A DNA stretch of 64,000 nucleotides from an uncultured delta proteobacterium (GCA_963775425.1 CAVZJB010000011.1:960001-1024000), one strand, 5' to 3'; shown: positions 1-64,000, counted from the first letter of the stretch. The notes: generated by a model from the letters alone, not told the origin. Program-made: numbers and translations.

Positions 1-1170
1 GCGCTCGACGTTTCGATGGATGCGCTCGGCGTGCGCCCGCACGCGCTGCGCTCTCGCGTCGCCCATCTCGTCGCGCAGGAGGCTCCCCGCGGCCATGAGC
101 ACCGCGCTCAGCGGGTTGCGCAGGTCGCGCGACACCACCGACAGAACGTCCTCTCTGGCGCGCCCGGCTTCGGCGGCGTCCCGTCGCGCCGAGGCCACGG
201 CCTCGCGCAGGCGCACGCGCTCGAGCGCGCGCGCGGCTTGCGCCGCGAGCAGCGAGAGGAACAACGGCTCCTCCACGCGCGGCGCGACGCCCGGCGCGAC
301 GTCGAACGCGATCAGGCCGCGCACGCGGCCGCTGGCGACGAGCGGCACGCAGATGTCTCCGGCCGCGTCGCCGTCGTGCGGCGCGGTCGCCTCGAACGGC
401 GCCTCCTCGGCCCGCCGCACCGGCACCGCCCGGACCCGGCTGCCCGCGCCGTCGTCGATGACGAAGAAGCGCGCGCGCGCGGCCCCGGCGGGGCCGGCGG
501 CGGCGCGGACGACGATGGCGGCGATGGAGCCGTCGTCGTGACAGCCGTCGAGCGCCGCGCTCACCGCCGCAAACCGCTCGAGCGCCGCGCGGCCTCCCGC
601 GTCGTCGGGCGTTGAGAGCGCCGCGTCGTTTTCGAGCGACGCGTCCTGCGCCCACGCGCTGTCGGCGCCCGCCGCGCGCTTGCCGCCGGCGAGGACGCCC
701 GTGAGCAACGTGCAGCCGCGGCGCGCACACGCCTCCGCCCAATGCGCGCCGGCGAGCGCGGCGGCGTCACGGGGGCGCGTCTGTACGTAGACGCGCACGG
801 CGTTCCCGACGGCGTGCTCCGCGGCGCCGACGAGGAGCGCGCCTGCCTCGCGGTCGAAGCGCTTGGCGTCGGGCGCGCCGTCGACGAAGATGCTGGCGAG
901 CAGCTCGTCGGCGTCGCGCTCGAAGATGCGCTCCTCGCGCGCGCCGTGCCGCAGCGCCGCGGCCCCCGGACGGAGCGCCGCGAGCACGCCGTCGCGCTGG
1001 CGCGCGCTTGCGACGATGACGACCGCGCCGCCCGCGCGCAGCGCCGGCCCGAGGAACGCCGCGGCGCGCGCCACAGCCGCTTCGTCGTCGTCGGCGATGA
1101 ACATGGAGTGGCGTGGCGAGACGTCGTGGCGCTCGTGCTCGATGTGGGCGTTGGTGCTGGTCGTGGTCAT
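1..1170 (-). CDS. Sensor histidine kinase-like protein, MEDS-GAF-HisKA (runs off the left edge)
   Basis: Not in the ORF track. Stop-free minus frame from ATG 1170, with GAGGGG upstream. It reads MTTTSTNAHIEH...HSMFIADDDEAAVARAAAFLGPALRAGGAVVIVAS (MEDS-like), then ICVPLVASGRVRGLIAF...LSLLAAQAARALER (GAF), then REDVLSVVSRDLRNPLSAV (H-box with H->R). Confidence 0.8.
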   Translation of the reverse strand, partial: MTTTSTNAHIEHERHDVSPRHSMFIADDDEAAVARAAAFLGPALRAGGAVVIVASARQRDGVLAALRPGAAALRHGAREERIFERDADELLASIFVDGAPDAKRFDREAGALLVGAAEHAVGNAVRVYVQTRPRDAAALAGAHWAEACARRGCTLLTGVLAGGKRAAGADSAWAQDASLENDAALSTPDDAGGRAALERFAAVSAALDGCHDDGSIAAIVVRAAAGPAGAARARFFVIDDGAGSRVRAVPVRRAEEAPFEATAPHDGDAAGDICVPLVASGRVRGLIAFDVAPGVAPRVEEPLFLSLLAAQAARALERVRLREAVASARRDAAEAGRAREDVLSVVSRDLRNPLSAVLMAAGSLLRDEMGDARAQRVRAHAERIHRNVER

Positions 1171-1276
1171 GCGCGTCCCCTCGTGGCCAAGACAACGCGC
1201 CACGCGCGCATCGTCAATCTCAGACATAGGAACCGCGCAGCGGCGGACGTGCCGCGTACGGCCAAGCGTGCTGCGA

Positions 1277-1790
1277 TCACCCGCGCGCGAGCGATGCGGC
1301 GATGCGCGCGACGTGCGTGCGCACGAAGGTGCACGCCTCGTCGTCATCGAGGGCGGCGGGCCAGAGCATCTCCATGCCGGCGCCCGCGAAAGAGAAGGGG
1401 GCGCCGCCGTTCGCAGCCGCAGGCGCGCGCGCACGATGTCCGCGGCGACGATCCGGCACGGTGGCCACGAGCGCGGTCCCTTCCACCAGCGCGCCTACGG
1501 CGGAGAACGTCGACACCGAGCAACGCACGGTGCGCGCGACGCCGAGCATGTCCTCGACGATGCCGCGCAGATCGCCGTTGTACGAGACGATGACCTGCTC
1601 GGGCGCGGAGCGCGCGCGAGGCTCGGCTTCTTGCCGAGCGTGGCGTGCCGCGGATCGAGCACGCAGCGATCGCCGCCCCGAAACAGGGTGGTCCGCCGGG
1701 TGCCCGAAGGGACGTCGTCGGCGACGGTGACGGCGACGTCGATGCTGCGCGTGCGCAGCGCCTCGGCGACCGTGCGAAACCGCCCTGGGC
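1277..1790 (-). pseudogene. LysR-family regulator remnant (substrate-binding domain only, frameshifted)
   Basis: FRTVAEALRTRSIDVAVTVADDVPSG...LFRGGDRCVLDPRH in one frame, and VIVSYNGDLRGIVEDMLG...CSVSTFSAVGALVEGTALVATVP...MEMLWPAALDDD in another. No HTH upstream. Confidence 0.7.
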
Positions 1791-1947
1791 GCGCTCGACA
1801 AGCCGCTGTCGGCCGCCGACCTCGCCGCGCTCGAGTCACTGCTGCCGAAGGACGCGGTGGCCGGCACGCGCCACGGCGCCGAGCAGATGAAGCACCTCGA
1901 CAGCGAGCGCTGATCCTTCGTGCGCGACGCGGCGGCGTGTCCGCCGC

Positions 1948-3117
1948 TCAGCCTCTGAAGGCCGCGTGGCCGGTGAGGTGCTGCCCGATGACGAGGAGGT
2001 GGATGTCGTTGGTGCCCTCGTAGGTGTAGACGGTCTCGAGGTTGCACATGTGGCGCATCACCGGGTAGTCGTCGGTGATGCCGTTGGCGCCGAGGATGTC
2101 GCGGCACGTGCGGGCGATGTCGAGCGCGCAACGCACGTTGTTCATCTTGGCCATCGACACCTGCACCGGCTCGAGCTTGCCGGCCTCCTTCAGCCGGCAG
2201 AGCTGAAGCGAGAGGAGCTGCGCCTTGGTCAGCTCCGTCGCCATGGCGGCGAGCTTGCCCTGGACGAGCTGCATGGCCGCGATGGGCTTGCCGAAGGCGA
2301 CCCGCGTCTTGGCGAACTCGAGCGCGCTCTCCAGGCACGCCGCCGCCGAGCCGAGCACGCCGAAGGCGATGCCGCCGCGCGCCTCGAAGAGGCACGACAG
2401 CGCGCTCTTGAGGCCCGCGCTCTTCGGGAGCACGTTCGCGTCGGGGACGAACACCTCTTCCATCACCAGCTCCGCGGTGTCCGAGCAGCGGAAGCTCTGC
2501 TTCTTGTCGATGGCGAGCTGTGAGAAGCCCTTCATGCCCTTCTCGAGGACGAAGCCCTTGATGGAGCGCGCGTCGTCGCCGGTCTTGGCCCAGACCACGG
2601 CGACGTCGGCGCGGGTGCCGTTGGTGATCCAGCGCTTGGTGCCGGACAGCTTGAAGCCGCCGTCGACCTGAACGGCGCGCGTGCGCATGGAGGCGGGGTC
2701 CGATCCGGCGTCGGGCTCGGTGAGGCCGAAGCAGCCGACCTTCTTGCCGGCGGCGAGGTCGGGCAGGAAGCGCTGCTTCTGTTCGTCGGAGCCGAAGGTG
2801 AAGATCGGGTGCATGCAGAGGCTGCCCTGCACCGAGACGAAGCTGCGGATGCCGCTGTCGGCGCGCTCGAGCTCCGCGAGCGCCAGCCAGTAGGACAGCG
2901 GGCCCATGCCCGCGCAGCCGTAGCCGGTGAGCGTGGCGCCGAGGAGCCCCAGCTCCGCGAAGCCGGGGACGAGATCGTGTGGGAAGGTGCCGTTCCTGTA
3001 GTGCTCGGCCACCACGGGCGCCACGCGCTTGTCCACGAAGCGGCGCACGGTGTCGCGCACGGCGCGCTCTTCGTCGGTCAGGAGGTGGTCGATGTCGAAG
3101 AGGTCGGTGGGCCGCAT
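1948..3117 (-). CDS. gcdH: Acyl-CoA dehydrogenase, glutaryl-CoA dehydrogenase type
   Basis: GCFGLTEPDAGSDP, GTKRWITNG and MRHMCNLETVYTYEGTNDIH motifs. Start taken at MRPTDLF. Confidence 0.85.
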   Translation of the reverse strand: MRPTDLFDIDHLLTDEERAVRDTVRRFVDKRVAPVVAEHYRNGTFPHDLVPGFAELGLLGATLTGYGCAGMGPLSYWLALAELERADSGIRSFVSVQGSLCMHPIFTFGSDEQKQRFLPDLAAGKKVGCFGLTEPDAGSDPASMRTRAVQVDGGFKLSGTKRWITNGTRADVAVVWAKTGDDARSIKGFVLEKGMKGFSQLAIDKKQSFRCSDTAELVMEEVFVPDANVLPKSAGLKSALSCLFEARGGIAFGVLGSAAACLESALEFAKTRVAFGKPIAAMQLVQGKLAAMATELTKAQLLSLQLCRLKEAGKLEPVQVSMAKMNNVRCALDIARTCRDILGANGITDDYPVMRHMCNLETVYTYEGTNDIHLLVIGQHLTGHAAFRG

Positions 3118-3169
3118 CTGCCCATGAATGCGCATCGGGTGACGACGTGCAATGCGCTATTGTGTCCGC

Positions 3170-4252
3170 ATGGTTCGTTTCCTCCTGTTTGCCCAGCTCG
3201 TCGCCGCCGCGCCCGCGCTCGCCGCGGACGCCTTCCTTTGCAGCGACAGCTTCAGCGCCGGCGACAACGCCGACTTCGAGCTCGGCTTCGCGTCGGGGGA
3301 GGAAGCGGCCGTGCAGATCGCGCCGCCCGTGGACGCGTTCCCGCTCACCCTCACGAGCGCGTTCCTGTTCTACGGCCAGAACGACGACAACAACGGCTCC
3401 GTCGAGACGCTCGTGGTCTACGACGACGCCGGCGGGCTCCCCGGCACGGAGCTCGGCACCACGCAGGCGCCGCTCGTGGACTCCACGGAGCAGCTCAACC
3501 AGGTCGCGTTCAATCCGCCCCTCACCGTCGCCGGCGGACCGTTCTGGGTCTCGCTGCGCCTCACCCGCGGGGGCGACGCCCTCAACGGCGCGCCCGGGCC
3601 CGCCGCCGACGGCGCCGCCAGCGCCACGCAGAGCGCCATCTTCGCCGGCGGCCAGTGGAACGTCGCCGGTGACCTCGGCGTCACGGGCAACTGGATCATC
3701 CGCGCCGAGGCCACCACGGCCGCTGCCCAGGACGACGCCGCGTGCCGCCTCGACGGCGGCAGCATCGCCGGCGGCGAGGGAGAGGGCGAGGGCGAGGGCG
3801 ACGTCGGCGAGGGTGAAGGCGAGGGCGAAGGGGAAGGCGAGGGCGAAGGCGAAGGCGAAGGGGAAGGCGAGGGCGACGCCCCCGGCCTCACCCTGACGAG
3901 CGTGAACCCGCCGACCACGGTCGAGGGGACGGAGGTGCGCGTCACGGTCACCGGCAGCGGCTTCGTCGACGGCCTGGCGCTGCGCGTGGGATCGCTGCCG
4001 TGCACGGGGGTCGAGGTCCAAAACGACGGCGCCGCGCTCGCCACGGTGCCCGCGGGCCTCGCTGCCGGTGTGTACGACGTCATCGCGCAGCAGGGCGCCG
4101 ACCAGTTCGTGTTCCCGAGCGGCTTCACGGTGACCCCGGGCGGCGGCTGCGGCTGTGCGTCCTCGGGGGACGGTGCGCCGCTGTTCGCGTGTGGGGCCGC
4201 GCTGCTCTTCGCCGCGCGCCGTCGCCGTGCGCGCGTGCGCCGCCTGCGCTGA
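3170..4252 (+). CDS. Secreted protein with (GE)n linker, IPT/TIG domain and MYXO-CTERM-like anchor
   Basis: Signal peptide, GEGEGE tract, LTSVNP...VTVTGSGF (IPT/TIG), and C-terminal GGCGCA followed by a hydrophobic stretch and RRRR. Confidence 0.8.
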   Translation: MVRFLLFAQLVAAAPALAADAFLCSDSFSAGDNADFELGFASGEEAAVQIAPPVDAFPLTLTSAFLFYGQNDDNNGSVETLVVYDDAGGLPGTELGTTQAPLVDSTEQLNQVAFNPPLTVAGGPFWVSLRLTRGGDALNGAPGPAADGAASATQSAIFAGGQWNVAGDLGVTGNWIIRAEATTAAAQDDAACRLDGGSIAGGEGEGEGEGDVGEGEGEGEGEGEGEGEGEGEGEGDAPGLTLTSVNPPTTVEGTEVRVTVTGSGFVDGLALRVGSLPCTGVEVQNDGAALATVPAGLAAGVYDVIAQQGADQFVFPSGFTVTPGGGCGCASSGDGAPLFACGAALLFAARRRRARVRRLR

Positions 4253-4302
4253 CGAGGGGCGTCCGGCCTTGAGCCGCGTCGGGCATGGTGCCAATAGGCG
4301 GC

Positions 4303-6107
<1,805 letters not shown>

Positions 6108-6144
6108 CGCCGCCGCCGCCGCCGCCGTCATCGGGGCGCGCGCG

Positions 6145-6913
6145 TCACCGGCGGACGGGGACGACGAGCACGCGCCCCTCGGACACCACGAGCGCGTCGT
6201 CGCCGTCGGCGCCGATGAGGGACGACTCGGGCGGGGCCATCCACGCGGCGAGCTCCTTGCCGCTGGCGGGGTCGAGCAGCTCGAGCTCGCCGGCGTTGTC
6301 GACGACCAGCCCGCCCCGCACGAAGACCGCCGTGCTCCCGGCGAGCGGCAGCACCCGGGGCGCTCCGCGCGGCGCCGGCGTCACCAACTTAAGGCCGCGC
6401 TCCCGACGGACCACCGCGTGGCGCCCGTCGGGCGACACCCTCAACAGCTCATCGAGCCCCGGCCGCACCCCGACGTCGAGGGCGACGCCGCGCAACACCA
6501 GGTGCCCGGCCGCCACCATCGCCGGCCGATCCTTCGCGTCGACGTCGACGGCCGTCACCCGCGTCGCGATGATCGGCTCCTCGGCGGCGCCGGTGTCGAC
6601 GTCGACGCGGAACAAGCGGCCGCCGCGCACCACCCACGCGGTCGCTCCGCCCCTCGTCACGCGGGCCGGTCGCGGGACGGCGAGCCCGGCGCGCGCCCGC
6701 GCACCGTGAACGCGCCGTCGCGCTCGACGACGCGCGCCACCGAAGGCCCGGCCACGACGGTGGTGTGCGCGCGTCCGGCATGCGCACGTCGCCCGACAGG
6801 CCGGGCGCGAAGAACAGCAGCTTGCCGCCGCCGTCCCACACCCGCAGCCCGTCGATGGACACGGTGGCGACGCGGCTGCGGTCGGGCGACAGCGCCGCCG
6901 CGCGCGGCGCCAT
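6145..6913 (-). pseudogene. Beta-propeller (WD40/YVTN-like) protein remnant, frameshifted and 5'-truncated
   Basis: [41 protein letters not shown] and [10 protein letters not shown] blades are spread over three frames. Confidence 0.55.
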
Positions 6914-6915
6914 CG

Positions 6916-7050
6916 GGTGCCGCCCTCGACTTCAACCGCGCCTACAACCCGCCGTGCGCGCTCACGCCGTTCGCCACGTGTCCGCTGCCGCGGCCGGAGA
7001 ACACGCTCGCGGTACGCGTCGCCGCCGGCGAGAAGAAGGTCGCGGAGTAG
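6916..7050 (+). pseudogene. C-terminal fragment of a DUF1684 family protein
   Basis: [37 protein letters not shown] is the family C-terminal signature. The N-terminal part is missing. Confidence 0.8.
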
Positions 7051-7108
7051 GCACGGCGGCGCGCTTGCGCGACGAGGAAGGCACGCGTCGTCTGAGGTCG
7101 GCAGATCT

Positions 7109-7873
7109 TCAGCCGAGCCGGAGCTCACCGAGTAGCGCGCGCGGCGTCGCCCCTGCGATCGCGCGGAACTCGGCGATGAGATGCGCCTGGTCGTAGTAGC
7201 CGACCTCGGCGGCGATGCTCGCCCAGCTCGCGTGCGCATCTTTGCGCGCGGCTCGCAGCGCGCGATGGAAGCGCGTGACCCTCACGAACGCCTTGGGGCT
7301 CATGCCGACGGTCTCACGGAACACGCGACGCAAGTGCCGCTCGCTCACCCCGAGGTCGTCGGCGACGGCGCTGACGCTGGCGCTCGTGAGCCTGTCAGCG
7401 GCGGCGAGCGCGAGCTGCGCGGGGGGCCGCGCCCCCGAGGTCGCGAGGCGCTCGGCGATCGCGCGCTGCAGGCGGGCTGCCGCAACACCCGTGTCGCGCG
7501 CGTCGGCGAGGTAAGCGCACAGTCGCCGCGTGGCGGCCGCGCCCCACAGATCTTCGAGCGCGACGATGCGCCCCGCCAGCGCGGAGGCAGGAACGCCGAG
7601 CAGCGCGTCCGGCGCGCCCAGGTGCAGGCGCGCGGTTACGCTCCGCTGTCCGCTGCGGACGACCTTGCGATGTGCCTTGTCCCGTGCGCCGAACGCATGC
7701 ACGTCGAGCCCGTTGTGCGCCGACGGCCCGAAACGCGCGACGAGGTGGATCTCCGGGCGCGGCATCGCGACGCGCGGCATGTCGCGGTCGCACTCGTCTA
7801 CGAACAGCGCCGCCACGGCGGACGCGGTCGACGCGATCGGCGCGATGCGTTCGTGGATTGCGCTCGTTGGCAT
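7109..7873 (-). CDS. AraC-family transcriptional regulator
   Basis: VADDLGVSERHLRRVFRETVGMSPK and GYYDQAHLIAEFRAIAG double HTH. Divergent from an SDR gene. Confidence 0.92.
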   Translation of the reverse strand: MPTSAIHERIAPIASTASAVAALFVDECDRDMPRVAMPRPEIHLVARFGPSAHNGLDVHAFGARDKAHRKVVRSGQRSVTARLHLGAPDALLGVPASALAGRIVALEDLWGAAATRRLCAYLADARDTGVAAARLQRAIAERLATSGARPPAQLALAAADRLTSASVSAVADDLGVSERHLRRVFRETVGMSPKAFVRVTRFHRALRAARKDAHASWASIAAEVGYYDQAHLIAEFRAIAGATPRALLGELRLG

Positions 7874-7974
7874 GTGACGATTCTGGGTGCGCGATCGACC
7901 ATCGCGCAAGGTCCCGCGCGCGCATGTCCGCTTCTTCCAATCTCGGGCGCGCGACGGCCGCTACGTTGTGCAGC

Positions 7975-8808
7975 ATGAAGATCCTCGTCACCGGAGCGAC
8001 CGGAAAGGTCGGCAGCCGCCTCAGTAGACGCCTCGCCCAGCGCGGTGATGACGTGCGCGCCCTGGTGCGCGACCGGGCGCGCGCCGACGACCTGCGCGAA
8101 GCGCGCGTCGAGCTCGCCGAAGGCGATCTGCTCCGGCCGGATTCACTCGCGGCCGCGGTGCGCGGCGTCGACGCCGTGGTCCACTGCGCGGCCTTCTTTC
8201 GTGGCGCGACGCCCGAGCAAGCGCACGAGGTCAATGATGTCGGCACGCGAAACCTCGCGACCGCCGCCCGCGCCGCCCTTGTCAAGCGCTTCATCTTCAC
8301 GAGCACCGGGCTGGTCTACGGCTCGAATGGTGGCCGTCTCGCGCACGAGGACGACGCGTGCGCGCCGACCGCCGCGTACCCGGTGAGCAAGCTCGTCGCC
8401 GAGCGCTTTCTCCTCGCGATCGACGGGCTCGACGTGCGCGTGCTGCGGCTGCCGTTTGTCTACGGCGACGGCGATGCGCACATCGCGGAGGCGATCGGGA
8501 TGATGCGCGGCTTCCCGCCGACGCAGCGCATGTCGATCGCGCACCACGCTGATGTCGCGCAAGCCGTCGCGCGCCTGCTCGACGCCGCGTCGCCGGCCCA
8601 TCGCATCTACAACGTGGTCGACGACGAAGCCCCCGACTTGGCCACGTTGTTCGCGTCCGTGGGCGCGCCGCCGCCCGATGGCTCTGCCGTCGAGGCCGCG
8701 CGCGCCTTCGACTGTCTGCTGGACGGTCGCCGCATCCGCGAAGACCTCGGCTTCGAGCCCACGTTCCCCCGGCTCGCGGACGCGCCGCGAGCGTTGGAAC
8801 GCGGCTGA
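7975..8808 (+). CDS. NAD-dependent epimerase/dehydratase (extended SDR)
   Basis: MKILVTGATGKVG Rossmann motif and YPVSK catalytic YxxxK. Confidence 0.9.
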   Translation: MKILVTGATGKVGSRLSRRLAQRGDDVRALVRDRARADDLREARVELAEGDLLRPDSLAAAVRGVDAVVHCAAFFRGATPEQAHEVNDVGTRNLATAARAALVKRFIFTSTGLVYGSNGGRLAHEDDACAPTAAYPVSKLVAERFLLAIDGLDVRVLRLPFVYGDGDAHIAEAIGMMRGFPPTQRMSIAHHADVAQAVARLLDAASPAHRIYNVVDDEAPDLATLFASVGAPPPDGSAVEAARAFDCLLDGRRIREDLGFEPTFPRLADAPRALERG

Positions 8809-8856
8809 GCGTGACGGGTGAGCGGGAGAGCGGCTCGAAGCGATCGTGTCCCGCCG

Positions 8857-9290
8857 TCACACCGGGGGCGCTAAGAACGAGCACGTGGGGCGCGCGCTCT
8901 CGTGATCCGCCGTGGCTTCGCGCGTGGTGCCGTCCGCGAGCCACACGCGCATCACGATCTGCGCGCTGCACGCCGCCGACACGGCGCGGCCGTGGCAGTC
9001 GCCGTCGCAGAACGCGGTGTCCGCGGTCCATGAAAACGGCGCCAACGCCTGATCGTCGAAGCGCGCCGCGAGCACGTACTCGCCGTTGTCGTTCGGGGCT
9101 CCCCAGTCGAAGCCGTCGGCGTCGTCGAAGATCGTTGGCGCGTCGAACACCACGTCGCGCGCGATCCACTCCACCGACGCCACGTCGAGCGACGCGTCCG
9201 CCGACGGCACCAGGTCTTCGCGTTCGTCGATGGGTCCATGGTACGCGGCGTCGAACGCGACGCCGTCGCCGAACGCGGACGTGCCTCCGT
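8857..9290 (-). pseudogene. 5'-truncated hypothetical protein
   Basis: Coding-like frame GTSAFGDGVAFDAAYHGPIDEREDLVPSADASLDV...RPTCSFLAPPV with no credible start. Confidence 0.4.
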
Positions 9291-9434
9291 GGCGCGGCCT
9301 TCGCCATGGCCGCGACGCTCCACGCCGCGTGGCTCTTCACGATCGACGATCACGCAGCCATCGTGGAGATCGAGATGGTCATGGACCCCGCGCGCCTCGG
9401 CGGGCTCGTCGTCACCTTCGACCGCCATCACTGA
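9291..9434 (+). pseudogene. C-terminal fragment of an ECF41/SigJ-like sigma factor (SnoaL-like tail)
   Basis: GAAFAMAATLHAAWLFTIDDHAAIVEIEMVMDPARLGGL resembles the FTI...IVEIE.V.DP.RL end of this family. Confidence 0.55.
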
Positions 9435-9478
9435 CCGCGGCGAGCGCAGGAGAGCGGACCTGTGGTACCTCTGATCGC

Positions 9479-10240
9479 ATGCTGGCCCTGCTCCTCCTTG
9501 CCGGGACACCCGTCGCAGCGCTCCCGGCCGCCGCCGAGCCTTCCGGGCCGACGTCGTCGAGCGCGCCCTTCGAGACCATGAAGGTGCTCGTCCTCGACTT
9601 TCGGGCGGATGGCGCCGCGCCGTCGACCACGCGCGTCGTGCGCGACGAGATCGCCATCGACCTCGGCCATGACAAGCGCTTCGAGGTGCTGACCTCGGAG
9701 GACCTGCGGCGCACCGTGTCCGTCGAGTCCGATCGCGAGCAAGCCGGGTGCACGAGCGAGAGCTGCCTCGCGGAGCTCGGCGCGGCGATGGGCGCGCGCT
9801 ACATCGTCCACGGCAGCGTCGGCGTGCTCGGGAGCTCCACCGTCGTGCAGCTCAACCTCTTCGACACCAAGGCCGCGAAGGCCATCGACCGCGAGAGCGC
9901 GGAGGCCCTGTCGAAGGAGGCGCTCCTCGACGCGCTGCACGGCGCCGTGGCGCGGCTGCGTGCGCACATCGGCGGTGAGCCCGAGGGCCCGTCGCCGCTC
10001 TTCGTCACCGGCCTCGTCGGTGCCGGCGTCGGCGGCACCGCGCTCGTCGCGAGCTTGCTCGGGGTCGCGGTCACGCTGCCGACGGTGAAGAACACCACGC
10101 CGCCGGCGTCGGGCGGGCCCTCGGGCAACGACCGCGGCACGGCGCAGGTCGTCGGTGCGCTGTCCACCGTCGCCGCCGGCGTGTCCGGCGCCGTCCTCGC
10201 CGGCAGCGTCGCCGTGCTCGCCGCGGGGCTCGCCGAATGA
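9479..10240 (+). CDS. Exported protein with TolB-N/CsgG-like alpha/beta domain and C-terminal TM helices
   Basis: Signal peptide, KVLVLDF...GCTSESCLAELGAAMGARYIVHGSVG, and hydrophobic C-terminal helices. Confidence 0.75.
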   Translation: MLALLLLAGTPVAALPAAAEPSGPTSSSAPFETMKVLVLDFRADGAAPSTTRVVRDEIAIDLGHDKRFEVLTSEDLRRTVSVESDREQAGCTSESCLAELGAAMGARYIVHGSVGVLGSSTVVQLNLFDTKAAKAIDRESAEALSKEALLDALHGAVARLRAHIGGEPEGPSPLFVTGLVGAGVGGTALVASLLGVAVTLPTVKNTTPPASGGPSGNDRGTAQVVGALSTVAAGVSGAVLAGSVAVLAAGLAE

Positions 10241-11253
10241 GCCCGCGCGCCACAGCTCTCGTCTGCGCCCTCTTCCTTGCCGTCGTGCTCGCGCTCGGCG
10301 CGGCCGCCTGTGAATTCTTCTCGCCGCTGGCGTGCACCGAGAGCGCGAGCTGCCCCGACAGCGCGTCCCACTGCGTCGACGGCGTGTGCGTCGCCCGCAC
10401 GGGCGAGGGTGAGGGTGAAGGCGAAGGCGAGGGTGAGGGCGAAGGCGAAGGCGAGGGTGAGGGTGAAGGCGAAGGCGAAGGTGAAGGCGAAGGCGAAGGC
10501 GAAGGCGAGGGCGAAGGCGAGGGTGAAGGTGAAGGCGAGGGCGAGGGCGAGGGCGAGGGCGAGGGCGAGGGCGAGCCGCCGCTGAACGTGCTGATCCAGG
10601 CCGTGCAAGACGGGACCGTCGATCTGGAGACCACCGTCGAGCTCGACCACGTCATCGTGACGGCGCTGGTGCGCCCCGGCAACGTGACCGTCGCGGTCCA
10701 GGAGCCGTCGGGCGTCACCTCGGGCGCGCACACGTATCCAGACTTCGCCGGCATGGAGCTGTTCGCGGCGGCCGCGGACGCGGCGTCGGTGCCGGGCCTT
10801 TCGAGCCTCTCCGTCGGGGACTGCATCGACGTCGTCGGCGTGAGCAGCGAATTCCGCGGCCAGACACAGATCGCCCCCATCTCGTCCATCACGACAGCCA
10901 CGGGCTGCGGGAGCGCGCCGGCGCCGCTCGTCGTCGACGTGGCCGACGTCGCCAGCAACGCCGCCGCCGGCGGGCCGGGGCCGAGAGCGGAGAGCCTCGA
11001 GGGCGTGCTCATCGAGCTCCAGGACGTGACCGTGCTCTCGGGAGACGAGCAGGCCTTCAAGGTCGCCTCCTCGAGCGGCGGGACGGAAGAGGTGGATGTC
11101 AACCCGTTCCTCACGGGCGGGAGCTTCACGACGCCGATCAGCGTCGGGCAGACCTTCTCGTCGCTGGTCGGCGTCTACGCCGAGTTCGACGCGCTCTCGG
11201 GCGAGAGCTTCTATTTCCTCGAGCCCCGCAGCGACGCCGACCTCACGCCGTGA
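10237..11253 (+). CDS. Lipoprotein with Cys-rich module, long (GE)n linker and OB-fold-like C-terminal domains
   Basis: Lipobox AAAC, C-x4-C-x6-C-x4-C module, about 30 GE repeats, VGDCIDVVGVSSEFRGQTQI and AESLEGVLIELQDVTV. ATGA overlap with the previous gene. Confidence 0.75.
   Translation: MSPRATALVCALFLAVVLALGAAACEFFSPLACTESASCPDSASHCVDGVCVARTGEGEGEGEGEGEGEGEGEGEGEGEGEGEGEGEGEGEGEGEGEGEGEGEGEGEGEGEGEPPLNVLIQAVQDGTVDLETTVELDHVIVTALVRPGNVTVAVQEPSGVTSGAHTYPDFAGMELFAAAADAASVPGLSSLSVGDCIDVVGVSSEFRGQTQIAPISSITTATGCGSAPAPLVVDVADVASNAAAGGPGPRAESLEGVLIELQDVTVLSGDEQAFKVASSSGGTEEVDVNPFLTGGSFTTPISVGQTFSSLVGVYAEFDALSGESFYFLEPRSDADLTP
10402..10575 (+). repeat. Coding (GGCGAR)n hexamer repeat encoding (Gly-Glu)n
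   Basis: Tandem ggcgag/ggcgaa/ggtgaa units. Similar tracts occur at about 3772-3873 and 29269-29445. Confidence 0.95.
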
Positions 11254-11256
11254 GGC

Positions 11257-11446
11257 TCAGGCGGGCCAACCCGCCGGGACGAGGTGCAGGAGCGGTTGCT
11301 GCAGCAGCGGCGCGACGACGTGGAGGATGATGTCGCCTGAGCGCGTTCATGTACGGCAGCACGCACACGGTTCCGACGACGGAGCCGGCCCAGATCGCGA
11401 CCGCGGTGCGCGAGAAGAACCGGCCGCGCTCGCCCGAGCGTGCCAC
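11257..11446 (-). pseudogene. CPBP (CAAX/Abi) intramembrane protease remnant with the middle deleted
   Basis: N-terminus AIWAGSVVGTVCVLPY is joined out of frame to C-terminus SGDIILHVVAPLLQ. Confidence 0.55.
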
Positions 11447-11739
11447 CTTGTCAGCATAGCAACGGCGCCGCGCGGGGCTTCATGCGCGGAGCGCCGCGAC
11501 GTCACCGCCGCCACGAAGTGCAGCGTGTCCGCGCTGCGACGGGCGCATGGTTCGCGGAAGGAGCGCCGCCGGCGGGGACGGCGGCGAGGCCCTTCCCCGT
11601 ACGGCGCCCGCCACCGGCACCTTGACGGCATTGCTTGCGCCCACTCGCCCGACGCGGAAGGGCCTCGTCGCCGGTCCAGGCGGCGCGGCCCAGTCCTCTG
11701 GGGTGCAAGGTCGCGGGCGATGTATTAGGCGTCGAACCC

Positions 11740-13068
11740 ATGGGCAGCCAGCGCACGCTTCGGGCCGTCAAGGGCATGAACGACCTCTTCGAGGAGGAGC
11801 TCGCCGCGTGGCGCCATCTCGAGGACGCCGCGCGCGAGGTCTTCCTCGCGTTCGCCTACGGCGAGATCCGCACGCCTCTCGTGGAGGAGACCGAGCTGTT
11901 CGTCCGCGGCGTCGGCGAGGGCACCGACATCGTCGGCAAGGAGATGTTCCGCGTGGTGCGCGCGCCGCCCGCCGGCGGCGTCGCCCACGGCCCCGAGGAC
12001 AAGGAGAGTCTCTCGCTGCGTCCCGAGGGCACCGCCGGCGTCGTCCGCGCCATGCAGGAAAACGGCAAGCTCGTCGCCGACGCGTACCACAAGGTCTTTT
12101 ATCTGGGCCCCATGTTCCGCGCCGAGCGCCCGGCCAAGGGGCGCTACCGGCAGTTCTCGCAGCTCGGCTGCGAGGTGCTCGGCTACGCCGATCCCGCGGC
12201 CGACGTCGAGGTCATCGCCCTCGTGCAGGCGTTGCTCGAGCGCCTCGGCGTCGCCGGCGACACGCGCCTGCTCCTGTCGTCGCTCGGCGACGCCGGCCCC
12301 GATCGCCAGCGCTACAACGAGGCCCTGCGCGCCTACTTCGCTGCGCACAAAGACGCGCTCAGCGAGGACAGCCTGCGAAGGCTCGAGCAGAACCCCCTGC
12401 GAATCCTCGACAGCAAGGACGAGGGCGATCAGAAGCTCGTCGTCGACGCCCCCAAGCCCCTCGACTTCCTCTCCGAGGACGCGCGCGCCCACTTCGCCGC
12501 CGTGAAGCAAGGCCTCGACGACCTCGGCGTCGCGTACACCGTCGAGCCCAAGATCGTCCGCGGCATCGACTACTACACGCGCACCGTCTTCGAGTTCGTC
12601 GGCGAGGCCGGGCTCGGCGCGCAGTCCACCGTCGCCGCCGGCGGCCGCTACGACGGGCTCGTCGAGGAGCTCGGCGGCCGCGCCACCCCCGCCGTCGGCT
12701 TCGCCGCCGGCATCGAGCGGCTGCTCCTGATGATCGCCGCGCTCGGCAAAACGCCCCCCGCGCGCCCGTGCACGCTCATGCTCATCGCCGCCGACGACGG
12801 CGGTCGGGCGATGTGCAGAAAGCTCGCATACGCGCTCCGCCGCGCCGGCGTCCGCGTCGACGTCGATCTGCGGGCGCGGAGCGTAAAGGCCCAGATGAAG
12901 CACGCGGACAAATCCGCGGCGCTCTTTACGGCGACCGTCGGGTCGAGCGAGATTGAGCGCGGCTCGATGCCGTTGAAGACGATGGCCACCGGCGCCGTCG
13001 TTGACGTACCCCTTGTGCCCGCGGCCCTGCACCGCGAGCTGCTCGCGCGCACCTCCGAGGTTCCATGA
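11740..13068 (+). CDS. hisS: Histidyl-tRNA synthetase
   Basis: LRAVKGMND, LRPEGTAG, FRAERPAKGRYRQF, RGIDYYTRTVFE, GGRYDGL and GFAAGIERL motifs. Confidence 0.98.
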   Translation: MGSQRTLRAVKGMNDLFEEELAAWRHLEDAAREVFLAFAYGEIRTPLVEETELFVRGVGEGTDIVGKEMFRVVRAPPAGGVAHGPEDKESLSLRPEGTAGVVRAMQENGKLVADAYHKVFYLGPMFRAERPAKGRYRQFSQLGCEVLGYADPAADVEVIALVQALLERLGVAGDTRLLLSSLGDAGPDRQRYNEALRAYFAAHKDALSEDSLRRLEQNPLRILDSKDEGDQKLVVDAPKPLDFLSEDARAHFAAVKQGLDDLGVAYTVEPKIVRGIDYYTRTVFEFVGEAGLGAQSTVAAGGRYDGLVEELGGRATPAVGFAAGIERLLLMIAALGKTPPARPCTLMLIAADDGGRAMCRKLAYALRRAGVRVDVDLRARSVKAQMKHADKSAALFTATVGSSEIERGSMPLKTMATGAVVDVPLVPAALHRELLARTSEVP

Positions 13069-13724
13069 TGATTTCCCGTCTCGCCCCCATCGCCGCCGCC
13101 GTCTTCGCCGCCACCCTCGCGCACGCCGGCGGCGACACCGCGCCGGGCGTCACCGGGGGCGACGAGGGGCTCAAGCCGGGCGTTTCGGCGCCGCAGTTCA
13201 TGCTGCCGGTGGTCAACGACTTCGCCGGCGGCCGGAAATGGGGCCCGGGCAAGTGGACGGGGAGCTCCACCAAGGACGCGAAGAAGCTCGTCGTCATGAG
13301 CTTCTTCGCCACCTACTGCGAGCCCTGCAAGAAGGAGATGCCCGAGCTCGCGCGCATCTACGAGGCGTACAAGGATCAGGGGCTCGGCGTGATGCTCGTG
13401 TCCATCGACAAGGGCAACGAGCAGCGCCAGACCATCATCGACCTCGCCAAGCAGAACAAGGTCACCTTCCCCGTGATGCACGACCGCTTCCAGGTCGTCG
13501 CCCGCCGCTACTCGGCCGAGCGCCTGCCGTACATGTTGATGCTCGACAACACCGGCACCGTGAAGACCGTGCACGTCGGCTACACCGACGACGTCAAGGC
13601 CAACCTCGAAAACGAGGTCCGCGCGGGCCTCGGGCTGCCGCCGCTCGCCGCCGCCGACGCCGCTCCGCCGCCGAGCAAGAAGGCGCCGGCGAAGCACGGA
13701 CGCGCCCGCAAGGGGAAGGGCTGA
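13065..13724 (+). CDS. TlpA/ResA-family thiol-disulfide oxidoreductase
   Basis: Signal peptide, SFFATYCEPCKKEMP (CxxC) and the cis-Pro motif LPY. Confidence 0.9.
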   Translation: MMISRLAPIAAAVFAATLAHAGGDTAPGVTGGDEGLKPGVSAPQFMLPVVNDFAGGRKWGPGKWTGSSTKDAKKLVVMSFFATYCEPCKKEMPELARIYEAYKDQGLGVMLVSIDKGNEQRQTIIDLAKQNKVTFPVMHDRFQVVARRYSAERLPYMLMLDNTGTVKTVHVGYTDDVKANLENEVRAGLGLPPLAAADAAPPPSKKAPAKHGRARKGKG

Positions 13725-13725
13725 G

Positions 13726-14262
13726 ATGCTCGGGCTCGCGCTCGCGTTCTCCATCGCCGCCGCTCCCGCCGCCGCCGACGATCGCACGCTGGTCTTCGTC
13801 GACGACGTCCAGGCCGCCGACAAGGCCCTCGGCCCCGACGCCACCGCGCTCACCACGGCCCTGTGCGCCGCCATCGGCAAGGACAAGCGCTTCGACGTCC
13901 TGTGCGCGCCCGACGTCAAGCAGATCCTGAGCTTCGCCGCCACCGCCGCCATGGTCGGCACCAGCGGCGATGGCCCCGGCGGCGCCATCCAGAAGCGCCT
14001 CGATCACGCCAAGGACGTCGTGAGCGCGTTGTTCAAGAGAGAGGGCGGCAAGTACGTCCTCGTCATCAAGGCGGGCCCCAAGGCAGCCGGGGCGCCGGCC
14101 ACCGCCCTGTACTCCGACAAGGCCGTGATCGCCCTCGAGGAGAAGGGCGACAACCCGCGCGCCATCCTCGACAAGATGCCCGCGCTGGCCGCGCGCGTCA
14201 GCGCCGCGCTCTTGCCGGCGGCCGCCACGCCGCCGCCGCCGCCCGCGCCCCTCAAGCGGTAG
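13726..14262 (+). CDS. Secreted hypothetical protein (related to the 9479 domain)
   Basis: Signal peptide. GKDKRFDVL resembles GHDKRFEVL in 9479-10240. Confidence 0.7.
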   Translation: MLGLALAFSIAAAPAAADDRTLVFVDDVQAADKALGPDATALTTALCAAIGKDKRFDVLCAPDVKQILSFAATAAMVGTSGDGPGGAIQKRLDHAKDVVSALFKREGGKYVLVIKAGPKAAGAPATALYSDKAVIALEEKGDNPRAILDKMPALAARVSAALLPAAATPPPPPAPLKR

Positions 14263-14380
14263 CGGGCCACACGCCCCTTGGCTGGTTTCGATGCAGCGAG
14301 CCGCGCGCCCTTGAGCGCCGCACAAGCGAAGTCGTACGACTGTACGGCAGCGAATCATCATCGCTGAAAAGGAGCCTGAA

Positions 14381-14893
14381 ATGCGCGTCGTCGTGCTCGC
14401 TTGCGTCGGTCTCGTCGCGGGATGCGGTCTGGATTTGTCGCAGCTCGGTGACCTCGCCAACAAGGACAAGGGCGGCGATGACCCGGGCGGCGTGTCCCAG
14501 GGGATCGGCAATTGCGACGCCGCGGCAAACGTCGCCCAACAGCTCGCGTCGACGGCGGACCCGGGACCGCCGCCTGCGATGACCGGCGGCACCATCGTCG
14601 ACGGGACCTACGCCCAGACGGCGCACGTCTATTACGAAAACGACGCGAACTCGAGCAACGACGCGGAGACCCTCGTCTTCGCCAACGGCACCGTGAAGCA
14701 AATCGCCTCGGACAACGGCGGTCCCGACCAGATCGTCGGGGGGACGGTGACCACGTCGGGCAACGCGCTCACCTTCACCCTGGTCTGCCCGCAAGCGCTG
14801 ACCATCGACGGCACCTACACCGCGACGGACACTACGTTCACCTTCATTCGCTCCGACGACCCGGATCGAGTGGTGACGTTCACCAAGCAGTAG
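14381..14893 (+). CDS. Lipoprotein, lipocalin-like beta-rich
   Basis: AGGAG RBS, lipobox VAGC, TGGTIVDGTY and a beta-rich C-terminus. Confidence 0.75.
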   Translation: MRVVVLACVGLVAGCGLDLSQLGDLANKDKGGDDPGGVSQGIGNCDAAANVAQQLASTADPGPPPAMTGGTIVDGTYAQTAHVYYENDANSSNDAETLVFANGTVKQIASDNGGPDQIVGGTVTTSGNALTFTLVCPQALTIDGTYTATDTTFTFIRSDDPDRVVTFTKQ

Positions 14894-14899
14894 CCGGGC

Positions 14900-14930
14900 A
14901 AAAAAACAACCCCGCCGGGGGGCGGGGTGT
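14900..14930 (-). terminator. Rho-independent terminator downstream of tRNA-Leu
   Basis: ACCCCGCC-gggg-GGCGGGGT hairpin (14909-14928) with an A7 tract at 14900-14906, which is a U-tract on the minus strand. Confidence 0.75.
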
Positions 14931-14931
14931 C

Positions 14932-15016
14932 TGGTGCGCGGAGGGAGACTCGAACTCCCATGCCTCGCGGCGCTACCACCTCAAGATAGTGTGTCTACCA
15001 GTTCCACCACCCGCGC
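14932..15016 (-). tRNA. tRNA-Leu(GAG)
   Basis: GCGCGGGTGGTGGAACTGGTAGACACACTATCTTGAGGTGGTAG...GGGAGTTCGAGTCTCCCTCCGCGCACCA. Long variable arm, encoded CCA and the classic position after secG. Confidence 0.97.
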
Positions 15017-15081
15017 GCGGCCAGAGCGCGATAACTGCCGCAGCTTCGTTCAGAAAGCAAGGGCGTAGTCGCCGGTCGAAC

Positions 15082-15633
15082 CTACGGAGCCTTCGCGGGG
15101 GCCGGCGCGGGCGCCGCGTCCGAGGAGGGGGCGCTGTCCGCGGGCTCCGCGGGGGCGGCGTCGTCATCGGCGTCCGCGTCGTCGGCCTTGGCGTCGTCCG
15201 TGCCCTTGGCGTCGTCGGCCTTGGCGTCGTCCGTGCCCTTGGCGTCGTCGGCGGGCTTGGCGTCGTCGGCGGGCTTGGCGTCCCCGGTGGCCGCGGGGGC
15301 GGCCTTGTCACCGGTGGCGGCGCCGTCGTCGGCCTTGTCGTCGCCCTTCTTCTTGTCGCCGTCCTTTTGTGTGGCGACGGCCTTGGTCTTCATCACCGAG
15401 GTGGTGTGGGACACGAAGTAGCTGAGCGAGATGGAGGTGATCATGAAGACCACCGCCGACGCCGCCGTGAGCTTGGCGAGGAAGGTGTTGGCGCCGCGGC
15501 CGCCGAACACCGTCTGACCGCCCGCGCCGCCGAACGCCGCGCCCATACCTCCCCGCGCGCCGGGCTGAAGCAGCACGAAGAGAATGAGGAAGAGGGACAC
15601 GAGGACGTGCAGGATGATCAAAAAGGCGGTCAT
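15082..15633 (-). CDS. secG: Preprotein translocase SecG with a long acidic repeat tail
   Basis: LILFVLLQPGARGGMGAAFGGAGGQTVFGGRGANTFLAKLT followed by DDAKxx repeats. Confidence 0.93.
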   Translation of the reverse strand: MTAFLIILHVLVSLFLILFVLLQPGARGGMGAAFGGAGGQTVFGGRGANTFLAKLTAASAVVFMITSISLSYFVSHTTSVMKTKAVATQKDGDKKKGDDKADDGAATGDKAAPAATGDAKPADDAKPADDAKGTDDAKADDAKGTDDAKADDADADDDAAPAEPADSAPSSDAAPAPAPAKAP

Positions 15634-15675
15634 GGCCGCTGTGGTCTACGAGCCCCGTCGCTCGACGGCAAGCCC

Positions 15676-15775
15676 CGTCAGACCCGCGCCCGTCAGACCC
15701 GCGCCCGTCAGACCCGCGCGCCAGACCCGCGCCCGCCAGACCCGCAGCGTCAGACCCGCCGTCAGACCCGGCCCA
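15676..15775. repeat. Tandem ~15-bp repeats (7 copies of CAGACCCG core) between tpiA and secG
   Basis: cgtcagacccgcgcc x3 plus four degenerate copies. The last copy contains the tpiA stop. Confidence 0.85.
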
Positions 15776-16529
15776 GCCCGGCCTCGGCGATCCGGAGCAG
15801 GCTCTCGGCCTCCAGGCTCGCCCCGCCCACCAGGGCCCCGTCGACGTCCGGCTCCGCCAGCAGCTCGGCGGCGTTGTCCGGCTTGACGCTGCCGCCGTAT
15901 TGGAGGCGGACCAGGGCAGCCTTGTCGCCGAAGTGCTTGTCGAGGAGCTTGCGGATGAGGGCGTGGACCTCCTGCGCCTGCGTCGGCGTGGCGTTCTTGC
16001 CGGTGCCGATGGCCCAGACGGGCTCGTAGGCGAGCACCAGGCGGGCGACCTCGTCGGCCTTGACGACGTCGAGGATGGCCTCCGTCTCGTGGGTCACCAC
16101 GCTCACCATCTTGCCGTTTTCGCGTTGCGCGAGGGTCTCCCCGACGCACGCGATGGGGACGATGCCGGCGTCGAGGGCGGCGCGGACGCGCTTGGGAACC
16201 GTGGTGTTGTCGTCGCCGAACATCGCGCGGCGCTCGCTGTGCCCGCAGATGGCGTGGGTGACGCCGAGCTCCTTGAGGTGCGCGGCGCTCCACTCGCCGG
16301 TGAACGCGCCCTTCTCGGCCCAGTGGACGTTTTGCGCGCAGATGGCGAGGGCGCTGCCGCGCGCGGCCTCGCACGCCGCGAACAGCGTGGTGGCGACGGG
16401 CGCGACGGCCAGCTCGACCTTGCCCTGCAGCCTGCCGATGCCGGCGACGAGGGCTTCCACCTGGCGGCGCGTGGCGTCGACGCCGAGGTGCATCTTCCAA
16501 TTGCCGCAGACGAAGGGGGTGCGCGCCAT
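15762..16529 (-). CDS. tpiA: Triosephosphate isomerase
   Basis: GNWKM, GAFTGE, GHSERR, AYEPVWAIGTG, YGGSVKP and LVGGASL motifs. Confidence 0.98.
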   Translation of the reverse strand: MARTPFVCGNWKMHLGVDATRRQVEALVAGIGRLQGKVELAVAPVATTLFAACEAARGSALAICAQNVHWAEKGAFTGEWSAAHLKELGVTHAICGHSERRAMFGDDNTTVPKRVRAALDAGIVPIACVGETLAQRENGKMVSVVTHETEAILDVVKADEVARLVLAYEPVWAIGTGKNATPTQAQEVHALIRKLLDKHFGDKAALVRLQYGGSVKPDNAAELLAEPDVDGALVGGASLEAESLLRIAEAGLGRV

Positions 16530-16697
16530 GTCGAGAGCCTCCGGGGAGCTGGATGCGCCTACCGCGCGGCCGATGCAACTGCCCCCCGTGGCGCCAGGGG
16601 GCGACGCCTGCACACATCCCGGGACGTCGGCTCCTGCCGAGGCGCGCACACCGCCTCGCGACGGCGTCATGCGCGAGGTTTGGGCTACGATCCATTC

Positions 16698-18575
<1,878 letters not shown>

Positions 18576-18583
18576 GGTCCACC

Positions 18584-19221
18584 ATGCGCTGCGCCGCCCT
18601 CCTCGCCCTCTCGCTCGCCGTCGCTCCCGCGGCGCGTGCCGACGACGCGACGGCGCGCGCCAAGAAGGCCTTCGAGGCGGCCACGGCGGCCTTCGAACGT
18701 GGTCGCTACGACGTGGCGCTCGCCGGCTACACCGAGGCCTACGGCGACAAGCCCCTGCCGGCGTTCCTCTTCAACATCGGCCTGTGCCATCGAAAGCTCG
18801 GCCACCACGACGAGGCCGTCGACTTCTTCACGCGCTACCTCGAGGCGCAACCCAAGGCGAAGAACCGCGCCGACGTCGCTGCCATGCTCGCCGAGGAAGA
18901 GAAGCTCCTGCGTGCAGCCCCGCCCCACCCCCCGGGGGTGGCGCCGCCCGGCGAGGCCGCGCACGCGCCGGCGAGCCCGGAGACGACCACCGCAGCGCCG
19001 GCGAGCCCTGCGCCGTCGGAGGGCCAGCCCGCGCGCGCGGGTCCGGCGAGCGAGGACGCGGCGCCGAGCCCCGACGGCGACGGCGGCGACAACCTCATGC
19101 CCTGGCTCGTCGGCGGCGGCGTCGCCACCGCGCTCGCCGTCGGCGCGGCGGTCACCGTCGCGCTCGTGGCCACCGCCAAACCGGCGCCGGTGGCCACCAT
19201 CGACCTGCGCGGAGCGACCCC

Positions 19222-19225
<4 letters not shown>
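18584..19225 (+). CDS. Exported TPR protein
   Basis: Signal peptide, LFNIGLCHRKLGHHDEAVDFFTRYL and a C-terminal TM helix. Confidence 0.85.
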
Positions 19226-22329
<3,104 letters not shown>

Positions 22330-22392
22330 GCGCCCCTTCTGCGGGGGGTTCCGTGCTAGACCGCCGCCTCCACTGAGATCCAGGAGATCATC

Positions 22393-23262
22393 ATGCAGAA
22401 AATTCTCGTCACCGGTGCCACCGGCAACGTCGCCCAGAACGTCATCAAGCAGCTCCGCGGCCAGAACCTCGACGTGCGCTGCCTCGTGCGCAGCGAGGGC
22501 AAGGGCGAGGCGCTCAAGGCCGCCGGCTGCGAGCTCGCCGTCGGTGACTTCACCGACAAGGCGTCGCTCGTGAAGGCGCTCGACGGCGTCGACACCGTGT
22601 TCCTCGTGACCCCGATGCACGAAGACGCCGCCACCTGGGCGGGCAACGTCATCGAGGCCGCGCAGCACCTGAGCCACAAGCCGCGCGTCGTGCGCCTGTC
22701 CGCGTTCGCGTCGTCGGTGGACGGCCCCACGGACAACAGCAAGCTCCACGGCCACACCAATCACCTGCTCGCCGTCTCGGGCCTGCCGTACTGCATCCTG
22801 CAGCCGAGCTTCTTCATGCAGAACATGTTCATGAGCGGCCAGTCCATCGCCAAGGACGGCTCCATGCTCTGGGGCATGGGCGACGCCAAGCTCGGGCTCA
22901 TCGACGTGCGCGACATCGCCGACGTGGCCGTCAAGGTCCTCGTCGACCACTCGTGGGACTTCGGCACCTACGTGCTCACGGGCCCCGAGGCGCTGTCGTT
23001 CCACGACGTCGCCACCTGCCTCACCACCGTGCTCGGCAAGGAAGTGAAGTACGTGCCGGTGGCGGTTGACGCCGTCGCCAAGGGCGCCAAGGAGATGGGC
23101 ATGAGCGCGTGGGGCGCCAACGTGATCAAGGACTACTCGACGTTCTACGGCGCCGACAAGGCGTCCTTCATCACGTCGTTCGTCGAGAAGATCGCGGGCC
23201 ACAAGCCGCGCTCGTTCGACGTGTTCGCCAAGGAAGTGCTCGCGCCGGCCTTCCAGCGCTGA
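22393..23262 (+). CDS. NmrA-like NAD(P)-binding protein
   Basis: AGGAG RBS, ILVTGATGNVA, IDVRDIADVA and YVLTGPEALS. Confidence 0.9.
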   Translation: MQKILVTGATGNVAQNVIKQLRGQNLDVRCLVRSEGKGEALKAAGCELAVGDFTDKASLVKALDGVDTVFLVTPMHEDAATWAGNVIEAAQHLSHKPRVVRLSAFASSVDGPTDNSKLHGHTNHLLAVSGLPYCILQPSFFMQNMFMSGQSIAKDGSMLWGMGDAKLGLIDVRDIADVAVKVLVDHSWDFGTYVLTGPEALSFHDVATCLTTVLGKEVKYVPVAVDAVAKGAKEMGMSAWGANVIKDYSTFYGADKASFITSFVEKIAGHKPRSFDVFAKEVLAPAFQR

Positions 23263-23377
23263 TCTGCGCGGTGTGACGACATCCGCGGCGGAAGGACGTT
23301 GCGTCGTTGACGACGCCGACGTGCCCCGCCGCGGATGTCGCCTTGTTCGAGCCGCGGTCGGCCGCTACCCTGGCGTC

Positions 23378-23812
23378 GTGGACGTCGAAGAGCAGAGCGT
23401 TCGCGGCAAGCCCCGCGGGGTGTTCCTCGGGGGCTTCTTCGTGTTGTGCCTCGCGATCGCCGTGATCATGGCCTTCGCCACGGTTTTCAGCGTCACGCTC
23501 TCGCTGTCCGCCCCGCACCGACCTGACGAGCCCGTGGTGGCGCGCACGCTGCTCGTCGGCACGGTCAGCTTGGCGATCTGCGCGTTCTTCGCTCTGGTCT
23601 CAAAGCGCATCTTCGACGAGTGGCGGGGACGCAGCGTCGCGCACGTCATCCCCCCCGCGCTGACAGTGCCGATCGCGTTCGCGCTCGGCGCCGGGGGCCT
23701 CGCGGCGTCATTTGCCTCGGACCGCCCCACGTATGGCGTGGGAGCGAGTGTCATCTTCATCGGCTACGCGGTCATGGCCACGTGGCGCTGGATCAAGAAG
23801 AAGCGCGCATGA
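23378..23812 (+). CDS. Hypothetical 4-TM membrane protein
   Basis: Four hydrophobic segments. Start codon uncertain. Confidence 0.6.
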   Translation: MDVEEQSVRGKPRGVFLGGFFVLCLAIAVIMAFATVFSVTLSLSAPHRPDEPVVARTLLVGTVSLAICAFFALVSKRIFDEWRGRSVAHVIPPALTVPIAFALGAGGLAASFASDRPTYGVGASVIFIGYAVMATWRWIKKKRA

Positions 23813-23836
23813 GCGGCGCCTCCTCCCTCGCGGCGC

Positions 23837-24280
23837 TCACGCCTTGTTGAGCAGGTCCCGGATCTCGGTCAGCAACACGACGTCGGCCGGTGGAGGGGGA
23901 GGCTCTGCGGGAGCAGCAGCGGCCTCCTCCTTGGCCATGCGCTCCTTCAGGTGGTTCACGCCGCGCACCACGAGGAACACGGCGAACGCCAGAACCAGCG
24001 TGTTGACCAACACCGTGGCGAACGCGCCGTAGCCGAGCACGACGGCGCCGGCGAGCTTGCGGGCCTCGGCGAGCGGGGTCCCCGGCTCTACCGTCCCCTT
24101 GAGAATGACGTAGCTGTTCGAGAAGTCGGACTTCCCGATGAGGCCCGTGAGCGGGACGATGAGCTCGTTGACGAACGACTTGAGGATCGTCGTCATCGCG
24201 CTGCCGATGATGATGCCGACGGCGAGGTCGATGGCGCTGCCCTTGCCGATGAAGTCGCGGAAGTCTTTCCACAGAGACAT
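23837..24280 (-). CDS. mscL: Large-conductance mechanosensitive channel
   Basis: FIGKGSAIDLAVGIIIG, YGAF and LLTEIRDLL motifs. Confidence 0.96.
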   Translation of the reverse strand: MSLWKDFRDFIGKGSAIDLAVGIIIGSAMTTILKSFVNELIVPLTGLIGKSDFSNSYVILKGTVEPGTPLAEARKLAGAVVLGYGAFATVLVNTLVLAFAVFLVVRGVNHLKERMAKEEAAAAPAEPPPPPADVVLLTEIRDLLNKA

Positions 24281-24292
24281 GTCACCCTCCAA

Positions 24293-25691
<1,399 letters not shown>

Positions 25692-25704
25692 CGTGTCCTC
25701 GCGC

Positions 25705-26691
25705 TCAGAAGAGCTTGTAGGAGAGCAACACCGACGTCGCGATGTCATAGTTGGTGTACGCGTTGCGTCGCGCGATGGCGCCGTTGTCCCAGGCGGCGTT
25801 CAGCGTGACGCCGATGCTGAGGCTCTGGTTCAAGCTCACGTTCAGCGTGTTGGTCCACGCCGCGATGGTCGCCTCGCCGAGGCCGAGCTTGTTGTCGCCG
25901 CCGCCGAGGCGCGCCTTCTCGAAGGGCGCGTCCACCGACGGGAAGATGTTGGGGATGATCTCGAGCGTGGTGGTGTAGCTGACGTTGTCCGACAGCGCGT
26001 TGGTGTACGCCAACGCGAAGCGCGCGCCGATGGTGCCGGTCTCTTCGAGCTGCGTGTCGTCGTAGATGTCGACGCGGCCGTCCTTGTTGGTGTCGACGCC
26101 GACGGGCGTGTCATCGATGGTGTAGACGACGCCGGCCTCGCCGGAGAGCGAGTGCTTCTTCAGGTTGAAGAAGTAGTGCCGGTATCCGAGCTCGCCGCGC
26201 AGGCGCGCGAGCAGGTTGGCGGCGGAGTCGTGGAACACGAGGGCGGCGACGTAGAGCGAGTCGTTTTCGGCGAGGAAGTAGTCGTAGCGCAGCTTGGCGC
26301 CCGCCACGGTGGCCGCGCGGTTGTTCGGGTCGAACAGCGGCAGGCCGTAGCCGTTGGACGGATCGCCGTCGGGGTCCTGCGCCACCGACGTGAGCCCGGC
26401 CGCGAGCTCCACGCGGAAGCCGTGCTGGAGGACCCGCGCCTGGTAGTAGCCGCCGGCGCGCCCGGCGGCGGAGGAGGTGTTGCCGTCGTTGAAGAGGATG
26501 CCGAGCGAGACCTGCGCCTCCTGCGACAGCGTCGACGACACCTTGGGCGGCGGCGCGGCGACGGCCTCCTGCGGCTTGGCCTTGTCGACCTTGGACGGGT
26601 CGAGGTCTTCGACCTGCGCGCGCGCCGACAGCGCGGACGCGAAGACGAGAGTGACGAGCACGGGGTGGGAGAGCATGGGCGACATCGGCAT
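25705..26691 (-). CDS. DUF481-like outer-membrane beta-barrel protein
   Basis: Signal peptide, NDGNT, RYDYFL, GYRHYFF and C-terminal LSYKLF. Confidence 0.75.
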   Translation of the reverse strand: MPMSPMLSHPVLVTLVFASALSARAQVEDLDPSKVDKAKPQEAVAAPPPKVSSTLSQEAQVSLGILFNDGNTSSAAGRAGGYYQARVLQHGFRVELAAGLTSVAQDPDGDPSNGYGLPLFDPNNRAATVAGAKLRYDYFLAENDSLYVAALVFHDSAANLLARLRGELGYRHYFFNLKKHSLSGEAGVVYTIDDTPVGVDTNKDGRVDIYDDTQLEETGTIGARFALAYTNALSDNVSYTTTLEIIPNIFPSVDAPFEKARLGGGDNKLGLGEATIAAWTNTLNVSLNQSLSIGVTLNAAWDNGAIARRNAYTNYDIATSVLLSYKLF

Positions 26692-26850
26692 CCTTCCCTG
26701 ACGAGCGCGCGGGTAGACCCGCAGGCGCCAGTTTCGTCAACCACGTCCGCGCTCCGGTTGCGGGGTGGCAGGCGGCGCGCGTGCGGCGCTGATCTGCTGT
26801 AATGGTCCGCCCCGCGGGGCGTTTCATCAGCAATTCGTGAGGGGAAGCGC

Positions 26851-27426
26851 GTGGACGACCGCTGGGCTGCCGATGCCGACGAGATGACCGCCGTGGCGCG
26901 CGGCGACGACGTCGCGTTCACGCGGCTGTATCGCAGCCACCACCCGCGCGTCTTCCGCGTGGCCTGCGGCATCCTCGGTGATCGCGAGGCTGCCCGGGAC
27001 GTCGCCCACGACGCCTTCCTCAAGCTCCTCGCCGTCGCGCCGCGCTGGGAGCCGCGGGCGCGCGTGGACACGTGGCTCCATAAGGTCACGGTGAACGCGT
27101 GCCTGTCCTGGCGGCGACGCCTCGTGCGCGCGCTGGTCCCGATGCCGGTGGCCGAGGCGAAGAGCGCCGTCGACGTCGTCGCCGACCGCGAGGCGCGCGA
27201 GCAGACCCGGCGAGCGCTCGCGCATCTCTCGGCGCGCGACCGCGCGCTCGTCGTGCTGCACCTCGATCAGGACCTCGCGGCCCACGAGATCGCTCCGCTC
27301 GTCGGGCTGACCGACAACGCCGCCCGCGTCGCGCTCCACCGCGCGCTCGAACGCGTGCGCCGTCATTTGCCCGGGGAGGCGTCGTCGGGCGCCGCCGCGG
27401 CTGATCCGCGAAGGGTGCTGCCATGA
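26851..27426 (+). CDS. ECF sigma-70 factor
   Basis: AARDVAHDAFLK, WLHKVTVNAC and EIAPLVG...RVALHRA motifs. Confidence 0.9.
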   Translation: MDDRWAADADEMTAVARGDDVAFTRLYRSHHPRVFRVACGILGDREAARDVAHDAFLKLLAVAPRWEPRARVDTWLHKVTVNACLSWRRRLVRALVPMPVAEAKSAVDVVADREAREQTRRALAHLSARDRALVVLHLDQDLAAHEIAPLVGLTDNAARVALHRALERVRRHLPGEASSGAAAADPRRVLP

Positions 27427-27728
27427 ACGATCTGAAGGCGCGCGTGCAAACGCTCCTCGACGCCGAGATGCCCACTGCGCGCGAGGGTGACAGCGACCTC
27501 GCCCTCCTCCTCGCCCGAACGCGTCGTCACCGCGGGCTCGTGTGGGGCTCCGCCGTGCCGGCTGCGCTCGCCACCGCCGCCGTCGTCGCCTTCGTGGTCG
27601 TACGTGGCCACACGCCGCTGGAGCACAACCGCGACGAGCCGCTCTACATCTCCGTCGCCGACGCCGGCGATCCGCAGTCCGCCGTCATCATCGATCTCCG
27701 GTTGTCACCGCAGCGCAAAGGAAGATGA
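27423..27728 (+). CDS. Small single-TM putative anti-sigma factor
   Basis: ATGA overlap with the sigma gene. One TM helix and a short periplasmic tail. Confidence 0.7.
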   Translation: MNDLKARVQTLLDAEMPTAREGDSDLALLLARTRRHRGLVWGSAVPAALATAAVVAFVVVRGHTPLEHNRDEPLYISVADAGDPQSAVIIDLRLSPQRKGR

Positions 27729-28555
27729 ACATGGCCCTGTTGTCCGTTTCGACCCTCGCCCTCGCCGTCGCGCTCGGCGCCGTCGCGCCGCAGCTCCCGC
27801 CGGGGACGCGCAACGTGAAGGTCACCCTGCACCTCGAAGACGCGGACGTCGCCAACGTCTATCGGCTCGTCGGTGACATCGGCCGCATGAGCGTCGTCCT
27901 CGACGCCTGCCTGGCGCGCGAGAAGGTGAGCCTCCGCCTGAAGGACGTGCCCCTGTCGATGGTGCTCGACGCCGTGGACGAGAAGGTCGGCAGCACGCGG
28001 ACGCTCGAGGGCGGCGTGCTCGTCGAGCATTGCGGCGGCGCGCCGCGCGACGACGACCAGAGCCTCGACAAGCGCATCACGGTCAGGATGAAGAGCGTGA
28101 AGCCTGCGGACGCGCTCGCCGCGGTGGCGTCGCTTGTGAACGCGGGCACCGCCGGCGTCGTCGACGCCGCGCCCATCACCATCGATGTCGAGGGCGTCGC
28201 CGTGCGCGAGGTGCTCGCGACGATCGGGAAGGCGATGGGCTTCGACGCGGTGGACTTCGCGAGCGGCGTCCTCGTGCCGGCCCGCGCGCCCGCGCCCGCG
28301 CCGAAGAGGGACGTCGCGCCGGGGTTCGACAAGAAGGTCACCATCGAGCTGCGCCAGGTCGGCGTCGCCAACCTGTACAAGCTGCTCGGCGAGATCACCG
28401 GGAGCGCGATCTCGATCCCCACGTGCGTCGAGGACAAGAAGGTCGACTTGAAGCTGAAGAACGCGCCGGCCGACCTGGTGATGCGCGTGCTCGACGCGAA
28501 GCTCGGCACCACGCACGTCTACGGCGGCGGCGGCGCCGTCGTCAGCTGTCGCTGA
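27725..28555 (+). CDS. Periplasmic protein of three STN/secretin-N0-like domains, with no barrel
   Basis: VTLHLEDADVANVYRLV...VSLRLKDVP and VTIELRQVGVANLYKLL...VDLKLKNAP resemble the PilQ N0 domain. Confidence 0.7.
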   Translation: MNMALLSVSTLALAVALGAVAPQLPPGTRNVKVTLHLEDADVANVYRLVGDIGRMSVVLDACLAREKVSLRLKDVPLSMVLDAVDEKVGSTRTLEGGVLVEHCGGAPRDDDQSLDKRITVRMKSVKPADALAAVASLVNAGTAGVVDAAPITIDVEGVAVREVLATIGKAMGFDAVDFASGVLVPARAPAPAPKRDVAPGFDKKVTIELRQVGVANLYKLLGEITGSAISIPTCVEDKKVDLKLKNAPADLVMRVLDAKLGTTHVYGGGGAVVSCR

Positions 28556-28623
28556 CTGCGTGGCCTCGATCTCCGCATTGAGTCCCGGCGAGGCCTCCGG
28601 TACACCGCGACCAGGGGGTCACC

Positions 28624-29565
28624 GTGTCCACGCGTCTTGCCTTCGTCGCCCTGCTCCTCGCCTCGGCACCCGTGGCCGCTCAGGCGGACCTCGAGTCCGC
28701 GTTCGGTGAGTGCGACACCCTGCGCGCAGGCTTCACGGATCCGGGCCAGTCCACCACGTTCTTCTCGGCCGGCGCCGGCTACGACGTCTTCGTCGGCCGC
28801 GACTTGATGAGCAACTGGACGTCGGCCGTCCTCAACATGTTCCCCGATGTGGTCTTCCCGCTCGACCTCGACCTCGTCGGCCTCGGCGCCGACTTCTCGG
28901 TGGCCGGCTCGGCGGTGAACGACAACGACGCCGTCGACCTCTGCGTCGTCTCCAGCCTCATCACCAACGTCGCGGAGGTCGAGCCCGACGGGAACCTCTC
29001 GCAACAGGGCCGCACCTTCGCAGTGCGCTTCTTTTCGACCACGGCCCCCGTGGGGCAGCTCAGCCTGGTGCCTCCTGCGGAATTCGGCTGGTCGCTCGTC
29101 ACGTCCAACGACTGCCCGCCGGAGCGCCCGGCGTGCGAGATGCGCTGCCTCCGGTACGACGCCACGAACGGCTGGAGCGACATCGGCGCCGTCGCCGCCG
29201 ACGGCAGTTGCACCCACACGGAGCTCGACGGCGTCTTCGGGGTCTTCGCCACGCTGGGCGGCGCGAGCGAAGGCGAAGGTGAAGGCGAAGGAGAGGGCGA
29301 AGGAGAGGGCGAAGGCGAAGGCGAAGGCGAAGGCGAAGGAGAGGGCGAAGGCGAAGGCGAAGGAGAGGGCGAAGGCGAAGGCGAAGGAGAAGGCGAGGGC
29401 GAAGGCGAGGGCGAGGGCGAGGGCGAAGGCGAAGGCGAAGGAGAGCCGACCGACGGCTGCACCTGCGCATCGACGCAGCTCGGCGCCGATGCGCTCACGC
29501 TCAGCCTCGTGCTGCTCGGCCTCGGCCGTCGCCGCCGGGCAGCGGCTCCACGATGTGGGCGATGA
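28624..29565 (+). CDS. Secreted protein with (GE)n linker and MYXO-CTERM-like anchor
   Basis: Signal peptide, about 30 GE repeats, and DGCTCAS followed by a hydrophobic stretch and RRRR. Confidence 0.8.
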   Translation: MSTRLAFVALLLASAPVAAQADLESAFGECDTLRAGFTDPGQSTTFFSAGAGYDVFVGRDLMSNWTSAVLNMFPDVVFPLDLDLVGLGADFSVAGSAVNDNDAVDLCVVSSLITNVAEVEPDGNLSQQGRTFAVRFFSTTAPVGQLSLVPPAEFGWSLVTSNDCPPERPACEMRCLRYDATNGWSDIGAVAADGSCTHTELDGVFGVFATLGGASEGEGEGEGEGEGEGEGEGEGEGEGEGEGEGEGEGEGEGEGEGEGEGEGEGEGEGEGEGEPTDGCTCASTQLGADALTLSLVLLGLGRRRRAAAPRCGR

Positions 29566-29721
29566 CCGTCGCCGCCGGCGTGTGCCGAGAGAGCGCCGAT
29601 CGCGCCCTTCGCTCGTCGACGGCGCTGAGGGCGGCGTGCGGGGTCTGGTCCTTGGATGGTCAGCGGTCCAACGTCGAGCGCCTCGGCTGATTCGTTCGCC
29701 CCGAGCATGTGAGGGCAAACC

Positions 29722-30078
29722 ATGCGCACGAGATTCCTCCTCCTCCTCCTCGCCGTCGCGGGCGCGGTCGCGCTCGGCACCGTGTGGTTGTCGGCCGCGC
29801 CTTCGCCCGCTGTGCCGGCGCCCGCCGCGCCGGCGCCGACAACGACGTCGACGAACGTCACCGCGAGGCGCGTGCGCAAGGTGCTCGACGCCGCGTTCGG
29901 CGCCAAAAGCGTGCACATGCGCTCCACGGACGGCAACACGCGCACGACGCTGTTGGACGTGGATAGCCGCCCCGAGGCGATCGCGCGCGCGTTCGCCGCT
30001 GCGCCGGTGGCGGAGGGCGTGCGTGTGACGGTGGACAGCATCGACGCGCACGGCGTGCACGCGCACGTCGCCGACTAG
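29722..30078 (+). CDS. Small exported hypothetical protein
   Basis: GAGG RBS and an N-terminal hydrophobic segment. Confidence 0.55.
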   Translation: MRTRFLLLLLAVAGAVALGTVWLSAAPSPAVPAPAAPAPTTTSTNVTARRVRKVLDAAFGAKSVHMRSTDGNTRTTLLDVDSRPEAIARAFAAAPVAEGVRVTVDSIDAHGVHAHVAD

Positions 30079-30221
30079 AACTGCGATCGGGTCGCCGCGA
30101 GTGTTCGGATGCGGCTCAGCGTGATGGGCGAGCGGCGAGCGGTCACGTGTACCGCGAGCCGCGATCGCACGGCCGAAGTCGACGCGCGCGCCTGCGCCCC
30201 GCTGCCGTGATCGAAGGGCGG

Positions 30222-30929
30222 TCAGCAGCCGCCGGGGGCGTGCGCGATGTACTCGTCGAGCGGGCCGAGCCCGACACCTCTTCTCAGCTCATCGACGCGC
30301 TTGTCGTCCTCGAGTCGCGGGTGAACCTTCTTGCCGTCTTTGCATTCGTATTGGGTGCCGAAGCGCTGCGGGCGGCCCTCGCCCTGCGCCACGCGATCAT
30401 ACAGGTAGGCCCAGTTCGCGTCGGAGACCTCGTGGCTCTTGCGCAGCGCCGTCATGAGCGCGAGCGCGTGCTTCTGAAACGCGCGGTCGCCGTCGGCGTG
30501 CTGCGCGATGATGAACGCGCTCTTCGCCGCGTCTTCGCCGAAGACGCTCGCCTTCGGCCACCCGTGCACCGCGATGATGTCCTTCAGGAGCGGGATATCG
30601 GCCGCGAAGACGTCCTGCTCCCGAGCGTCGGCGTAGAGGACGGCGGCAGCGAAGCCGGGCGCGCCTTTGCGCTCGGCGAACGCATGCATCATGAACAGCT
30701 GCCACACCTGATCTTCGTCCCACGCGAGCGCAAGCCTCCGCTTCACCCACCGCACGTCATCGAGCTGAACGCCGTCGGCGAACAGGGCGAGTCGACGCTC
30801 GGCGAGCTTTCGCTCGCAGCTGAGCACTTCGTCGCGGATGGTGGCGGCCCCTTGCCAACAGGGAGGCGGGTCGGTCGCGGGCGCGGGCGCCCCCGCGAGA
30901 ATGAAGATGGCGAAGGCGACGGTGGGCAT
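30222..30929 (-). CDS. DUF6624-like exported protein
   Basis: EDQ...IIAVHGWP...FIIAQHAD...AYLYDRV...PQRFGTQ...VDELRRGVGLGPL. Confidence 0.8.
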   Translation of the reverse strand: MPTVAFAIFILAGAPAPATDPPPCWQGAATIRDEVLSCERKLAERRLALFADGVQLDDVRWVKRRLALAWDEDQVWQLFMMHAFAERKGAPGFAAAVLYADAREQDVFAADIPLLKDIIAVHGWPKASVFGEDAAKSAFIIAQHADGDRAFQKHALALMTALRKSHEVSDANWAYLYDRVAQGEGRPQRFGTQYECKDGKKVHPRLEDDKRVDELRRGVGLGPLDEYIAHAPGGC

Positions 30930-31021
30930 GACGTCGGTACCTATCATGGCGCGAAAATGCCCAACAGCCGCGCGCCGCACGCGCTGCCCGACGAGCCGCC
31001 GGCCAGAACGTCGCCCCCACG

Positions 31022-31405
31022 AGCCGCGTCCTCGACGACGACGACGGCGTGCCCCGCGAGTGACTCGCGTCGCTGCGCGCGCTCGAGCCCGCGCTCGACG
31101 CGTGCGCGCGGCGCTCCCCGGGCGCGGCGGTCGAGCTCTCCGCGATCCCCGTCGCCGCCGACGGCAGCGTCGGCGCACCCGCGGGCCGGCCGCAGACCGC
31201 GTTTTCGAAGTGCGTCGCCGCGGCCGTGTCCTCGGCGCACATGCCTGCGCCGCGCGCCGTTGTCGCGTTCGACCTCGACGTCCGCGCCGATCGCGGCGAC
31301 GGCGCGCGCGCCTTCCTCTCGGCAGACGCCGTCCTCACGGCCGCGGCCCTCGCGCCGCCGGCCCCGGTCGAGCCGCGCGCCGCGGCGGGCGCGCCCCCGG
31401 GGTAG
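31022..31405 (+). pseudogene. AgmX/PglI (TonB-C-like) domain remnant with an in-frame TGA at 31061
   Basis: LRALEPALDACARR...VAADGSVG...SKCVAAAV matches the C..CV pattern. No clean start. Confidence 0.4.
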
Positions 31406-31718
31406 CGGCATTGAGGACGCGCGCTCGGGCGTTGCGCGGACTTGTCAGGCCGATGTGTCAGCGCACATCTCCGGTCGAACGCCGCGCGGCGGCGACCACG
31501 GCGCGCGCGGTGGCGGTTTGTCGTCGACAAAGGGCGCTCGTGACGCGCTGCGCGCGCGCACCGCGAATGTAGGCGCAGTGACGACGAGCGCCGCACGTCG
31601 CCGCACCGAGGTCTACTTGTCTCACGGTCGCAGCGCTGATTTTCGGATCCGACACGCAACTTCAAAAGCGCTCCTTCGAAGGCCGGCGCGTGACGCCGCT
31701 TTCACAGGGAGGCCGCTC

Positions 31719-33248
31719 ATGACGAAGACTTCACTCTCGATCGCAGGTGTCGTCGTCCTCTCCGCAGCCGCGGGCTGCGTGAACGCCGTCGACCCGGGCG
31801 GCGCCGTCGCGCTCCCGCCCACGTACGACGAGCTCCTCGCCGACACGTACCAGGAGCCCGGCACGGGCATCTTCATCGTCGACGGCGACGTCCCCGTCCT
31901 CGACGAAAAGCGCCTGCATCTGTTCTACGACCAGCTCATCGCCGACTTCGAGGCCGAGCAGAGCGGCGCCGGCACGAGCACAAAGGAGCAGCCCCTCGCG
32001 CTGGCCACCTCGGGCGGCGCCGACGTGGTGTGGACCGCCGCGCAGAAGCTCAACCTCACCTACTGCGTGAGCAGCGCCTTCGGCTCGACCAAGCAGGCGG
32101 CGGTGACGCAGGCGATGGTGGGGGCGACGGCGGCGTGGGAGGCCGCCACCGACGTGCACTTCGTCCACGACGCCTCGCAGGACGGCTCCTGCACCGCGTC
32201 CAACAACAACGTGCTGTTCGACGTGAACCCCGTGAACGCCGGCGGCCAATACATCGCGCGCAGCTTCTTCCCGGACAGCGGCCGCTCGGCGCGCAACGTG
32301 CTCATCAATCCCTCGGGCTTCCAGCTCTCCGCGCCGCTCACGCTCACCGGCGTCCTGCGCCACGAGCTCGGGCACGTCCTCGGCTTCCGCCACGAGCACA
32401 CGCGCCCCGAGGCGGGCGCGTGCTTCGAGGACAACAACTGGCGGCCACTGACGCCGTACGACAGCGCGTCCGTGATGCACTATCCGCAGTGCAACGGCAC
32501 CGGCGACGGCTCGCTGTCGCTCACCGCTCTCGACAAGGAGGGCGCGGCGTCGGTGTACGGCGCGTCGGGTACGCCGCCGCCGCCGCCGCCCGAGGGGAAC
32601 GCGCGCACGACGTCGTCGAGCGGCAGCGTGGGGCAGGGACAGGAGGCGCAGGTCGGCTCGTTCGCGGTCGTCGAGGGGTCCACGTTCACGGCGACGATGA
32701 GCGGCACGGGCAATCCCAATCTCTACGTGCAGTTCGGCGCGCCGCCGACGACGACGTCGTACACGTGTCGGCCGTACACCAACGGCGCGAACGAGACGTG
32801 CACGGTGACCGTGCCCGCCGGCGCCACCGAGGCCTACGTCATGGTGCGCGGCTACGCGTCGGCGACGTACACCGTGAACGTCTCGTGGCTCGAGCCCGAC
32901 GGCGCCGCGCCTCCTCCTCCTCCTCCGCCGCCGTCGACCTCGGGGACGGAGCAGACCGACACGCAGAGCGGCTCCGTCGCCCGCCGGCAGAACGCGACGT
33001 TCCCGGCGTACAGCGTGGTGGGCGGCACGCACTTCACCGCGACCATGACGGGCAGCGGCGACCCGGACCTCTACGTGCGCTTCGGTGCGGCGCCGAGCAC
33101 GTCGAGCTACGACTGCCGCCCCTACGTCAACGGCGCCACGGAGAGCTGTGACCTCACCGTCCCAGACGGGCAGACCACGGCGTTCGTCATGGTGCGCGGC
33201 TACACCGCGGCGACGTACGCGGTGACCGTGACGTACACGACGCCCTAG
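31719..33248 (+). CDS. Metzincin metalloprotease lipoprotein (M57/M10-like) with two PPC domains
   Basis: GGGAGG RBS, lipobox AAGC, IVDGD, HELGHVLGFRHEH, Met-turn SVMHY, and G(N/D)P(N/D)LYV.FG PPC repeats. Confidence 0.9.
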   Translation: MTKTSLSIAGVVVLSAAAGCVNAVDPGGAVALPPTYDELLADTYQEPGTGIFIVDGDVPVLDEKRLHLFYDQLIADFEAEQSGAGTSTKEQPLALATSGGADVVWTAAQKLNLTYCVSSAFGSTKQAAVTQAMVGATAAWEAATDVHFVHDASQDGSCTASNNNVLFDVNPVNAGGQYIARSFFPDSGRSARNVLINPSGFQLSAPLTLTGVLRHELGHVLGFRHEHTRPEAGACFEDNNWRPLTPYDSASVMHYPQCNGTGDGSLSLTALDKEGAASVYGASGTPPPPPPEGNARTTSSSGSVGQGQEAQVGSFAVVEGSTFTATMSGTGNPNLYVQFGAPPTTTSYTCRPYTNGANETCTVTVPAGATEAYVMVRGYASATYTVNVSWLEPDGAAPPPPPPPPSTSGTEQTDTQSGSVARRQNATFPAYSVVGGTHFTATMTGSGDPDLYVRFGAAPSTSSYDCRPYVNGATESCDLTVPDGQTTAFVMVRGYTAATYAVTVTYTTP

Positions 33249-33310
33249 GCCCGTCGACGTACGCGCGGCGACGGACGACGGGAGGCGTCGTGGAGTGATG
33301 CGATGCACGC

Positions 33311-35029
33311 ATGCGCACCACGATGCTCGCCCTCCTGTTCGTCACCGCCTGGGCGGGAAGCGCGCGCGCCGACGACGTGTGGACCACGCCGTTTCCCGGC
33401 GGCGCGCACCTGCACCGCTTCGGGGGCGGCCAGGACGTGAACGTGCTCGTCGTGGACCTGTGCGCGCCGGGGATCAGCGTGCGCACGACGGCGGCCGGCG
33501 AGAAGGGGCGCACGGTGTCGTCGTTCGGCGCGCTCGCCGGCGCCGCCGCGGCCACCAACGGGGACTTCTTCGATGGCAGCTTCAACCCCGACGGACCGGC
33601 GATGCACGCCGGCAACGCGTGGGGCGGCGTCGATCACGGCTACGTCGCGCCGGTGGCCTTCGGCGACGCGCTCGTCGACATCCCGCACCACGCGAGCACG
33701 AGCGGGCCCGCGGCCGGGGCGCGCGAGGTGGTGGGCGGGCACCCCACGCTCCTCGACGACGGCGCGGTGGTCGGCAACCCCGGCGATCCGCTGTGCACCA
33801 ACCGCCACCCGCGCACGATGGTGGGCGTGACGCAGGATCACACGCACTTGATCATGGCCGTCGTCGACGGGAGGCGCGCGGGCGCGGCGGGGATGACGTG
33901 CGACGAGGAGGCGGCGCTGCTCGCGGAATTCGGCGCGTTCGACGCGGTGAACCTCGACGGCGGCGGCTCGAGCGACATGTGGATCGGCGCGGAGGGCGGC
34001 GTGCAGAACCGGCCGTCCGACGGCGGCGAGCGCGCCGTCGGCGATCACCTGGCGATCATGGCCGCGGGCGCGGGGCCGTCGCCGCAATGCCCGACGCCGC
34101 CGTCGTTTCGCGCGGAATTCGTGGCGCAGTCGTGGCCGTACGCGAGCCTGCCGCCGGTGCAGATCTACGAAGGTGACGTCGTGGACGGCTCCATCGACCT
34201 GCGGAACACGGGGACGGAGGCGTGGGGGCCGGACACCAAGCTCGCGCCCATCCCGCGCGATGTCGCGTCGCCGCTGGCGGCGCCGTCGTGGTTGTCGCCG
34301 ACGCGGATCTCCAGCCCGGGCGCCGTCGCGCCCGGCGAGGTCGGCCACTTCGCGCTGCCGCTCGCAGGGAACGCGGCCGGCGACTACGACCAGTTCTTCG
34401 GCCTGGTGCAGGAGGGCGTGACGTGGTTCGCCGACGCGGGCGGCCCGGGCGACCACCTGCTCGAGGTGCGGGTGACGGTGCTGCCGCGTCCGGCGTTCCG
34501 CGGCCGCGTGGTGGCGGTGGACATCCCCGATGCGGTGGAGCTCGACGACGTCGTGGAGGCGCACGTCGACGTCGAGAACACCGGGAGCTCGATGTGGGAC
34601 GACACGGTGCGGCTGGCGCCGACGCCGCGCGACGTGGCGTCGCCGCTCGCGGCGGACTCGTGGCTGTCGCCCGCGCGCGTGACCACCGCGGACGGGCCGG
34701 TGGCGCCGGGGGAGACGGGGCGGTTCACCTTCGAGATCCACGGCGCGGCCCTCGGTCACGTGGACCAGACCTTCGCCCTCGTCGCCGAGGGGGTCACGTG
34801 GCTGGCGGACAGCGGCGGCCCCGCCGACGACGCGATCACCGCGTCCGTCGACGTCGTGGAGCCGGGCGCGCTGCCGCCGGAGGACCCCGCCGTCGACGAC
34901 GACCCCGCCGTCGGCGGTCGCGGGGCGGCGCAGGTGCGCAACGGCTGCGCGGCGGGCGGGCTGCCGGCGCCGCTGGTGCTCCTCGTGGCGCTCCTCGCCC
35001 GGCGTCGATCCCGACGGGATCCGTCGTAG
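33311..35029 (+). CDS. Phosphodiester glycosidase (NAGPA family) with two NBR1-like Ig domains and MYXO-CTERM-like anchor
   Basis: NGDFF, HPRTMVG, VVDGR and NLDGGGS motifs, and duplicated NTG..W...LAP.PRDVASPL...V.PGE.G.F domains. Confidence 0.85.
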   Translation: MRTTMLALLFVTAWAGSARADDVWTTPFPGGAHLHRFGGGQDVNVLVVDLCAPGISVRTTAAGEKGRTVSSFGALAGAAAATNGDFFDGSFNPDGPAMHAGNAWGGVDHGYVAPVAFGDALVDIPHHASTSGPAAGAREVVGGHPTLLDDGAVVGNPGDPLCTNRHPRTMVGVTQDHTHLIMAVVDGRRAGAAGMTCDEEAALLAEFGAFDAVNLDGGGSSDMWIGAEGGVQNRPSDGGERAVGDHLAIMAAGAGPSPQCPTPPSFRAEFVAQSWPYASLPPVQIYEGDVVDGSIDLRNTGTEAWGPDTKLAPIPRDVASPLAAPSWLSPTRISSPGAVAPGEVGHFALPLAGNAAGDYDQFFGLVQEGVTWFADAGGPGDHLLEVRVTVLPRPAFRGRVVAVDIPDAVELDDVVEAHVDVENTGSSMWDDTVRLAPTPRDVASPLAADSWLSPARVTTADGPVAPGETGRFTFEIHGAALGHVDQTFALVAEGVTWLADSGGPADDAITASVDVVEPGALPPEDPAVDDDPAVGGRGAAQVRNGCAAGGLPAPLVLLVALLARRRSRRDPS

Positions 35030-35084
35030 GGGGGACGAGCGACGAACCGATGGTGGCCTTTGCCGCGGCGCCTAGGGTGCGCGC

Positions 35085-36215
35085 ATGCGCTCGTTCCTCC
35101 TCGCTGTCGTCGCCGCGGCGCTCCTCGGGGCGTGCAACAACGCCGTCAATCCCCTCACCGGCCGCGCACCGGCTTCGAGGGGGAGCGACGGCGGTGTCCC
35201 CGACAGCGCCGGGGACGGCGCGGACGACGCAGGCGCGGGCGCGGGCGCGGGCGACGGCGACGGTGACGGCGCGGGTGACGGCGCGGGCGACGGCGCGGGC
35301 GACGGCGCGGGCGACGGCGCGGGCGACGGGAGCGGCGGGGGAGCCGGCAACGGGACCGGTGGCGGCGCGGGCGACGGGAGCGGCGGGGGAGCCGGCAACG
35401 GGACCGGTGGCGGTGCCGGGGCGGGTGCCGGGGCGGGTGACGGGGCGGGTGACGGGGCGGGTGACGGCGCGGGCGACGACGGTGCCGCGGTGGCGCCGGC
35501 GTTCTGCGAGTCGTTCGCGGCGTTGAACGCGCGAAGCGTCGAGGGAAGCGCGCTGCAGGACATCGTGCGTCACCTGCCCGACGATCAGGTCGACACGTAC
35601 TGCGATCCCGACCGCGTCACCTGCGCGCACGAGGTCACGCACGGCATCCACGCGTACCTGCGCAACCACCACCAAAGCGCCGTGCGACAAAACGCGTTCT
35701 ACATCCTCGCGGACCGCGCCTGCTTCGTCGACGAGCCCGACATCTGGAAGCACGACGCAAACGCGTTCGTCCCCCAGGCGCTGCGCGGGTTTCGCTACGA
35801 CACGTACCTCGCCGGCCAGAGCGCGTGGGACGACACGCCGCTGTACCTGTGGGACGAGTGGAACGCCTACATCAACGGCGGCGAGGCCGCGCTCTCGCTC
35901 TACGACGAGGGCCTGTGGGGCACGGAGTGGCGCGACCAGTCCGGCGTCACCGAATTCATCGCCTACGGCACCGCCGTCGCCATGGCCGCCGAAGCGCTCG
36001 ACACGCACCACGAAGACCTCGACGCCATGCTCGCCTACCTCGTGCGCCGCTCTTTCGCCCTCCACCGACGCTTCACCGCCATCTCCGAATTCCAGAGTGA
36101 CGACGTCGACGCCGCCGTCGACATCCTCCGCACCGGCGACGCCGCCGCGCCGCTGCGCGACTACTGGACGCGCACGTTCGGCGACGCGTGGGTCGAGGCC
36201 ACCCTCGCGCCGTAG
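35085..36215 (+). CDS. Lipoprotein with GDGA-repeat linker and HExxH zincin-like domain
   Basis: Lipobox LGAC, (GDGA)n repeats, and AHEVTHGIH with downstream DEWNAY. Confidence 0.75.
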   Translation: MRSFLLAVVAAALLGACNNAVNPLTGRAPASRGSDGGVPDSAGDGADDAGAGAGAGDGDGDGAGDGAGDGAGDGAGDGAGDGSGGGAGNGTGGGAGDGSGGGAGNGTGGGAGAGAGAGDGAGDGAGDGAGDDGAAVAPAFCESFAALNARSVEGSALQDIVRHLPDDQVDTYCDPDRVTCAHEVTHGIHAYLRNHHQSAVRQNAFYILADRACFVDEPDIWKHDANAFVPQALRGFRYDTYLAGQSAWDDTPLYLWDEWNAYINGGEAALSLYDEGLWGTEWRDQSGVTEFIAYGTAVAMAAEALDTHHEDLDAMLAYLVRRSFALHRRFTAISEFQSDDVDAAVDILRTGDAAAPLRDYWTRTFGDAWVEATLAP

Positions 36216-36232
36216 GGTGGTAGCTTGCGCGG

Positions 36233-37108
36233 ATGATTCATTGCCCTCAGTGCGGGAAAGCCTGCGCCGACTCGTTCAAGTTCTGCCTCGGCTGCGGCGC
36301 GGACCTCGGCGCCGCGGTCGATCTGCAAAGCGCGATCGAGCAGCCGACCTTCAGCGCGCGGCGCCCCTCGGTCCCGCCGCCGCCGCGGGAGCCCACCAAG
36401 CGCACGCGCGGGATCATCCACGCGTACACGGGCGCGCAATTCGTCGGGCGCCTGCTCGGCATGATCTTCACGGCCATCGGCCTCGTCATGTTCCTCGCCT
36501 TCGGTACCGACATGATCTTCGACGTCGCCGTCAGCGTCGCCGGCAAGCCCGTCAAGGGCGTCGTCACCGGCGTCCACACGCTCAGCAGCGTACGCGTCAA
36601 CCACTCGCACCCGCGCGTCATCGAGTTCAGCTTCGACGGTCATCACGGCGCATCGAGCACGCTCGACTTCTCCCGCTTCCGCGACTTCCAGCCCGGCTCG
36701 CCCGTCGACGTCGACGCCGTCCCCGGTTGGCCGGCGGCCGCGCGTGTGCACGGCACCATGCGGAGCCCCGTGGGGTGGTTCGGCTTGTTCCCGCTGCCGT
36801 TCCTCGGCGTCGGGCTCATCGCCTTGTTCATCGCGGTGCGCTCCAACCGCCGCGAGATCCGCGCGTTTCGCTTCGGCGTCGCCGCCGTCGGCCGCGTGAA
36901 GTCCATCGGGCTCGACCGCAGCGTGCGCGTCAACGGACGCAGCCCCACGCTGCTCTCCTGGGAGTTCGACGTCGCCGGCAAGACCTACGGCGGGTCGCTC
37001 TCGCACATGGACGGCGGCGTGCTGCGGCCGCTCGTCGCCGCGGACCACACCGTCGCCGTCGTCTACGACCCGAAGGACCCGCGCGCGAACACGCTTTACG
37101 TCGTCTGA
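36233..37108 (+). CDS. Zinc-ribbon membrane protein (DUF3592-like repeats)
   Basis: CPQCG...CLGCG, two TM regions, duplicated SVRVN..P beta domains and VVYDPKDP. Confidence 0.75.
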   Translation: MIHCPQCGKACADSFKFCLGCGADLGAAVDLQSAIEQPTFSARRPSVPPPPREPTKRTRGIIHAYTGAQFVGRLLGMIFTAIGLVMFLAFGTDMIFDVAVSVAGKPVKGVVTGVHTLSSVRVNHSHPRVIEFSFDGHHGASSTLDFSRFRDFQPGSPVDVDAVPGWPAAARVHGTMRSPVGWFGLFPLPFLGVGLIALFIAVRSNRREIRAFRFGVAAVGRVKSIGLDRSVRVNGRSPTLLSWEFDVAGKTYGGSLSHMDGGVLRPLVAADHTVAVVYDPKDPRANTLYVV

Positions 37109-37338
37109 AGCTCAGCGAAGCGTGCCGTGGATGACGCGGGGGACGAGCCCCCACGCCACGCGCGACGACGCGCTCAGGTCCAGGCGGCGCTGGTTCCGCG
37201 CGCTCGTCCGCCGTCACGTCCTCGCGGCCTACAAGGTCGGCGGCACCACGCCGCTCGCGTGAGCGCGCTTCCAGTCAGCGCTGACCGCATTGACACGCGC
37301 GCGTCCTCGCCCAAAAACGCCGCCTCCCCGGGGGTCCC

Positions 37339-38295
37339 ATGCGTTCACTCTGCTCTCGCCATGTCCTCGCGCTCGCCGTCGTCGCGGGCGGCGTCGCGCT
37401 CGCCGGCTGCGGCCAGGAGCCCGTGCAGGTGGTGAAGAACCGGCCGCCGCTCGCCGTCGCCGGCGCCGACGTCGCCGTGCAGCGCGGGGCGCCGGTGTCG
37501 TTCGACGGCAGCGCGTCGAGCGATCCCGACGGCAGCATCGCGTCGTTGTCCTGGGACTTCGGCGACGGCGTCGGCGGCGACGGCGCGCTCGCGTCCCACA
37601 TCTACAACGCCGGCGGCGCGTACACCGTCACGCTCACCGTGAAGGACGACGACGGCGCCGCGGCCACGGACAGCCTGGTGGTCACCGTCGACGACAACGA
37701 GCCGCCGGTCGCCGTCGTCACCGTCACGCCGGAGACGGCGGCGGCGGGGCAGAGCGTCCGCTTCGACGGCAGCGGCTCGAGCGACGCCGACGGCGTCATC
37801 GCCACCTACGACTGGGACTTCGGCGACGGCGAGGCGGGCGCCGGCCCCGTGTTCGATCACGCCTTCGCCGCCGGCGGCAGTTACGACGTCGTCCTCACGG
37901 TGCACGACGACCGCGGTGCGGAGGCGTCGGCCACGCTCACGTACATCGTCACGGACACGGTCGACTACGGCGGCCAGTGGAGCTGGACCCTCGTCGACCC
38001 CACGCAGCGCGACGGCGGCCTCGTGTGCGGGACGTTCGAGGACTCCATGCTCGACATCCTCACCAGCCCGCCGCAGATCACGGTCACCGAGAGCGCCGGC
38101 AGCACGAGCCTCACCTACGCCGGGTCGCTCGCGGATACGCACTTCGACGTGAGCAACACGCAGTTCGGCATCGTGCAGGAGATCGTCGCGGACTTCGATT
38201 CGCCCACGTCGTTCACCGGCGTGTACAAGATCGATCCCGGCTTCGGCTCCGGCTGCGACGACCGCGCCGTGGTCGGGACCAAGGTGTCGAACTGA
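37339..38295 (+). CDS. PKD-domain lipoprotein
   Basis: Lipobox LAGC and two FDGS.SSD.DG...WDFGDG PKD domains. Confidence 0.88.
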   Translation: MRSLCSRHVLALAVVAGGVALAGCGQEPVQVVKNRPPLAVAGADVAVQRGAPVSFDGSASSDPDGSIASLSWDFGDGVGGDGALASHIYNAGGAYTVTLTVKDDDGAAATDSLVVTVDDNEPPVAVVTVTPETAAAGQSVRFDGSGSSDADGVIATYDWDFGDGEAGAGPVFDHAFAAGGSYDVVLTVHDDRGAEASATLTYIVTDTVDYGGQWSWTLVDPTQRDGGLVCGTFEDSMLDILTSPPQITVTESAGSTSLTYAGSLADTHFDVSNTQFGIVQEIVADFDSPTSFTGVYKIDPGFGSGCDDRAVVGTKVSN

Positions 38296-39227
38296 TGCGC
38301 GCGCGCGTCTGTGCGCTGGCCGCGCTGCTCTCTGTCGCCGCCTGTGGGCGACCCGTGCCGGACCAGGCCAGCGCGCCGCCGGCGGTGGCCATCGTGGCGC
38401 CGAGCGAGGCGTTCGCCGGCGACGACGTCACGTTCGACTCGAGCGCGTCCGATGACGGCAGCGTGGTGTCCCTGCGTTGGGACTTCGGCGACGGCGACAG
38501 CGCCGAGGGCGCGCGGGTGACGCACGTGTACGCCGAGGCGGGCGGCTACGTGGTCGCGCTCACCGCCGTCGACGACGACGGCGAGACCGGGAAGGCCGAG
38601 CAGGTGCTGACCGTCAGCGCGCCGCACCCGGTGGCGTCCTTCGCGGTGTCGACGGCGAGCGCGGCGGTAGGCACCGCGGTGACGTTCGACGCCGGCGGCT
38701 CCCGCGGCCCCGCGCCGCTCGTCCACTACGCGTGGACGTTCGGGGACGGCGACAGCGCGGACGGCGTCGTCGTCAGCCACGCCTTCTTGCGCACCGGCAC
38801 CTTCCACGTCGGGCTCACCGTCACGGACGACGCGGGCGCCGACGACCACACCGCCGTCGACGTCGACGTGGTCCCGGTCGACGTCAGCGGCACGTGGACG
38901 TTGTCGGCGTCGCCGTCGCCGTACGCGTGCGCGAGCTACGCCGCGCCCTTCCCCGAGAGCTCGCTCGTGCTCGGCGCCGACGCCTCCGGGGCGGTGACCG
39001 CCACGGGCGCGTCGGGCCGCGTCTACGCAGGCACCGTCGACGGCGCCGCGCTCTCCCTGCGCGGGACGGTCACGCTCGACGCTGGCTCCTGCGGCAGCGC
39101 CCCCGTCGACGTCGCCCTCGACGCCGTCGTCGACGGCGACACGCTCGACGGCCACGCCACGGCCTACTTCGACCTCGCCGTCGGCTGCCAGTGCTCGGCG
39201 GGCTTCACGGTCCACGGCACGCGCTGA
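38295..39227 (+). CDS. PKD-domain lipoprotein (paralogue of the previous gene)
   Basis: TGATG overlap, lipobox VAAC, two W.FGDG PKD domains and a DVSGTW beta-barrel tail. Confidence 0.85.
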   Translation: MRARVCALAALLSVAACGRPVPDQASAPPAVAIVAPSEAFAGDDVTFDSSASDDGSVVSLRWDFGDGDSAEGARVTHVYAEAGGYVVALTAVDDDGETGKAEQVLTVSAPHPVASFAVSTASAAVGTAVTFDAGGSRGPAPLVHYAWTFGDGDSADGVVVSHAFLRTGTFHVGLTVTDDAGADDHTAVDVDVVPVDVSGTWTLSASPSPYACASYAAPFPESSLVLGADASGAVTATGASGRVYAGTVDGAALSLRGTVTLDAGSCGSAPVDVALDAVVDGDTLDGHATAYFDLAVGCQCSAGFTVHGTR

Positions 39228-39228
39228 A

Positions 39229-39630
39229 AGGCTGACGAAAAACAAGGCTCGTAGCAGCACTCGGCGAAGCCGCCCACAAGGTGGCTCGCCGCGCGGAGTA
39301 CCTGGCGAGGCACGTCGGCGCGCAAGAACCGCTGCAGGTTGTGAGGAAACGGCGGGACGAGCGGTGTTGTGATCCCGCTATCAGCGCACACGTGGCGGGT
39401 TCGTGCGGGTCGTGTGCGCGCCGACGTGCCTCGATGCGACGTCGGCGCGGACTTCAGGCGGTGAGCTTCGCGAAGGCTAGACAACGTCGCCACCGCCGGA
39501 GCTCCTTTCCGCTCCGCCGTGTGGCCGTCGCACCGTCTCCTTCCGGGTGGCTCGGATCAACGGTCCCTCGTCGCCACTCGCGGCGCTCTCGATGACGCGG
39601 ATCCCGATGGATCACGTTACGCGTCAGCCT
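39229..39630. mobile_element. Possible MITE or IS remnant
   Basis: Perfect 9-bp terminal inverted repeats AGGCTGACG (39229) and CGTCAGCCT (39622), with (C)TGA on both outer sides and a non-coding interior. Confidence 0.35.
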
Positions 39631-39762
39631 CTGACTCGGCGGGACGGCGCTTGTCGCGCCGCCACGAATGTCTATGCCGCGCGCCCTCGGCGCCTTTGTC
39701 GCCCCCCCCTTGTGCGGCGCGTCGGACGGCACCGCAACGACGACGGCGCCGGGCTTTCCGAC

Positions 39763-39786
39763 GCGGGGGACAAGCCCCCGCCCTAC
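39763..39786 (-). repeat. GTAG-type REP-like palindrome
   Basis: Minus strand reads GTAG-GGCGGGGG-CTTGT-CCCCCGC. Confidence 0.65.
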
Positions 39787-39795
39787 GGGTGGTCC

Positions 39796-39911
39796 GTGGA
39801 GCCGACGTCGCGAGTGGCACGTCGATGGAGCCGACGTCGCGAATGGCACGTCGATGGAGCCGACGTCGCGAATGGCACGTCGATGGAGCCGACGTCGCGA
39901 ATGGCACGTCG
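39796..39911. repeat. 4 x 29-bp direct tandem repeat, no spacers
   Basis: ATGGAGCCGACGTCGCGAATGGCACGTCG. The first copy has 2 mismatches. Confidence 0.92.
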
Positions 39912-39951
39912 ACGGCCGGCGCCTCGCGCGTCCGGGTGGTACGATCACGGC

Positions 39952-40728
39952 ATGCGACACGCGCTCTTCTTCGCTGCATCGGCCGCGCTCCTCTCCGCAG
40001 GCGCGGGGCGGGCGCAGGACTGCCGCACGCCCGACGAGGTGCTCGCGGGCATCGTCATCCCCGCCGACGGCACGAGCGGCGTCCCCACCAACGTCACGCC
40101 GTTCGTCGGCACCGGCGGCGCGCTCGAGCTCCTGCTCGTCGGCGACGACGGCAACGAGGTCCCCGCGCAGATCGAGGCCATCGCCGTGGGCGAGCCGGGC
40201 GGCATCGGCGTCGGCGCCGCGGGCACCATCAAGCGCATCGTCCCCGCCGGCGACCTCAACCCCGGTGAGAACATCACCGTCGTCGCCGACGGCGCCGCGG
40301 TCACCCACTTCACCGTCGGCACCGGCCGCGACGACCAGGCACCGCTCGCGCCGGACGCCAGCGTCGGCGAGAGCTGCAACAGCCAGGCAGCCGCCTCCAT
40401 CACCGTCGGCGTCGCCACCGACGACGCCGTGCTCTTCGTCGGCGTCGTCGACGGCCAGCCCACGCTCGGCGCCGGCGCACGCTTCGACGGCGCGTCGTCG
40501 GGCAGCGGACAGCTCGTGGTGTTCGGCAGCGGCTCGGCGGACGTGAACGTCGCCGGCGTCGACCTCGCCGGCAACGTCGGCGCGTCCACGCCCGTCAAGG
40601 TGCAGTTCCCCGACCTCCCCGCGCTGTGCGCGTGCACGTCGTCGTCGTCGGGCCCGGGCGCGCTCGGCGCTGCCGCGGGCGTGGTGCTCGGTGCGGTCTT
40701 CTTGCGCCCGCGGCGTCGAGCGCCCTGA
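39952..40728 (+). CDS. Secreted Ig-like protein with MYXO-CTERM-like anchor
   Basis: Signal peptide, PADGTSGVPTN, DLAGN, and CACTS followed by a hydrophobic stretch and RRR. Confidence 0.78.
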   Translation: MRHALFFAASAALLSAGAGRAQDCRTPDEVLAGIVIPADGTSGVPTNVTPFVGTGGALELLLVGDDGNEVPAQIEAIAVGEPGGIGVGAAGTIKRIVPAGDLNPGENITVVADGAAVTHFTVGTGRDDQAPLAPDASVGESCNSQAAASITVGVATDDAVLFVGVVDGQPTLGAGARFDGASSGSGQLVVFGSGSADVNVAGVDLAGNVGASTPVKVQFPDLPALCACTSSSSGPGALGAAAGVVLGAVFLRPRRRAP

Positions 40729-40753
40729 CGGTCGCGGGGCGTCGCCCCTCGCG

Positions 40754-41773
40754 TCAGGCGGCGGCGCCGTCCGAGGTCTCGGCGGGGGCGCGGCGCAGGA
40801 GCGGGTTCGTGAGCTCCGGGATGTGCGCGGCCCAGTACTTGCGAAAGCGCTGTTGCATCTTGTCGGCGCCGACGAGGACGCGGCGGTGCGACGGGTCGAG
40901 GTCGCGCCACACGGGGAAGTAGTCGTCGGTGGAGCCCTCGAAGATCTTCTTGGCGATGAAGTGGCGCACGACGCCGTCGAAGGCGCGCGCGACCAGCGGC
41001 AGCCGCGGCGTGGCCACGATGAGGTGAAAGAGCGTTTTCTTCGCGCCCTGCGGCAACGGCGCCGCGATGAAGCGCGCGATCTTTCGCTCGTTGAATTCCA
41101 GCGTGCCGAAGATGGCCGAGGCGCCGGCGTAGTCGATGGTGGTGCCGACGCGCGCGCCGTTGTTGAGCGTCTGGCGGATGCGAAAGGCCCAGCGGTGCGG
41201 CTCGTCCGCGATCTCGTCGACGTGGCAGTCCACGAAGTCCACCTTGTGGATGGTGCGGAAGTGCTGCAGGTCCGTGGCGTTTTCCAGGATGTGCAGCGCG
41301 TGCGTCTCGAAGCGCTGGCTCTTGTGCACCACGCCCCAGCCGGCGTCGTGCATCTCCGGCATGTCGGGGAGCGCGTACGACGGCGTGTCGCCGTGGTGCA
41401 CCCAGAGCCAGCCGAGGTGCTCCACCACCGGCACCGTCGAGACCTTCGCGGTCGGCGGGATGCGCTCGCCGTCCTCGAGATAGGGGATGCCGGTGCACGC
41501 CCCGGACGTGGAGAACGTCCACGCGTGGAACGGACACACGATCTCCTCGGCGGCCACGCGCCCGCACGCGAGCGACGCGCCCATGTGCGGACAGAAGCGA
41601 TCCATCGCGCTCAGCGCGCCGCTCCGGGTGCGAAACACGACGAGCTTGCGCCCGCACACGTCGGCCTCGAGGAGCCCGCCGCGCCGCAGGCTCCGCGACG
41701 GGGCCACCGCGTACCAGGCGGCCGGGTAGACGTCGGTGGCGAGCTCGTTGAGGCGCAGGTTGCGGGGCTCCAT
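40754..41773 (-). CDS. Rieske non-heme iron oxygenase alpha subunit (KshA/sterol desaturase-like)
   Basis: CPHMG...CPFH Rieske motif and ENATDLQHFRTIH...DD mononuclear Fe motif. Confidence 0.88.
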   Translation of the reverse strand: MEPRNLRLNELATDVYPAAWYAVAPSRSLRRGGLLEADVCGRKLVVFRTRSGALSAMDRFCPHMGASLACGRVAAEEIVCPFHAWTFSTSGACTGIPYLEDGERIPPTAKVSTVPVVEHLGWLWVHHGDTPSYALPDMPEMHDAGWGVVHKSQRFETHALHILENATDLQHFRTIHKVDFVDCHVDEIADEPHRWAFRIRQTLNNGARVGTTIDYAGASAIFGTLEFNERKIARFIAAPLPQGAKKTLFHLIVATPRLPLVARAFDGVVRHFIAKKIFEGSTDDYFPVWRDLDPSHRRVLVGADKMQQRFRKYWAAHIPELTNPLLRRAPAETSDGAAA

Positions 41774-41906
41774 GCGCTCGCGCTGTAGCGACGCGAGGCG
41801 CCGGCGGCAATCCGCGTGCCGTCGTCGAGCGCGCCTGCGTTCGATCGTGCTTCGCAGGCGGCGTCTCACGTGGCCCCGGGGGACCGCCGCGGCGTACGCT
41901 GCGCGC

Positions 41907-44141
41907 ATGGTCGAGGATCCCGACGAGCTCGGTGCCGGGAGCGCCATCGGCGGCTACGTCGTCGAAGGCGTGCTCGGCCGCGGCGGTGCCGGCGTCGTCT
42001 ACGCCTGCCGAGATCCCGGGCTCGACCGGCGCGTCGCGGTGAAGGTGCTGCGCCGCGACGTCGCCGGCGACGAGAACACCGCGCGCTTCGAGCGGGAGCG
42101 GCGCGCGCTCGCCAAGGTGCAGTCGCCCCACGTCGTCAGCATCTTCTCGGCGGGCGAGTGCTCGGCCGGGACGTTCTTCGCCATGGAGCTCCTCGACGGG
42201 CCGAGCCTCGCCGCCAGGCTCGCGTCGGGGCCTTTGCCCGTGGGCATGGCGGTGTCGGTGGCGCTCGACGTCGCGCGGGGGCTGCGCGACGCCGCGGCCG
42301 CCGGCATCGTCCACCGCGACGTGAAGCCCGCCAACATCGTGCTCACCTCGGCCGGCGCCGTGCTCACCGACTTCGGCCTCGCGCGGCCCGTCGTGGGCGA
42401 CGCGCAGATCACGAGCACCGGCATCATCATGGGGACGCCGCACTACCTCGCGCCCGAGGTCATCCGCGGCGACGCGCCCACGGTGAGCACAGACGCGTAC
42501 GCCCTCGGCGCTGTGATCTACGAGATGCTCACCGGGCGCCCGCCGTTCCACGGCCCGAGCGCCGTGGAGATCCTGTCGGCCCACGTCGACGCCGAGGTCC
42601 CGCCGCTCCTCGACAAGCGCCCGGATTGTCCGATGGCGCTCGCCCAGCTCGTGCACCGCATGCTCGGCAAGAACCCCGTCACCCGGCTGGGCGACGCCGA
42701 CGAGATCATCACGCAGCTCGTGATGCTCCACGCCTCCCTCGACGCGCCCGTCGACGACAGCCTCGACGAGACCCTCGACGCCAGCATCAACGACGACGGG
42801 CTCGCGCTCGTCAGCGGCGCCGTGCTCGTCGCCGACGTCGAGGCCGCCACCGCCACGCCCGCCGCGTCCGCTACGCCCGCCGCGTCCGCTACGCCCACTT
42901 CGCCCACTTCGCCCGCTACGTCTGCTACGTCCGCTACGTCCGCTGCGTCCGTTGCGTCCGTTGGCTCCGGACCCGCGGCGGGAGCGCCGCCCGCGGTGCA
43001 GACCGGCGCGCTCCTCATGGACAGTATGCCCGCGCCCGCGATCTCGCGGACGGCGCCGTTCGTGAGCGACCCGCCCGCCGCCGACCCGCCCGAGCCCGGC
43101 CCGCCGTCGCTCGACTCGTGGGTGAACGCCGCGCCCGGGTTGGCGTCGGCGAGCCCGCCGCCGGAGCTGTCGTCGCCGGCGGTGCCCGCGCCGCCGCGCG
43201 AGGCGTCGTCGCCGGCCGCGGAGGCGCGCACGCCCGACACGTCCCCGGGCGCCGTGCCGGAGAGCGCTTCGCTCGACGCCACCGTGCCGCTCGTCGACGG
43301 CGTCGGGCCCCGCGGCGACACGCTTGCGTCGAGGGCCGCGGTCCTGTGGTCGTCGGCGTCGGCGCGGGCGGAGCCGGCGCTGGCGTTCGTGTCGTCGCTC
43401 CTGTGGCGCGTCGCGTCCGCCGTGCGCCCGCTCCTGCAGCGGGTGGAGCCGGCGTCGCGGGCGGCGTTCGCGCGCTTTCGGGCTTCACCGCCGGCGCTGA
43501 AGGCAGGCATGGCCGCGGCCGTCGTGGTGGTGGCCGTCGTCGTCGTGCTTGTCGCGTCCAGCGGCCCCACGCCGCTCGAGCGCATCGGCAAGGGCGATGC
43601 CGCCGCCGTGCTCGCCGACAACGAAGCGCTCACCGACCGCACGCCCGAGGACGACGTGGTGCGCGGCCACGCACTGTTCGCCCTCGGCCGCTTTGACGAC
43701 GCGTTCGCGTCGTGGGGGAAGGCGGCCGAGCACGGCGCCCCCGACGCCTACGCCCGCTCCGCGGCGTTGGCGCAGCTCGACAACGAGGACGCGGCCGCGC
43801 CGGTGCGCATGTTGCGCGACTGGCCGGAGGCCTCGCTCGACGACGACCTGCGCGCCATGGCCAACGGGCCGCTCGGCTGGCGCGTGCATTGGGCGCTCAC
43901 GCTCCTCGAGGATCGCAAGGCCCTCGGCGACGTCGACGCCGAAGCGATCGCCATCAAGGAGCTCGGCGAAGGCGCCACCTGTGAGCGTCGCCGCGTCGGG
44001 CTCGACCGCCTCGGCCGCCTCGGCAAGACCGACGCGGCCCTCGCGGCCATCGAGCACGCGCGGCGCTCCCGCGGCAACGCGTGCATGCGCAGGGACTTCA
44101 GGGCGGCCGCCGCCGAGGTGCGCAGGCGCCACGCCGGCTGA
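41907..44141 (+). CDS. Membrane Ser/Thr protein kinase with C-terminal TPR/helical domain
   Basis: GRGGAG, VAVK, HRDVKPAN, DFG and GTPHYLAPE motifs, plus a TM helix. Confidence 0.92.
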   Translation: MVEDPDELGAGSAIGGYVVEGVLGRGGAGVVYACRDPGLDRRVAVKVLRRDVAGDENTARFERERRALAKVQSPHVVSIFSAGECSAGTFFAMELLDGPSLAARLASGPLPVGMAVSVALDVARGLRDAAAAGIVHRDVKPANIVLTSAGAVLTDFGLARPVVGDAQITSTGIIMGTPHYLAPEVIRGDAPTVSTDAYALGAVIYEMLTGRPPFHGPSAVEILSAHVDAEVPPLLDKRPDCPMALAQLVHRMLGKNPVTRLGDADEIITQLVMLHASLDAPVDDSLDETLDASINDDGLALVSGAVLVADVEAATATPAASATPAASATPTSPTSPATSATSATSAASVASVGSGPAAGAPPAVQTGALLMDSMPAPAISRTAPFVSDPPAADPPEPGPPSLDSWVNAAPGLASASPPPELSSPAVPAPPREASSPAAEARTPDTSPGAVPESASLDATVPLVDGVGPRGDTLASRAAVLWSSASARAEPALAFVSSLLWRVASAVRPLLQRVEPASRAAFARFRASPPALKAGMAAAVVVVAVVVVLVASSGPTPLERIGKGDAAAVLADNEALTDRTPEDDVVRGHALFALGRFDDAFASWGKAAEHGAPDAYARSAALAQLDNEDAAAPVRMLRDWPEASLDDDLRAMANGPLGWRVHWALTLLEDRKALGDVDAEAIAIKELGEGATCERRRVGLDRLGRLGKTDAALAAIEHARRSRGNACMRRDFRAAAAEVRRRHAG

Positions 44142-44145
44142 CGCG

Positions 44146-45072
44146 TCACCGCGCGGCGGCGTCGTCGCGAGCGCAGGGGCGCGCGCCCGCGGTCATCGCC
44201 TTACGCACCCGGGCGAGCGGCGCGGCGTCGTCGAAGCGGACGTCGTCGCCGTCGGCCACCACGCCGAGGCGGCGAAAGAGCGCGTCGGTGTCGACGTCGC
44301 CGGGGGCGTCGGCGAGGCGAGAGTAGAGCGCGCGCAGGGCGTAGCCGCCGGTGGCGTCGTCGGCGACGGCGACCACCCTGGACGCGGCCCACGAGGCGCG
44401 CCCGTTGCCGCCGGCGTCGAGGAGGCCGCGCACGGCGTCGCGTACGCTCTCGCGATTGTCCGAAGCCGCGCGGATGTCGACGTCGACGAGCAGCCAATAC
44501 AGCGCGCCGCCCCAATACGTGCGCGCCCAGCCCGGCGAGCGATCGAGGCCGTGGTCGAGCGCCCCCGGCCGGCCCTTCGGCATCATCGCCAGCCACGTCG
44601 ACCACACCTGCTTGGCGTCGATGCGACAGGCCTGCGCGCGCGCGACGGGCTCGAGGTACGTCGACAAGCCCTCCTGCATCCAGCGGTGGCGCAGCGCGAG
44701 GTCGGGCATGGCCGCGTGGAACATCTCGTGGACCATCACCCAGTCGTCGTCGAGGACGGCCGGCGGCGTGTCGCGCCCGACGAAGACCTTGAGGAAGCGG
44801 CCGTCCTGGTGCTGGCCGAAGTACACGCGGCCCCCGGGCTCGAGGACCACCGTGATGCGCAGGTCGGGCACGGGGAACTCGCCGAGATAGCCGGCGACCA
44901 CGGCCTCGGAGCGCAACACCCAGCGCTCGATCTCCACGGTGTCGAGCGCGCCGGGCTCGCCGACGACGTCGACGACGAAGTCCGCGTCGTGGGTGTGGAC
45001 CTTGTCCGAGCTCACCGGCGCCGTCGCGCACGCCGCCGCCGCCACCGCCGCGAGCGCTGCCAACGGGCGCAC
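44146..45072 (-). CDS. Gluzincin (M61/M1-like) metallopeptidase lipoprotein
   Basis: Lipobox AAAC, MVHEMFH...WMQEGLSTY and TYWGGAL motifs. Confidence 0.85.
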   Translation of the reverse strand: MRPLAALAAVAAAACATAPVSSDKVHTHDADFVVDVVGEPGALDTVEIERWVLRSEAVVAGYLGEFPVPDLRITVVLEPGGRVYFGQHQDGRFLKVFVGRDTPPAVLDDDWVMVHEMFHAAMPDLALRHRWMQEGLSTYLEPVARAQACRIDAKQVWSTWLAMMPKGRPGALDHGLDRSPGWARTYWGGALYWLLVDVDIRAASDNRESVRDAVRGLLDAGGNGRASWAASRVVAVADDATGGYALRALYSRLADAPGDVDTDALFRRLGVVADGDDVRFDDAAPLARVRKAMTAGARPCARDDAAAR

Positions 45073-45074
45073 GC

Positions 45075-45599
45075 TCAGCCCGGATCGACGAGGGTGACGG
45101 CGAGCGTTGCCACGTCGACGTGGACGTCGACGGCGCGCGGGGCGCCGCCGCAGGAGACACCGGTGTGCACGATGACCTCGGTGGCGCCGTCATCGACCAG
45201 CAGGGGGATTGTCACGGTGGTGGAGCTGGCGAGGTCGGCGCCGTCGAAGCCGAGCTCGCCGTCGACCGTGGCGCCCTCGGCCACCGCCTCGGTCGAGAGG
45301 GTGACGCCGCTGAGCTGGCCGCGCAGCGTGAGGACGAGGTTCAGGTCGGCGCCCAGGACCGTCGCGTTCGCGGACAGGAGCTGGTCGAGGTCGGCGCCGG
45401 GAGAGCACACGGCGGGCTCGGGGAGGAGGTCGACGACGCAGTAGCCGAGGCACGCGGACAGAGATCCTGCAGCGCCCGCGAGCGCCGCCCGCTTCGCCAG
45501 CGTCTCCAGCCGCTGCTGCGCGCGCGCGCGCACGGTCGCCGGCGGCGCGGCCGCGGGAGGCGCGGGGAGCACCTCGGGCATCAGCGTCTTCTTCGTCAC
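45075..45599 (-). CDS. Small exported protein B (candidate radical SAM substrate)
   Basis: GTG start overlaps the upstream stop. RARAQQRLETLAKRAALAGAAGSLSACLGYCVVDLLPEPAVCSP is followed by a beta-sandwich ending in TGVSC...RAV. Confidence 0.75.
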   Translation of the reverse strand: MTKKTLMPEVLPAPPAAAPPATVRARAQQRLETLAKRAALAGAAGSLSACLGYCVVDLLPEPAVCSPGADLDQLLSANATVLGADLNLVLTLRGQLSGVTLSTEAVAEGATVDGELGFDGADLASSTTVTIPLLVDDGATEVIVHTGVSCGGAPRAVDVHVDVATLAVTLVDPG

Positions 45600-46168
45600 G
45601 GGGTGACGTCCTCGGGGGCGGGGCTCAAGAACCCGTTTTGGTCGAGGCCGTCGAGGTTGAACGAGATGCGGACGGCGCGCGCGTCGTCGTCGCAGCTCAC
45701 GCCGGTGTCGATGGTGACGTCGGTGGCGCCTTCGTCGGGGTTGATGTTGAGGGTGACGTTGCGCGAGAGCGCGAGGCTCGCGGCGTCGAACTGGGGATCG
45801 CCGGCGAGGGCGCCGCCGGTGACGGTGAAGACGTCGGCGAGCTCGAGGCCCGTCCGGCCCGCGTTCAGCGAGAACGTGACCACGATGGGCGAGCCCGCCT
45901 GCACCGACGTGAAGAACCAGACGCTGACGTCCTCGGTGTCGGGCGAGCACACGGTGGCCGGGAAGCCCGGCGGCGGGCTCGGCACGGGATCGCAGCCTGC
46001 GCACACCGGCGAGACCGCGGCAGACACCAGGAACGCGGCGCCGCCCTTGAGCGCGGTGAGGCGCCTGCGGGCGCGCTCGCGCGGGTCGACCAGGGGTGCG
46101 CGGGCCGCGGCCGGCGCGGGCTCTCCCCCGGGCGGGCGCGCGCGCTTGTCGTCGTCGCGCCCGCTCAT
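45596..46168 (-). CDS. Small exported protein A (paralogue of B, candidate radical SAM substrate)
   Basis: ATG overlaps the rSAM stop. RERARRRLTALKGGAAFLVSAAVSPVCAGCDPVPSPPPGFPATVCSP...GATDVTIDTGVSC...RAV. Confidence 0.75.
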   Translation of the reverse strand: MSGRDDDKRARPPGGEPAPAAARAPLVDPRERARRRLTALKGGAAFLVSAAVSPVCAGCDPVPSPPPGFPATVCSPDTEDVSVWFFTSVQAGSPIVVTFSLNAGRTGLELADVFTVTGGALAGDPQFDAASLALSRNVTLNINPDEGATDVTIDTGVSCDDDARAVRISFNLDGLDQNGFLSPAPEDVTP

Positions 46169-47808
46169 ACCGTCTCCAGTCGTGCGCGCTGCAGCGGTGT
46201 GGCGACGACGTCGCCGAGCTCGGTCAGCGGGCGGCCACGGCCGATGCGCGCCTGCAGCGTGGAGGCGAGCGCGCGGCACTGCGCCCACAGCGACGCCTCG
46301 GTGGCGCGAAGGCCCGTGGAGAGCTCCCTGACGAACGCGTCGTCGCGCGACCTGGACGGCGCGCCGGCCTTCACGTGATCGATGACGGCGCGCAGCCCGC
46401 GCACGGTGTCCGAGGCGAGCGCGGCGCAGAGGGCCTTGCCCTCGGCGAGCCACGCGGGATCGAAGATGTCGTCGTGGAAGCGGCGCGCGACCTCGACGTC
46501 GAAGCGCATGCCCATGATGTGGTTGGCGAGCGCGCCGGCGGCGAAGTTGCGCGCGTGGAACGCGGCGAGGGCCAGGCGGAAGACGCGGTCGATGGTCTCG
46601 TCGCGCAGGTCATAGTCGTGCTGCAACCAGTCGCCGCGCGCGCGCCCCTCCATCTGCATGCGGTGTAGCAGCGGCGTGCCCGCGTAGAGCTCGACGCGCC
46701 CGAAGTTGAACGGCAGCTCCCGCGCCCACTCCATGAACGCCAGGTTGTCTTCGAGGGACTCGAGCGTGGTGTCCGGGTCGAAGATGAGCATGTTGAAGCA
46801 GGTATAGAGGTCGAGGGCGCGCACGACGTCGATGGCGTGGTGGTTCTGCTTGGGCTTCACCCAGCGACGAAGCGTGACGAGGCCCTGCTCGGAGTCGGTC
46901 TCGACGCCGACGTAGCAGCGGATGCAGCCGAGCCGGTCGCGCAAGACGCGGAACAGGTCCTCGTGCACGTCGGTGGGCCGCGCCTTCACCACGGTGGCGA
47001 AGCGTCCCACCCCGCGACGCTCGAGGGCGTCCGCCAGCGCGTGGAAGCGCTCGAGGTTCGCCTGCTTCGAAGGCAGGAAGAAGTTGTCGTCGTGAAAGAC
47101 GAAGATCTCGATGCCGCGCTCGCGCTGCATCTCCACCATCTCGGCTGCGACGTCGTCCGGCTCGCGCACGCGGTAGCGCTTGCCGGGCAGCGTTTGCTCG
47201 TGCCAGGCGGCGATGCAGCAGAAGGTGCAGTTGGCGTAGCAGCCGCGGCTGCCGACGATGGGCGCGATGCCGTGGCCGAAGCAGCGCGCGGGCTCGCCGC
47301 TGCGGTCCGGCCGCGGGAGCGTGGCGAGGTCGGGGAGGCGCGCGTGCTCGCCGAGGCTCACGCGCGTCCCGCCGTCGACGCGGGAGGCGACGCCGGCGAC
47401 GCCGTCGACGGGGCGATCGTGGGCGACGGCGTCGACGAGCGCGACCAGGGTCTCCTCCGCCTCCTGGCGGCACACCGAGTCCAGCTCGGCGAAATTCTCG
47501 AGGAGCTCCTGCGCGGCGAAGGTGGCGAAGTGGCCGCCGGCGGTGATGTGGCCGCGGTAGCCGCCGCTCCTGAGCGCCATGGCGACGGCGAGCATGTCGA
47601 GCGCGCGCCACTGAAACGCCAGCGACAGCCCGACGACGGCCGGCGGCTCCGGCGCTTCGAGGATCGCCGCCAACACGGCGGCGAAGTGCGTCTCGTGATG
47701 AAACGGCAGGATCTCGGTGCGCACCCCCGCCGCCCGCAGCGACGACGCGAGGTAGCGCAGCGAGAGGTTCTCTTCTATCTCGGGACCGACCAGGGCGACC
47801 CACGGCAT
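46165..47808 (-). CDS. B12-binding domain radical SAM enzyme
   Basis: N-terminal cobalamin-binding fold (EENLSLRYL, HITAGGHFAT), SRGCYANCTFC (CxxxCxxC), FHDDNF, GVET and YAGTPL. Confidence 0.93.
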   Translation of the reverse strand: MPWVALVGPEIEENLSLRYLASSLRAAGVRTEILPFHHETHFAAVLAAILEAPEPPAVVGLSLAFQWRALDMLAVAMALRSGGYRGHITAGGHFATFAAQELLENFAELDSVCRQEAEETLVALVDAVAHDRPVDGVAGVASRVDGGTRVSLGEHARLPDLATLPRPDRSGEPARCFGHGIAPIVGSRGCYANCTFCCIAAWHEQTLPGKRYRVREPDDVAAEMVEMQRERGIEIFVFHDDNFFLPSKQANLERFHALADALERRGVGRFATVVKARPTDVHEDLFRVLRDRLGCIRCYVGVETDSEQGLVTLRRWVKPKQNHHAIDVVRALDLYTCFNMLIFDPDTTLESLEDNLAFMEWARELPFNFGRVELYAGTPLLHRMQMEGRARGDWLQHDYDLRDETIDRVFRLALAAFHARNFAAGALANHIMGMRFDVEVARRFHDDIFDPAWLAEGKALCAALASDTVRGLRAVIDHVKAGAPSRSRDDAFVRELSTGLRATEASLWAQCRALASTLQARIGRGRPLTELGDVVATPLQRARLETV

Positions 47809-47962
47809 GGCGGCGATGGTACCAGGGATCCGGCGCCGCGCCCGCGCCGCGCCGCTCGCGTCGGTGTCCGCGCGCCGGCCTTTTCGGCCGCACGGCCGGC
47901 GCGCCTGGGCCGAACGCCGGCCGACCGTTGAACCCCGGGAGACATCGCGCCAACGTCGCCGC

Positions 47963-49350
<1,388 letters not shown>

Positions 49351-49354
<4 letters not shown>

Positions 49355-50130
49355 GCGCTCGACGCGGCATCCTCGACTGGGGCATCGGCGGCGTCGGCGT
49401 GCTGCGCGCGCTGCGGGAGCGCGGCGTCGACGACGACGTCGTGTACCTCTCCGACGCCGGCGTCGTCCCCTACGGCAAGCAGGGGCGCGCCGCGCTGCGC
49501 ACACGCCTCGCGCAGGTGGCGGCGCTGTTCGCGCGCGAAGGCGCCGCCGACGTCGTCGTCGCCTGCAACGCCGCGAGCTGCGCGCTCGACGGCGACGACG
49601 AGATGTTCGAGACCCCGAGCGGGAGCGTCGTCCTTCACGGCATCGTCCCCGCGGCCGTCGCGGCGGCGGCGGCGTCTCCTGCGCGGCGGATCGGCGTCCT
49701 CGGCGGCGGCCGGACCATCGCTTCGGGCGTGTACCAGGAGCGCTTGCCCGCGGCGGGGGCGCGCGCGTTGCGCTTCGCCGTCGCGCAGCCGCTGTCGGCC
49801 TTCGTGGAGGCGGGCCGCCTCGACGGCGACGACGTCGTCGCGGCCGTCCGCGCTGCCCTCGACGCCCTCGGCGACGTCGACGCGGTGCTCCTCGCGTGCA
49901 CGCACTACCCGGCGCTCGCGCCCGTCTTCGCGCGGCTCGGCGCAGCCCCGCTGCTCGATCCCGCGGCGCACGTCGCCGTCCCGCCCCGCGCCGCGCGCGC
50001 GCGAGGCGCCCCCGGCGCGTCGCTTCGCTTCCTGACCACGGGCGATCCCGCCGCGGCGCGGGTGTCGGCGTCGCGCGCGTTCGGCGTCGACGTCGGCGAC
50101 GCACGGCGCGTCGGGCTCGATTTCGCCTGA
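49351..50130 (+). CDS. Glu/Asp racemase family protein (MurI-like, atypical)
   Basis: GTGA overlap. DWGIGG, PYGKQ, VACNAAS and LACTHYP motifs, with both catalytic Cys present. Confidence 0.85.
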
Positions 50131-50175
50131 GCCGCGGTCGTCGTGGAGCGCGGGCCCGTTCGGCGCGCGGCGGGC

Positions 50176-51561
50176 TCAGGGGTAGTCGGAGACGAACGCC
50201 GGGCGGTGCGCGGACGGGTTCTTCGGGTCCGGGGCGACGCCGAGCGCCCGCCAGTCTTCCTCGACGAAGAGGGCATACTCGTCGCCGAGCTTCACGAGCG
50301 CGAAGTCGTCGAGGGCCGCGTGCTCCTCGGGCAGGTGCGCGACGCGAAAGACGCGCTGTCCTTCGCGCGCGTCGACGAACTGTCGTGCGCGAAGCCCGGT
50401 GCGCTCGGCGAGATAGAGCTCGAGCCCGTGGTGCGCGACGAGGAGGTCGGCGGGTGAGACGAAGCGCTCGATGTCGTGTACGTCGTCGTCGAAGCGGGAC
50501 CAGCGGGGGAACGACCGCGCGAGCCCGTCGTCGAGCACCACCGGCGCGGAGAAGAGCACGAGCGCGGCCGCCGCCGCCGCGAAAGCGCACGGGCCGCGCG
50601 TCGCCACGGCGGCCACGAAAGGCACCCAGATGAGCGGCGCCGCGAGCACGATGCGCCAGGTGAAGCCCGCGGGGCCCGCCAGGAGCCACGGGCACAGCGC
50701 CACCGCCGCGAGCACGACGCCCGCGTCGTAGACCGCGCGCGCCCCGGCGTCCCCCGCGCGGGAACGCCCGCCGGCGTAGGCGGCGACGCCGACGAGCGAC
50801 ACGATGAAGGCGGCGACGAGCGCGAAGCTCTCGCCGGCGACGTGGGCATAGAAGGCGAGGAAGCGCGCCGGCGTCGTCGTGAAGCGCGACCACGCAAGGA
50901 AAAACGGCCCGGCGCGGTCGAAGACCAGGAAGAACAGCCCGAGCATCAGCGCGTTTGCGCCGGCGACGGCGGCCGCGCGTCGCACCGTGAGGCGCCGCAG
51001 GAGCCACGCGAGCGCGAACGCACAGACGAACACGACGGCGAGCTTGTGTGTGACGAGCGCGAGCGCCGCGAGCGCCACGGCGAACGCGAGGCGCGCGCGC
51101 CGGCCGCGCGCGCCGACGACGAGCAGCGCGGCGCCGAGCAGCAGCGCGATGCTCGCGGCCGTCTTTTCGTACTCGAACACAAGCTCGCGCAGCGGCGCCG
51201 ACGACGCGAGCGCCGCCGTCGAGGCGCCGGCCACCGCCCACGCGTGACGCGGCCGCGCCTCATGGACGGCGACGAGCCGGGCGCCGAGCGCCCCGCCGAG
51301 CACCACCAGCAGGGCCCACGTCACCGCCACCGAGGCGCGCAGCGCGTCGAGCGCCGGGACGCCGAGCGCGGTCAGGAGCGCCGGCGGCAGGAACACCGGC
51401 GACCAGTCCTTGAAGTAGAAGCCCGCGCCCGACGCGAGCGACTCGATCTGACGGAGATAGAAGTAACCGTCGACGCCCGGCGGGTCCGGGAAGCGGAGGA
51501 TCGCCGTGAACAGGGCCGCGGCGAGCAGGAGCACCGCCGCTGCAGCGAGCGCCGGCGCCAT
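50176..51561 (-). CDS. Multi-pass membrane protein, GT-C glycosyltransferase-like
   Basis: After TM1 comes the loop PPGVDGYFYLRQI, then about 11 TM helices and a soluble C-terminus. An alternative TTG start at 51591 overlaps the upstream stop. Confidence 0.65.
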   Translation of the reverse strand: MAPALAAAAVLLLAAALFTAILRFPDPPGVDGYFYLRQIESLASGAGFYFKDWSPVFLPPALLTALGVPALDALRASVAVTWALLVVLGGALGARLVAVHEARPRHAWAVAGASTAALASSAPLRELVFEYEKTAASIALLLGAALLVVGARGRRARLAFAVALAALALVTHKLAVVFVCAFALAWLLRRLTVRRAAAVAGANALMLGLFFLVFDRAGPFFLAWSRFTTTPARFLAFYAHVAGESFALVAAFIVSLVGVAAYAGGRSRAGDAGARAVYDAGVVLAAVALCPWLLAGPAGFTWRIVLAAPLIWVPFVAAVATRGPCAFAAAAAALVLFSAPVVLDDGLARSFPRWSRFDDDVHDIERFVSPADLLVAHHGLELYLAERTGLRARQFVDAREGQRVFRVAHLPEEHAALDDFALVKLGDEYALFVEEDWRALGVAPDPKNPSAHRPAFVSDYP

Positions 51562-51587
51562 CGGGACGCGGGCGTGCTCGTCCTGCG

Positions 51588-52532
51588 TCAACGGCAGCGG
51601 TTGGTGTCGAAGTCCATCTTGAGCACCTGCCACGTGCCCGCGAGCTTGACCTCGAGGTGACCGTTGTCCACGCGCCACGCGCCGTCGACCTGCGACCTGC
51701 TCCAGGGGTATTCGCCCGGCTCTTCGACGTCGAGCTGGCCGTTCTCCCCGAAGAAGTACTCGTTCCTGCCGCGCGTGCAGGAGCCGGCGTCGAGGATGCG
51801 GGCGGCGGTGGCGTCACCCGGCGTGCGCGTGTCTTCGAGGCGCTTGAGGACGGCGACGTTTTGCGCGTCGGTCTTCGACAGCGCGCGCATGGTGGGCAGC
51901 GGGTGATACCAGGCGCGCGAGCCGTAGTACGCCTTGAGCCACGGCGTGTGGAAGTCGCCCTTGCCGCGCTGGGCGAACACCGAGTTGCGCAGGAGCTTGA
52001 GCTCGATGAGCGGCTTGTCCCTGAGCGCGTCGACGTCGACGGTTTTGTCGAGCGGCAGGCGGTAGTCGGGCAGCGCCTTCATCTCGTCGGGCGTGAGGCG
52101 CGTGATGTGCGCGAGGTCGACCGTGCGCGCCCCCGCGTCGCCACCCATGGCGTGCTCGCGCTTCAGGATGGCGCGCGCGTTGTCGAGGTCGACGCCGGCG
52201 ACGACCTTCTCCGGTTTGTCGAGCGCCTTGTACCAGGAGCGCGACTCGAAGTAGTCGCGCAGCCAGCGCGTCTTGAACGGCACGCCGTACTGCGCGTAGA
52301 TGGAATTGCGCATCAGCTTGAGCTTGACGAGGGGCGCACCGGTGAGCGCGCCTTGCGCGAGCGGCTTGCCGAGCGGCACTTTCACGTCGGGCAGCGCGGC
52401 GAGCTGCGCGCGCGTGAGCGCGTCCGCCGCCGCCGCGGTCGCGGGCCACGACGCGCCCTCGTCGCCGCGCGCGCCCCCGGCGCCGAAGACGAAGACGGCA
52501 GCCACGAGGAGCGCGCGCAGGGAATTCGTCAT
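51588..52532 (-). CDS. Exported protein with two YARHG domains
   Basis: LKLMRNSIYAQYG.PFKTRWLRDYFESRSWY and LKLLRNSVFAQRG...WLKAYYGSRAWY. Confidence 0.85.
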   Translation of the reverse strand: MTNSLRALLVAAVFVFGAGGARGDEGASWPATAAAADALTRAQLAALPDVKVPLGKPLAQGALTGAPLVKLKLMRNSIYAQYGVPFKTRWLRDYFESRSWYKALDKPEKVVAGVDLDNARAILKREHAMGGDAGARTVDLAHITRLTPDEMKALPDYRLPLDKTVDVDALRDKPLIELKLLRNSVFAQRGKGDFHTPWLKAYYGSRAWYHPLPTMRALSKTDAQNVAVLKRLEDTRTPGDATAARILDAGSCTRGRNEYFFGENGQLDVEEPGEYPWSRSQVDGAWRVDNGHLEVKLAGTWQVLKMDFDTNRCR

Positions 52533-52610
52533 GGCCGCGAGCGTAGCCGCGGCACGGGCGCGGGTGAACACCGAACCCGCGCGCACGCCGCGGCGCGTCC
52601 GCGGCCGGGG

Positions 52611-54488
52611 TCAGCGAGCCGCGGGAGCGGCCGCGCGGACGAGCGCGAGGACCTCGGCGACGACCTCGTCGAGCGTCTTGCCGGTGGTGTCGACGATGAC
52701 GGCGTCGTCCGCGGGCTTGAGAGGCGCCACCGGCCGTTCGCTGTCCTGCTTGTCGCGGGCGATGATCTCGGCGAGGACCTGCTTGTACGCGGCCCCTTCG
52801 CCGGCGGCGAGGACGTCGGCGTCGCCCCGCTCGATGAGCTCCTTCGTGCGGCGCCGCGCGCGCTCCTCGGGGCTCGCCGTCACGAACGCCTTCACGGGCG
52901 CGTCCGGGAAGACGACGGTCCCGATGTCGCGGCCCTCGAGCACCGCCCCGGGCGCGCGCCGGCCCAGCGACCGCTGCAGCTCGAGCAGCGCGTCGCGCAC
53001 CGGCGGGTGACGGCTCACGGCCGAGGCCGCCGCGCTGACGTCGGGGGCGCGAATGGCCTCGGAGACGTCTTCGTCGCCGACGAACACGGAATTCACGCCG
53101 TCGTGCCACGCGAAGCGCAGCGACGACGCGAGCTCGCGCGCGATGACGGCGAGCGCGTCTCCGTCATCGACGCTGACGCTCCGGCGCAGGGCGAGGAGGG
53201 CCACCGAGCGATAGATGGCGCCGGTGTCGACGAGGGCGAGCCCGGAGCGCTCGGCGACGAGCTTGGCGACGGTGCTCTTGCCCGCGCCCGCGGGGCCGTC
53301 GAGCGCCACCACGAGCGAGGCGGCGTGTGCGCTCGCCGTGGCCGCGCCCGCGGAGCCGGCGGCGGCGGGGTGACCGGCGAGCATGTCGTCGAGGGCGGCG
53401 AACAGCTTGTCGTTCTCCTCGGGGGTGCCGACGCTGATCCGCACAGAGTGGCGGAGGTCGTAGTTGGCGACGGGGCGCACGATCACGCCGCGCCGGAGCA
53501 GCTCCGTGTTCACGCTCGGCACGTCGGGGAGGGCGCCGCCGACGCGGGCGAGCACGAAGTTCCCTTGCGACGGCGCCACCGAGAAGCCGCGCTTCTCGAG
53601 GCCGGCGGCGAGCCGCGGCAGCTCGTGCGTGTTGTGGGCGCGCGAGCGCTCGACGTGGGCGTTGTCGTCGAGCGCGGCGAGGGCTGCGGCCTGCGACAGC
53701 GCGCTGGTGTTGAACGCGTCGCGCAGCCGATTGAGCACGTCGGCGAGCGCAGGGTCGCAGACGGCGTAGCCGACGCGCAGGGACGCGAGCCCGAAGATCT
53801 TGGAGAACGTGCGCAGCACCGCGGTGCGCGGCCGCTTCTGCACCCAGGTGATCCCGTCGGGGTATTGCGGGTCCGTGACGTACTCGGCGTAGGCCTCGTC
53901 GAGGACCACGACGACGTCGGGCGGGACGCGGGCGAAGAACGCGTCGAGGTCGGCGGCGGAGAAGGCGCGACCGGTGGGGTTGTTGGGGTTGGCGAGGAAG
54001 CAGAGCTTGGCGGTGGGGTCGGCGCGGGCGGCGTCGGCCATCTTCTCGAGGTCGTAGCCGAGGTCGGGCAGGAGCGGAACCGCGAGCTCCTCGCGCCCCA
54101 TGCCGCGGGCGGCGATGCGGTAGCACACGAAGCTCGGCCACGCGTTGAGCAGCTTCTCGCCGACGTCGAGGACGGAGCGGGCGAAGAGGTCGATGAGCTC
54201 GTTGGTGCCGTTGCCGAGCACGATCTGCGCGGTGGTGACGCCGTGCCTCTTATGGCGCCTGGCGAGGCGCTCCTTCAGGTAGAAGCCGCCGGCGTCGGGG
54301 TAGAGGTGGACCTTTTGCAGTGTTCGCTCGATCGCCTTGAGCGCGAGCGGCGACGGGCCGAGGCAGTTCTCGTTGGACGCGAGCTTGGCGATGTCCTTCA
54401 CGCCGTACTCGCGCTCGGTTTCCTCGATGGGCTTGCCCGGCACGTACGGGACGAGCTTGTCGAAGAACGGCGCGACGAGCGGACGCAT
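52611..54488 (-). CDS. hisC-cmk: Fused histidinol-phosphate aminotransferase / cytidylate kinase (HisC-Cmk)
   Basis: KLASNEN, NPNNPTG, DEAY and RTFSKIFGLASLRVGY, then an Ala-rich linker, then DGPAGAGKST, DTGAIYR and EGRDIGTVVFPDA. No stop between the domains. Confidence 0.92.
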   Translation of the reverse strand: MRPLVAPFFDKLVPYVPGKPIEETEREYGVKDIAKLASNENCLGPSPLALKAIERTLQKVHLYPDAGGFYLKERLARRHKRHGVTTAQIVLGNGTNELIDLFARSVLDVGEKLLNAWPSFVCYRIAARGMGREELAVPLLPDLGYDLEKMADAARADPTAKLCFLANPNNPTGRAFSAADLDAFFARVPPDVVVVLDEAYAEYVTDPQYPDGITWVQKRPRTAVLRTFSKIFGLASLRVGYAVCDPALADVLNRLRDAFNTSALSQAAALAALDDNAHVERSRAHNTHELPRLAAGLEKRGFSVAPSQGNFVLARVGGALPDVPSVNTELLRRGVIVRPVANYDLRHSVRISVGTPEENDKLFAALDDMLAGHPAAAGSAGAATASAHAASLVVALDGPAGAGKSTVAKLVAERSGLALVDTGAIYRSVALLALRRSVSVDDGDALAVIARELASSLRFAWHDGVNSVFVGDEDVSEAIRAPDVSAAASAVSRHPPVRDALLELQRSLGRRAPGAVLEGRDIGTVVFPDAPVKAFVTASPEERARRRTKELIERGDADVLAAGEGAAYKQVLAEIIARDKQDSERPVAPLKPADDAVIVDTTGKTLDEVVAEVLALVRAAAPAAR

Positions 54489-54667
54489 GGCCCCCGATAC
54501 AAAGGCCACGCCGTCCGCGCAACGCTCCCGGGGCGTGGCGCGCGGGGCCGCGCCTGCGGCGACGCTCGAAAAGGGGTACGCGCGCATGTCTCGAGCCCGG
54601 GTCGCCGGCCGCGCCGTCGTCGAGCTTGCCCGGTTGACGCTCGCCCGCGGCAGCGGGAGACGGCGCC

Positions 54668-55236
54668 ATGGCGACGCTCGACCTCGACGCGGCCACCGCG
54701 GAGCACCCGGTGCAGATCGGGCGTTACACCGTGGTCGGCCTGATCGGGCGCGGTGGGATGGGCGATGTCTACGAGGCGCTCGACGGCGCGCACGGCGACC
54801 GCGTACGCGGACGCGGCGCCGTCCACGTGGCTGCTCCCGGTCCTTCACCAGCTCGCGGCGCTGTCGGCGTGCGCGAGCTGGGGCGAGCTCGACGACGCCG
54901 AGAGGAGGGTGCTGCGGCCGAACATCGAGGCGAGCCTCACGGCGCTGAAGAAGCTCGCGGCCCACGCCGGTGAACTTCGCGCACCGCGTGCTGCTCATCG
55001 AAGGCGAGCTCGCGCGCATCGACGGGCGCACCGGCGAGGCGGTGTCCCGCTTCGACGAGGCGATCCGGCTGGCGACGGCGGGGGAGTGGACGGGCGAGAT
55101 CGCTGTCGGCCACGAGCTTCGCGCGCGCGTGTCCGAAAACGCGGCCGACGCCGAGCGGCACCGACGCACCGCGCGCGACGTCTACGACCGCTGGGGCGCG
55201 CGGGTGAAGGTCGCGCTCCTCGACTCCGGGGCGTGA
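54668..55236 (+). pseudogene. Remnant of a large Ser/Thr kinase-AAA-TPR protein (first ~45 aa joined to the last ~140 aa)
   Basis: IGRYTVVGLIGRGGMGDVYEALD, then out of frame LKKLAAHA / VNFAHRVLLIEGELARIDG...YDRWGARVKV. Confidence 0.7.
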
Positions 55237-55270
55237 GCCGAAAGGCTGGGAAGACGCGTGCTCGTCGTGC

Positions 55271-55993
55271 TCACGTGCGCAGCGCCTCGACGTCGAGGGC
55301 CGCGGCATCGAGCCGCGTCCACCACGGCTCTTTCTTGAACCACGTGCGCTGCCGCCGCGCATATTGGCGCGTGCGCACCGCCGTCCGCGCCACGGCCTCG
55401 TCGAGCGTGCAGCGCCCGTCGACGAGGGCGAGCGCCTCGGCGACGCCGAGCGTGTCGAGCAGGCGGTGCGCGGGGCCGAGCCGCTCGCGCAGCGCGCGGG
55501 CCTCGCCGGCGAGCCCGGCGTCGAACATCGCGCGCGCTCGCGTGGCGATGCGCGGCTCGAGGAACGGAAGCGGCGCGTCCACGAGGAACCAGCGCGCGTG
55601 CACGCGGGGCGCCCGGCGGAGCATCGCGTCCATGTCGCGCGGCGCGCCGGGCGGGTCGAGGCCGAGCCGCCAGGCGCGCAGGTAGAGGCCCGTGCCGCCG
55701 ACGAGGACGGGGACGCGGCCGCGCGCGGCGATCTCGGCGGCGAGCGTGTCGGCGCGATCCGAAAACGCCGCGGCGGTCATCGTGTCCTCGGGCGGCACCG
55801 CGCCGTACAGGTGATGCGGGACGCGCGCGCGCTCGTCCGCCGACGGCGCCGCCGTGGCGATGGGCATGCCCGCGTAGATCTGCCGGCTGTCCGCGCAGAC
55901 GATCTCGCCGCCGACGCGCTCGGCCAGCGCGAGCGCGAGCGCGCTCTTCCCCGACGCCGTCGGCCCGGCAATCACGAGCGGCGTCGTCGTCAT
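55271..55993 (-). CDS. miaA: tRNA dimethylallyltransferase, short form (240 aa)
   Basis: GPTASGKS, DSRQIY, VPHHL, GGTGLY and TRQYARRQRTWF motifs. Coupled to mutL. Confidence 0.9.
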   Translation of the reverse strand: MTTTPLVIAGPTASGKSALALALAERVGGEIVCADSRQIYAGMPIATAAPSADERARVPHHLYGAVPPEDTMTAAAFSDRADTLAAEIAARGRVPVLVGGTGLYLRAWRLGLDPPGAPRDMDAMLRRAPRVHARWFLVDAPLPFLEPRIATRARAMFDAGLAGEARALRERLGPAHRLLDTLGVAEALALVDGRCTLDEAVARTAVRTRQYARRQRTWFKKEPWWTRLDAAALDVEALRT

Positions 55994-57855
55994 CCCCGGT
56001 CGAACCATCGCGCGAGCTCCTCGTAGCGCACGGTGCGCACCACGGGCCGGCCGTGGGGGCAGTGGGCGCCGAGGTCGATGGCGTCGAGGTCGCGCAACAA
56101 GGCCCGCACGGAGTCGGCGGACACGGCGTCGCCGGCGCGCACGGCGGCGTGGCACGCCAGGCGGGCGCAGACGCGGTCGACGCGGTCGTCGAGGGCGGCG
56201 GAGCCGCCGGTGCTCGCGAGCTCCGCCAGGGCGTCGCGCGCGATGACCTCCGCCTTCTTGCCGTCGAGGCCGGGCGGCACGGCTTTGACGACGGCGGTGC
56301 GCGGGCCGAACGGCTCGACGACGAGGCCGTGCCGCTCGAGCAGCGCGCGGCCCTCGGCGTCGTCGAGGGCGCTCATCTCGAGCGCGGACAGGTCGATGGT
56401 GAGCGGGATGAGCAGCGGCTGCGACGGCGCGTTGCCCTCGAGCTTTCGCGCTCGCAAGCGCTCGAACACCACGCGCTCGTGGGCCGCGTGCTGGTCGATG
56501 ACGACCATCCCCTCGGGCGCCTCGAGCACGAGGTACGTGGCCCCCACCTGGCCGACGACGCGCAGCGCCGCGAACGAAGCGGACCCGCCGCTGCCCGCCA
56601 CCGGCAACAGAGAGAGCGGCCGCGTCAGCCGCCCGTCGACGGCCCCGCCGGTGTCGCCCGCTCCCTGGGAGCCGGTGTGCAGCGGGGACGAGGGCCCGCG
56701 CGCCGCGCCGAAGCGCGCGAGCGCGTCGCGGACGCGGGCGCGGTGGGCGTCGACGAGCCCGCCCCCCGTGGGCTCGACGCCGCCGGCGGCGTCGCCGGAG
56801 AGCACCATGATGCGCGGCCGGATCGCCGCCGGCGCCGCCTTCAGCCACGGCGTGCTCGCGAGGAAGTCGGACAGGAGCGCGATCACGTGGCCGTTCACCC
56901 GGCGCGGGTCGACGAAGCGCACCTCGGCCTTGCGCGGGTGCACGTTGACGTCGACGAGGGACGGGTCGATGCGGATGTCGAGCGCCACGATGGGCTGGCG
57001 CCCGACCTCGAGGAGCGTGCGAAACGCGGCCCGCACCGCGCCCACGAGGCCGCGGTCGGCGACCGGGCGCCCGTTGACGCTCAGGCGAACGCCGGCGAGG
57101 TCGCGGCGCGTCTCCAGCGGCGCCACCACGTAGCCCGTCAGGCCGAGGAGCTCCGTCGACGCTTCGAAAGGAAAGAGGTGCGGGCGCACGTGCTTGCCGA
57201 GGCAGCGCACGGCGCGCTCGATGCGCAGCGGGTCCGACGCCGCCGCCGGCGCCCCCGGCAGGTCGAGGGCGACCTTGCCGTCGACGGTCACGCGAAACGA
57301 CACCTGCGGCAGGCACAGCGCCGCCGCCGCGACGGCGTCTTCGATGTGACCGGCCTCGGTGCGCGCCGCCTTCAGGAACTTCCGGCGCGCGGGCGTGTTG
57401 AAGAACAGGTCCTCGACGTCGATGCGCGTCCCCGCCGGCGCCCCCGCCTCGCCCACGTGCGTGACGCGCCCGCCCTCTACGGCGACCTCGTGGGCGGCGT
57501 CCGCGCCCGGCGGCCGGGTGAGCAGGCGCACCCGGGCGACGGAGGCGATGGCGGCGAGGGCCTCGCCGCGGAAGCCGAAGCTGCCGATGTGCAGGAGATC
57601 GTCGGCGACGTCGAGCTTGCTCGTTGCGTGCCGCGAGAAGCACAGCACGGCGTCGGCGGCGTCCATGCCGTCGCCGTCGTCGATCACGGTGATGCGCTCC
57701 ACGCCGCCGCCGGCGACCTCGACGTCCACCCGCGCGGCGCCCGCGTCGAGCGCGTTTTCGACGAGCTCCTTGACCACCGACGCCGGCCGCTCCACCACCT
57801 CGCCGGCCGCGATCTGGTCGGCGACGCGCGCCTCGAGGACGTGGATGCTTCCCAC
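55990..57855 (-). CDS. mutL: DNA mismatch repair protein MutL
   Basis: IAAGEVVERP, GFRGEAL, DVNVHP, DQHAAHERV, ACHAA and CPHGRP motifs. Confidence 0.98.
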   Translation of the reverse strand: MGSIHVLEARVADQIAAGEVVERPASVVKELVENALDAGAARVDVEVAGGGVERITVIDDGDGMDAADAVLCFSRHATSKLDVADDLLHIGSFGFRGEALAAIASVARVRLLTRPPGADAAHEVAVEGGRVTHVGEAGAPAGTRIDVEDLFFNTPARRKFLKAARTEAGHIEDAVAAAALCLPQVSFRVTVDGKVALDLPGAPAAASDPLRIERAVRCLGKHVRPHLFPFEASTELLGLTGYVVAPLETRRDLAGVRLSVNGRPVADRGLVGAVRAAFRTLLEVGRQPIVALDIRIDPSLVDVNVHPRKAEVRFVDPRRVNGHVIALLSDFLASTPWLKAAPAAIRPRIMVLSGDAAGGVEPTGGGLVDAHRARVRDALARFGAARGPSSPLHTGSQGAGDTGGAVDGRLTRPLSLLPVAGSGGSASFAALRVVGQVGATYLVLEAPEGMVVIDQHAAHERVVFERLRARKLEGNAPSQPLLIPLTIDLSALEMSALDDAEGRALLERHGLVVEPFGPRTAVVKAVPPGLDGKKAEVIARDALAELASTGGSAALDDRVDRVCARLACHAAVRAGDAVSADSVRALLRDLDAIDLGAHCPHGRPVVRTVRYEELARWFDRG

Positions 57856-57902
57856 GCGCGCACTCTACCGCGCGCCCGCGTCAGGGACGCGCGCCGGAGC
57901 GG

Positions 57903-58838
57903 TCAGCGCGAGAGCAGGGCCGCGATGACGACGGCGGCGACGGCGGCGGCGATGGAGGCGCCGAGCACGAGACCCTGCACGAAGGCCCGGCGCGTGGCGG
58001 ACCTCACCGTGGCGACGAGCGCCGGCGGGATGGCGTCCTCGATGGTCTTTTCGTCGAGCACCGACACCATCGGCCCTTGCCCGGCCGGCTCCGGCGTCGC
58101 CGCCGCAGGCTGCTGCGGCCGCGGCGCGCGCTGGATGCGCATGGTCTCTTCTTCGTCCGGGGCCCTCGCCGGCCACGGCGGGGCGGGGCGCGGCGCACGG
58201 GCAGGCGCGGGCGCCGGCGGCGCGGGAGCCGGCGCCGGGCTCGCCGCCGGCGTCGCGGGGCGCCCCGGGGCCGCCGTCATGCGCAGCGACGCCTCGAGGT
58301 CGATGTCGATGGCGGCGAGCTCCTCCTTCGCCGGCGCGCGCACGTGCCGGCGCGACGCCTCGAGATCGATCTCGATGGCCTCGGCGGCGTCGGCCGCGCC
58401 GCCGCCCTGGGCGCCGGAGCCGAGGGAGTACAGCCGCTGCAGCAGCTCGCGCACCCGCGCCTCGGGCGCCAGGTGCGCCTGGAAGTTCACGAGGAGCTTG
58501 TCGAGGAGGGCGTTCGTGTCGGGATCGGTGATCAGCACGTGCAGCACGCCGTGGGGGTCGCGGCGGACGGGGCAGGCCAGGGCGTCTCTGAGCTGGTGCG
58601 CCGTGGAGTGCAGCAGGTGCACCGCCACCGGACGCTCGAGCACGTCGGGGCCGGCCACCGGGATACCGGAGATGCGCGCGAGCTCGTCGAAGAGCCGTCG
58701 GGCGTCGGCGCCGGCGGCGACGAGCCGGCCGGTGTACGACGTGGGACCGCCCGGGGGCGAGCTGGTCGCGCGCTGGGCGATCTCCCGCGTGAGGACACCA
58801 CGCGCGATGAGGGTTTCGATGACGTCGGACGAAGGCAC
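57903..58838 (-). CDS. MshEN/GSPII_N-like domain protein with C-terminal TM
   Basis: ACPVRRD..GVLHVLITDP...AHLAPEARVRELLQRLY, a Pro-rich linker and a TM helix. Confidence 0.65.
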   Translation of the reverse strand: MPSSDVIETLIARGVLTREIAQRATSSPPGGPTSYTGRLVAAGADARRLFDELARISGIPVAGPDVLERPVAVHLLHSTAHQLRDALACPVRRDPHGVLHVLITDPDTNALLDKLLVNFQAHLAPEARVRELLQRLYSLGSGAQGGGAADAAEAIEIDLEASRRHVRAPAKEELAAIDIDLEASLRMTAAPGRPATPAASPAPAPAPPAPAPARAPRPAPPWPARAPDEEETMRIQRAPRPQQPAAATPEPAGQGPMVSVLDEKTIEDAIPPALVATVRSATRRAFVQGLVLGASIAAAVAAVVIAALLSR

Positions 58839-58901
58839 GGAAGCGATGCTACAGCGGGTCGGGCCCGGGTTGGAGGGCCGCGGGGCGCGCGAGCACGGCC
58901 C

Positions 58902-60281
58902 TCATCCGATGATCCCGCGCTCGCGACACACTTCTTTCGAGAGCTCGTGGACGTTCAGCCGCATGCCCACCTTGTGCATCAAGGCGCGCAGCCCGGCGAG
59001 CACCCGCACATAGAAGATGATCTCGCGGGGCGGCGCCCAGCTCTTGATGCTGGGGTTGTCGAGGACGAACCGCAGCGCCTGCTCCTGCACCTTCCACGTG
59101 CCGAAGTCGGTGATCCGGTTGCTCGTGAGGGGCTCGAACAGCAGCGAGAGCCACTCGTAGACCACCTCGGGGTCCACGCCCTTGTCCATGAAGCCGAGCT
59201 TGCGCCAGGTGGCCTGGAGCGCGTCGATGTCATGTTTCCACAAGCCTGCAAGCAAGCGGAGTTGGTCGTCCATCACCTCGAGCGGGTAGTCGCGCACGCA
59301 GCCGAGGTCGAGGAGCCCGATGGGCGGGACGCCGTCCACCGCTTCGGTGCTTGTCAAAACGAGGAAGTTGCCCGGGTGCGGGTCCGCGTGGAGCGCACCG
59401 TGGCGGTGGATCATCTCGAGGTACGCCCGCAGCAGGCGCCGGCCCTGGATGGTCTTCTGCTCGGGGGTGGCGTCGCGCAGCCAGTCCTCGAGCCGCTCCC
59501 CCTCGAAGAGCTCCATCACGAGCACCTGCTTGCGGGACAGCTCGTGTACCGGGATGGGCACGCGCACGCCCTCGACGTCCTTGAGCACCACCTGGAAGCG
59601 CTCGAGGTTCCCCGCCTCGTTCAGGTAGTCGCTCTCCCGCTGGATGACGCTGGTGATCTCCTCGAGGTACGCGTCCACGCGCTCCTTGGGGAGCTGCGCG
59701 CGTGCGAGCACGAGCAGCGACCCGAGGTTCTTCATGTCGCTCTCGATGGTCCCCGCGATGCCCGGGTATTGCACCTTGACGGCGACGTCGACGCCGTCGC
59801 GGGTGCGCGCGCGGTGCACCTGGCCGATGCTGGCGGCGCCGATGGGTGTCTCGGAGAAGCTCTCGAACACCTCGTCGAGGGGCTGCTCGAGGGCCTTCTC
59901 CACCTCGGCCTTCACGGTGGCGAAGTCCATCGGCGGCGCCGAGTGCTGAAGCTGCGAGAGCTGCTCGACCACCTCGGGGGGCAACAGCTCCGGGTCGGTG
60001 GCGAGCATCTGCCCGACCTTCATGGCGGCGCCCTTGAGCTCGCCGAGGGTGCGGGTCACCTGCTCGGCGCTGCGCTGCAGCGCCTTCTTCTCCGCGGTGG
60101 CGGCCGAGGTCTCGTTCGAAAACGCCGACGTCACCTTCTGCGTCAGGTGGCGCGCGGCCACCGACGCGGACAGCCCCGTGAGCTTGGCGAAGCGCGAAAA
60201 GCGCGACGACGTCGGCGCCTGGGGCGCGGGCCCCGGCGGCTCAGGCGCGGTGGGCTTCTTCGGCGGCGGCTCGGCGGGCAT
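58902..60281 (-). CDS. ABC1/AarF/UbiB family atypical kinase
   Basis: KGAAMKVGQ, AASIGQVHRA, VAVKVQYPG, HADPHPGN and LDLG motifs. Confidence 0.92.
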   Translation of the reverse strand: MPAEPPPKKPTAPEPPGPAPQAPTSSRFSRFAKLTGLSASVAARHLTQKVTSAFSNETSAATAEKKALQRSAEQVTRTLGELKGAAMKVGQMLATDPELLPPEVVEQLSQLQHSAPPMDFATVKAEVEKALEQPLDEVFESFSETPIGAASIGQVHRARTRDGVDVAVKVQYPGIAGTIESDMKNLGSLLVLARAQLPKERVDAYLEEITSVIQRESDYLNEAGNLERFQVVLKDVEGVRVPIPVHELSRKQVLVMELFEGERLEDWLRDATPEQKTIQGRRLLRAYLEMIHRHGALHADPHPGNFLVLTSTEAVDGVPPIGLLDLGCVRDYPLEVMDDQLRLLAGLWKHDIDALQATWRKLGFMDKGVDPEVVYEWLSLLFEPLTSNRITDFGTWKVQEQALRFVLDNPSIKSWAPPREIIFYVRVLAGLRALMHKVGMRLNVHELSKEVCRERGIIG

Positions 60282-60295
60282 GCGGGGGGAACATA

Positions 60296-61207
60296 TCAGC
60301 GGCGCACCCGCGGCGCCGCGGCCACGAGCGCGCGGGTATAGGAGTGCTCGGGCGCCTCGAAGAGCTGCTCGGTGGGGCGGAGCTCCACCAGGGCGCCGTG
60401 CTGGAGCACGCCGACGCGGTCGGCGAGCGAGCGGGCGGCCGCGAGGTCCTTGCAGAGCACGAGGAGCGCCGCCCTGCGCTCGTTGCGCAACACCGCGAGC
60501 GTCTCGAGGATGGCCGCGCGCTCCGACGGGTCCAGGCCTCCCGCGGGCTCGTCGACGACGAGCACGGACGGCTCCGCCAGCAGCGCCCGCGCCAACGCCA
60601 CCCGCTTCTTCTGCCCCGCCGACAGCGTGCTCGCGCGCCGGCCGAGGACGGCGGGGTCGAGGTGGACGCGGGCGAGGGCGGCGGCGAAGCGCTCGCGGCG
60701 CGGGCCCCGGCCGGCGAGCCGCAAGGCGTCGTCGGCGAGGGTGAGGGTCTCGGCGACGGGGAGGCGGGGGTCGATGCCGGCCTCGGGGTCGTCGAAGAGC
60801 ACCTGGAGGTTCCTGCGCACCGCGAGGCCGCGCGAGAGGTGCGCCTTGTGGGCGTTGATGCCGTCGACCTCGATGGCGCCGCTGCTCGGTTTGAGCAGGC
60901 GCGCGCACGCGTACGCCACCGTCGACTTGCCGGCGCCGTCCTCGCCGACGAGCGCGAGCGCGCTGCCGGTGTCGACGTCGAAGGTGAGGTGATCGAGGAC
61001 GTGCACGGCGGCCTCGTCGCGCGCGCCGAGGGCGAAGAACAGGAAGCGCGCGAGGTCAGGCAGGTCGCGTGTCGCCTGCGGCGTGGCCGGCGCGCTCCCC
61101 GCGACGCTGTGCTTGACGACGAGGTCGCGGAAGCGCAGCGCGGGCGGGGCGACCCCGGCCGCCGGCGCGGCGCTCGCGGCGTCGTCGTCGCTCGGGCCCA
61201 CGCTCAA
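60296..61207 (-). CDS. Oligopeptide ABC transporter ATP-binding subunit (OppF-like, degenerate)
   Basis: GEDGAGKST, LSAGQ, VVDEP and PEHSYTRAL motifs. TTG start inferred from overlap with the upstream stop. Confidence 0.8.
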   Translation of the reverse strand: MSVGPSDDDAASAAPAAGVAPPALRFRDLVVKHSVAGSAPATPQATRDLPDLARFLFFALGARDEAAVHVLDHLTFDVDTGSALALVGEDGAGKSTVAYACARLLKPSSGAIEVDGINAHKAHLSRGLAVRRNLQVLFDDPEAGIDPRLPVAETLTLADDALRLAGRGPRRERFAAALARVHLDPAVLGRRASTLSAGQKKRVALARALLAEPSVLVVDEPAGGLDPSERAAILETLAVLRNERRAALLVLCKDLAAARSLADRVGVLQHGALVELRPTEQLFEAPEHSYTRALVAAAPRVRR

Positions 61208-61626
61208 TGGATGGGCTCGGCGGCCGGCCCCTTCGTCTCGGGCGCGGCCTCGCCAGTGTCGGGCACGCACACGCCCGACCGGCACGCGGCCTCGCGAGCG
61301 GAGCACGAGGGATCGTCGCTCATCTGCTGCGCGCACTGGACGGCCGCGCAGACGGGCGTGCGGCGCGCGGTGAGCGCGGCGACGTGGTCTTTGCGCACGC
61401 CGGTCTGCGCGCCGAGGGCGTTGCAGCCACAGCAGTCAACGGTGGTGAGGGTGCAGTCGGCGTCGCTGGTGCAGCGGCGATCGTCGTCGAGGACGTGCGG
61501 ATCGGGTGCGGCCTTGGCGGCGGCCACGGCGGTGTCGGTGGCGCTCGGGCCGGGCGCGGGCGGCGGCGTTTGTTTCTGGCACGCGGCGAAGCAGACGAGG
61601 GCGGCGGCGATGACGACGATGCGCAT
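61204..61626 (-). CDS. Small Cys-rich lipoprotein
   Basis: Lipobox FAAC and CTSDADC...DCCGC...C...C...C...CRSGVC. Confidence 0.8.
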   Translation of the reverse strand: MRIVVIAAALVCFAACQKQTPPPAPGPSATDTAVAAAKAAPDPHVLDDDRRCTSDADCTLTTVDCCGCNALGAQTGVRKDHVAALTARRTPVCAAVQCAQQMSDDPSCSAREAACRSGVCVPDTGEAAPETKGPAAEPIH

Positions 61627-61696
61627 GCGCCGGAACGTAGCACGGCTCCCGAGCCGCGACGCACAACCTCCGGCGACGCCGCGGGGGCCGCTCAGC

Positions 61697-62578
61697 TCAC
61701 CCGCGGCGCTGGGCGTCGCGCAGCGTCGCCCCGACGACGTGCAGCGCGACGGTGGCGGCGACGAGCATGCCGGCGGGCAACAGGAAGGTGAGCGGCGCGA
61801 CCGACATGGCGTCGGCGCCGGCGGCGATGAGCGTGCCGAGCGACACCGAGGGCGCCTCGACGCCGAAGCCGAGGAACGAGAAGAAGCCCTCGGCGGCGAG
61901 CGCGCTCGGCAGCGCGAGCACCGCGTACGCGAGCAGCGAGCCGGTGGTGTGCGGGACCACGTGTCGCACGAGCACGCGTCGCCGGGGGACGCCGAGCACG
62001 CGCGCGGCCTCGACGAACGGACGGTGTCGGAGCGCGGCGAGGCGGGCGTGGACGACGCGCGCGAGGGTGAGCCACTCGATGCTGGCGATGCAGACGACGA
62101 GGATGATCCGGGCGTCGAGCAGGCGATCGAGCGCGACGGGGAGCGAAGGGCGCGCCGAGCGCACGATGACGACGAGGGTGACGACGAAGAGCGTGTAGGG
62201 CGCGACCTTGAGCGAGTCGACGACGCGCATCATGGCGTTGTCGATCCTGCGCGGCATCACCGCGGCGAGCGCGCCCCAGATGACGCCGAGCAGGAGGGCG
62301 ACGGCGGTGGCGGAGACGCAGACCGCGGCGCTGGTGGCGAGGCCGCGGAGCGTCGCGACGGCGAGGTCGGCGCCGTCGGCGGCGGTGCCGAGGAGGTGTC
62401 CCGACGACGGCGGCGCGGCGCAACACGATCCCGCGTGCGGGGGAAAGAACAGCCCGCACGCGGCGAGGACGACGAGCAGCGCGAGCACCGCGAAGCTGAG
62501 GACGACGGGACGGGAGAAGCGCTGTGGCTTGGCCTCGCTCCAGCTCGGCCGGTGCCTGGGGTCGGCGACGGCGTTCAT
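61697..62578 (-). CDS. oppC: Oligopeptide ABC permease (OppC-like)
   Basis: HLLGT, FVEAARVLG...RHVVP, EGFFSFLGFGV and SLGTLI motifs. ATGA overlap with oppB. Confidence 0.85.
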   Translation of the reverse strand: MNAVADPRHRPSWSEAKPQRFSRPVVLSFAVLALLVVLAACGLFFPPHAGSCCAAPPSSGHLLGTAADGADLAVATLRGLATSAAVCVSATAVALLLGVIWGALAAVMPRRIDNAMMRVVDSLKVAPYTLFVVTLVVIVRSARPSLPVALDRLLDARIILVVCIASIEWLTLARVVHARLAALRHRPFVEAARVLGVPRRRVLVRHVVPHTTGSLLAYAVLALPSALAAEGFFSFLGFGVEAPSVSLGTLIAAGADAMSVAPLTFLLPAGMLVAATVALHVVGATLRDAQRRG

Positions 62579-63501
62579 CGGGCGCCTCGCACGCGCGGGT
62601 CGAGGGTGCCGTACAGGAGGTCGGCGGCGAGGTTGGCGACGAGGATGAGCAGCGCGTAGCCGAGGGCGCCGCCGAGCAGGACGTTGTAGTCGCGGGCGAC
62701 GGCGGCGTCGATGACGACGGGGCCGAGGCCGGGGAGGTCGAAGACGCGCTCGACGGCGATGCCGCCCATGATGACGGCGCTCGACATCGGGCCGAGGCCG
62801 GCGACGACGGGGAGGAGCGCGAGGCGCAGCGCCCTTGCGCGGGCCCAGCGCGGGGAGACGCCGCGGGCGACGTCGGCGCGGACGCGCGCGGTGGCCTCGG
62901 GGGCGCGCAGCGCGTTCATGGTGACGCGGGCGATCTGGGCCGCGAACGCGAGCGCGAGGGCGGCGGCGGGGACGATCCACGTGGTCTTCGACAGGAGGCG
63001 CGCGGGCGTGAAGAGGCCGAGGGTGAGGGCGCCTACGAGGACGAAGAAGGGCGCGATGACGAAGCCGGGCATGGCTTCGACCACGGCGACGCCGGCGCGG
63101 ACGGCGCGCTGGCGGATGCCGGGCGCGGCGGTGGACAGGACGAGGCCCGCGCCGACGCCGACGGCGAGGGCGACGGCGAGGGCGAGGGCGGTGAGCGCGA
63201 TGGTGGAGGGCAGGGCGTTGGTGACGATGTCGAGGACGGGGGTGTTGTCGCGGAGCGATCGGCCGGTGCAACCGTCGACGTCGAAGCGCATCCACGTGGT
63301 GGTGGCGGCGATCATCTGCACGTATGCGGGCTCGCGCACGTCGCACGATGACGACAGCGCGCTCTCGACGACGGCGGGGAGCTTGCGCCACGGGTCGAAC
63401 GGCCCGTTCGGCGCCGCGCGCACGAGGAGCAACGCCGGTGCGAACGTCGCCACCAGCACGAACGGGATCGCCAGGATCCGCCGCAGCCCATAGACGATCA
63501 C
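62575..63501 (-). CDS. oppB: Oligopeptide ABC permease (OppB-like)
   Basis: YGLRRIL, APNGPF, AVERVFDLPGLG, RDYNV and NLAADLLYGTLDPRVR motifs. Confidence 0.87.
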   Translation of the reverse strand: MIVYGLRRILAIPFVLVATFAPALLLVRAAPNGPFDPWRKLPAVVESALSSSCDVREPAYVQMIAATTTWMRFDVDGCTGRSLRDNTPVLDIVTNALPSTIALTALALAVALAVGVGAGLVLSTAAPGIRQRAVRAGVAVVEAMPGFVIAPFFVLVGALTLGLFTPARLLSKTTWIVPAAALALAFAAQIARVTMNALRAPEATARVRADVARGVSPRWARARALRLALLPVVAGLGPMSSAVIMGGIAVERVFDLPGLGPVVIDAAVARDYNVLLGGALGYALLILVANLAADLLYGTLDPRVRGAR

Positions 63502-63650
63502 GCCGCCCCCTCGACGCCGCTTTCGTGGGGCGCGCCGTCGCCCGCCTCGTCGTGGGGCGTGCCCTGGCGGCGCGCGCGGAGCGGCCCGCCCGCGTCGACG
63601 GACGCGCGGCCCTCGGGGAGGCCGTGCCCGCACATCCACGGGGCGGTCAT
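63498..63650 (-). CDS. Possible 50-aa ORF coupled at both ends
   Basis: ATG overlaps the oppA-like stop and its TGA overlaps the oppB GTG. Sequence MTAPWMCGHGLPEGRASVDAGG... Confidence 0.3.
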   Translation of the reverse strand: MTAPWMCGHGLPEGRASVDAGGPLRARRQGTPHDEAGDGAPHESGVEGAA

Positions 63651-64000
63651 CGGGCCCCCCCGGGCGAGCCGTCGACGTCGACGTCGACGGTGACGTCGCG
63701 CAGCTCCAGCGCGGTCGGCACCAGGCCCTTCACCTCGGGGGCCACCAGCGCGCCGCCCTTCGGGCCCGGCACGAAGTCCGACGCCCGCGAAAGCGTCGGC
63801 GCCAGCCCCGGCGGCAGCGCGCCGTCGAGGAGCGCGTCCACGGCGCCCGCCCGATACAGGTGCAGCGCCGTGGTCGGCCGCTTCACCCGGATCAGCTCCA
63901 CCCGCTCGACACCCGCGCGCTTTCGCTCGAACGACGTCGACGAGCGCGCGAGCTCGATGCGCTCGGGCTCGTGCAGCACCAGGCGGAAAGGTCCGCTCGT
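63647..64000 (-). CDS. OppA-like peptide-binding protein C-terminus (partial, shortened)
   Basis: SGPFRL...IELAR...VERVEL...TALHLYRAGAVD, followed almost at once by terminal LVAPEVKGL...LRDVTV. Confidence 0.7.
   Translation of the reverse strand, partial: TSGPFRLVLHEPERIELARSSTSFERKRAGVERVELIRVKRPTTALHLYRAGAVDALLDGALPPGLAPTLSRASDFVPGPKGGALVAPEVKGLVPTALELRDVTVDVDVDGSPGGAR

Follow-up and report, generated by a model that had tools for sequence, protein, structure and literature searches.

A Class B Radical SAM Enzyme and Its Neighbouring Leader-Bearing, Putatively Exported Proteins: A Candidate Cassette for Protein Modification before Export

Organization of the Locus

The window analysed is a stretch of 64,000 nucleotides from an uncultured delta proteobacterium (GCA_963775425.1, CAVZJB010000011.1:960001-1024000). 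Four consecutive genes on its minus strand encode a class B (B12-binding) radical SAM enzyme (rSAM), two small proteins considered here as putative precursors A and B, and a protein that bears an HExxH motif (HEMFH protein). Their coordinates and those of their sequence elements are given in Table 1. By inspection of the DNA, the rSAM stop and the precursor A start overlap in ATGA at 46165-46168, the precursor A stop and the precursor B start overlap in GTGA at 45596-45599, and the junction of precursor B with the HEMFH gene reads TGA-gc-GTG, leaving a 2-nt gap at 45073-45074. The tight coupling described in the initial annotation was therefore exact at all three junctions. The two small proteins had also been regarded as paralogues, and BLASTP agreed with this (31% identity over 146 aa, E 1e-13).

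Table 1: Genes and sequence elements of the locus (positions counted from the first letter of the window).
Feature	Position	Strand	Remarks
Class B (B12-binding) radical SAM enzyme	46165..47808	-	547 aa; candidate for the modifying enzyme
CX3CX2C radical SAM cluster motif ([4Fe-4S])	47218..47241	-	C190, C194, C197
Precursor A (small A)	45596..46168	-	190 aa; subtype without N-box
Precursor A, basic helix R-E-R-A-R-R-R-L-T-A-L-K, residues 30-41	46046..46081	-	Corresponds in alignment to the conserved family helix (R-x-R)
Precursor A, hydrophobic run ending at Cys59	45992..46045	-	C59 invariant in the 8-sequence alignment A1
Precursor A, core variant D-P-V-P-S-P-P-P	45968..45991	-	Immediately after Cys59; arrangement as in other family members
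Precursor B (small B)	45075..45599	-	174 aa; canonical subtype
Precursor B, N-box L-M-P-E-V-L-P-A-P, residues 6-14	45558..45584	-	E9, L11, P12, P14 invariant (n=44)
Precursor B, basic helix, residues 22-38	45486..45536	-	R26 invariant (n=44); proposed recognition element
Precursor B, hydrophobic run and lipobox-like L-S-A-C (Cys50)	45450..45485	-	Cys at least 90% conserved (n=44)
Precursor B, core G-Y-C-V-V-D-L-L-P-E-P, residues 52-62	45414..45446	-	Proposed modification site; D57, P60, P62 invariant, V55, V56 at least 90% conserved (n=44)
HEMFH protein	44146..45072	-	308 aa; lipoprotein-like N-terminus; adjoins precursor B, not a conserved part of the cassette

The Radical SAM Enzyme

The rSAM exceeded the Pfam cut-offs for the B12-binding domain (PF02310, 56.9 bits versus 32.1, residues 12-125) and for Radical_SAM (40.1 bits versus 29.5). 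The three cysteines of the CX3CX2C motif were invariant in 62 aligned orthologues, and so was C198. By this motif and the B12-binding domain the protein is assigned, at the level of sequence, to the class B (cobalamin-binding) radical SAM superfamily. In the NCBIfam search all 22 listed families remained under their curated cut-offs; the top score was that of HpnR (100.6 bits versus 650), while the ApyD model reached 84.4 bits versus 750 and the RiPP C-methyltransferase TIGR03975 51.5 bits versus 281.85. On these scores HpnR, ApyD, BchE, HpnJ, TIGR03975, PhpK, and the other named class B families were rejected as identities of the enzyme. No RRE-type domain was detected in it. The B12 domain begins directly at the N-terminus and the absence of a signal peptide marks the rSAM as a predicted cytoplasmic protein.

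The AF2 model of the enzyme had a pLDDT of 91.1, and the nearest solved folds found by Foldseek were OxsB (E 1.8e-21, TM 0.65 by query), TsrM, MgmA, and CysS (E about 1e-17), and TokK. The sequence profile also matched OxsB, at 8.5e-23. Identity to the solved class B structures at the top of the fold search was 16-20%, and 16-18% for the five enzymes just named. All five share the overall fold of the rSAM with unrelated substrates; among them MgmA, the glutamine methylase of methyl-coenzyme M reductase, also acts on a protein. The model shows in addition a four-helix C-terminal region (residues 404-522).

Conservation of the Gene Pair

The neighbourhood was studied in 84 rSAM orthologue loci (649,305 bases), 80 of them metagenome loci corresponding to the best 80 of 272 relatives, and at least 300 nt followed the rSAM stop in 69. 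Metagenome contigs are not independent samples; the rSAM DNA was nevertheless non-identical in 66 of these 69 loci. The initial annotation had expected motif-bearing proteins to stand consistently beside rSAM homologues, and a precursor lay directly beside the rSAM in 67 of the 69. A match to precursor profile A1, built from 8 sequences, was found directly downstream in 63, of which 59 were metagenome loci outside the profile, and directly upstream, with canonical precursors, in two more (L028 and L051); another two (L018 and L035) showed the motifs without a profile match. Profile and motif searches found no precursor beside the rSAM in L029 and L071. All 82 profile matches in the 84 loci adjoined the rSAM on its own strand, with 1-3 matching segments beside each enzyme, and the usual junction was a 4-nt overlap, by which 39 of the 60 first downstream motif-bearing ORFs started.

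The same expectation held in a separate set of species-representative genomes, where 13 of 14 had a motif-bearing neighbour. At the genome level, 7 of 8 profile matches in five rSAM-positive genomes were adjacent to the rSAM, and 40 relatives without an rSAM orthologue gave a single marginal match (E 2.7e-4). Two rSAM homologues at 37-38% identity had no precursor-type neighbour. An adjacency without functional coupling, due to chance or to shared regulation only, is contradicted by these counts: the pair is kept, mostly with 4-nt overlaps, presence and absence co-vary between genomes, and the complex model presented below passes its controls. We regard it as extremely improbable.

The initial annotation had also counted a gluzincin peptidase as part of the system. 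A four-gene version, in which the HEMFH metallopeptidase is integral and trims the modified proteins, is suggested by the closeness of its gene to precursor B on the same strand, by the HExxH motif and lipoprotein-like N-terminus, which would place it in the compartment of the exported precursors, and by the secreted prolyl oligopeptidase that the DAG-RiPP paper mentions in one cluster (PMC13056109). Against this, tblastn recovered a homologue of the HEMFH protein in none of the 84 orthologue loci, and de novo clustering of the neighbours across loci yielded no shared peptidase. Pfam and NCBIfam gave no family for the protein, the only lead being M61, on 14% of one look-alike cluster; homologues were present in 9 of 20 relatives without an rSAM orthologue, and two further paralogues occur in this genome. 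We consequently consider it improbable that the peptidase belongs to the system. The clustering likewise found no lipid or other biosynthetic gene common to the loci. The conserved unit has two parts only, the class B radical SAM gene and 1-3 precursor genes, and the sequence comparisons support a conserved functional pairing of the leader-bearing, putatively exported paralogues with the gene for the B12 radical SAM enzyme.

Architecture of the Putative Precursors

Four elements are common to the precursors: the N-box, with the sequence L-M-P-E-V-L-P-x-P; a helix of basic character, R-x-R-V/T-x2-H-M/L-x-R-L-L; a hydrophobic run of 12-14 residues ending in a mostly lipobox-like Cys; and a core (Y/F)-G-V-V-D-P-L/M-P-x-P, present in 1-3 copies. 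Conservation in 44 aligned precursors was confined to the N-box, the helix, the Cys, and the core, and the invariant positions of precursor B (Table 1) stand in an alignment with a mean column identity of 17%. Conservation of this kind greatly exceeds what chance would give. Precursor B matched precursor profile A4 at E 2.1e-33 and precursor A at 2.8e-13. Two motif patterns had no match in 485,794 background six-frame residues, a count that is descriptive only, since the patterns were composed after the sequences had been seen.

The arrangement of precursor A, in which D-P-x-P-x-P directly follows the Cys, was also observed in L012, L074, and L087, and likewise in representatives with N-T-A-C (10) or N-A-A-C (2) just before the core. 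Among 141 representatives, 101 had the Cys 1 or 6-7 residues ahead of the invariant Asp. The spacer between Cys and core ranged from 3 to 74 residues across the precursors, and those with long spacers carried Ser/Thr/Pro/Ala-rich tethers after the Cys. The core was repeated 2-3 times in L031, L064, L077, P0129, P0152, and P0160. The domain C-terminal of it was variable or missing (the L031 precursor has 121 aa); in this genome an Ig-like beta-sandwich lies after the core, contains two conserved Cys, and weakly resembles the periplasmic nDsbD fold. In the 8 aligned relatives invariance was seen at the Cys after the hydrophobic run, one Pro of the Pro-rich segment, and the Cys of "VCSP" and of "TGVSC".

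It follows that the motifs listed in the initial annotation are real and for the most part family-wide, except that in its "two-Cys" segment one Cys alone is conserved; the "Pro-rich start" it gave to both proteins became the defined N-box in precursor B and is absent from precursor A. A third paralogue, encoded elsewhere in the genome, has a plain lipoprotein signal without leader, core, or adjacent rSAM, and aligns only to the sandwich part of the precursor profile (positions 63-162). By its sequence it may serve as a natural control for the substrate-like features.

Predicted Signals for Export and Lipidation

The uncharged run before the Cys had a median of 13 residues (IQR 12-14), which is the length of a signal peptide and not of a transmembrane segment, and the Cys falls at a median position of 50 because of the N-terminal extension. 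A PROSITE-like lipobox pattern fitted 27 of the 44 aligned precursors, among them precursor B, and 81 of 157 in all. The other 17 of the 44 failed it, the residue preceding the Cys being Q, H, or N in many of them, and in L042 and L054 there was no Cys ahead of the core; lipidation is thus not general. A Tat signal peptide was also considered and rejected: precursor A has R-R-R, precursor B no R-R, and many members of the aligned family have Q-R, R-N, or E-R at the corresponding position.

Predicted Complex of the Enzyme with Precursor B

The complex model of the rSAM with precursor B reached an ipSAE of 0.86 (runs 0.85, 0.87, and 0.86) and the top control 0.46. In the calibration, 58 of 80 solved complexes attained this ipSAE mark, against 2 of 110 mismatched pairs; these counts hold only roughly here because our own alignments and riding ligands were used and the calibration included neither ligands nor user-supplied alignments. 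Agreement between runs covered no less than 52% of contacts, with a partner pLDDT of at least 52 (about 53). The contacts of lowest error were those of precursor B residues 20-38 with rSAM residues 39-43, 70-78, and 101-106; the helix also lay on 393-395. Core residues 58-63 touched rSAM 373, 418, 421-422, and 429. The interface comprises 21 rSAM residues, of which ten were invariant or at least 90% conserved (D71, L73, A74, A78, D105, F106, E373, D393, N421, and F422). In the model, then, the basic helix is docked on the B12 domain and the core on conserved residues of the barrel and the C-terminal region. The N-box made no confident contact, though invariant. The model supports a role of the basic helix as a recognition element, in agreement with the earlier proposal that the rSAM recognizes it as a leader.

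Considering that the confident docking involves the N-terminal helix, the small proteins could instead act as adaptors anchored in the membrane, which would use a cytoplasmic N-terminus to bring the rSAM there for the modification of a lipid or other small molecule. AF2 draws precursor residues 23-50 as a single long helix, and the top NCBIfam similarity of the rSAM, far below threshold, is the hopanoid methylase HpnR, with HpnJ and a lipid-biosynthesis family also listed. This role seems unlikely to us: the hydrophobic run is too short to span a membrane, the loci have no lipid or biosynthetic gene in common, and the core contacts conserved rSAM residues in the model. The tandem paralogues, the repeated cores, and the freely varying C-terminal parts appear, as sequence features, to fit substrates rather than adaptors.

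It is also conceivable, with a small probability, that the precursors are substrates modified elsewhere, in the N-box or at the conserved Cys and its neighbourhood, with an effect on signal-peptide processing or lipidation. The N-box equals the core in invariance and shares [E/D]-x-L-P-x-P with it, and the Cys persists in sequences that break the lipobox rule and often stands 1 or 6-7 residues before the Asp. But precursor A lacks the N-box, as does the whole subtype of L012, L074, and L087, which still adjoins the enzyme; the spacer between Cys and core can be long; and in the model it is the core that lies at the conserved pocket residues, whereas the N-box does not. In L107, next to a 44%-identical rSAM, the neighbour combines the core with no more than a short plain signal. 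The Asp/Pro segment, being the most conserved and sometimes repeated, is the likely target.

Proposed Mechanism

On the basis of the linked genes, the conserved motifs, and the docking model we infer a two-component protein-modification cassette, which we judge rather probable: the precursors would be its substrates, their core being modified in the cytoplasm, probably by C-methylation, before export through Sec/Lsp. The rSAM would bind newly made precursors via the basic helix just before the signal peptide, a helix that would double as the n-region of the latter, and would modify the core located after it. Most characterized class B enzymes C-methylate an unactivated carbon, so this chemistry is the likeliest here; non-methylation reactions are also catalyzed within the class. 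Export would come after the modification, and most members would be processed as lipoproteins at the conserved Cys. In such processing a single cleavage by the signal peptidase would take off the N-terminal extension together with the helix and the signal peptide, so that neither a dedicated protease nor a dedicated transporter would be required. The expected product is a protein or peptide, either lipid-anchored or secreted, that would carry a modified proline-rich motif close to its N-terminus.

A more specific version, which we advance only tentatively, is a composite leader-plus-signal N-terminus: the B12 domain would clamp the n-region helix and withhold the protein from Sec until the V-V-D-P-L-P-x-P core is modified, after which SPase II (or I) would remove leader and signal together. 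By analogy, such a checkpoint would be comparable in logic to the Tat signal-peptide chaperones.

Comparison with Known Systems

The features of a RiPP-like cassette can be recognized in these sequences: a putative precursor adjacent to the enzyme, a candidate recognition region that is conserved, and a core that is likewise conserved and in some members repeated, while the remainder of the protein varies. The class B radical SAM C-methyltransferases known from RiPP pathways include PoyC and the bottromycin methyltransferases. The present system resembles such enzymes in the B12-binding domain joined to a radical SAM core, the adjacent gene for a peptide or protein substrate (putative here), and the overlapping genes; it differs in that no RRE-type domain was detected, the leader is placed on the B12 domain by the model, and the putative substrates have predicted signal peptides. 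The modification of a periplasm-bound protein by a cytoplasmic radical SAM enzyme before export is known from the anaerobic sulfatase-maturing enzymes and from QhpD with QhpC. These are SPASM/twitch proteins without B12, with motifs that differ from those of the rSAM and a chemistry unlike the one proposed here, and none of the sequence and structure searches run revealed a similarity to them. ApyD is described as a class B radical SAM enzyme for the beta-methylation of Tyr (PMC10635010), and the rSAM scores far under the cut-offs of both ApyD and TIGR03975.

The closest parallel is found in the DAG-RiPPs, RiPP-lipoprotein hybrids modified by MNIO enzymes (DybA/DybH, NedA/NedBC), whose precursors have lipoprotein signals and are described as modified in the cytoplasm and then lipidated (PMC13056109). 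According to that account, a precursor with an N-terminal lipoprotein- or SPase-I-type signal stands beside a cytoplasmic modifying enzyme without signal peptide, as is predicted here; the modification precedes export and the general lipoprotein pathway serves as maturation and export machinery, as we propose here; and in both cases the cluster is short, without dedicated protease or transporter, and the substrates, putative here, range from peptides to whole proteins (PMC13056109). The differences lie in the enzyme, a B12 radical SAM protein here and an MNIO in all DAG-RiPPs described there; in the core motif, which is not the same; and in the recognition, which would depend here on the N-terminal extension and helix upstream of and within the signal peptide, and is expected there to be leader-independent or of follower type (PMC13056109). 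The main text of that paper, in which only MNIO neighbourhoods were mined, makes no mention of radical SAM or B12 (PMC13056109). By analogy, the cassette would work like a DAG-RiPP system, as a radical SAM counterpart to those with an MNIO, yet outside the described set, since its enzyme is not an MNIO.

No Pfam or NCBIfam model covers the rSAM/precursor system and we found no published description of it. Taken as a whole, the pairing of enzyme and precursor points to an undescribed modification of proteins before export. If the tentative leader-plus-signal version is correct, a previously unknown radical modification, probably a C-methylation, would take place on surface or periplasmic lipoproteins of Myxococcota, and the RiPP-lipoprotein hybrids would gain their first radical SAM branch.

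Gene Cluster

Four open reading frames lie head to tail on the minus strand of the window (Table). The first encodes a class B (B12-binding) radical SAM enzyme, hereafter rSAM, followed by two small proteins, the precursors A and B, and by a protein with a HEMFH motif. The junctions reported in the initial annotation were found in the DNA: ATGA at 46165-46168, GTGA at 45596-45599, and a gap of 2 nt separating the B stop from the fourth gene's GTG. The paralogy claimed there for A and B was also recovered (31% identity over 146 residues, E 1e-13).

rSAM exceeded the Pfam cut-offs for the B12-binding (56.9 bits, cut-off 32.1) and Radical_SAM (40.1, cut-off 29.5) domains and stayed below every NCBIfam cut-off, the top scores being HpnR (100.6 versus 650) and ApyD (84.4 versus 750). 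Neither A and B with 8 canonical relatives nor the HEMFH protein had a significant match in Pfam or NCBIfam. The Rfam search of window 40000-52000 gave no family. Between 43900 and 48100 the promoter scan gave 0 promoter-like sites, and the terminator scan gave 1 terminator-like site, on the opposite strand and at chance level. Two nearby proteins were also annotated. The divergent methyltransferase has an N-terminal part of about 250 aa, roughly half of the protein, which matches no assigned domain, and the YARHG protein shows no relation to the cassette.

Table: Coordinates and elements of the rSAM cassette, its precursors, and related proteins.
Feature	Location	Strand	Description
rSAM	46165-47808	-	547 aa; B12-binding and Radical_SAM domains
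Precursor A	45596-46168	-	190 aa; paralogue of B
Precursor B	45075-45599	-	174 aa; paralogue of A
Sandwich domain of B	45075-45390		Ig-like; two invariant Cys 85 residues apart
HEMFH protein	44146-45072	-	308 aa; HEMFH motif, lipoprotein-like N-terminus
Divergent protein	47807/47963-49354	+	Class I SAM methyltransferase domain (Methyltransf_11, 1.1e-22)
YARHG protein	51588-52586	-	Two YARHG domains (4.7e-23), signal-like N-terminus
Third paralogue, own genome	G000 contig 7, 66630-67127 (L006:8607-9113)	-	168 aa
rSAM homologue L014	G047:C92, 7152-9530	-	792 aa, 37% identical; long C-terminal extension
N-box	45558-45584 (M-P-E-V-L-P-A-P)		(K/R)-x-L-x-L-M-P-E-V-L-P-x-P; N-terminal-most precursor element
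Basic helix			8-20 residues past N-box; roughly P-R-x-R-V/T-x-x-H-M/L-x-R-L-L
Uncharged Ala-rich run			Median length 13 residues (IQR 12-14), from 127 of 157 representatives
Cys			Median position 50
Spacer, Cys to core			3 to 74 residues
Core	45414-45446 (V-V-D-L-L-P-E-P)		(Y/F)-(G/A)-V-V-D-P-(L/M)-P-x-P
C-terminal domain			Usual, not universal; opens with another conserved Cys

Conservation of the rSAM-Precursor Pair

rSAM and the adjacent precursor gene form a conserved, translationally coupled pair. Orthologue loci were collected by scanning species-representative genomes, which gave 4 loci (55-64% identity, all in MAGs labelled Myxococcota or "proteobacterium"), and metagenome contigs, from which the best 80 of 272 relatives were taken (50-67% identity). 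The sequences used for a profile (A1) were A, B, the third paralogue in the same genome, and five neighbours at the four genome loci, and every stop-to-stop frame in the 84 loci was searched with it. Downstream counts refer to the 69 loci with at least 300 nt beyond the rSAM stop. A match (E ≤ 1e-3) starting no more than 700 nt downstream on the same strand was present in 63 of them, 59 being metagenome loci absent from the construction of the profile. Two loci (L028 and L051) have the match just upstream, as canonical precursors ending at the rSAM start, and in two others (L018 and L035) the precursor motifs are present with a profile score slightly under threshold. Only L029 and L071 (2 of 69) have unrelated genes downstream and no precursor. 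All 82 profile matches in the 649,305 bases adjoin rSAM and share its strand, and the first downstream motif-bearing frame overlaps the rSAM stop by 4 nt in 39 of 60 cases.

An independent sample of 400 genomes of the phylum was also used. Orthologues were carried by 15 of them, 14 of 172 in one family and 1 of 4 in another, and a motif-bearing neighbour was seen at 13 of the 14 sampled loci having downstream DNA; the neighbour at the remaining locus (L101) failed the motif pattern. Thus, the gene-neighbourhood check proposed in the initial annotation finds the precursor consistently adjacent (67 of 69 loci; 13 of 14 genomes). A second precursor profile (A4) gave 8 matches in five rSAM-positive genomes, seven adjacent to rSAM and the eighth marginal, and a single marginal match (E 2.7e-4) in 40 relatives having no rSAM orthologue.

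Among 60 relatives only two distant rSAM homologues were detected (37-38% identity, L013 and L014), neither with a precursor neighbour; the linkage therefore belongs to a clade, down to about 44% identity (L107). Downstream of L014 lies a signal-peptide protein of another type, which makes this locus a further class B context. L107 (G281:C42) is the most distant orthologue which still has a partner, a protein in which the core (A-V-D-P-A-P-P-P) comes after a short, plain lipoprotein signal, with no N-terminal extension. This arrangement hints that the core may be the older, essential element.

The distribution of the cassette is patchy, as the orthologue was found in 0 of 10 genomes of the window's own GTDB family compared with 14 of 172 genomes in a different family of the same phylum. 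This would fit transfer; nothing mobile was seen next to the cassette.

The fourth gene had been considered a component whose product may trim the small proteins. This role was not borne out, since tblastn gave a match to the HEMFH protein in 0 of 84 orthologue loci. Members of its family were present in 9 of 20 relatives (30-42% identity), all of them lacking an rSAM orthologue, and the same genome has two further ones. The peptidase is therefore a local neighbour, and the cassette consists of rSAM and the precursor gene(s). The same search gave 0 of 84 for each of the SAM methyltransferase (47963-49354), an Asp/Glu racemase, a Rieske oxygenase, a membrane protein, and the YARHG protein, while Ser/Thr kinase matches were scattered over 8 of 84 loci. 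De novo clustering of all neighbour frames revealed no further shared gene; only antisense frames inside rSAM and the kinases recurred.

Anatomy of the Precursors

The mean column identity of 44 aligned precursors is only 17%, and against this background eight residues (E9, L11, P12, P14, R26, D57, P60, and P62 in B numbering) are invariant, with conservation of 90% or more at C50, V55, and V56. The order of the elements is shown in the Table. The core is doubled or tripled in L031, L064, L077, P0129, P0152, and P0160, and some precursors end a few residues past the last core (121 aa in L031, 142 aa in L030). A subtype including precursor A and the neighbours in L012, L074, and L087 has no N-box and carries the core right after the Cys (C-D-P-x-P-x-P), and a third one reads V-V-C-D-P-L-P-P-P (L077 and L093). 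The family consensus of the core is V-V-D-P-L-P-P-P. It was also possible to see that N-box and core of B have [E/D]-x-L-P-x-P in common; given the shared motif, the N-box could be a second site or a pseudo-substrate.

A profile search of 1.84 billion cluster representatives retrieved 463 at E ≤ 1e-3 and 168 at E ≤ 1e-10. The annotated search gave 13 proteins, none with a precomputed Pfam domain, the few named by their source all being "hypothetical protein". P0101 (803 aa, 12 core-like stretches) was rejected as an unrelated repeat protein and left out of the counts.

Taken together, helix, uncharged run of 13 residues, and Cys resemble a lipoprotein signal peptide preceded by some 24 additional residues. 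At the Cys, 27 of 44 aligned sequences and 81 of 157 representatives satisfied a PROSITE-like lipobox pattern. The 17 aligned sequences failing it, many of which have Q, H, or N at position -1, speak against all members being lipoproteins. The subgroup with these residues before the Cys (A4 alignment; e.g., L033, L039, L053, and L062) reads L-S-L-Q-C-G-Y-G-V-V-D-P. Long-spacer members have Ser/Thr/Pro/Ala-rich tethers past the Cys, and L054, having no Cys before the core, shows an A-H-A motif of the signal peptidase I type. A transmembrane anchor, which the uncharged run might also represent, is unlikely because 12-14 residues are too short for a membrane span. A Tat signal as a family feature was rejected on the aligned precursors. 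Taking these signals into account, the precursors are probably exported and mostly lipidated, and signal peptidase would take off leader and signal together. In 101 of 141 representatives the Cys precedes the invariant Asp by 1 or 6-7 residues, and its role may therefore go beyond lipidation.

The AF2 model of B (pLDDT 89.4) consists of a helix (23-50), the extended core, and a beta-sandwich (71-171). In two separate fold searches the latter showed a weak likeness to the N-terminal periplasmic domain of DsbD, with E 2.7e-4 and a TM by target of about 0.46-0.5 in Foldseek and a TM of 0.42-0.54 in the Atlas structure search. The ESM Atlas feature search with P0019, a precursor representative, had a best score of 0.79, under the useful range. 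The third paralogue, which has a short ordinary lipoprotein signal and no N-box, helix motif, core, or adjacent rSAM, aligns with the profile over the sandwich alone. As a natural control, it indicates that leader and core, not the sandwich, are tied to the enzyme.

Enzyme Model and Predicted Complex

The AF2 model of rSAM (pLDDT 91.1, pTM 0.90) comprises a B12 Rossmann domain, a partial barrel, and four long C-terminal helices (404-522). The nearest solved folds are OxsB, TsrM, MgmA, CysS, AprD4, and TokK, at 16-20% identity, and the sequence profile matched OxsB at 8.5e-23.

Complex prediction was carried out with a 62-row rSAM alignment, residues 1-70 of B with a 44-row alignment, a 4Fe-4S cluster, and SAM. 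The initial annotation had named such a complex as a check, and the docking passes its controls, with an ipSAE of 0.86 (runs 0.85, 0.87, and 0.86) versus 0.46 for the best control and with the helix placed on the enzyme. In calibration, 58 of 80 solved complexes and 2 of 110 mismatched pairs attained the mark; with custom alignments and riding ligands, as here, these counts are only approximate. Agreement between runs covers at least 52% of contacts, with a partner pLDDT of 52 or more. The contacts of lowest error link B 20-38, the basic helix, with rSAM 39-43, 70-78, 101-106, and 393-395, while the core (B 58-63) contacts rSAM 373, 418, 421-422, and 429; the N-box makes no confident contact in this model. 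Of the 21 interface residues of rSAM, ten (D71, L73, A74, A78, D105, F106, E373, D393, N421, and F422) are either invariant across 62 orthologues or reach at least 90% conservation there. The model supports binding of the precursor by rSAM, and fits an arrangement with the helix as handle and the core as substrate, and does not prove either. It suggests a new mode of substrate recognition, in which the n-region of a signal peptide would be bound on the B12 domain.

Discussion

Considering the conservation of handle and core amid free variation, the repeated cores, the tandem paralogues, the co-occurrence at the genome level, and the predicted docking, the small proteins are very probably substrates of rSAM. 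The core is a fairly likely site of modification. C-methylation is a tentative assignment of the reaction, suggested by the habits of class B enzymes, among which ApyD is described as beta-methylating Tyr (PMC10635010). The interpretation first given to these genes is thus partly supported: it holds for the enzyme, for the exported paralogues with their leaders, and for an Asp/Pro target, and fails for the peptidase (0 of 84 loci).

The nearest concept is that of the DAG-RiPPs, in which MNIO enzymes act in the cytoplasm on precursors bearing lipoprotein signals, and lipidation follows (PMC13056109). Both systems work alike, but the enzyme here is a B12 radical SAM protein, so the MNIO that marks the class is missing. 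As described in its main text, that study mined MNIO neighbourhoods only, and the words "radical", "rSAM", and "B12" have zero occurrences in that text (PMC13056109). It states that there may be RiPP-lipoproteins outside the MNIO systems, for which modification without a leader or by way of follower peptides would be probable (PMC13056109); the conserved N-terminal handle found here is a further difference. Our system also works like the class B radical SAM RiPP methyltransferases, but it lies outside all curated families. The initial view that this is not a characterised pathway agrees with these results, as no curated family fits the enzyme and no description of the rSAM-precursor system was found in the literature on the motif, on B12 radical SAM RiPPs, and on RiPP-lipoproteins. 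It probably forms a radical SAM branch within the RiPP or protein-modification systems whose substrates bear signal peptides, with both the enzyme clade and the substrate family unannotated.

For annotation, the adjacent peptidase should not be counted in the system, and the precursors constitute a family of 463 cluster representatives that so far has no Pfam or NCBIfam model. The one-enzyme, one-substrate pair offers a compact and testable route to a new radical modification of a Val/Asp/Pro-rich motif. If the proposal is true, the recently described concept of RiPP-type chemistry via the general lipoprotein pathway would extend from MNIO enzymes alone to B12 radical SAM enzymes, and whole folded proteins would be added to the substrates of lipoprotein-routed RiPP chemistry.
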